A stretch of DNA of 35,531 bases from an uncultured Thermococci archaeon (GTDB lineage: Archaea; Methanobacteriota_B; Thermococci; Thermococcales; Thermococcaceae), in contig CAZAPD010000131.1 in assembly GCA_964487115.1 (NCBI GenBank), positions 1-35,531 of the forward strand. The letters are read 5' to 3'. Position 1 is the first letter of the stretch. Every line of letters begins with the position of its first letter. Under the pieces are notes generated by a model. That model did no database searches, was not told the origin of the DNA, and saw only the letters and a list, made by a program, of their open reading frames with translations. Below are positions 1 through 35,531 of this stretch, piece after piece. Position numbers and translations under genes: made by a program.

Positions 1-1
1 T

Positions 2-382
2 GATACTCAGGCGGTTATTGCTGGTGTTGCGCCGAGGGTTTATGATTTACTTGTTCCGGAGGGGTTCAAGCCGACTCAGGAAGAGCAGTTGAAGAGTTAT
101 GATGCAAAAGCAGGAAAACTGGCAACAGTCAAAATGATACCTCTATTCAAGAAAGAAAGCCCAACTCCCACTGAAACCAGTACAACTACAACTTCAGCGA
201 CATCAAGCACAACCTCAACTTCATCCTCAAGTAGCAGTACTGTAATGACTTCATCGAGCAGTTCCGCATCAGCAACAGGCTCTTCATCAACTTCCTCAAC
301 GACGAGTGGTGGCAAGACTTGTGGTCCGGCAGCACTGATAGGACTCGCACTAATCCCACTCCTCCTCAGAAGAAGAAAGTGA
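2..382 (+). CDS. 3' end (5'-partial) of a secreted glucodextranase DOMON-like / amylopullulanase-type protein with Ser/Thr linker and CGP-CTERM anchor
   Basis: The frame is open from base 2: DTQAVIAGVAPRVYDLLVPEGFKPTQEEQLKSYDAKAGKLATVKMIPL, which resembles the C-terminal DOMON-like repeat of Thermococcales amylopullulanases. It is followed by an S/T-rich tract and GGKTCGPAALIGLALIPLLLRRRK. Confidence 0.75.
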   Translation, partial: DTQAVIAGVAPRVYDLLVPEGFKPTQEEQLKSYDAKAGKLATVKMIPLFKKESPTPTETSTTTTSATSSTTSTSSSSSSTVMTSSSSSASATGSSSTSSTTSGGKTCGPAALIGLALIPLLLRRRK

Positions 383-507
383 CACCACTTCCTTCATTAT
401 TTATTTTATAAAAAACCCCGGTTGGTTTGAAAATGTCGCTCATTTGCTGTTTGCTGAAAAAACGTAAATTATTTTCGTGTTTATTTTGTATTTGACATTT
501 TTTTGTA

Positions 508-521
508 GCAAAACTTTAAAG
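508..521 (+). promoter_or_regulatory. Putative BRE/TATA promoter of the ABC importer operon
   Basis: gcaaaa-ctttaaag about 35-45 bp upstream of ATG 557; SD gaggtga at 545-551. Confidence 0.45.
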
Positions 522-556
522 AATGATTCAAAAACTCTGAAATTGAGGTGAGGAGT

Positions 557-2059
557 ATGAAAAAAGGCCTTGCAGCGTTGGTTGTACTCTTGACAATATT
601 CAGCGTCGTTGCAGCTGGATGTATCGGCGGAGGGGCAACTACTTCTTCATCGACACCCTCTCCGAGCCCAAGTCCCACCCAGACCCAGAGCACCACTCAA
701 TCAACCACGACTTCTTCAACAACTCAGAGTGCATCTCCAACTGAAACATCCACAAGTACTCAATCAACAGCAGGCATTACTCTAATTGTTTTAACCAGAC
801 ATGATACTACAATCCAGTTGCTTGCTAAAAAGGCTTTTCTGAAGAGTGATATAGCCAAGAAATACCATATAGTAAATGTCAAATTTATTAAAGCCACCGA
901 GTCTCAATGGATAACTCTAATCAAAAAAGGAGCTGATGTTGGTTGGGGAGGAGGGCCCACACTGTTCGATACATTATATCAGGATGGATACTTAGCTCCA
1001 ATCACAGATAAAAATGTTCTTGGATTGATTGGTAGTGTCATACCCGAGCAGATTGCAGGAATGCCGATGATCAGAAAAGGAGATGATGGTAAGATTTACT
1101 GGATTGCAGCTGCTCTATCCTCCTTCGGCTTTACAGTTAACAAAAACGCCCTCAAGCGGTGGAATCTTCCTGTTCCCCAAAAGTGGGAGGACATAGCAAG
1201 TGAAACTTTTGCCCTTGATCCACCACAGTTTGGCATTGCTGATCCTACAAGGAGCACTTCAAATACGAGAATCTATCAGATTATTCTTCAGGCTTTTGGA
1301 TGGGATAAAGGATGGCAGATTCTAACAATTATAGCTGCCAATTCTAAAGTCTATGATGCAAGTGATGCTGTCAGGGAGGCTGTTATTCAGGGTGACATAG
1401 CCGCAGGAAACACTATTGATTTCTATGGATACATAGCGATGCAGGCAAATCCTGCATGTGTTTATATCATTCCAAAGGGGGAGAGTATAATCAATGGCGA
1501 TCCGATAGCCCTCTTGAAATACTCCCAGCATCCGGATGCGGCTCAGGCATTTATTTACTGGGTTCTGACCGATGGTCAGAAGATATGGCTGAATAAAGAG
1601 GTTAATAGACTTCCAGTTAATCCTAAGATCTTTGATACCCCTGAAGGCAAGAAGAGGCCTGATCTCAAGAATGCATACTATCTCGCACTCTATACTAAGG
1701 GCATCAAATTTGACGACAAGGAGGCTCTTGACACAGTCTATGCAATGCAGTTCTACTTTAAGGCAACATTGGTAGATACAAATGATTTACTCCACAGGGC
1801 ATGGGTTTCTCTCGTAGATGCTCATAAGAAGGGTAAAATAGATGATGCAACATACGAGAAACTCAAAGCTGAGCTTCTTGCGCCTATTAAATTTAAAGAC
1901 CCTGAAACAGGTAAGATTGTAACATTCACAGAGGATTATGCCAAGAAAATCAACCAGAGGATTATCAAAGATCCGAGCTTTAAAGACACCCTTCTCCAAG
2001 AATGGAGAAACGCCGCGAGAGACAAGTACAATAAGGTCCTCCAGGAGGTGCAGGGATGA
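557..2059 (+). CDS. ABC transporter substrate-binding lipoprotein (Fe3+/thiamine/AfuA-like family)
   Basis: Signal peptide with lipobox-like AAGCIGG, S/T linker, GWGGGPTLFD, DPTRSTS and GDPIALLK motifs. Start moved to ATG 557 on the basis of the SD. Confidence 0.88.
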   Translation: MKKGLAALVVLLTIFSVVAAGCIGGGATTSSSTPSPSPSPTQTQSTTQSTTTSSTTQSASPTETSTSTQSTAGITLIVLTRHDTTIQLLAKKAFLKSDIAKKYHIVNVKFIKATESQWITLIKKGADVGWGGGPTLFDTLYQDGYLAPITDKNVLGLIGSVIPEQIAGMPMIRKGDDGKIYWIAAALSSFGFTVNKNALKRWNLPVPQKWEDIASETFALDPPQFGIADPTRSTSNTRIYQIILQAFGWDKGWQILTIIAANSKVYDASDAVREAVIQGDIAAGNTIDFYGYIAMQANPACVYIIPKGESIINGDPIALLKYSQHPDAAQAFIYWVLTDGQKIWLNKEVNRLPVNPKIFDTPEGKKRPDLKNAYYLALYTKGIKFDDKEALDTVYAMQFYFKATLVDTNDLLHRAWVSLVDAHKKGKIDDATYEKLKAELLAPIKFKDPETGKIVTFTEDYAKKINQRIIKDPSFKDTLLQEWRNAARDKYNKVLQEVQG

Positions 2060-4248
2060 AGGTGAGTAAGTGGAGCGAGAGGCTCTTTGGCACACCCCTT
2101 TTTGAGCCTCTCGTTTCGTTTTCCTATCTTTTTCCTCTGTTGTATTTGATAATATTCCTGATAGTACCTGTGTTGGCAATGTTACTGATAGCTTTTTCCT
2201 ATAATGGTCATATCTCGCTACACTGGTTTAGGGAGATTTTGGGAACCGCTGATTATGTGCAAATTCCTCCCGTAGGATCATTGGTTGAAAAAAGTATCAT
2301 CCCGGGTACAGGGGTCACACTTTATGTTATCAGAGGTGTTGATTTTGGTATTGTACTTAATTCCCTAATTGTTGGGGCTATTGTCACATTTCTTGCCTCG
2401 GTATTGGGAACGATATTTGCTTTTCTCATGGCAAGATATGATTTTAGAGGTAAGAACTTTTTTAGAATAGCCCTGTTTATTCCGCTACTTGTTACTCCCT
2501 TCGTCAATGCATACGTTATCAAATCAATGTTCAGTGAGTACGGTTTTATAAACTACTTTCTGTATCCCCTGCTTGGCTTCAGGATTAAAATCGATGGGCT
2601 TGCAGGTGTTGCACTTGCCCAAGCTATCACTTACTATCCAATAGTCTATCTGAACGCCTATGCCAGTTTTATTAACATAGATCCCACACTTGAGGAGCAG
2701 GCAGAGAATCTTGGGAGTAAGGGCTTTCATTTGTTCAGAACTGTGACATTCCCTCTGGCTCTCCCGGGAATAGCGGCAGGTGCAACGCTTGTTTTTATCT
2801 TTAGTCTTGAAGATTTAGCAGCTCCTATAGTCTTCCATGGAGACCCTCTGGCAAAGAAGCTTATGTCATACGAAATATTTAGCAAGTTCCTCTTTGGAAC
2901 CGGTGAGAGGAGTCCCTTAATAGCTGCACTCTCAATAATAATGCTCGTGCTTGCAATACTTGCATTCCTTGGAATCAGAAAATACGTGAGTCTCAGGCAG
3001 TATGCCATGATAAGCAAGGGAGGAAGGTGGAAGCCCCGTGTAGCTAAGCCCAAGCACTGGCAGGCTTTAATAATTTACTTTATCATGCTTCCACTTTTGA
3101 TATTTACCATACTGCCTCAACTTGGGGTTATTCATTTAGCATTCAGTCAGGAACAAACTGTTATTGGTAATGTAACTAATGTTCCGGGAGAAATTACGGG
3201 TACTATATTGACAAATGCCGAATTTAATGAGGAAACTGTTCCTTTGCAGGGTTTTTTCCAAGGCCAGCTAATTGCAGGTAAAGGTAGAATAGGGCCTATA
3301 AACGGGACACTCGATGGATTTTTCCAAGGAACAGCCCATGTTAAGGGTAATCAGGTTACAATAGAAGGAAAGATATCAGATGCGAGATTTCAGGGAGAAA
3401 CCCGGAAATATGGATTTGTTGTTGCTTACGTCAATGGGCAGGTAACAGGGAATGGAGTGATAACAGGGCAGGGTCTCAACATAACGGCCAAAATAACTGC
3501 GGACATATCAAACTTACCCGTAGGAAAGAAAACTGGATTCACTCTAAAACACATTAAAGAAATGCTTGGAAATCCTGATGTGAGAAGATACATTATTAAC
3601 AGCTTAACATATTCCTTCCTCGCCGTTATCTTCATAATTCTTCTCTCAATAACTTCCTCGTATGCAACTGGAAGATTCAAAGGAGCTCTAACTCCCGTTC
3701 TTGAAAGTATAGTCATCCTGCCAATAGCTGTCCCGGGTATCGTTGTGGCCATGGGATACTTTTACTTCTTCCACCAGATATTCCCCGGAACCCCCCTTGA
3801 CCCGACGAATCTGAAGGGCTTTAATCCTGCCTATGTACTCATACTTGCATATTCCATAAGAAGACTTCCGTTTGCGGCTCGTTCTGTCTATGCTGGTCTG
3901 CAACAGGTTCATGTTTCCCTTGAAGAGGCTTCAATGAACTTGGGAGCGAGCAGATGGAAGACCATAACGAGCATACTATTGCCCATGATTTCACTGAATG
4001 TTTTTGGCGGTGCAATGCTCAGCTTTGTCTATGCGATGAGTGAAACAAGCGTCGGTATAACACTCGGTTCCCTTAACATGGATAAGGCTCCTATAACAGC
4101 ATTCATGAAAGACGTTATGATGTCAGCCGCAGGGAGTGTCAATATAGCGGCAGCTCTTGGTGTGCTGCTTATAACTGTCCAGATAACGTCAATCGTGCTT
4201 GTTAATCTCATAACCAAGCAGAAATATTCCTTCATAGGTTTGACATGA
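2056..4248 (+). CDS. ABC transporter permease (duplicated FbpB/ThiP-type) with a large inserted loop
   Basis: Two EAA loops (LEEQAENLGS, LEEASMNLGA), many TM helices, ATGA overlap with the SBP gene. Confidence 0.9.
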   Translation: MKVSKWSERLFGTPLFEPLVSFSYLFPLLYLIIFLIVPVLAMLLIAFSYNGHISLHWFREILGTADYVQIPPVGSLVEKSIIPGTGVTLYVIRGVDFGIVLNSLIVGAIVTFLASVLGTIFAFLMARYDFRGKNFFRIALFIPLLVTPFVNAYVIKSMFSEYGFINYFLYPLLGFRIKIDGLAGVALAQAITYYPIVYLNAYASFINIDPTLEEQAENLGSKGFHLFRTVTFPLALPGIAAGATLVFIFSLEDLAAPIVFHGDPLAKKLMSYEIFSKFLFGTGERSPLIAALSIIMLVLAILAFLGIRKYVSLRQYAMISKGGRWKPRVAKPKHWQALIIYFIMLPLLIFTILPQLGVIHLAFSQEQTVIGNVTNVPGEITGTILTNAEFNEETVPLQGFFQGQLIAGKGRIGPINGTLDGFFQGTAHVKGNQVTIEGKISDARFQGETRKYGFVVAYVNGQVTGNGVITGQGLNITAKITADISNLPVGKKTGFTLKHIKEMLGNPDVRRYIINSLTYSFLAVIFIILLSITSSYATGRFKGALTPVLESIVILPIAVPGIVVAMGYFYFFHQIFPGTPLDPTNLKGFNPAYVLILAYSIRRLPFAARSVYAGLQQVHVSLEEASMNLGASRWKTITSILLPMISLNVFGGAMLSFVYAMSETSVGITLGSLNMDKAPITAFMKDVMMSAAGSVNIAAALGVLLITVQITSIVLVNLITKQKYSFIGLT

Positions 4249-4257
4249 GGTGAGAAT

Positions 4258-5319
4258 ATGGTTGAGGTCAAGCTTGAGAATATAGTTAAAACATTTGGAG
4301 AAACAGTCGCCTTGAAAGGGATAAGCTTACACATAAAACATGGAGAATTATTTACCCTCCTCGGACCTTCAGGATGTGGGAAATCAACTACATTGAGAAT
4401 TATAGCAGGACTCGACTTTCCTGATAGCGGAAAGATATGGTTTGATAAAGATGAAGTGACATACCTAAGCTCAAGTGAAAGAGGAGCTGTTTTAGTCTTC
4501 CAGAATTATGCTCTCTGGCCCCATATGAGCGTCTTTGACAATGTTGCATACGGTTTAAAGATCAAGAAGTTGCCCAAGGATGAAATCGAAAAGAAGGTTA
4601 AATGGGCTCTTGAGCTCGTCAAACTTACAGGATTTGAGGATAGATACCCAACGCAGCTCAGCGGTGGACAGCAACAGCGTGTTGCCATAGCGAGGGCTCT
4701 TGTTGTGGAGCCGCGGCTCCTTCTTCTTGATGAACCTTTAAGTAACCTTGACGCCAAGCTGAGGCTTGAAATGCGTTCCGAGATAAGGAGGATCCAGAGA
4801 GAGCTTGGAATCACTGTGCTCTATGTTACCCATGATCAGGAGGAGGCAATGGCCATAAGCGATAGAATAGCAGTGATGAATGTGGGGACAGTCGAGCAAG
4901 TTGGAACTCCAAAGGATATATATGAGAATCCAAGAACAGAATTCGTTGCATCCTTTATGGGCAAGACGAATGTTATACCTGCCAAAGTCATTAAAAGAAA
5001 TGGAGATAAAGTTACAGTGGAGTTTGAAAATTTCAAGTTGGATGGGTTAACTTATACAGAGAAATCGGATAATGTGGTTATTGTCATAAGACCAGAAAGA
5101 ATAAGCCTGAAACCTGTTGAAAACAGCATATCCTTGACAGGAAAGGTTGATTTAGTTGAATATTATGGGTTCTTTACAGAGGTTATTGGTCTCTTTGGAG
5201 AAACAAGGATAATATCTCGGACTATAAGCGATAGAGAAGCAACATACCTAAGACCTCAGGATGAAGTTACGTTTTATATTAACAGAGATGATATAATAGT
5301 ACTTCCAAAACAGCTTTAG
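4258..5319 (+). CDS. ABC transporter ATP-binding protein (PotA/FbpC-like, C-terminal TOBE)
   Basis: Walker A GPSGCGKS, signature LSGGQQQR, Walker B LLLLDEP, H-loop VTHD; SD gaggtga. Confidence 0.95.
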   Translation: MVEVKLENIVKTFGETVALKGISLHIKHGELFTLLGPSGCGKSTTLRIIAGLDFPDSGKIWFDKDEVTYLSSSERGAVLVFQNYALWPHMSVFDNVAYGLKIKKLPKDEIEKKVKWALELVKLTGFEDRYPTQLSGGQQQRVAIARALVVEPRLLLLDEPLSNLDAKLRLEMRSEIRRIQRELGITVLYVTHDQEEAMAISDRIAVMNVGTVEQVGTPKDIYENPRTEFVASFMGKTNVIPAKVIKRNGDKVTVEFENFKLDGLTYTEKSDNVVIVIRPERISLKPVENSISLTGKVDLVEYYGFFTEVIGLFGETRIISRTISDREATYLRPQDEVTFYINRDDIIVLPKQL

Positions 5320-5362
5320 CTTTGAAACCTGTTTTCTTTTTAATTTCACATGGGGTGGTTGC

Positions 5363-5977
5363 ATGCTTGAGTATTTTGAAGATGGTAAGATATATGAAAC
5401 CATACTTGTAACCAGCAATAATGCTACTCCCGTTGGGGTAATTAAGAATGGTCAGACGCTATTCTTCAAACTTTTTAAAGGAAGGAGTTTTGTTGACATA
5501 ACAGAATTTCCTTTTGCTTCAATTCAGATAACAAATGATGTGGAACTTCTCATTAAGTTAGCACTCAACATACCAGTGGAATTAAGATTTTATAAATTCA
5601 AAAAATGGAGACTTATCGAGAATTTACCCGGAATTTATGGAAGAGTTGAGTTTAATGAGAAAAGATGGAGTGATGAATTTGGTGAGAGCATCATCTTGGA
5701 ATGTCTTTTGATGCCTGAAGGGGAAGTTAAGGGGCAGTTGCCTTTAAAGCCATTAAGCCGGGCAGATTATGCTTTACTGGAAATGGCAGTTTATTTTACT
5801 AAGATCCCCCCATTGATAAAGATGAGTAACGTTGAAATGATAAAGAACACCTATTTAAAAATTCGGGAGAGATACGAACTTTACAGACATCTTGGCGGAA
5901 AAAGTGAACTCGCAGATTTTATGATGAACAAAACTGGAGAATATCTTTCCATGCTCAAAGAAACTACAGATACGTAA
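5363..5977 (+). CDS. DUF447 family protein (split-barrel-like)
   Basis: YETILVT..NATPVGV N-terminus and PLSRAD..LLEMAV helix typical of archaeal DUF447. Confidence 0.65.
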   Translation: MLEYFEDGKIYETILVTSNNATPVGVIKNGQTLFFKLFKGRSFVDITEFPFASIQITNDVELLIKLALNIPVELRFYKFKKWRLIENLPGIYGRVEFNEKRWSDEFGESIILECLLMPEGEVKGQLPLKPLSRADYALLEMAVYFTKIPPLIKMSNVEMIKNTYLKIRERYELYRHLGGKSELADFMMNKTGEYLSMLKETTDT

Positions 5978-6068
5978 CCATAAACTGGGGATTTATAATA
6001 AAAAGCTCCCAAGACTGGAAAAGGAAAACTTATAATTAATAGCATTAATCTTTGATAGGTGATAATCT

Positions 6069-8138
6069 ATGAAAAGAGCTGTTGCTATACTCTTGGCTGT
6101 TATGGTATTGTTTTTAGTGCAGATGCCTTCAGCAAAAGCAGAGGTATATCCCAGAGATATTTTTGTAACCCCAAGCATTGGAGTACCCGCTATTGGTGTT
6201 CCGGGAGGAAATATCACATTAGAGCTTCAAAAAGGTGTTCAGATAAGCTCACTTGCCATAGTGTCTGTTCTTCATGGGCCTTATGTTCTTCAGATAGTTG
6301 GGCAGGAAGGAAACCTATTGACCGTAAAAATACCAGAAAATGTGGCCCCCGGTGATTATTTCCTTCAGGTGAAGTCAAATAAAGGCGACATAACTATTCC
6401 AAATGGAGTATGGGTTCTTAAAGAGTATCCCAAAGTATTGAGGATAGCCCAAGTAAGTGACACCCATGTAACCAGTGGATCTAAAATAGGATTTGTATGC
6501 AGGCAATATTTCCAGAGAAATCCAATAAAACTTGCTGAACTCTGTGAGCCTGTTATACCCCTTCACAGTGTTGTTGCAACAGACAGTGCTTACACATACT
6601 GGGCAATGCAGGATAACGTAGATGTCATAATAAATACGGGAGATGACGTCGATACTTCGGGAGATCTCACAGGATATAAGATTATATACAACATAATGAG
6701 TGAAGCTGCTGCGGCAGGAAAACCTCTAATCAACATAAAAGGCAATCATGATGATCCTCCGACAGTTTACTCAAAGCTTATCGGACCAAGATATTTTTAT
6801 GAGGTGATTGGAAACTTCCTTATTATCGGACTTGATAGCAGGGGAGATGAAGGGCATCCTGATATGACACAGATAGCATGGATGGAGAAGATTCTTGAGG
6901 AACACAAAGGGAAAATACCAATAGTTCTTGTGCATCATCCGGTGTTTTATTTTGGTCCTAATAGACAGTGGCTTGGTGGCACTATATCAGGTCTCGACCC
7001 TGTTGAAGATTGGGATCAACTTAAGGGATACCTGAGCAAATACTGGATGGGAGAACCGGACATTGCAAAACGCTTCATGGAGGATGTTGTGAAGTATAAC
7101 ATAAAACTCGTGTTGGCTGGACACATACATCACGATAAGTATCATTTATATATTGACAAAAATGGGAATAAACATTGGTTCATAACTTTAACTGCGACGG
7201 GAGCACCGGATAAGGAGACAAATCCTCCCACAAATCCCCGTCACAGTCCAACATGGTATGGTTCAAATTTGATTTTAGTTTATAGCAATGGTACTGTGGT
7301 TGATCCAAATGCACCAAAAATTAAGGACATGATGTCTGCTCCAATTCCTCAGGAATTCATTGTCTTTAGACATCATGGAGATGATGGAACAGCTATCAAA
7401 TTTATCAATGAGCTAAATAACAGTGTGCATGGACCAATAACTCTTGTTATTCCTGAAGGTGCAAAAATTGACCCCAGTGTTACAAATATAACATACACGG
7501 TCCTTGGAGAAAGAGAAATTGGTGGCAAATATTACCTTCTATTAAATGCAACGGTTCCAGTAGGAATTACACAAATTGTTGTGAGTAAGGAGAAGGATAC
7601 TCAGAAACCAGAAGTTAAGATAGCATATACTTTCCCAAGTAAGCCCATGAAAGGAAAGGCGTTTAAAGTCTACTTCAAGGCTTCGGATAATATCGGGATA
7701 AAAGATATATACGTTGAGATAGAGGCAAATGGAAAGATTTTCAGATATGTTGGAGAGCCAACAAAAGGAGATCCGACAAACACATTTTATGTCGCCCAGA
7801 TACCCGGTGTAAATGCAGACAAATACACAATTAGAGTTGTTGCAACTGATTTCTATGGAAACAAGGCTATTGCAGAGAAAGTTATGGGGAAAACCGCAAC
7901 ATCAACTACTTCTTCATCTCCTACTCAAACCCAGACCATGAGTACGACTACATCCACAACCACAAGTCACACACAAACTACATCGAGCTCCTCCATATCA
8001 ACAACATCTAAGGAAACGACATCTTCGCTAACATCGTCAACAACGAGCAGTGCGACAGGAGGTAAAACTTGCGGGCCAGCGGCTCTCATAGGACTAACGT
8101 TGCTACCACTTCTATTCAGGATGAGAAGAAGGAGATGA
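6069..8138 (+). CDS. Secreted calcineurin-like metallophosphoesterase with Ig-like domains, S/T linker and CGP-CTERM anchor
   Basis: Signal peptide; SDTH, TGDDVD, GNHD, HHP and GHIH metal motifs; C-terminal GGKTCGPAALIGL...RRRR. Confidence 0.88.
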   Translation: MKRAVAILLAVMVLFLVQMPSAKAEVYPRDIFVTPSIGVPAIGVPGGNITLELQKGVQISSLAIVSVLHGPYVLQIVGQEGNLLTVKIPENVAPGDYFLQVKSNKGDITIPNGVWVLKEYPKVLRIAQVSDTHVTSGSKIGFVCRQYFQRNPIKLAELCEPVIPLHSVVATDSAYTYWAMQDNVDVIINTGDDVDTSGDLTGYKIIYNIMSEAAAAGKPLINIKGNHDDPPTVYSKLIGPRYFYEVIGNFLIIGLDSRGDEGHPDMTQIAWMEKILEEHKGKIPIVLVHHPVFYFGPNRQWLGGTISGLDPVEDWDQLKGYLSKYWMGEPDIAKRFMEDVVKYNIKLVLAGHIHHDKYHLYIDKNGNKHWFITLTATGAPDKETNPPTNPRHSPTWYGSNLILVYSNGTVVDPNAPKIKDMMSAPIPQEFIVFRHHGDDGTAIKFINELNNSVHGPITLVIPEGAKIDPSVTNITYTVLGEREIGGKYYLLLNATVPVGITQIVVSKEKDTQKPEVKIAYTFPSKPMKGKAFKVYFKASDNIGIKDIYVEIEANGKIFRYVGEPTKGDPTNTFYVAQIPGVNADKYTIRVVATDFYGNKAIAEKVMGKTATSTTSSSPTQTQTMSTTTSTTTSHTQTTSSSSISTTSKETTSSLTSSTTSSATGGKTCGPAALIGLTLLPLLFRMRRRR

Positions 8139-8144
8139 CGACTA

Positions 8145-8158
8145 TTCTCTTTTTTATT
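8145..8158 (+). terminator. Putative oligo-T terminator
   Basis: T-rich tract (tctcttttttatt) directly after the stop codon. Confidence 0.4.
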
Positions 8159-8221
8159 CCTGACTTTATGGCAATTTTTTGAGGGAAGAATTTTTAAACC
8201 ATCTGGCCATTTTCCAATTGG

Positions 8222-8845
8222 GTGGTGCCCGTGAAGTTTAAAGGGAAGGCGTTTGGAAATACCGTGAGAATAGAGTTTGAAATCTTAAGTTTGAGTGAGC
8301 TTAAAATTGATGACTTGAGAGATTTTGACACTGATATATTGAAAATCGAACTTAGGTCAACTTCATCTGGGTTAAAACTCATAGGTATTTGGGAGGGCAG
8401 TGTTGAAAATGCTGGTGAGGGTATAAAAAAAGCTCTTAATGAAAGTTATAAGCTAAAAGAAAAGATTCTACGCAGGATAAAAACTAAAACTGAGGCTATA
8501 AGAGCAACAATGAAACAGTTAGGATTTAAAGAAGAGATTCTGGGATATGGGAATTTAATAAGATTCATGAAAAAAACCGGTAACTATGAGATAGTCGTCA
8601 TAACCTCAACTAAGGATGATATAGTTAGAGTTGAGGTATATGGGAATGATAAAAAGATAGTTGGGCCTGAGGTTGAAAGCCTCTTTAGTGATGTGGATGT
8701 TGAAGAGCTTGAAGTTTATGATTTAGAGGAGGAAGGTCGGGAAGAGAGACTTGTCATAAATCTTGAAATACCCCAAGGAGATGAAAAGCCAGAAACTAAA
8801 ATAGCTGAAGCCATAAAGATGATAGAGAATATGCTGATGGCTTAA
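8222..8845 (+). CDS. Hypothetical protein
   Basis: 207-aa ORF with typical Thermococcales E/K-rich composition; no recognised motif. Confidence 0.75.
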   Translation: MVPVKFKGKAFGNTVRIEFEILSLSELKIDDLRDFDTDILKIELRSTSSGLKLIGIWEGSVENAGEGIKKALNESYKLKEKILRRIKTKTEAIRATMKQLGFKEEILGYGNLIRFMKKTGNYEIVVITSTKDDIVRVEVYGNDKKIVGPEVESLFSDVDVEELEVYDLEEEGREERLVINLEIPQGDEKPETKIAEAIKMIENMLMA

Positions 8846-8924
8846 TGGTTTCTCTGTCTTTTTCCCTTTTCACGTCCAGTTTTCGGTCCGATACTACTTC
8901 GTGGAAACCATCTCAGCCCGAGAA

Positions 8925-8941
8925 TATCACCCTTGGTGTAT
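8925..8941 (+). promoter_or_regulatory. Thermococcales glycolytic motif (TGM, TrmBL1/Tgr site) upstream of the pgk promoter
   Basis: TATCAC-CCTTG-GTGTAT against consensus TATCAC-N5-GTGATA, immediately upstream of BRE/TATA (aaaataacc-ttttaat, 8942-8957). Confidence 0.7.
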
Positions 8942-8987
8942 AAAATAACCTTTTAATGTACCGGCTCAAGATTTCATCGGTGATGTA

Positions 8988-10232
8988 ATGTTTAAACTTA
9001 CTGATTTTGATTATCATGGTAAAACAGTCTTTCTTAGGGTTGACCTTAATTCACCAGTAAAGGAAGGGAAAATAATCAGTGATGCCCGTTTTAAAGGTGT
9101 TCTGCCGACAATTCTTTATCTTCTTGAACATGCTGCAAAGGTTGTTATTGGAACTCACCAGAGCAAACCTTACAGGGAGGATTACATAACTACAGAACAA
9201 CATGCCGAGATCCTGAGTGCCCTCTTGGATACTGAGGTTGAATATGTGGAGGATATATTTGGAAAATATGCCCGAGAGAGAATAAAGGCTCTTAAACCCG
9301 GCGAAGCTCTTATTCTGGAGAATCTTCGCTTTGCCGCCGAAGAGGTGAAATATAAACCCGTTGAAGACTGTGAAAAAACATTTTTTGTGAGAAAGCTTGC
9401 TCCTCTAATTGACTATGTTGTTAATGATGCATTTGCAGCCGCACATCGTTCTCAGCCCTCCCTCGTAGGTTTTGCCAGATTGAAACCGATGGCAATGGGT
9501 TTCCTTATGGAACAGGAGGTCAGGGCCCTTAGTAAAGCATATGAAAGCAGGGAGGGACCAAAGGTTTACGTTTTGGGAGGATCAAAGGTGAGTGACTCTC
9601 TAAAAGTGGCCCAAAATGTTTTGAAGAATAATAAAACTGATTTTGTTCTAACCGGTGGATTAATAGGACATGTGTTTACTCTCGCTAAGGGTTATGACCT
9701 CGGGGAAGCCAACATAGAATTTATGGATAAGAAAGGGTTGATTAAATTTGTAGACCTCGCCGAGGAGATACTCAACGAGTTCTATCCTCAGATAAGAACT
9801 CCCGTTGACTTTGCAGTAGATTATAAAGGAGAGAGGTTTGAGATAGACCTTCTTAGTGATGAGAAGAGGTTCTTTGATGAGTACCTAATATTGGACATCG
9901 GCTCCAGAACTGTAGAAAAATACAGAGAGATACTACAGAAGGCGAAAATAGTAGTGGCCAATGGTCCAATGGGTGTTTTTGAGAGAAAAGAATTTGCCTT
10001 TGGAACAGTGGGGGTGTTCAAAGCCATAGCCGAAAGTCCTGCTTTCTCGATTGTTGGGGGCGGGCACTCGATAGCGAGCATTTATCAGTACGGCATAAAA
10101 GGAATAAGTCATGTTTCAACAGGTGGAGGAGCAATGCTGAGCTTTTTTGCAGGTGAGAAACTGCCGGTGCTTGAGGCATTCAGGTTGAGCTATGAGAAGT
10201 TTAAGAAATCTATTAACAAGGTTACGGATTAG
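8988..10232 (+). CDS. pgk: Phosphoglycerate kinase
   Basis: RVDLNSP, LENLRF, NDAFAAAHR, NGPMGVFE and HVSTGGGA motifs. Confidence 0.97.
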   Translation: MFKLTDFDYHGKTVFLRVDLNSPVKEGKIISDARFKGVLPTILYLLEHAAKVVIGTHQSKPYREDYITTEQHAEILSALLDTEVEYVEDIFGKYARERIKALKPGEALILENLRFAAEEVKYKPVEDCEKTFFVRKLAPLIDYVVNDAFAAAHRSQPSLVGFARLKPMAMGFLMEQEVRALSKAYESREGPKVYVLGGSKVSDSLKVAQNVLKNNKTDFVLTGGLIGHVFTLAKGYDLGEANIEFMDKKGLIKFVDLAEEILNEFYPQIRTPVDFAVDYKGERFEIDLLSDEKRFFDEYLILDIGSRTVEKYREILQKAKIVVANGPMGVFERKEFAFGTVGVFKAIAESPAFSIVGGGHSIASIYQYGIKGISHVSTGGGAMLSFFAGEKLPVLEAFRLSYEKFKKSINKVTD

Positions 10233-10263
10233 ACTGAAATGAAGGAGAAATAGGAGCCAATTG

Positions 10264-10572
10264 TCAATAATTCATTAAGGCTCCAAAAATAACTGCTGTC
10301 CACCAGATTTCTAAGAATATAAAACCGGTTGTTGCATTCCTTTCTATAATCCACGCTATGAATACGATGTATGCTATCGCTGTGGCTATTATATGGAGCT
10401 TAAGGAATTTCCTGTTGATGTCTTTTCCGGCTTTCATCCATCCTGTTGGGAGTGGTAGCCAGTCGAAGAAAGCTCCTGTTAATGCCAATAGAGGCTTGTT
10501 GAAAAATACTGTAGGGATAAAGATTAATCCCGCAAGCATGACACAAAACATTGTAATCTGCTGCTTTTTCAT
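10264..10572 (-). CDS. Small hypothetical membrane protein
   Basis: About 3-4 hydrophobic segments; last gene of the PadR-ABC operon. SD ggggtga favours ATG 10572; the ORF can extend to 10581. Confidence 0.7.
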   Translation of the reverse strand: MKKQQITMFCVMLAGLIFIPTVFFNKPLLALTGAFFDWLPLPTGWMKAGKDINRKFLKLHIIATAIAYIVFIAWIIERNATTGFIFLEIWWTAVIFGALMNY

Positions 10573-10585
10573 GACCATCACCCCC

Positions 10586-11353
10586 TTAATCTATTGTTGC
10601 TTTCCTAAATTCAATGACTGCAATTCCCATAAAGAGAATTGCCAGCCCAGAAAGCACGAGCCAATCGGTTGTTAATGAAAACGTTGATGCAACTCCGGAT
10701 AAATAATATCTTGAACCATCCACGGCATATGTGAGTGGATTGACTTTGGCAAGCCACTGCATCCATTCAGGCATTGTTTTTACAGGATAAAATGCCCCAC
10801 TCAGAAATGTCATTGGAAGCATTATCATGGTCATTATCATCTGAAAGCCTTCCATACTGCTCATTTTCATGGCTATAGCTACTCCCATCCCTGCCACGGC
10901 AAGTCCCACTATAAAACTTAGACCTAATGTAGGAATAACTCCTGACAATTTGAGGGAACTTGTCATGAAAAAGCTCAGCGCTAATATTATTACACCCTGA
11001 ATCATTGCTGTTATAGCTCCTCCGGTTATCCTGCCCAGTATAGCTTCTTCCCTTGAGGCAGGTGCGACTAATATCTCTTTAATAAAGCCGAACTGTTTGT
11101 CCCAGATGATTGTTATTCCTTGGATAAAGCTCATATTGAAGACCGTCATTGCAACTATACCCGGGACGAGATATGTCATATAATCCACGCCACCGAATAT
11201 CATACTTGCCCCTGGAAAGTTAAATGCTCCTGACCAACCTTTACCAAATAAGACAAGCCAGATTATTGGATTTATGAGGCTCCCTATAACTCTTGCTTTG
11301 GAGCGTATGAATCTTTTCATCTCGCGATAAATCATCGTGCTGAAGACTCTCAT
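10586..11353 (-). CDS. ABC-2 type exporter permease (DrrB-like)
   Basis: YLVPGI, GFIKEILVAP, FLSGAFYP and NPLTY motifs; six TM helices. Confidence 0.92.
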   Translation of the reverse strand: MRVFSTMIYREMKRFIRSKARVIGSLINPIIWLVLFGKGWSGAFNFPGASMIFGGVDYMTYLVPGIVAMTVFNMSFIQGITIIWDKQFGFIKEILVAPASREEAILGRITGGAITAMIQGVIILALSFFMTSSLKLSGVIPTLGLSFIVGLAVAGMGVAIAMKMSSMEGFQMIMTMIMLPMTFLSGAFYPVKTMPEWMQWLAKVNPLTYAVDGSRYYLSGVASTFSLTTDWLVLSGLAILFMGIAVIEFRKATID

Positions 11354-11358
11354 TTTTA

Positions 11359-12348
11359 TCACCTCCTCATTCGGGCTCTCATTATCATCTTGGCAACTTT
11401 TTGTTCTCCTCCTTCATCCCGGATTTCTCTGCCAGTTAGATGCAGGAAGACGTCATTGAGTGTAGGCCGGTGATATGTAACCTCAAGAATCCTCAGGCCA
11501 TTTTTCTGAGCGAGCTCGAATAGTTTGGGCATTGCCTCAGCGGCATTCTGGACATCAAGCCTTACCCTTCCGTCGGGCATTATCTTGCATCCCCTGATGA
11601 ACTCCGCATTAAGGCATTTAACACCCTCCTTGGGCTCTTCCATGCGCACATATATCACATCATTACCCACGAGCTTTTTCAGGTCATCAGCAGTTCCCTC
11701 TGCTATTATCCGCCCGTAATCTATTATTGCTATTCTATCTGCTAACTGTTCAGCCTCATCCATGTAGTGAGTTGTGAGAAAAATCGTCATGTTGTGCTCT
11801 TCCTTCATAGCCTTTATATACTCCCAGATATGGGCTCTCGTCTGCGGGTCAAGACCGATTGTGGGCTCGTCAAGAAAGAGTATCTCAGGCTCATGGAGTA
11901 GAGAGCGTGCTATTTCAAGCCTGCGTTGCATCCCTCCGCTAAAAAATTTAACTGGTCTGTCTTTGAAGTCCCATAGCTCAACGAATTTAAGCATTCTTTC
12001 GATTCTCTCTTTGAGCTCACTTCCAGAATACCCGTATATTCTTCCATGGATATACATGTTCTCGTATGCTGTAAGCTCTCTGTCAGTGCTCGGGTCCTGA
12101 AAAACAATGCCTATTTTTCTTCGGACTTCAACGGATTCTCTCACCACGTCATGTCCAGCTACAACTGCCCGTCCTCCGTTTGGTCTCAGAAGTGTCGTCA
12201 GCACATGTACCGTTGTGGTTTTTCCTGCCCCATTAGGTCCAAGGAATGCAAATATCTCCCCTTTTCTAACTTTGAATGAGATTCCTTTAACCGCTGTAAA
12301 ATCATCATATCTCTTTACGAGATTCTCAACTTCGATAGCATATTCCAT
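11359..12348 (-). CDS. ABC exporter ATP-binding protein (DrrA-like)
   Basis: GPNGAGKT, FSGGMQRR, LFLDEPT, TTHYMDEA and PTLNDVFL motifs. Start set at MEYAIEV (12348). Confidence 0.94.
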   Translation of the reverse strand: MEYAIEVENLVKRYDDFTAVKGISFKVRKGEIFAFLGPNGAGKTTTVHVLTTLLRPNGGRAVVAGHDVVRESVEVRRKIGIVFQDPSTDRELTAYENMYIHGRIYGYSGSELKERIERMLKFVELWDFKDRPVKFFSGGMQRRLEIARSLLHEPEILFLDEPTIGLDPQTRAHIWEYIKAMKEEHNMTIFLTTHYMDEAEQLADRIAIIDYGRIIAEGTADDLKKLVGNDVIYVRMEEPKEGVKCLNAEFIRGCKIMPDGRVRLDVQNAAEAMPKLFELAQKNGLRILEVTYHRPTLNDVFLHLTGREIRDEGGEQKVAKMIMRARMRR

Positions 12349-12349
12349 T

Positions 12350-12760
12350 TCAATCACCACGATTGTTTTTCCTAAATTTCTCAGCATGTTCTTCTCTAAA
12401 GACAAATTTTATGCCATATTTTTCTTTGAATGGCAATTTGAGAGTATTATAGATAAGTGTTAAAACAGGATATTTCACGGGTTTGTCCTTTGGCCTTAAA
12501 GCTCCTGTCGGACATGCATCGACACAAATGTTGCATCCTTTACAGGGCTCTGGATTTACCATGACCGGTCTAAAACGAACTTTTTCTTTAAAGCCAAAGA
12601 GAGGAACTTTCATGGGTTCAACTTTCCATATTTTCTCACCATATGGGCAGACGGTTATACATTCCTCTCCTCCACCACATATTGGATAGTATATTGTCAG
12701 AGGAGCACTCTTGTTCATGGATTCATAATACTCTCTCCATCCCCTGATTGCACTGTTCAT
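12350..12760 (-). CDS. Dicluster ferredoxin-like Fe-S protein
   Basis: CGGGEECITVCP and CKGCNICVDACP motifs; ATGA overlap with the padR stop. Confidence 0.85.
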   Translation of the reverse strand: MNSAIRGWREYYESMNKSAPLTIYYPICGGGEECITVCPYGEKIWKVEPMKVPLFGFKEKVRFRPVMVNPEPCKGCNICVDACPTGALRPKDKPVKYPVLTLIYNTLKLPFKEKYGIKFVFREEHAEKFRKNNRGD

Positions 12761-13218
12761 AGCCTATCACCAAACTCTACAATGAATCTAACCTGCTTAG
12801 CACAGTCTTTTATAACTTTGGAGAGTTCTTCCCTCTGTTTTTCATTAAGTTCATCGAACTTTTCAAACAACAGTCTAAATGCATTCACCAGTTCATCTCC
12901 TCCTAATTTTCGAAATCCCTTGTAGATTTCCATTTTATGGATAATCTCTCTGAGTTCTTCTTTGTGCTCTTCCAGATATTCCAAGCCCTTTTCAGTTATT
13001 CTGTATGTTTTTTTCTCTCTCTTTCCACTTCCTATGACTTCAATAAGGCCTGCCCTTCTCAGACTTGCCAGTGTGGGATATATGACACCTGCACTTGGAG
13101 TGGGAATGGCAAATCTCTCTTCTAATTCTTTCATTATAGCATAACCGTGCATAGGATTTGTCCTTAACATTTCTAATATTAGGAGTTTTAGACCACCTTT
13201 AAATTTCGGTCGCTCCAA
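12757..13218 (-). CDS. PadR family transcriptional regulator
   Basis: PMHGYAI, SAGVIYPTL and KTYRITEKG winged-helix motifs. Start is TTG 13218 by SD spacing; ATG 13224 or GTG 13227 are alternatives. Confidence 0.92.
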   Translation of the reverse strand: MERPKFKGGLKLLILEMLRTNPMHGYAIMKELEERFAIPTPSAGVIYPTLASLRRAGLIEVIGSGKREKKTYRITEKGLEYLEEHKEELREIIHKMEIYKGFRKLGGDELVNAFRLLFEKFDELNEKQREELSKVIKDCAKQVRFIVEFGDRL

Positions 13219-13232
13219 ATACATCACCTAAC

Positions 13233-13265
13233 ATATCTATAGATATATCAATTTATAAACTTTTT
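13233..13265 (-). promoter_or_regulatory. padR promoter with a perfect palindrome (putative PadR operator)
   Basis: Minus-strand BRE aaaaag plus TATA tttataaa (13252-13259); ATATCTATAGATAT at 13233-13246 lies between the TATA and the start. Confidence 0.6.
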
Positions 13266-13377
13266 GATTCGAAATATCGTGTTGGGATGTTTTTAAGGTT
13301 ATAATGGCAATGACGTGCCAGACAATATCCGGAAGGCTTAAGATAGATGTTCTGAAAAACTATAGGGGGGGTGTGGG

Positions 13378-13812
13378 ATGCATCTCATCCTAAAGCCGCT
13401 GTTTAAAGCTGAATTGTCCGATGATTTTATTGATATCCTAAGAATAAAGCTTCTTGGAAAGGAAGTCAGTGAGGGGGAGAGAATTTCAATTGATATCCTT
13501 GGGAAATCCCTGAATTTTGAAGTCGTATATGCAGAGCCAAAAACCCTTAAAGTTAGAGAGAATACCAAGATTGAGATTTCATCTTCCTTAAATCCATGCA
13601 TAGAACTGGAGTTTGAGAAAAAGATCAGAGAACTCATACCTTTCCCTCAGGGTTTTGTTATTGTATTTGAGGATGAGGTTCTGATTATAAACCAAAAAGG
13701 GCACAAGATTTTTAATAAAAGGTTCGAAAATCTTAAAGAAGTCCGAATATCTGGGAATACTGTGGCGGTGATTTACGATGAAAAAAAGCTTGCACTCATA
13801 CACGTTTCATGA
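13378..13812 (+). CDS. CDC48 domain-2-like (DUF6849-like) small protein
   Basis: N-terminal LKPL...KLLGKEVSEGERISIDILGKSLNFEVVYAEP...VRENTKIEI resembles the Cdc48/VAT Nc subdomain; no ATPase motifs. Confidence 0.6.
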   Translation: MHLILKPLFKAELSDDFIDILRIKLLGKEVSEGERISIDILGKSLNFEVVYAEPKTLKVRENTKIEISSSLNPCIELEFEKKIRELIPFPQGFVIVFEDEVLIINQKGHKIFNKRFENLKEVRISGNTVAVIYDEKKLALIHVS

Positions 13813-14503
13813 AAGCTGGGAGGAAAAAAAGGAAAGAGCCGTCAGGATTGTTAAAAAGTTGATGGAGATGTATCCAAGGAAAAGTCGGGGAGAAATCCTG
13901 CAGGGGGAGCCGTATTTCACTTTAATCCGGTGTATAATCTCTCAAAGAACAAAAGATGAGACAACTGACAGAGCCAGTGAGGTTCTTTTCAAGCATTATC
14001 CGACTATGAAATCTCTGGCAGATGCCAGTGTAGAGGAAATTCAGAAGCTGCTGAGGGAAAATGGTGTTGGCTTGTGGAAGACTAAGGGTAGATGGATTGT
14101 TGAAGCATCAAAGATTCTCCTTGAGAAATATGGGGGGAAAGTTCCAGACGACATAGACGAGCTGATGAAGTTGCCCGGTATAGGAAGGAAGTGTGCGAAT
14201 ATCGTCTTAGCCTACGGCTTTGGGAGACAGGCGATTCCTGTTGACACTCATGTCAATAGAATAAGCAAGCGTTTGGGCTTGGCACCTCCACGTGTTGCTC
14301 CTGAGAAAGTTGAGGAATATCTGAATGAACTCATTCCCAGAAACTTATGGATATATGTGAATCACGCAATGGTCGACCACGGGAAGAAAATCTGCCGACC
14401 GATAGGGCCGAAATGTAATGAATGTCCCCTGAAAGATCTCTGTCCATATGCAAAAGGTTTGATTAGCGACAGTGACATAAAAGGAAAACCTCAGGGCTCG
14501 TAG
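13778..14503 (+). CDS. nth: Endonuclease III (HhH-GPD glycosylase/AP lyase with 4Fe-4S)
   Basis: ISQRTKDE, LPGIGRKCA HhH, PVDTHVNR and C-x6-C-x2-C-x5-C (CRPIGPKCNECPLKDLC). Confidence 0.95.
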   Translation: MKKSLHSYTFHESWEEKKERAVRIVKKLMEMYPRKSRGEILQGEPYFTLIRCIISQRTKDETTDRASEVLFKHYPTMKSLADASVEEIQKLLRENGVGLWKTKGRWIVEASKILLEKYGGKVPDDIDELMKLPGIGRKCANIVLAYGFGRQAIPVDTHVNRISKRLGLAPPRVAPEKVEEYLNELIPRNLWIYVNHAMVDHGKKICRPIGPKCNECPLKDLCPYAKGLISDSDIKGKPQGS

Positions 14504-15150
14504 GAACAGACGTTAAGTCCGTTCAATCGATAAACTGCTGGAATTTCTATCTCAATTCTCCTTTTTTCAGATTTGAAGAAGTTCTCATGAGACACTCAAT
14601 TTTCAGCCTAAACTGTATCTTTACGTTAACAACGCTCATATTCCGGTTTTCTTTTTGATGTCAGGGGGATGGTTGGGGTAAGTTTAAGGATTTTGCCCCC
14701 CACGTTGGTTCTAATGCTTTGGCTTTAATAGCCTGCCATGCTTCAAGGCCTGAGACATGGTCCCCAGTTACCTCAAATTTCCAATCACAGGTTTTAAAAT
14801 ACATGATCCCACTTTGTTTAGGGAATATGTGGGCCAATGGAGACATTGCTCATATTTTCAGCAATGAAAAGAATGTGTCCTATCGCGATTGAATCATTTT
14901 TGGCCTCAGGTAGACTGTGAAGTCTCCGGACATCAAAAGATCATTGCACCCCCTCATGGCTTGCGGGGAATAGGAGAGCCTGATGAAAAGGTCATTTCTG
15001 TTTTTAAAGGAATAGAAGCTGAGAGGCTTCCAGTGTCCCATAATGCAGGAGAGATTGCTCACATTGATATCAAAACTCCACGGCTTTAGTACGATTTCAC
15101 TTTTCTCTCCAAAGGAAGAAACCGTCTTCTCGTGGAGCCAAGAACAATAC
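14491..15150 (-). pseudogene. Decayed gene remnant (possibly an exported protein)
   Basis: Consecutive minus-strand protein-like fragments broken by stops and frameshifts: WLHEKTVSSFGEKSEIVLKPWSFDINVSNLSC...DFTVYLRP / NDSIAIGHILFIAENMSNVSIG / MYFKTCDWKFEVTGD / ENRNMSVVNVKIQFRLKIE / HENFFKSEKRRIEIEIPAVYRL. Confidence 0.4.
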
Positions 15151-15263
15151 CACTATTAACAATTCGTGAAGGGATGTTTTATTTTTATGGTGGCATCGGG
15201 AGTGGAACATAGAGCAAGAATTCTAAGATTAACCGGTGAGGAGACCTTCAATCTAATATGGTT

Positions 15264-15465
15264 TTGGAGGGTGTTTTGGGATATTTGAGGAGATGGGGTT
15301 TGTTGTGTTTTTGGGTCATGAGAGGTGGTGCCGTGAGATTACTTTTTGAGTGGGGGATTAAAACTCTTGGAAACAACCCCAGAGCAGGTGGGAAGTAATT
15401 GAGAACCCCCATCAAAGACTCTAATGAAACCCTCACTAACAAGAAATTAAACCAACGCCCTCAAA
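15264..15465. repeat. ~200-bp non-coding element with imperfect terminal inverted repeats and G/T-to-C/A strand skew
   Basis: ttggagggtgtt (15264-15275) against aacgccctcaaa (15454-15465), 10/12 complementary; left half G/T-rich, right half C/A-rich. Confidence 0.35.
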
Positions 15466-15474
15466 TGGAAAATT

Positions 15475-16053
15475 TCAGTCTTCCTTTTCCGCTTCTTCTC
15501 CTGCCAGCTCCCTGAGTCTGTCGAGGTCAGAGCCGACGGCTATCAAAACATCTCCTTCTTCGATTATGTCATCCTTTCCCGGGTTGTATATATACCTCGT
15601 TCCCCTTTTTATCGCCAGTATCCTCGTTCCTATCTTACTTGGGAGCTTAAGCTGCTTCAGTGTCTGTCCTATCAGAACAGAACCCTTCCTAACAGTTATT
15701 CTTCCAAGTTCTTCTTCTGTGTCTTCCATAATCCTCTGAATTATCGGATGCGGTTCAACGTCTCTAAGAACGAGGTCCGCTATTTTATAGGCTGCATCTG
15801 AAATAGCCTCGTTTATACTTGCCATCTCGATTATGCTGAGAAGCCTTGTAGGCTTTTCCTCTTCTCTGGCGGTTTTGAGAGCAAGTTTTTTAACCTTAAG
15901 AGTCAGTTCATCCATTCTCTCCTCAAGGAGATAGACTTCCTCTGCTATGTCCTCACTGTTATACATGACGGAGGAGAATGCAAGGTCAACCATGAGTGAT
16001 GAAATATCCTTCATCTCAATTAGACAGTTTTTAATCTCTTCAAGCTCATTCAT
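15475..16053 (-). CDS. PhoU-like + TrkA-C (RCK_C) domain protein
   Basis: EMKDISSLMVDLAFSS helical domain; C-terminal GSVLIGQTLKQLKL..GTRILAIKRG...IEEGDVLI. Confidence 0.88.
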   Translation of the reverse strand: MNELEEIKNCLIEMKDISSLMVDLAFSSVMYNSEDIAEEVYLLEERMDELTLKVKKLALKTAREEEKPTRLLSIIEMASINEAISDAAYKIADLVLRDVEPHPIIQRIMEDTEEELGRITVRKGSVLIGQTLKQLKLPSKIGTRILAIKRGTRYIYNPGKDDIIEEGDVLIAVGSDLDRLRELAGEEAEKED

Positions 16054-16657
16054 TTCCTATCACCTTTATTATCCCTCTTGCAATTTCCTTGAGATAGTCT
16101 ATTGAGGTTTGTGTTCCTCTCCCGATAAGGACATCTCCAGCGAGAATTTTGAAATCACCATCTGGATCAAAGAGCCATCTCTTTCCTCTCCTCACAGCTA
16201 AAATCCAGACTCCAGTATTGCTGGCCAATTCAAGCTCTTCTAAGGTTTTTCCGACAAGAATGGAGTCCGGAGTCACTACAAACCTTCCAATGACTTCTTC
16301 ACTCTCAAGGATAACCTGTTTTATAATGGGATGAAGCTCAACCTCCTCAAGTATCATCTTTGCAAGGTCTGCTGCAGCATTTGAGATGTCATCTATTGAA
16401 TGGGCCATGTGAAGGATTGAGGTTATCTGTTCAGCTTCCCTCGGACTTCTCGCGGCCAGAACGGCATGCACCATAAGATGATAGTTCAGCATATCGAGAT
16501 ATTCTTCAAGCTCAAGAACCTCTTCGGCCAGTTCCTCTTCCCCAAAGAGTACAGATGAATATGCGAGATCAACCATGAACTCTGCTGTGTTTTTCATTTC
16601 AATGAAAATCTCCTTTACACTCTTTGGTTTGTATTCGTATTCCTCCCATTCTTCCAC
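16046..16657 (-). CDS. PhoU-like + TrkA-C (RCK_C) domain protein, paralogue
   Basis: EMKNTAEFMVDLAYSS; DSILVGKTLEELEL..GVWILAVRRG...ILAGDVLI. Confidence 0.88.
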   Translation of the reverse strand: MEEWEEYEYKPKSVKEIFIEMKNTAEFMVDLAYSSVLFGEEELAEEVLELEEYLDMLNYHLMVHAVLAARSPREAEQITSILHMAHSIDDISNAAADLAKMILEEVELHPIIKQVILESEEVIGRFVVTPDSILVGKTLEELELASNTGVWILAVRRGKRWLFDPDGDFKILAGDVLIGRGTQTSIDYLKEIARGIIKVIGNE

Positions 16658-16884
16658 CTTGTTTCCACCAATTGAGAAATCTCTATTTAATTTATTTAGT
16701 TTTCGCCGTTAGCTCACATGCTGTTGGAGATCGTTATGTGCAGCTTTGTTATCTTTTTCAGTGGAATTTTGTCTTTATGTCTTCAAAGCACTATTAAACT
16801 CGTCTTGGCAGTGAGTGAGCCAATAAGAAAGCTTATATATAGAGGAAAACTGATTCAGAAAGATAGGGGTGGCATTGATGGAGA

Positions 16885-18066
16885 GTGATGGGAGTGATAA
16901 TTCTTTTAGAAATAAAAACAAAGATACGCCATGCATACACAACTACGCTTATATCTCTGGTTGTGTCGTTGGTTATAGGCTTATTCGGTGGCACGTTTTT
17001 AGGGAAGTATTTTAAAAAGATACGCTCTTCTTATCCTGGGTTACTTGTAATCCTCCCCGGAATGATGGGATTGAGGGGCAATGTATTCGGCTCAATGGCC
17101 TCACGATTCTCTACGATGCTGTATCTGGGCGATTTAAAACCCAGTTTGAAAGATAAAAAGATTTTAAAAAACGTTGTTTTAGGTGTTATTCTTTCGTTGA
17201 TTCCTGTAACCTTTCTGTGGGGTATTGGGATTATAGAGGGAATACGAGAGAATGCATTTGAGATTCTCATGATTGTGATCAGCTCGACAATTTTAGTTTC
17301 TGTAATTCTCGGGTATTTTACTGCATTTGTCACGATATTTACGTTCAGACAGGGGAGTGACCCCGATAGTGTGGCGGCTCCATTGGTAGCTTCAATGGGA
17401 GATTTACTTACAATACCCTCCTTAGTTGCATTTATACTGCTTCTTGAGAGCACAAAAAGAGGATTTTGGATGATTAATGTATTTTTTGTGGCATTTTTGA
17501 TGGGAGTGCTTCTGGTTAGCCAGATAAGACGAGGCGAATTTTTCTATCTGAGAAATCTCTTCATAACCATAACGTTTCTGGCTCTCCTCTCAGTTATATC
17601 CGGTTCTCTTTTGGAAAAATACAGCCCGCTTATACAGAAAGCTATTCTCCTGAGCATCGCTTATCCAGCCCTCTTAAGCAGTTTTGGAAACTATGGCTCT
17701 GTTATAGCGGCAAAAACCTCCACAAAGTTGCATCTCGGTGAAATTGAGGGCTATTTAAGCGGGGAGATGTTCCTTGAGATACTTGTTCTCTTCACAACAA
17801 CTCCGATAATAGGCACATTAATCAATCTCCTTGCTTTTGTTATTGCCAAATATTTACTGGGAATCAATGGAGAACATGTGAAATTATTGATACTGACTTA
17901 CCCCTTCATGGCCCTCTTCATAATGCTCTATGCATATACCCTCTCCTACCTGCTTTTCCAGAAAAACATTAACCCGGATCATGTTGCGATACCTCTTATA
18001 TCCAACAATAGTGATATATTTGGAACGATATACACAATACTGATAGCAAAGCTTATGGTGGGGTAG
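16885..18066 (+). CDS. MgtE/SLC41-type divalent cation transporter (two membrane repeats, no CBS domains)
   Basis: PGMMGLRGN...DPDSVAAPLVASMGD and PALLSSFGNYGS...NPDHVAIPLISNNSD repeats. Confidence 0.85.
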   Translation: MMGVIILLEIKTKIRHAYTTTLISLVVSLVIGLFGGTFLGKYFKKIRSSYPGLLVILPGMMGLRGNVFGSMASRFSTMLYLGDLKPSLKDKKILKNVVLGVILSLIPVTFLWGIGIIEGIRENAFEILMIVISSTILVSVILGYFTAFVTIFTFRQGSDPDSVAAPLVASMGDLLTIPSLVAFILLLESTKRGFWMINVFFVAFLMGVLLVSQIRRGEFFYLRNLFITITFLALLSVISGSLLEKYSPLIQKAILLSIAYPALLSSFGNYGSVIAAKTSTKLHLGEIEGYLSGEMFLEILVLFTTTPIIGTLINLLAFVIAKYLLGINGEHVKLLILTYPFMALFIMLYAYTLSYLLFQKNINPDHVAIPLISNNSDIFGTIYTILIAKLMVG

Positions 18067-18831
18067 ATGCTTGGTGTATCGACGATATGTTGTTTCGATG
18101 TCAGTCTGGGAACTGCACTTTATAAAATAAGCAGGATAAGAGGAATAGACTTTGTTGAGATAGTTAATGAGAACTATCACATGCTTGATAGATACAATTA
18201 TGGCCTCCATTTAGCCACTCTTGAAGAAAAGGGTCTGAAGAACGTGATACATGCTCCGTTCAGTGATATAAACATCGCTTCCCTGAATGAAAGGATCAGG
18301 AGGGCTTCACTTGATATACTTTTTGAGGCCCTTGAGGTGGCTCAACTTATGGGTTCGCTTCTCGTAGTTGTTCACCCCGGTCATCTCTCCCCTGCAGGCA
18401 TGAAGTTTCCTAAGGCTTACGAAAAGATACATAAACGTTCCCTTGAGGAAATCGATAGATATTCTAAGAAGCTTGGCATCAGGGTGGCTCTTGAGAATAT
18501 GCCTGCATTTTCAATTTTGGATGGCAGAACATGTGAAAGAATTCGGGAGCTCATAGACGGAACAGAACTCTATGTGGCCCTCGACGTTGGTCACCTGAAC
18601 ACAGTAACACACAATTTTGAGGAATTTATCGAACTTTTTAGAGATAGGATAATACATGTGCATCTCCATGACAATGATGGAAAAAACGACTCTCATTTAA
18701 GCCTTGGGGAGGGAAACGTGCCGTGGGAAGATATTTTAAGGATGTTACCTCGGAAAGCAACTTGGAGCTTTGAACTCACGAATCTCGATTCTGTTATGAA
18801 GAGTCTGAGATTCATTAAGACACATATCTAA
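18067..18831 (+). CDS. Sugar phosphate isomerase/epimerase (AP endonuclease family 2 TIM barrel)
   Basis: HAPFSDINIAS, VVHPG, ALENM, LDVGH and HVHLHDNDG..D.HL.LGEG motifs. Confidence 0.88.
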   Translation: MLGVSTICCFDVSLGTALYKISRIRGIDFVEIVNENYHMLDRYNYGLHLATLEEKGLKNVIHAPFSDINIASLNERIRRASLDILFEALEVAQLMGSLLVVVHPGHLSPAGMKFPKAYEKIHKRSLEEIDRYSKKLGIRVALENMPAFSILDGRTCERIRELIDGTELYVALDVGHLNTVTHNFEEFIELFRDRIIHVHLHDNDGKNDSHLSLGEGNVPWEDILRMLPRKATWSFELTNLDSVMKSLRFIKTHI

Positions 18832-18981
18832 ATCTGAAATCATATTCATCGATGTATTTTTGAATTCATTAAGGCACGTATTTGACAGACATAAACCTTT
18901 TATACAGGCAAAATAAAAAGATAACCGAAGAAAGTTTGAAAGAAGTTGGATTTAGCCAAAATTTTTAGAGAAGGTGGTATC

Positions 18982-20400
18982 ATGAAAAAGCCAAAAATAG
19001 CCGAAGAATTAAAACCTTTTTTCGACCCAAAAGGCGTTGCTATTCTCGGTGCTACGGACAAAAAGGGGAAGGTTGGAAATGTCATCTTTGAGAATTTCAG
19101 GATGAATAAGGAGCGCGGTATCTTCAAAGGGAACATTTATCCCGTTAATCCTAAACTCAACGAGATTGAGGGCTATAAATGCTATCATAATGTAAAGGAG
19201 TTGCCGGATGATACTGATCTTGCGGTGATATCAATTCCCGCTAAGTTTGTACCAGCGACAATGAAAGACATTGCTGAAAAAGGAATAAAAGCTGTTGTCA
19301 TAATTACAGGAGGATTCGGGGAGCTTGGCGAAGAAGGGAAGAGAATGGAAAGAGAGATTTATGAAATAGCGAAGGCAAACGGCATAAGGGTTATAGGGCC
19401 GAACTGTGTTGGTGTCTATGTGCCTGATACAGGAGTTGATACAGTATTCCTGCCGGAGAATAAGATGGACCGACCGAAAAGTGGGCCAATAGCATTTGTA
19501 ACCCAGAGTGGAGCGTTTGCTGCAGCGATGTTAGACTGGGCAGCAGGAGCAGGAATAGGCATAGGTAAGATGGTTAGCTACGGTAACAAGCTTGATGTTG
19601 ATGATGCGGATTTGATGGACTATTTCATCTATGATAATGAAATCAGAGTTGTTACATTTTATATCGAAGGTGTTAATGATGGCAGGAAGTTCATAGAAGC
19701 GGCAAAGCGGATAACCGCCGTTAAGCCAGTCATAGCTCTTAAGAGTGGAAGGACAGAGTATGGGGCAAAAGCAGCTTCTTCACACACAGGTTCATTGGCA
19801 GGGGCTGATATAATCTACGATGCTGTCTTTAAGCAGACAGGTATTATAAGGGCTGAAGATTTTGAGCACATGTTTGATATGGCTAAGGCCTTCGCAAAGT
19901 GCAAGCTTCCAAAGGGTGATAGGGTAGGCATTATTACAGATGGTGGCGGAGCTGGAGTCATGGCAAGTGATGCAGTTGCAAAGTTTGGCCTTAAAATGGC
20001 TGAACTGAGCGAGGAAACTATCAAGTATCTCAAAGAGAACTTCCCACCACATGCAGTCGCCGGAAATCCAACGGATGTCGTTGGAGATACAGATGCTCAG
20101 AGGTATAAGGTTGCAATTGAGGCATTTGTGAACGACCCGAATGTAGACGCTATAGTAATCATAACGTTGTTCCAAGTACCGCTCCTTGATGAGATGGAGC
20201 TGATTGATATATTAGCTAACTATGCTGGAAAGAGCGATAAGCCCATAGTTGCTGTCGCAATGGGAGGTAAGAAAACCGAATACTACGCAAAGATACTTGA
20301 AGACAAGGGAGTTCCGGTCTATCCCACACCTGAGAGAGGCGTTAGGGCTATCGCTGGCCTTGTTCAATACACCAGATATCTTGAAAGGAGGAAGATGTGA
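18982..20400 (+). CDS. acdA: Acyl/acetyl-CoA synthetase (ADP-forming) alpha subunit
   Basis: IGPNCVG, QSGA, phosphorylatable His in AASSHTGSLAG, NPTDVVGD. SD aggtgg supports ATG 18982. Confidence 0.93.
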   Translation: MKKPKIAEELKPFFDPKGVAILGATDKKGKVGNVIFENFRMNKERGIFKGNIYPVNPKLNEIEGYKCYHNVKELPDDTDLAVISIPAKFVPATMKDIAEKGIKAVVIITGGFGELGEEGKRMEREIYEIAKANGIRVIGPNCVGVYVPDTGVDTVFLPENKMDRPKSGPIAFVTQSGAFAAAMLDWAAGAGIGIGKMVSYGNKLDVDDADLMDYFIYDNEIRVVTFYIEGVNDGRKFIEAAKRITAVKPVIALKSGRTEYGAKAASSHTGSLAGADIIYDAVFKQTGIIRAEDFEHMFDMAKAFAKCKLPKGDRVGIITDGGGAGVMASDAVAKFGLKMAELSEETIKYLKENFPPHAVAGNPTDVVGDTDAQRYKVAIEAFVNDPNVDAIVIITLFQVPLLDEMELIDILANYAGKSDKPIVAVAMGGKKTEYYAKILEDKGVPVYPTPERGVRAIAGLVQYTRYLERRKM

Positions 20401-20436
20401 TCTTTCTTTTTTACCCATTTGGTGGGGGGAAGAAAA

Positions 20437-21150
20437 ATGAAGGAGAAGGAAAAGGCTCTGAAGATAATTGAAGAGGTTTTGGCTCAAGGTAGGAAGGCTC
20501 TGGTTGAATTCGAAGCTAAGGAGATTTTAAAAGTTTACGGTTTGCCGGTTCCTGAGGAAAAGCTTGCAAAGACCCTTGATGAAGCCCTTCAGTATGCACA
20601 AGAAATAGGCTATCCGGTTGTTCTGAAGTTGATGTCGCCGCAAATTCTCCACAAGAGTGATGCTAAAGTTGTTCTCTTAAACATAAAGACCCCCGAGGAG
20701 CTCAAACAGAAGTGGGAGGAGATACATGAGAATGCCCGCAGATATAGGCCAGATGCCGAGATACTCGGGGTTCTCGTTGCTCCGATGCTGAAGGTCGGAA
20801 AGGAGATTATCATTGGTGTAACAGAAGATCCACAGTTCGGGCATGCCCTGATGTTCGGTCTTGGAGGAATTTTTGTAGAGGTTCTCAAGGATGTTACGTT
20901 CAGAATAATCCCAATAGAGGAGAAAGATGCATGGAAAATGCTCAGGGAGATAAAGAGCTATCCGATTTTAGCTGGAGCAAGAGGAGAGCCTCCTGCAGAC
21001 ATGAAGGCCATAGTTGATTTGATGCTCAAGGTTTCGAGGCTAATTGATGACCTCAGGGACTACATCAAGGAAATGGACTTAAATCCTGTCTTCGTCTACC
21101 CTGAAGGCGAAGGTGCTGTTATAGTCGATGCGAGGATTATTCTGAAGTAA
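20437..21150 (+). CDS. acdB: Acyl/acetyl-CoA synthetase (ADP-forming) beta subunit (ATP-grasp)
   Basis: GYPVVLK, ILHKSD, DPQFGHALMFGLGGIFVE, EMDLNP and VDARI motifs. Confidence 0.93.
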   Translation: MKEKEKALKIIEEVLAQGRKALVEFEAKEILKVYGLPVPEEKLAKTLDEALQYAQEIGYPVVLKLMSPQILHKSDAKVVLLNIKTPEELKQKWEEIHENARRYRPDAEILGVLVAPMLKVGKEIIIGVTEDPQFGHALMFGLGGIFVEVLKDVTFRIIPIEEKDAWKMLREIKSYPILAGARGEPPADMKAIVDLMLKVSRLIDDLRDYIKEMDLNPVFVYPEGEGAVIVDARIILK

Positions 21151-21155
21151 TTCTT

Positions 21156-22274
21156 TCACTTTTCTCCTTTATGGATTCTAAAACTCAGCAGGAAAATTCC
21201 CAGACTGAAAATTCCAAATATTCCAATACCGAGAAAGCCCGTTCTTAGGCCGAGAAAGCCGATGATGATTGGACCCAGTGCTTGACCTATATCCTTTATG
21301 CTCTCAAGAAAGCCAAGGGCCGTTCCACGGAGCTTTGAAATTTCGGTGGCTAAGGGTTTTGTTGAGGCCTCACTTAAAGATGCACCAACTGAAAAGGCTA
21401 CTGCCCCAGAGGCTATTAGCAACAGGGACGATGAAAATGCTAAGAGGAACATGGAAAGTCCCACGAGGCTCATCCCAACAATTATGGGCTTGGTTCTCCC
21501 GATTCTATCACTCAGATAGCCAGCATAGGGCTTCACGAGTGCCATGATTGATATTTCTACAGTCAGTATCAATCCAGAAAGCCATGCTTTGTCTTGGAGG
21601 TAGTAGAAGAGAGGAAGAAAGGTTTCTATGCCCTGATAAGCCATGTATACGGCGCCATCGAGAAATCCTATTAGGAGGAGATCGTTGCTGAAGGAGAACT
21701 CAAAATGCTGAAGTTCCTTTCCAGTGTCAGGGAATCCGAAAGAGAGGAGGAAGACGATAACACCTGTTAGAGAGCAGAGGAGAAAGACTATAGAGAAGCC
21801 AAGGAAGTATATAATGGTACCTGCCAGAAGGGGTGCTGCTGCTCTACCCACCAGCGTTGCAGAACTGAGAAGGCCCATGAATGTGCCTTTTCTGTCAGGG
21901 TAGAGATCGCTTACAAGGGCAAGAGAGACCGGGACGAATATAGCTGTAGCAATTCCGTAATATGCTCTCACGAGGACAAGGGTTAGGACATCGTTTGCAA
22001 GAAAGTAGAGTATGGGTGCGCTGAGAAATACAAAGCCTGAGATTTTTAGAAGTTTTCTGCGACCATAAAGGTCACTTAGAAGACCAGAAGAGAAGTTCAC
22101 AATTATCCCTGTGACAGTTGAGGCAGCAGCTATAAGTCCTATATCCTCCCTCGCAAGTCCTATGCTTTGAGCATAGAGAGGAAGGGTAGGTGATTTACTC
22201 ATCGTCGAGCCGAGAATTGCAAAAAATCCTGCTGAAAGCAGAATGAGCAGGGTATTATGTTTTCTCATTCTCAT
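21156..22274 (-). CDS. MFS transporter
   Basis: Motif A twice (GLLSDLYGRR, GYLSDRIGR); about 12 TM helices. Confidence 0.9.
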   Translation of the reverse strand: MRMRKHNTLLILLSAGFFAILGSTMSKSPTLPLYAQSIGLAREDIGLIAAASTVTGIIVNFSSGLLSDLYGRRKLLKISGFVFLSAPILYFLANDVLTLVLVRAYYGIATAIFVPVSLALVSDLYPDRKGTFMGLLSSATLVGRAAAPLLAGTIIYFLGFSIVFLLCSLTGVIVFLLSFGFPDTGKELQHFEFSFSNDLLLIGFLDGAVYMAYQGIETFLPLFYYLQDKAWLSGLILTVEISIMALVKPYAGYLSDRIGRTKPIIVGMSLVGLSMFLLAFSSSLLLIASGAVAFSVGASLSEASTKPLATEISKLRGTALGFLESIKDIGQALGPIIIGFLGLRTGFLGIGIFGIFSLGIFLLSFRIHKGEK

Positions 22275-22581
22275 TCACGCTGGTCACTTCTTGGATATAT
22301 CCAATAATATCATGAACTATCGCTAAATCAATTGCAGCACTTATCCCTGAAAAAATATCGCCTGCTATTAAATACAGCATAGAGAGGAATAAATCTATCC
22401 CCTTGTATATGAGAGCTGTTTTTACTGCAGTTTTATTTTCTCTCTCCAATCCAAGAACAAGCGTAAAATTCAGCATGGCAAAAATTACATAGACTGTGTA
22501 ATAACCGCTTTGATATGCAAAGTAGAGTAAAAAGAGCCCTTGAATAAAAAGAAGATACATGGAGAGCCTTAATTTCTGCAT
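22255..22581 (-). CDS. Small hypothetical membrane protein
   Basis: 108 aa, 3-4 hydrophobic segments, overlaps both neighbours. Confidence 0.65.
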   Translation of the reverse strand: MQKLRLSMYLLFIQGLFLLYFAYQSGYYTVYVIFAMLNFTLVLGLERENKTAVKTALIYKGIDLFLSMLYLIAGDIFSGISAAIDLAIVHDIIGYIQEVTSVNENEKT

Positions 22582-23478
22582 TTTTCTCCCAAATATTTCT
22601 CAAAGACCTCCACGTATTTAAACCCATCGTCCGGAAAGATAAGAACGTAGGTTCCATCTCCAAGCTTCTTGGTAAGTCTTTCGTATGCCTTGACTACTGC
22701 ACCGGAGCTCAGGCCTATGAGGAGACCGTCATTTCTGGCAACATGGATTGCTCCTTCGATAGCCTCTTTTCTTGTTATCTCAACAACTCCATCTATCTCA
22801 ACCTGGAAGTACCACTTAGGCTTTGTCTCAAGCCTCTTGATTCCGGGTATTTTCTCACCCTTCGCGGGAATGACACCTATTACCTTTGTATCATAGCGCT
22901 CCTTGAAGTAACTCGCGAGCCCCGCTATGTGTCCAGAGGTCCCTATTCCGGCTATTATGACGTTGGGTATCTTTCCTATGCTCCTCATCTGCTCTTCGAT
23001 TTCTTTAGCGGTAAAGCGGTAGTGAGCATCAAAGTTGTCGTCGTTCTCGAACTGGTTGAGATTCACAGCTCCGGCTTTCCTTGCCTCCTCGACGACGTAC
23101 TGAACCATGGTGGGGTCTATAGTCTCAAAGTCTGTCATAACAACCTCCGCACCAAGAATTCTCAAAAGAACCTGCGTGGCCTTGGGGGTCGGCTTCGGCA
23201 GGTATGCCCTGAACTCTATTCCCAGAACGTTGCTGAGAGCAGCTAAAGAAATTCCAACGTTGCCGGAGGTGGCTTCAAAAAGAGTCGTGCTGTTGATGTC
23301 TCCACGGTCAATAGCTTTCATAAGCATATTAAACACAGCTCTGTCCTTGATGCTTCTGCTGAAGGGATTAAAGAACTCCAATTTGGCAAAATACATCCCC
23401 CCTCTTGGTGGAAAGCTTAACAAGGGGGGTTGGTTTGTATTTCTCGAACAACTCCAATGTGCTGTCAAACACGTTCAT
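22569..23478 (-). pseudogene. cysK: Cysteine synthase family (PLP fold-type II) gene with a +1 frameshift near codon 30
   Basis: MNVFDSTLELFEKYKPTPLVKLSTKRGDVF is in one frame and AKLEFFNPFSRSIKDR...ATSGN...GIGTSGH...GLSSG...FPDDG in another. The span is 910 nt; removing one base gives a 302-aa ORF. Confidence 0.8.
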
Positions 23479-23566
23479 TTGCATCACCGTAGCATCACCG
23501 CAAAAAGCTTTGATAAACTTCTTAAAAGCTTTCCTAAAACGAACAGTTATGGACAGAACTGGGTAA

Positions 23567-24157
23567 TTAAAGCACACCTTCCCTTTTCAGCCTCTCCTTT
23601 ATCCTCTTGAACTCTCCGAGTGAGCCTCTTATAACTGGATACTTCGGTACAAAGGGACAAGGTTCTTCAGATCTAATGCTTATCTCAAACGTGCCTATCT
23701 CCTTTGCTATTTTGATTATCTCCTCTTTGTCGAGGCCTATTAGCGGTCTCAGGATAGGTAGGTCACTTGCGGTGCTTATTACCATGAGATTGTCTAAAGT
23801 TTGACTCGCCACTTGTCCGAGAGAGTCGCCGGTTATTATCGCCTTTGCCCCAATTTCATGGGCAAGACGGCAGGCTTTCCTAAGCATCGTATACTTGCAG
23901 AAGAGACACGTCCACTTGGCTTTCCTGATTTCACTTAACTTTGAAAAAACTGCGCCCTGCTCCTCGTAGGCGTCAACTATAACCGGCTCATCTAACTCTC
24001 CATATCTCCCAAGAATTTCACATAGCTCCAATACCTTGGACTCTTTTGTCCTACTCTGCCTGAAGTGTATAGGGGTCACCTCGAAGCCCTTCCGAAGCAT
24101 GAGGTAGATGGCCACTGGTGAGTCAATACCCGAGCTTAGGAGTGCTACAGCCTTCAT
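23567..24157 (-). CDS. ThiI-like PP-loop sulfurtransferase lacking the NFLD/THUMP domains
   Basis: Starts MKAVALLSSGIDSPVA; CLFC, GDSLGQVASQTL, RPLIG and EEPCPF motifs. A TATA-like element (gaaagcttcatatat) sits just upstream, suggesting a leaderless transcript. Confidence 0.85.
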   Translation of the reverse strand: MKAVALLSSGIDSPVAIYLMLRKGFEVTPIHFRQSRTKESKVLELCEILGRYGELDEPVIVDAYEEQGAVFSKLSEIRKAKWTCLFCKYTMLRKACRLAHEIGAKAIITGDSLGQVASQTLDNLMVISTASDLPILRPLIGLDKEEIIKIAKEIGTFEISIRSEEPCPFVPKYPVIRGSLGEFKRIKERLKREGVL

Positions 24158-24200
24158 GGTTGAGAGAAGGTAAAGAGAGATATATGAAGCTTTCCTCAAC

Positions 24201-24851
24201 TTAAGGTTGGAGTCCACCCGAACTGGTCTCGATTTCCCAAACCTTTGATTCGTATGGGGCCCCAAACATCAGATAAAGCTTGTAGTTAACCCTCCACATT
24301 CCCAGAAATTCCTTGAACCGGTAAGTGGCCTCCACAGGCAGAAGGACGACCCACGGGGCCAGATAATGTCCCTCCAGTTCTTTCAGTATACCACTTTTCC
24401 CATCCCTCCCGCGAAGTGCGAAGCTGAATTTGTTCCTCTCGTTCTTTGTCATCCCCCTGACATCGAGGACGAACAGCGCGTATCCCTCTCCGTTCATCAG
24501 CTCATGAACTGGCCGTTTTCTAATCAGGGAATAGCCAGTAATCACTATCCCCGGAACAGCAAGGTAGTTGGGATTCCACATTTGCTCAAGGTTTATCGCC
24601 TTAACGTCCAGCTTTTCATGGGGAAACCCCATATCTACCAGCATCTCCTTGAACTCAAAGGAGAGTTCAAACCTCTCAGAATCGTCCGCCCCCCGGAGCA
24701 TGACCATGAAGTCAAAATCGTTGGGGGAGTCTTTCCCCTGGGTCGTGGATCCATACAGAACTACATCAAAGACCTTTCCATGCTCTCTCTTGAATTTACT
24801 CGCGGCCTCTTCCAGTTCACTTAATCCTATCGGTAAGTTTGAGAACTTCAT
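24201..24851 (-). CDS. Minimal nucleotidyltransferase (MNT) with an extra C-terminal alpha/beta domain
   Basis: LYGSTTQGKDSPNDFDF (GS-x-D-x-D Pol-beta motif); C-terminal YALFVLDV...RNKFSFALRG...GILKEL...VVLLP.E...FKEFL..W.V.Y. Confidence 0.8.
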   Translation of the reverse strand: MKFSNLPIGLSELEEAASKFKREHGKVFDVVLYGSTTQGKDSPNDFDFMVMLRGADDSERFELSFEFKEMLVDMGFPHEKLDVKAINLEQMWNPNYLAVPGIVITGYSLIRKRPVHELMNGEGYALFVLDVRGMTKNERNKFSFALRGRDGKSGILKELEGHYLAPWVVLLPVEATYRFKEFLGMWRVNYKLYLMFGAPYESKVWEIETSSGGLQP

Positions 24852-25151
24852 GCCTCAACGCCCCCACCTCATCTCCTGTGAGCCGTCTTTCATACGCGTC
24901 CCGGTAAAAATCAAAGAACTTACTGACAACGCGGTACAGATCACGGTAGTGAAGCCTCAGAATTGCAAATCGTTCACTGTGGTTTTTGGGTTCAAGATTC
25001 AGATCACGCTTGATGATGTAGTCGCATATCCCAACAAGGGCTTTGAAATACAGTATCGATGCGGAATTGTATCTGCCCTTTTTGAAGGCGTCTTCCCCGT
25101 CTCTATATATTCCCAGATATTTGCCTTCAGGTCATCAAGACTCACGGGCAC
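24817..25151 (-). pseudogene. HEPN-domain protein, frameshifted (absent from the ORF track)
   Basis: GTG start at 25151 with SD ggtgag. MPVSLDDLKANIWEYIETG continues in another frame as EDAFKKGRYNSASILYFKALVGICDYIIKRDLNLEPKNHSERFAILRLHYRDLYRVVSKFFDFYRDAYERRLTGDEVGALRHEVLKLTDRIK*. Adding one G to the G4 run (plus-strand cccc 25095-25098) restores 111 aa. Confidence 0.75.
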
Positions 25152-25163
25152 ATTTCTCACCGT

Positions 25164-25216
25164 GTAGTCATGCCTACAACAGCACGGTATTTAAGGATTT
25201 CTGTAGGAATTCCTAC
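25164..25216 (-). promoter_or_regulatory. HEPN-MNT promoter flanked by two GTAG-N6-CTAC palindromes
   Basis: GTAGTCATGCCTAC (25164-25177) and GTAGGAATTCCTAC (25203-25216) flank the minus-strand BRE/TATA gaaatcc-ttaaata (25188-25201). Confidence 0.55.
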
Positions 25217-25760
25217 GGGCACTAAGCTGGAGCAGACCGATGTAAACAAACCAGGCCAGTATCATGGAGGCGCCGATGAGCTCAGGAATCGCGAGACCCT
25301 TAAAGATCCCAGCCTTCACGAGGTAGAGCATCAGAGCGAAGGTGAGAACCGCCAGAACGCCCCAGACGTAGCCGGCGAAGAGCCCCTTCCGTCCGAGCTT
25401 TATGCCAACTATCGCTATGTCCGCCAGGGCCAGAACGTAGAAGAACACCGCCGCCGGCCCATGGGGAGCGTACTCCTCTGGGAAAACTCCAACGAGGAAA
25501 AGGAGAACCATGGCTAAAGGCATCAGGTAAGCCAGACCGTTCCTCAGCGCACCGAGGGAGGCCACAAAACCCAGAACGGCAAAGACCATCAAAAAACCAT
25601 TGAAGTAGTAATTCACAGGATTTCGTACTGATCCCATGTCGCTCAGGGCGTTGTCTGTGAACGAAAACCACGGGTTCTGGCCCACAACGATGAGCAGTCC
25701 GACGATGAAGATTAGCGGAAGGGCAAGGCTAATGTACGTACTCATCCGTTCAAAATCCAT
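25191..25760 (-). CDS. DUF998 family membrane protein
   Basis: NPWFSFTDNALSDMG, FNGFL, LVGVFPE..PH and GLAIPEL motifs; 5-6 TM helices. Confidence 0.8.
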   Translation of the reverse strand: MDFERMSTYISLALPLIFIVGLLIVVGQNPWFSFTDNALSDMGSVRNPVNYYFNGFLMVFAVLGFVASLGALRNGLAYLMPLAMVLLFLVGVFPEEYAPHGPAAVFFYVLALADIAIVGIKLGRKGLFAGYVWGVLAVLTFALMLYLVKAGIFKGLAIPELIGASMILAWFVYIGLLQLSARRNSYRNP

Positions 25761-25769
25761 GGAAGCACC

Positions 25770-26915
25770 TCAGCACTGCCTTTTTCGGGGTTCCTCCCCA
25801 AAGACCGCCCGGTAGAGCTTCCTGAACTCCTCCCAGGAGCCTCGGATTATGGGATGTTTTGGTATGAAGGGAATCTCTTCCTCGGGAAGGGTTGATAGTT
25901 CAAAGGTTCCAATTTCCTTAGCGATTCTTACGATTTCCTCCTTATCCATACCAACGAGCGGGCGGTAGATTGGTAAATCACTTGCTTGGCTAACTATATA
26001 CATATTCTCCAGAGTTTGTGAGGCCACTTGGCCGAGAGAGTCGCCCATAACGATCCCCTTGGCTCCGAACTCCCTTGCTATCCTATCAGCATGTCTCACC
26101 ATCATGTATTTGCAAAAAACACAGGTGTAGTTCTCCTTTCCCATTTCACGCAGTTTTTCGATGATTCTATTGCGATTCTCAGGCTTTACAACAATCAGTT
26201 CCCCTTTACCTCCGTATCCGTACTTTTTTAGCTGGTTCCAGATTTTTCTAACCTTCTCAAGAGTTTTTTCGCCTGTATAGATGTGAACCGGGATAATTTC
26301 AACACCGCGTTTCATCATGAGAAAAGCGGCAACTGGTGAATCTATACCACCGCTTAAGAGGACAACAACTTTTCCCTGAGTCCCTATCGGTAATCCTCCC
26401 CAAGCATGGATTTTGTCGACGAAGATATAAGCTCTGCCCTCCATGATTTCAATTCCAATCTCTATTTGGGGATTATAGAGATCAACTTCATTTTCCTCAT
26501 TTTCAAATATATACTCCCCAACTTTCGCTTGGATTTCTGGACTCTTAAGCGGGAAATCTTTGGTGATTCTCCTTGCGGTTACTCTAAAACGGGGGTTTTC
26601 CAGTCCAAGCTCTCTTTTCTTTTTTCTGAAGAGTTTCATTGCAATTTTGTTCATTTTATCCAACTCTGCATCTATCTCCATTGCAGGTGATAGGGAAACT
26701 ATCCCAAAAACACGTTTGAGAGCTTCAACGGATTCCAACGCTTTATTTGTCTTTACAATGATACGACCATGTTTAGCTTTAATTTTCTTATACTCGATGC
26801 CTTCACTGACTAAAGCCTCTCGAATGTTGTTAATCAGGATGTCCTCAAACCATCGTCTCGTTTGTCTTGATTTCGTTCCAATCTCACCATATCTGATTAT
26901 GACGACGTTGAACAT
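25770..26915 (-). CDS. thiI: tRNA 4-thiouridine(8) synthase ThiI/TtuI (NFLD-THUMP-PP-loop)
   Basis: IRYGEIGTKS, THUMP, GGLPIGTQGK, LLSGGIDSPVA, CVFC and GDSLGQVASQTL motifs. SD aggtgg supports ATG 26915. Confidence 0.92.
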   Translation of the reverse strand: MFNVVIIRYGEIGTKSRQTRRWFEDILINNIREALVSEGIEYKKIKAKHGRIIVKTNKALESVEALKRVFGIVSLSPAMEIDAELDKMNKIAMKLFRKKKRELGLENPRFRVTARRITKDFPLKSPEIQAKVGEYIFENEENEVDLYNPQIEIGIEIMEGRAYIFVDKIHAWGGLPIGTQGKVVVLLSGGIDSPVAAFLMMKRGVEIIPVHIYTGEKTLEKVRKIWNQLKKYGYGGKGELIVVKPENRNRIIEKLREMGKENYTCVFCKYMMVRHADRIAREFGAKGIVMGDSLGQVASQTLENMYIVSQASDLPIYRPLVGMDKEEIVRIAKEIGTFELSTLPEEEIPFIPKHPIIRGSWEEFRKLYRAVFGEEPRKRQC

Positions 26916-26962
26916 GAGGCCCACCTAAAAGAATTGGATATGGTTTTTATTAAAAGCATTTG

Positions 26963-27283
26963 TTAGGCATGAGGAAAGTTTATCGTTATCTCAACATATT
27001 TCTGGATAACTTCATATAGTGTTATAGATGCCAGATAAGATGATAGCAGGATTAGCTCATTCATTTCGAAGATGTGGAGTGCTATTTCTTTCGCTTTAGG
27101 CGAGTAGTCCACAACCGCCTGCATGTACTTCCTTTTTAAAAGTTGATTCAGTTGAATGGAGAACACCATGAGCAGAACACCGAAAAGACCCCACATCTTC
27201 CCCAGTGCCAGCATTAGGAAGAGCGTGGAAGCGAGTATTATCCATCCACCTATAAGACCCAAGAGTATGACGAACTCTATCAC
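26963..27283 (-). CDS. Hypothetical membrane protein
   Basis: Hydrophobic ORF; GTG 27283 follows SD ggtgag. Confidence 0.7.
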   Translation of the reverse strand: MIEFVILLGLIGGWIILASTLFLMLALGKMWGLFGVLLMVFSIQLNQLLKRKYMQAVVDYSPKAKEIALHIFEMNELILLSSYLASITLYEVIQKYVEITINFPHA

Positions 27284-27336
27284 AGTCTCACCAAAGTTTG
27301 TTGTTTTGTAAATAAATAAAAATGTTTTTGGTAGAT

Positions 27337-27942
27337 TCACACAAAGCTCAGAATGTCATTGATGCTCTTTTTTCTTTCTCGGGGATTTATTTCTTCTCGT
27401 GGATAGCCAATCGTTATCAACCCCACCAAGCGATATTCATCGCCGAGCCCGGCCATTCTCCTGAGCTCCTTTTCTATTTCCTCAAAACACGCAACGCCGA
27501 TATAACATGTTCCAAGACCAAATTCAACAGCTTTGAGCATTAGATTTTCAATTGCCATCGCAGCACTCTCCAGTGCCCAATAGAACTCCAGATGGCTGTA
27601 TTCTTCATCTTTGAGGGCTTTAACTTCCCGGTTTATGAATACTCCCAGATAAAGGGGAGCCCTATACATTCCATCCTCAAATCTCTTCATGAGCTTCTGC
27701 ATTTTTTCTTTTGGCAGTCCCCTTTTCTGGAAGTATTCAATGTGTCCGTTAATTAAAAGGTGATGTATCCTATCAACAGCTTCTCTGCTCTCATATGCAA
27801 CAAATACCCAGTTCTCCAGCCCGCTTGCGGTTGGGGCTCTTATGGCCGCTTTAACCAATTTCTTCAGAGTATCTTTGGAAATTGGAGTGTCAGAGTAATA
27901 TCTGATAGAAGTCCTTCTTTGAATAACCTCGTCAAGTTCCAT
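27337..27942 (-). CDS. Nitroreductase family protein
   Basis: RRTSIRYY, APTASGLENW, ENLMLKAVEFGLGTCYI and ITIGYP motifs. Confidence 0.92.
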   Translation of the reverse strand: MELDEVIQRRTSIRYYSDTPISKDTLKKLVKAAIRAPTASGLENWVFVAYESREAVDRIHHLLINGHIEYFQKRGLPKEKMQKLMKRFEDGMYRAPLYLGVFINREVKALKDEEYSHLEFYWALESAAMAIENLMLKAVEFGLGTCYIGVACFEEIEKELRRMAGLGDEYRLVGLITIGYPREEINPRERKKSINDILSFV

Positions 27943-28037
27943 ACTATCACCATCTTAACGTTTGATCTGGGTTTAATTAATCTTTCCAGAACCAAAGGTT
28001 TATTATCTCTCCCGGATATTCATTTTTAGGTGAAAAC

Positions 28038-28751
28038 ATGTACGGGTGGAGAGGTAGAATTGGCCTTATAGTTCCTTCCTCCAACACCACAATGGAGATG
28101 GAGCTCAACTCCGCTATTCCTGGGGGGATATCACTCCACACCGCCAGAATGCCGCTCAGAAATGTAAATGAAGAAGAGCTTGTGAAAATGAGCGGGCTGG
28201 CAGTTGAGAGTGCCAGACTTCTTAAGGATGCGGATGTGGACATAATTCTCTATGGATGTACAAGCGGTTCTTTCATAGGTGGTAGGAATTTTGAGAAGGA
28301 ACTGGAGAGAAAAATAGAGGATGCTGTGAATATACCTGTTGTGACGACATCAACTGCAGTTATCGAGGCCTTAAAGATACTCGATGCAAGGGATATTCTC
28401 GTTATAACACCCTACACTAATGAGATAAATCTGCGGGAAAAAGAATTCCTTGAAGCGAATGACTTCGAAGTTCTCGACATTAGGGGGTTGGGAATTGAAG
28501 AAAATACAAAAATTGGCAAGCTTGAACCTTACGAGGCGTATCGATTAGCTAAAGCCACTTTCATGGAAGAGGCGGAGGCAATATTTATCAGCTGTACAAA
28601 CTTCAGAACCTTTGAAATAATAGAGGCCTTAGAGGAGGATCTTGGGATTCCTGTCGTTACAAGCAATCAGGCTTCTCTGTGGCTAACTCTCAGAGAGCTG
28701 GATGTAATGGAAAAAATCCCGGGTCTCGGGAGGCTTTTTGTAGAATTTTAA
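28038..28751 (+). CDS. Maleate cis-trans isomerase / Asp-Glu racemase family protein
   Basis: RIGLIVPSSNTTME, YGCTSGS, ISCTN and TSNQA motifs. Confidence 0.9.
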   Translation: MYGWRGRIGLIVPSSNTTMEMELNSAIPGGISLHTARMPLRNVNEEELVKMSGLAVESARLLKDADVDIILYGCTSGSFIGGRNFEKELERKIEDAVNIPVVTTSTAVIEALKILDARDILVITPYTNEINLREKEFLEANDFEVLDIRGLGIEENTKIGKLEPYEAYRLAKATFMEEAEAIFISCTNFRTFEIIEALEEDLGIPVVTSNQASLWLTLRELDVMEKIPGLGRLFVEF

Positions 28752-28802
28752 CTGTCTAACTTCCGAAATTCTTTTAAGTCGTTTTACCATTTTCCATCCA
28801 GT

Positions 28803-28819
28803 ACTCACCGAGGGTGATA
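28803..28819 (+). promoter_or_regulatory. TGM (TrmBL1/Tgr site) downstream of the pfk promoter
   Basis: ACTCAC-CGAGG-GTGATA overlapping the SD, downstream of BRE/TATA gaaatt-cttttaag (about 28765-28778). Confidence 0.7.
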
Positions 28820-28823
28820 ACAA

Positions 28824-30197
28824 ATGGAGCTGCTGGAAAAGGCGAGAGGGCTGAGTATTTACACGGCATACAACATAAACGTTGATGCAATAGTATATCT
28901 AAAGGAGGAGCATATCAAGAAACTCGTGAGTGAATTTGGGGAGAATGCCATCAGGAAAAGAATGGATGAATATCCCAGGGAGGTTAATGAACCCTTAGAC
29001 TTTGTTGCTCGCCTCATTCTTGCTCTCAAGACAGGAAAGCCCATGGCTGTGCCGCTTGTAAATGAGGAGCTCCATACATGGTTTGATTCTCATTTTGAAT
29101 ACGATCTTGAGAGGATGGGTGGACAAGCGGGGATAATAAGCAATCTTCTCGCAAGTCTTGACTTCAGAAGGGTGATTGTTTATTCTCCAATCCTCGCAGA
29201 AAAACAGGCAAAAATGTTTGTAAATAAGCCCAACCTTCTTTATCCTGTTGTTGAAAATGGAAAGCTGATATTCAAGCATCCCCAAGAGGCCTACAGGAAG
29301 GGAGATCCTATAAAAATCAACCGCATCTTTGAGTTCAGAAAGGGCATGAGATTTAAACTTGGCGATGAGCTTATCGAGGTTCCTTTCTCTGGCAGATTCA
29401 TTCTCTCATCCAGATTTGAAAGCATAAAGATTGAGACCAAGGATGATCTTAGGCCATTCCTCCCTGAGATAGGTGAAAGCACGGATGGGGCAATACTTTC
29501 TGGCTATCAGGGTATAAAGCTGCGCTATTCCGATGGAAAAGACGCCAACTACTACCTTAAAAGAGCAAAAGAGGATATAATGCTGCTTAAAAGAAACCGG
29601 GATGTTAAGATTCACCTTGAATTTGCCTCAATTCAGAATCGCGAATTGAGGAAGAAGGTTATTTACAACCTCTTTCCTCTCGTTGACAGCGTTGGTATGG
29701 ATGAATCTGAGATAGCTCATGTGTTGAATGCCTTAGGCTATTCCCAACTCGCTGACAGAATATTTACCTATAATAGGATCGAAGATACTGTCCTTGGCGG
29801 CAAAATCTTGATAGATGAAATGAACCTTGAAGTTCTCCAGATACACACGATTTATTACATCATGTATATTACCCACAAGGATAATCCGCTGAGCGAAGAT
29901 GAGCTAAGGAACAGCCTTGAAATTGCAACGACACTCGCTGCAGCGAGAGCAAAGCTGGGAGGTATTAAAACTCCAGAGGACTTTAGGGCAGGTTTAACAG
30001 TTCCATACAACGAAAGAGGCGAATTCGTTAAGCTTAGATTTGAGGAGGCAAAGAGAAGGACAAGGGAGTATAAGGTTGTAATAATCCCGACAAGACTCGT
30101 CAAGAATCCTGTCTCCACTGTAGGTCTTGGTGACACCATCTCAGCAGGGGCATTTACAAGCTATCTGGCAATGCTCAAAGAGAAGGGGAATCTTTAG
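28824..30197 (+). CDS. pfkC: ADP-dependent phosphofructokinase
   Basis: AYNINVD, RMGGQAG, INRIFEF, SGRFI, HLEFAS and PVSTVGLGDTIS motifs; the N/R pattern fits PFK rather than glucokinase. Confidence 0.9.
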   Translation: MELLEKARGLSIYTAYNINVDAIVYLKEEHIKKLVSEFGENAIRKRMDEYPREVNEPLDFVARLILALKTGKPMAVPLVNEELHTWFDSHFEYDLERMGGQAGIISNLLASLDFRRVIVYSPILAEKQAKMFVNKPNLLYPVVENGKLIFKHPQEAYRKGDPIKINRIFEFRKGMRFKLGDELIEVPFSGRFILSSRFESIKIETKDDLRPFLPEIGESTDGAILSGYQGIKLRYSDGKDANYYLKRAKEDIMLLKRNRDVKIHLEFASIQNRELRKKVIYNLFPLVDSVGMDESEIAHVLNALGYSQLADRIFTYNRIEDTVLGGKILIDEMNLEVLQIHTIYYIMYITHKDNPLSEDELRNSLEIATTLAAARAKLGGIKTPEDFRAGLTVPYNERGEFVKLRFEEAKRRTREYKVVIIPTRLVKNPVSTVGLGDTISAGAFTSYLAMLKEKGNL

Positions 30198-30258
30198 TCT
30201 TTCAATTTTTGGTATGATATACTGCATTGGACTTTAAAAATATACAAAAGGGTACCAC

Positions 30259-31092
30259 TCACTCCATCAGCCCTTCTATCAGCCTTGCCTTCTCCTGTGC
30301 CTTCTTTAGATGCTCTACTGTAACTTTGGTGTAAATCTGTGTCGTTGAGAGGTTCGAATGCCCTAAGATTTCTTGGATAATCCTTATATCAACTCCATTT
30401 TCGAGCATATGGGTGGCAAAGCTGTGTCTCAACATGTGAGGTGTTACCTTTATTCCGATTCTTTTTCCATATTTGTTGAGAATATACCATACGGTCTTTG
30501 GGGAAATTCGATCTTTCTTCTCCCTTCTCTCCTCAACGAGGAGATATTCACTATTGTCATTTCTGCTGGCGAGATACTCCCTAATTTCCTCAATAACTGG
30601 TTTCGAAAGGGGTACTATTCTATCCTTAGCTCCTTTGCCTCCTCTAACAGTTATAATTCCTCTATCAAGATCAACATCCTTTATTTTTAGGTTGCAGAGT
30701 TCGCTAACTCTTAATCCAGTGCCATAAAGCAGAAGAACTATAAGCCTGTCGCGTTTTTTAAGAGGAGAAATTACACCTAAGAGCTTCTTCACTTCCGCTT
30801 TTGTTAAGGCCTTTGGCAAACTTCTTGGAACCTTTGGAGGTTTAAGCTTTTCAGCTTCCTCATCAAGCCCCTCAAAGCGGAAATAAGAACGGAGGGCCTG
30901 AACGACCAAATTTAAGCTTTTATTTGAATATCCTTCTTTTTTAAGCTTGGCTAAAAAACGAAGAGCAGAGCGGGAGTTCAGCCCATAACCCCCATTAAGA
31001 TAGCGTTTTATATAGTAGGAGTACATCCTCACTGTGTTCTGGCTCTTGCCCTCCAACTCAAGATACATCTGAAACTCTTCAAGGTCGCTCAT
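30259..31092 (-). CDS. xerA: Site-specific tyrosine recombinase XerA
   Basis: [25 protein letters not shown] and [12 protein letters not shown] catalytic motifs; 277 aa. Confidence 0.9.
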
Positions 31093-31095
31093 TCA

Positions 31096-31944
31096 TCACA
31101 GCCCTCTGAGGAGCTTTTCTATATCTTCTTCTGTCTCCTCTTTCGGAGGTTCTGGTGGAATTTCCTCAGGCTCCGTTGGTGGCTCCTTTATCGTCAGACT
31201 CAAGTAAACTGTTTTGAGCAGATCTTCAACGAGCCTTCTGCTTTCTGAGTATATGTATCCCTGTCCTACTATGACTTTTCCTTTAAGACCGAGCTTCTCA
31301 ACTGCTTTTCCTATGTATTCCTCTTCTGGCATCTCTTCGACGGGGAAGAGACTCTTCCAAACCTCTTCAAGTTTGTATGTGTTGACTCTTCCTTCAAGTA
31401 GTTTCCTGAGTTCGCTGTTTTCGGCCAGTAACTGTTCATTTTGGCTCTTTAGTTCTGTATATTTTGTCTCAAGTTCTTTATGAGCTTTTTCAAGTTCTTC
31501 ATGGTCCCTTAAAATGCCTTCATATCTACCTCTGAGATCAAGGAGCTGGTTCCTGAGAGCCATGTATTCGGGGAGTATCTGTAGGCTTTTCAGGCCGGCT
31601 CTGACAAGGGTGTTCTTAAGCTCCTTCCTCACCAGCTCAACATCAACATGCTCAAGATCATGGCCGAGGGGGAGTTTCATCCTCTCCACATGCCCTACCA
31701 TTTCGCTGAGTTCCGTATAGAGCCTCTCGGCTAAATCCCTCCCGACCCTATCGGCATCCGTCGCTATTATAAGCAAATCTGCTCCGGCAGCTGCGCTTTT
31801 CGCTATCTCAATATTGGTCGTTGGGATTATTGAGGAAATTGTGATGTTGTATTCACTTCCTAAAGCAAGACCTTGGAGGGCTTTACTTACCACCTCAACG
31901 TCGCTCGCACCTTCAACCAGAATCCTTACATCGACTATGGTCAT
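31096..31944 (-). CDS. TOPRIM-domain protein with coiled coil
   Basis: LVEGASD and ATDADRVGR TOPRIM motifs, heptad-rich central region, acidic/Pro tail. SD gaggtga supports ATG 31944. Confidence 0.82.
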   Translation of the reverse strand: MTIVDVRILVEGASDVEVVSKALQGLALGSEYNITISSIIPTTNIEIAKSAAAGADLLIIATDADRVGRDLAERLYTELSEMVGHVERMKLPLGHDLEHVDVELVRKELKNTLVRAGLKSLQILPEYMALRNQLLDLRGRYEGILRDHEELEKAHKELETKYTELKSQNEQLLAENSELRKLLEGRVNTYKLEEVWKSLFPVEEMPEEEYIGKAVEKLGLKGKVIVGQGYIYSESRRLVEDLLKTVYLSLTIKEPPTEPEEIPPEPPKEETEEDIEKLLRGL

Positions 31945-31978
31945 TCCCTTCACCTCCGGGGTGTTACCCAAGTTTAAA

Positions 31979-32710
31979 TCAAGAGTGGAGTTTAAAAATT
32001 CTCCCCAGCTCAATCTTAAGACTTGGCTTTTCCAGAATCACCGTGCCATCGGATAGAATTGAGATGCTGAGGGCACGAATCTCAACTCCTGCTTTGTTGG
32101 CCTCCATGAGCAGTCGGGCTATCTCAGGATCACCCTCTGAATAAGGTTTGAACTTCTCAACACCCGGCATTGCACCGATGAAGAAAATCATGGCCCTTTT
32201 TCCAGCTTTTGAGAGCTCAATGAGTTCTCTTATATGCTTTCGACCTCGCAGTGATGGGCAATCTGGATACATGGCATATTCCCCCTTTTTGCCGCCTCTC
32301 AGCACTGCACTCTTCATCTCAGCGTAAATTTCGCCGTTGGGACATTCGAAGAGGTAATCGAGACGTGATTTTCTGATTGTTACCTCTTTTCGTTTTATGC
32401 TACAATTGTTAAGCCATGGAATAAGATTCAGTTCGATAGCTCTCTCAAACGCTTTTGCTTGGATTCTCGTGTCAATTATAGCCCCTTTAGAATTTTTATC
32501 TTCAAAAGCAACTAAAACAAAGTCAGTTTTTCCTCCTTGTTTTGGAGTACAGAAGCACTTCCTACCTTTAACCATAAATTCCTCTAAGCGTCCAGTGTTT
32601 GTTATAAGGGCTCGTTTGATTTCCCCATTTATTTTGACCAATCCAACGAATCTGTTTATCCTCTCAATGAACTCTCCTTTAACGATGGGAAGCTTTAGGA
32701 GTACCATCAT
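31979..32710 (-). CDS. sfsA: DNA/RNA nuclease SfsA (sugar fermentation stimulation protein)
   Basis: RINRF, NTGRL, SRLDYL, EMKS and YPDCPSLRGRKHIREL motifs. Confidence 0.92.
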   Translation of the reverse strand: MMVLLKLPIVKGEFIERINRFVGLVKINGEIKRALITNTGRLEEFMVKGRKCFCTPKQGGKTDFVLVAFEDKNSKGAIIDTRIQAKAFERAIELNLIPWLNNCSIKRKEVTIRKSRLDYLFECPNGEIYAEMKSAVLRGGKKGEYAMYPDCPSLRGRKHIRELIELSKAGKRAMIFFIGAMPGVEKFKPYSEGDPEIARLLMEANKAGVEIRALSISILSDGTVILEKPSLKIELGRIFKLHS

Positions 32711-32788
32711 GAACAACTAAATTTTTTCATTGAAAAGATTTGTGACCAAAAATCTTAAAGTGATATATGCAAATAATTTCATCAGAGG

Positions 32789-33346
32789 ATGAATATGGAG
32801 GATATTAGTGTTTTAATAGAAAAGTGGAGGGAAATTTATAAGGCAGAGGTTAAGAGCAAAAAGAAGCATAAAGAGGAGGTTAGACTAACTCCTGAGAACT
32901 ATTTCAATGTTGTACGTCCGTTTTTCATGAAAATCTCTCCGGAGGATAGAGAGTACGTGAGGACTTTTAGAATGGTTTCGTATGGCATGCTTGAATACAG
33001 TCCATCTTTGAGGACTCTAATTCTGAGAGGTGCAGGATATAATTTAGCTCGCAGATTAATAGAAACTGGTGAAATTAAGGACATTGATGATCTACCAAAA
33101 GTATTTCTAAATCAAAAAATAGGGCTTCTTGATATTGTAGATGAGTCATTTAGCAAGATGAAAGTAAACATATACGAATGCATCAGCTGTTACCGAGCAC
33201 CTCCTATTGGCAGAACCCTATGCGACTTTGAAGCTGGGCTTATTCAAGGAGTCATGGAGGAACTCGTAGGAAAGAACATAACTCGTGAGATTTACTGTTG
33301 GGGACTCGGCAACTCCTTCTGTGGATTTGAAGTGATATTTGAGTGA
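32789..33346 (+). CDS. corQ: V4R (4-vinyl reductase) domain protein, CO-responsive regulator partner CorQ
   Basis: YECISC, LCDFEAG, EIYCWGLG..FC.F V4R pattern; position upstream of cooF-cooS. Confidence 0.75.
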   Translation: MNMEDISVLIEKWREIYKAEVKSKKKHKEEVRLTPENYFNVVRPFFMKISPEDREYVRTFRMVSYGMLEYSPSLRTLILRGAGYNLARRLIETGEIKDIDDLPKVFLNQKIGLLDIVDESFSKMKVNIYECISCYRAPPIGRTLCDFEAGLIQGVMEELVGKNITREIYCWGLGNSFCGFEVIFE

Positions 33347-33352
33347 TGGATT

Positions 33353-34465
33353 ATGAGCATTTTAGCAGTTCAACCTTCAAGCAAATGCGACAGTAGTTGT
33401 TTGATATGTCCTTGGAAAGAGAAATTTGGTTGCGCTGGAATAATGCTCCCTCTTGAAGCATTAGAAATCCTCAGCGCTCATCTCGAAGATTTTAAATTTG
33501 ATGAAGGACTTTTGACATGTCCAAATCCTCTTCTCCATCCGAAAATTGACATCATAATCAGGCAAATTAGAGAACTCTGTAGGAATATTATTCTCTTCCT
33601 CCCAATAGCGGTTTCAAGGAATTTTCTTCACAAGACTTCTCTTGAAAACGTTGATTTTATCTCTCTAATTATACCATCGTATAAAGACATAAAGTCAAAC
33701 CTTCAGACAATAAAAATGCTCCTCTCCCAAGGTATAGATAATCTTGAGGTATATATTCTGTTGGATTCCAACTCTGATTTCGCGGAAATCCTTTCAACAA
33801 TCGAGCTGTCCAAAAGTTATGGATTAAAGATAACTCTAGGACCAAAACTTTACACATCTCCATATGCAGACAAATTCCTTGAAAAAATCGCGAAGAAAGA
33901 AAACGTCGAAATTGGTCTCCATTATGGAAGGAAGTATTTTTACAATGCCATTAAGGTCTTCATAGACAATTACCCCGTAACGCTACTAACCTCTCCGAGT
34001 GCTGAGAACTGTAAAACCCTATATTTAAATCCCTATGGAAACTTTTCAAAATGTCCACTTTCGAGATTTGAGGTGAATTATAAGAGGATAACCACAGAAG
34101 ACCTAAGAAAAATGCTCTTTTCACCCTGTGCCATAAATCAAAACGTCGTTGGACTTTCACCTAAAATACGAGTCTCATTCGTGACAAAAGATGGTGTTGA
34201 GATTCCGGGGGAAATTTTAGAACTTTTGGAGTTAATCTCTCAAGTCAATTCATTTAGAGCTGCATGTAAAGCTCTCGGAGTTTCTCCTTCAACATATTGG
34301 GAAAAAATAAAGAATCTTGAGGAAAAGTTAGGAATCTCCCTAATTATATCCGTTAGAGGAGGTAGGAAGAAAGGAATAACAATTCTGACGGACTTTGCTA
34401 AAGACCTTTTGAGAGAATATAGGGAAATAAGAGAAAAAGCAATAGTATCACTTTATGAATACTAA
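33353..34465 (+). CDS. corR: CO-responsive transcriptional regulator CorR (C-terminal LysR/ModE-type HTH)
   Basis: C-terminal SFRAACKALGVSPSTYWEKIKNLEEKLGISLIISVRGG; lies between the V4R gene and cooF. Confidence 0.75.
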   Translation: MSILAVQPSSKCDSSCLICPWKEKFGCAGIMLPLEALEILSAHLEDFKFDEGLLTCPNPLLHPKIDIIIRQIRELCRNIILFLPIAVSRNFLHKTSLENVDFISLIIPSYKDIKSNLQTIKMLLSQGIDNLEVYILLDSNSDFAEILSTIELSKSYGLKITLGPKLYTSPYADKFLEKIAKKENVEIGLHYGRKYFYNAIKVFIDNYPVTLLTSPSAENCKTLYLNPYGNFSKCPLSRFEVNYKRITTEDLRKMLFSPCAINQNVVGLSPKIRVSFVTKDGVEIPGEILELLELISQVNSFRAACKALGVSPSTYWEKIKNLEEKLGISLIISVRGGRKKGITILTDFAKDLLREYREIREKAIVSLYEY

Positions 34466-34568
34466 AGCGTGTTTTTGTGCATGAATAAATTAAGAAGTTT
34501 TTGAGTTGTTTGCCGAACACGATCTCTTTTTAATTTTCTTTGTTTACCTAAGTTTTGAGGTGATAACA

Positions 34569-35204
34569 ATGTCGCTTCTTGGAACAAATTTAGAGAGGCC
34601 AACAATTTACATTGATCCAAAGAAATGCATGGGGTGCAGATCCTGTGAAATAGCCTGTGCAGTAGAGCATTCAATGAGCAAAACACTATTTGGAGCAATC
34701 TTTGAAAAACCAACACCCAAACCAAGATTAAAAGTTATGATTGCAGATTTTTTCAACGTCCCACTGAGGTGTCAGCACTGTGAAGATGCTCCATGTATGA
34801 AAGTTTGCCCAACTGGAGCAATAAAGAAGAGCGAGGAGGGCTTTGTAATACTCAACGCCAATAAGTGTATTGGCTGTTTGATGTGTGTTATGGCCTGTCC
34901 ATTTGGACATCCAAAGTATGAACCAGAATACAAGGTTGTTCTGAAGTGCGATTCGTGCATTGAGAGAATTAGAGGGGGCAAAGAGCCGGCATGCGTAGAG
35001 GCTTGTCCTACCAAGGCATTGAAGTTTGGAACTCTCGAAGAAATTCTGAATGAGGTTAGAAAAGAAAGAGCAGAAGAACTAATTTCGGGCTTGAAAGTTC
35101 CAGGTATTGTATACATGGAGCCTGTTGTTGGAGAAAAGAAGAAAGAAGAAAAAGCCAGTCCAATGGATGTCTATACAGCCTACTTGGAGGTTAAGTGGTA
35201 TTGA
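34569..35204 (+). CDS. cooF: CO dehydrogenase electron-transfer Fe-S protein
   Basis: Four Cys groups (CMGCRSCEIAC, CQHCEDAPCMKVCP, CIGCLMCVMACP, CDSC...ACVEACP); SD gaggtga supports ATG 34569. Confidence 0.9.
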   Translation: MSLLGTNLERPTIYIDPKKCMGCRSCEIACAVEHSMSKTLFGAIFEKPTPKPRLKVMIADFFNVPLRCQHCEDAPCMKVCPTGAIKKSEEGFVILNANKCIGCLMCVMACPFGHPKYEPEYKVVLKCDSCIERIRGGKEPACVEACPTKALKFGTLEEILNEVRKERAEELISGLKVPGIVYMEPVVGEKKKEEKASPMDVYTAYLEVKWY

Positions 35205-35211
35205 GGTGGTT

Positions 35212-35531
35212 ATGATGGTGGAATACGTAAAGTTTAAGATCCCCACAAAGCAGGTTTCCGAAACCAAAGGAGTCGCTGATCTCATTGAAAAGGCTGAGGA
35301 AGAAGGTGTAAAGACCGCTTGGCACCGCTTTTTAGAGCAACAACCCCAATGTGGATTTGGACTACTGGGAATTTGTTGTAGAAACTGTAACATGGGTCCA
35401 TGTAGGATTGACCCATTTGGCGCCGGGCCAACTAAAGGTGTTTGTGGAGCAGATGCTGACACAATAGTTGCAAGGAACATTTTGAGGATGATTGCAGCTG
35501 GCGCTGCAGCACACAGTGATCATGCAAGAGA
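35212..35531 (+). CDS. cooS: Anaerobic Ni-Fe carbon monoxide dehydrogenase catalytic subunit (3'-partial)
   Basis: Not in the ORF track because it runs off the window: MMVEYVKFKIPTKQVSETKGVADLIEKAEEEGVKTAWHRFLEQQPQCGFGLLGICCRNCNMGPCRIDPFGAGPTKGVCGADADTIVARNILRMIAAGAAAHSDHAR, with D- and B-cluster Cys motifs. Confidence 0.95.
   Translation, partial: MMVEYVKFKIPTKQVSETKGVADLIEKAEEEGVKTAWHRFLEQQPQCGFGLLGICCRNCNMGPCRIDPFGAGPTKGVCGADADTIVARNILRMIAAGAAAHSDHAR

Follow-up and report, generated by a model that had tools for sequence, protein, structure and literature searches.

How might a transcription factor with no heme domain respond to carbon monoxide? The question is raised by a corQ–corR–cooF–cooS cluster on contig CAZAPD010000131.1 (GCA_964487115.1) of an uncultured Thermococci archaeon; positions 1–35,531 of its forward strand were analyzed and are called the window here. 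CorQR of Thermococcus onnurineus NA1 was reportedly described by Kim et al. in 2015, and deletion of corQ is said by the same authors to impair the growth of this organism on CO. Heme is the cofactor of CooA and RcoM, the characterized sensors that bind CO; for CorQR, only genetic knowledge exists. According to PMC4791640, CorQR of T. onnurineus is an activator of the CODH cluster. We find a radical-SAM/twitch scaffold in the unannotated 260 residues of CorR, with seven cysteines conserved, which leads to a testable idea of heme-free CO detection. If true, a former radical enzyme would here serve a transcription factor as its sensor module, an unusual kind of recycling.

The four genes lie on the forward strand. 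corQ (32,795–33,346; alternative start at 32,789) encodes a stand-alone V4R-domain protein of 183 residues (PF02830, E = 5e-13) and is followed by corR (33,353–34,465), whose product of 370 residues combines a radical-SAM-like domain, a twitch region, and a ModE-type winged helix–turn–helix (wHTH). cooF (34,569–35,204; PF13247, E = 2e-24) encodes a 4Fe-4S ferredoxin-like subunit and opens the regulated operon. The 5′ part of cooS (Ni-CO dehydrogenase; 35,215–35,531), truncated at the window end, is 70–96% identical to the complete cooS starts of related loci, and an additional CooS match covering model positions 162–619 is present on another contig (C41) of the same genome. The corR product is 52% identical over its full length to a T. 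onnurineus protein (P0056) that keeps the same motifs (CDATCANC, CPNP, and the equivalents of C220, C234, and C259). The T. onnurineus locus has the same gene order (L017 type), and its CorR has the same cysteines and no architectural difference. Judged from these sequences, the ORF is a CorR orthologue. We take the HTH protein of the pair to be the one named CorR, following the sequence-only reading and the usage reported from the abstract of Kim et al. The two names are used the other way round in PMC6557876. Upstream of the cluster are three ordinary neighbors, an ADP-dependent phosphofructokinase/glucokinase (28,824–30,197), a tyrosine recombinase (30,259–31,092), and SfsA (31,979–32,716), the last of which is divergent from corQ. 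A sigma-70 promoter scan, whose model is inapplicable to archaea, gave no signal beyond chance, and no RNA run contained more than 0.19 of the words of the region.

The structure of CorR was predicted by AlphaFold2 from an alignment of 55 sequences with a mean pLDDT of 89.2. Residues 1–215 (33,353–33,997) consist of a (βα)6 partial TIM barrel, with the strands at residues 2–6, 49–54, 76–84, 102–107, 131–136, and 159–163, and subsequent β-strands. Beyond the barrel, the model contains a three-strand insert, a hairpin at residues 221–232 (strands 221–225 and 230–232), a helix at residues 248–256, and the wHTH. In a Foldseek search with the model, all of the top four rows were MoaA (E = 5e-10 to 1e-8). 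In a comparison with 48,161 chains by VIA-align, MoaA was again the best match (Z score 19.0, rmsd 3.5, 262 residues aligned over residues 1–271, 14% identity), and ranks 2–9 were also radical-SAM enzymes (Z score 13.4–15.3). The ESM Atlas grouped residues 1–265 with radical-SAM clusters (feature match 0.96), and an end-to-end alignment was obtained with the genome's own MoaA (E = 1e-4), in which CPNP falls on GGEP and C220 and C234 are paired with twitch cysteines 2 and 3. The sequence-only reading had proposed a degenerate radical-SAM scaffold fused to an HTH and had made its case dependent on a partial TIM barrel; the barrel appears in the model, and the proposal is borne out by the MoaA matches and the Atlas grouping. 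By sequence profiles, the relationship is less apparent. The Pfam Radical_SAM model (PF04055) matches residues 7–82 with 18.1 bits (E = 0.003), and the highest score among 31 relatives scanned is 26.3 bits, both below the gathering score of 29.5, whereas MoaA profile models match residues 117–238 (E about 0.001). A search of solved structures with the CorR sequence alone returned HTH matches only, and the family profile gave weak radical-SAM matches (SkfB, E = 0.046). CorR almost certainly descends from a twitch-type radical-SAM enzyme, and its description as a radical-SAM-derived domain fused to a wHTH is strongly supported. A canonical radical-SAM/SPASM protein on contig C53 of the same genome gave a weak match and was set aside, and none of 1095 candidates was a longer fused form of CorR (649–2000 residues), which is weak evidence.

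CorR has 10 cysteines in total. The CxxxCxxC motif noticed earlier near the N terminus is present as C12-x3-C16-x2-C19 (KCDSSCLICPW; 33,386–33,409), and LLTCPNPLLHP, which had been placed at the GGEPLL position, does align with TLTGGEP of the genome's MoaA. C56 is the first residue of the CPNP segment (33,518–33,529). The spacing between C19 and C56 is 37 residues, and the corresponding spacing in canonical CxxxCxxC–GGEP proteins is 36–41 in 8 of 10 matches from the same genome. After the barrel, the stretch CKTLYLNPYGNFSKCP (C220–C234) is matched in the alignment by CTRLRLTADGHLKTCL, the twitch hairpin of MoaA, and is followed by a helix and C259; this twitch remnant (34,010–34,129) is a candidate three-Cys auxiliary metal site. 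The domain had been labeled twitch/SPASM-like, and only the former term can be kept, because a SPASM domain with its two-cluster set needs seven or eight cysteines and residues 77–304 of CorR hold three.

Motifs for SAM binding were defined as in the SkfB paper (PMC6231123), according to which the SAM amine, a ligand of the unique iron, is held by the GGE motif. None of 52 CorR relatives has Gly at the first position of GGE. The aromatic residue before the third loop cysteine, replaced by Ile18 in the window, is present in 4 of 45 relatives versus 9 of 10 canonical matches from the same genome. A PG(V/I)N-like β5 motif remains in 4 of 48 relatives, all inside a divergent nine-row clade of a quick IQ-TREE tree, which was midpoint-rooted for drawing only and does not give the order of events. 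No acidic or Ser residue is conserved where β4 ends, although the register of this low-identity alignment is uncertain both there and at β5. With the GGE and aromatic motifs lost and the β5 motif apparently mostly lost, it is very unlikely that CorR still binds SAM and performs radical chemistry, and the protein is probably a pseudoenzyme. CorR resembles MoaA (GTP 3′,8-cyclase) in its CxxxCxxC loop, partial barrel, and three-Cys twitch region, but it has CPNP instead of GGEP, and the aromatic contact to SAM and, apparently, the ribose and β5 contacts are eroded. The first twitch cysteine of MoaA is also missing, with the distal C259 present instead, and a C-terminal wHTH has been added.

Conservation of the cysteines was counted in 48 full-length relatives after seven N-truncated records of 55 were dropped. 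The loop has the form CxxxCxxC in 38, CxxxHxxC in two, CxxCxxxC in three, and CxxC only in two, and it is absent in three. C56 is kept in 44 of the 48, and C220, C234, and C259 occur together in 45. In a thinned set (33 rows, <60% identity), the counts, beginning with CxxxCxxC and closing with C56 and the twitch trio, were 24, 1, 3, 29, and 30, and the cysteines are retained down to 22–30% identity. Conservation among orthologues, on which the sequence-only reading had also staked itself, is therefore found and extends to CorR of T. onnurineus. The exceptions are few. P0044, P0045, and P0049, which form one clade and represent a single evolutionary event, have lost both the loop cysteines and C56; P0030 lacks C56 and keeps the loop; and P0034 and P0046 have lost the twitch set and keep the other four cysteines. 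The twitch cysteines are also gone in L057, yet its corQ–corR–cooF–cooS cluster is intact, so the twitch site cannot be the universal CO site. C12 is absent in L059, and the loop/C56 site retains at least three cysteines in each of the divergent coo-linked loci L056–L059. A further cysteine, C305 in the HTH (47 of 55), probably has a structural role.

The substitution of C16 by His (2 of 48) and the altered CxxCxxxC spacing (3 of 48) fit metal ligation freed from SAM chemistry. C56 takes the place of GGE, which holds the SAM amine on the unique iron, and this residue is therefore a natural fourth ligand that probably caps the unique iron of the C12/C16/C19 cluster. NifB is a precedent for a radical-SAM cluster ligated by a fourth cysteine. 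Both C56 and C259 are conserved and likely metal ligands, a point that the initial analysis had passed over. The open iron that it had envisaged at CxxxCxxC is now doubtful, as a conserved cysteine, C56, stands where GGEP has its first Gly. Four cysteines in CorR could equally bind Zn; with this alternative in mind, we consider it quite probable that CorR carries at least one Fe–S cluster.

Residues 268–370 (34,154–34,462) form the wHTH with a long C-terminal helix. This region was matched by PF00126 (E = 6e-9) and by the ModE model TIGR00637 (E = 1e-10, below the cut-off), and by sequence to the structure 2ijl (E = 1.2e-6). VIA-align superimposed it on ModE (1b9m) with a Z score of 13.3 over 98 aligned residues, and the HTH_1 Pfam model matched 30 of 31 relatives scanned. 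The former designation as a LysR/ModE-type wHTH is accordingly narrowed to ModE-type. A full LysR-type regulator was rejected, as the wHTH of CorR is C-terminal and no match to the LysR substrate domain was found. The wHTH of ModE is N-terminal, in contrast to that of CorR, and the molybdate-binding domains of ModE are replaced in CorR by the N-terminal radical-SAM-like domain. Second, HTH-only matches in three genomes proved to be ModE-type regulators beside tungstate/ABC transporter genes, not CorR paralogues.

The gap between corR and cooF is 100 bp in the window, and in T. onnurineus the operon TON_1017–1031 starts in this gap (PMC4731540; promoter probe in PMC4791640). The palindromic motif CGWRTTC-N8-GAAYWCG occurs in this gap and is common to Thermococcaceae and Desulfurococcales, and we regard it as a candidate CorR operator. 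The exact half-site GAAYWCG was found in 29 of 34 regions downstream of corR, compared with 34 of 1818 upstream regions taken as controls from the window's own genome, and the full palindrome was perfect in 7 of 34 and present with two or fewer mismatches in 20 of 34 versus 1 of 1818 controls; these figures overstate the significance, because the pattern was derived from the same related loci on which it was scored. In 24 of 30 regions measured, the palindrome ends 5–7 bp ahead of a TATA-like box. In the window, a distal candidate site (CGTGTTT-N8-GAATAAA; 34,468–34,489) is an imperfect palindrome with three mismatches to the consensus, a level reached at least 330 times in its own genome. The proximal candidate half-site GAACACG (34,515–34,521) is exact and lies 5 bp ahead of the TATA-like box TTTTTAAT (34,527–34,534), the putative promoter of the cooF operon from its sequence and comparison across loci. 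The motif is absent from two loci without corQ (L058 and L059), where the recognition helix is also different. Another inverted repeat, TTCCAT-N13/14-ATGG(A/G)A, was seen by eye in the corR–cooF gap of these two loci only.

Gene context was available for 41 loci, one of which was too short; the 40 informative loci include the window and duplicate contig records. cooF lies 3′ of corR in 39 of them, and corQ lies 5′ in 38. The locus without cooF after corR (L044, genome G536) has cooS about 10 kb away, apparently on the same contig. The interval contains shikimate-pathway-like genes on the opposite strand, as read from their translations, and the operator motif is absent directly after corR. In L058 and L059, corR lies directly ahead of cooF–cooS, and corQ was found neither nearby nor elsewhere in the assemblies, which are of 0.9 and 1.2 Mb, probably incomplete, and from one clade. 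These two loci suggest that CorR may work without CorQ. Both carry a conserved ORF of 88–92 residues (2575–2853 in L058 and 2638–2904 in L059), divergent from corR and without a Pfam match above the cut-off, which might replace CorQ or be unrelated. In CorQ itself, an alignment of 16 orthologues shows five invariant cysteines (C129, C132, C143, C168, and C176). Its structural model has a pLDDT of 65 and matches the BcsD, YslB, PoxR, DmpR, MJ1460, and H-NOX folds (Z score 8–12).

Separate searches for relatives of CorR gave 20 close sequences, 29 representatives at 22–91% identity, and, by profile, 30. Named members from ten clusters that were looked up belong to Thermococcus, Desulfurococcales, Acidilobales, Thermoprotei, Zestosphaera, Methanodesulfokora, and Asgardarchaeia, among others. 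Two archaeal clusters of the ESM Atlas, with 56 and 60 members, have the CorR architecture, and 11% of one carries an automatic PF04055 tag; the databases thus partly register the similarity to radical-SAM proteins without naming it. Among 97 Thermococcaceae genomes, 19 have corR (18 as full matches and one as a partial match), and a first-look filter that may miss distant members found it in 5 of 401 genomes sampled from the phylum to which the Desulfurococcales matches belong. The family is small, with a patchy distribution. A CooS match is present in each of the 19 Thermococcaceae genomes with corR, and 15 others have CooS, mostly of a different, lower-scoring type, without corR. This second type was seen in G049, G055, G058, G066, and G067, among about 15 genomes.

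Here, we propose that CorR is a transcription activator with a catalytically dead radical-SAM/twitch regulatory module in which the state of a cluster is the switch, a reading to which we assign a probability of about 0.5. C12, C16, C19, and C56 would ligate all four irons of a [4Fe-4S] cluster, with C56 in the place of SAM, and C220, C234, and C259 would hold a second cluster by three cysteines, as MoaA does. CorR would dimerize via the ModE-type domain, and the dimer would bind CGWRTTC-N8-GAAYWCG just upstream of the TATA box with its pyrimidine-rich BRE position, aiding the recruitment of TBP/TFB. The state of the first cluster would turn activation on, and CorQ would be a partner in most lineages, not in all. 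As to the signal, an indirect route is slightly preferred and can be put forward only tentatively: the electrons that reduce the cluster may come from CO, via basal CooS/CooF. Direct binding of CO, either displacing the C56 ligand or occupying a free twitch iron, appears somewhat unlikely. The same degree of doubt applies to the boldest form of the proposal, in which CorR would be the first transcription factor built around a radical-SAM domain and would sense CO directly, without heme: CO would displace C56 or bind the twitch iron, strand β2 would move, and the wHTH dimer would switch at the palindrome, in some lineages without CorQ. In the sequence-only reading, the CxxxCxxC cluster was site-differentiated and CO was bound by a permanently open iron. 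The loop is intact in 38 of 48 relatives, the loss of SAM binding would in principle leave the fourth iron free, and the divergent loci L056–L059 keep at least three cysteines there; nevertheless, the conserved cysteine at the position of the SAM amine is an obvious fourth ligand, few protein [4Fe-4S] clusters are known to bind CO, and we consider this version quite improbable.

The main competitor places the sensor in CorQ, whose five-Cys V4R/H-NOX-like domain would read CO, redox state, or a small ligand, while the cysteine sites of CorR would hold structural Fe–S or Zn and the barrel would serve as a scaffold for docking and transmission. The five invariant cysteines and the fold that the low-confidence CorQ model shares with the PoxR/DmpR sensory domains and H-NOX are consistent with this, as is the loss of each CorR cysteine set in some lineage. 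In MsvR, DNA binding is redox-sensitive through the V4R cysteines (PMC3729527), and the secondary source PMC6557876 states that CorQR senses CO via the V4R domain. However, two loci have corR before cooF–cooS and no corQ, and a purely structural site in CorR would need no new conserved cysteine exactly at the SAM position; a sensor in CorQ is conceivable, at well below even odds. Alternatively, the barrel cavity or a cysteine site may read another effector, such as a metabolite at a free twitch iron, comparable to GTP in MoaA, or the availability of nickel or Fe–S, gating the synthesis of the metal-hungry CODH–hydrogenase. MoaA binds its substrate with an open twitch iron (PMC6231123), and aromatic and Gly residues after the barrel (G192, Y195, Y197, F203, and Y207-P208) are conserved in CorR. 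On the other hand, the distribution of corR tracks one CODH type, and the neighboring genes suggest no ligand, which makes such an effector unlikely. Finally, the retained CxxxCxxC and whole fold would suit a radical-SAM enzyme that is still active, for example modifying CorQ or CorR itself, but GGE is absent from all 52 relatives, the aromatic residue is lost in 41 of 45 and, it appears, the β5 motif in most, and the motif spacing or C16 varies; this possibility is the most improbable of those considered.

The radical-SAM/twitch fold covers the whole of CorR outside the HTH, leaving no heme domain. CooA switches by ligand displacement, and a displacement of C56 in CorR would parallel it. FNR, NsrR, RsrR, SoxR, and WhiB are cluster-dependent transcription factors; to our knowledge, none of them uses a radical-SAM barrel, and we know of no transcription factor with this fold. 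In HemW, a non-catalytic radical-SAM protein, the fold has been reused without a DNA-binding domain. CooA and RcoM are encoded beside the CODH genes that they control (PMC6557876, PMC11347149), and CorR differs from both in lacking a CRP-type or PAS heme domain and having candidate cysteine-ligated metal sites instead. In the literature covered on CorQR and archaeal CO regulation, which did not extend to the 2015 paper of Kim et al. or to a review on CO sensors from 2023, no description of a radical-SAM domain in CorR was found, and term searches of PMC12713403, PMC11347149, and PMC5316973 gave nothing on the domains of CorR. CorQR itself is already known, and the architecture of CorR marks it as a candidate for an apparently undescribed kind of Fe–S regulator. 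The candidate operator beside the cooF TATA box and the two corR loci without corQ are new here. Overexpression of CorQR already yields one of the best CO-to-H2 strains in Table 2 of PMC4791640, which makes the CorR switch and its operator practically relevant to syngas bioconversion and to promoters that respond to CO.

Some variation was observed around corQ. A second CorQ-like V4R protein in L065 (1498–2064; genome G391), located away from corR, has lost most of the conserved cysteines. In two genomes of genus g5, corQ is apparently frameshifted or shortened, with 167 residues and an altered end in one (L002, 2674–3174) and an ORF of 139 residues without the N terminus in the other (L006, 2616–3173); these defects may be due to sequencing error or decay. 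Upstream of corQ in L031, L033, L046, and L053, the translations indicate genes similar to those for corrinoid Fe–S subunits of the acetyl-CoA synthase pathway, together with a CooC-type ATPase.
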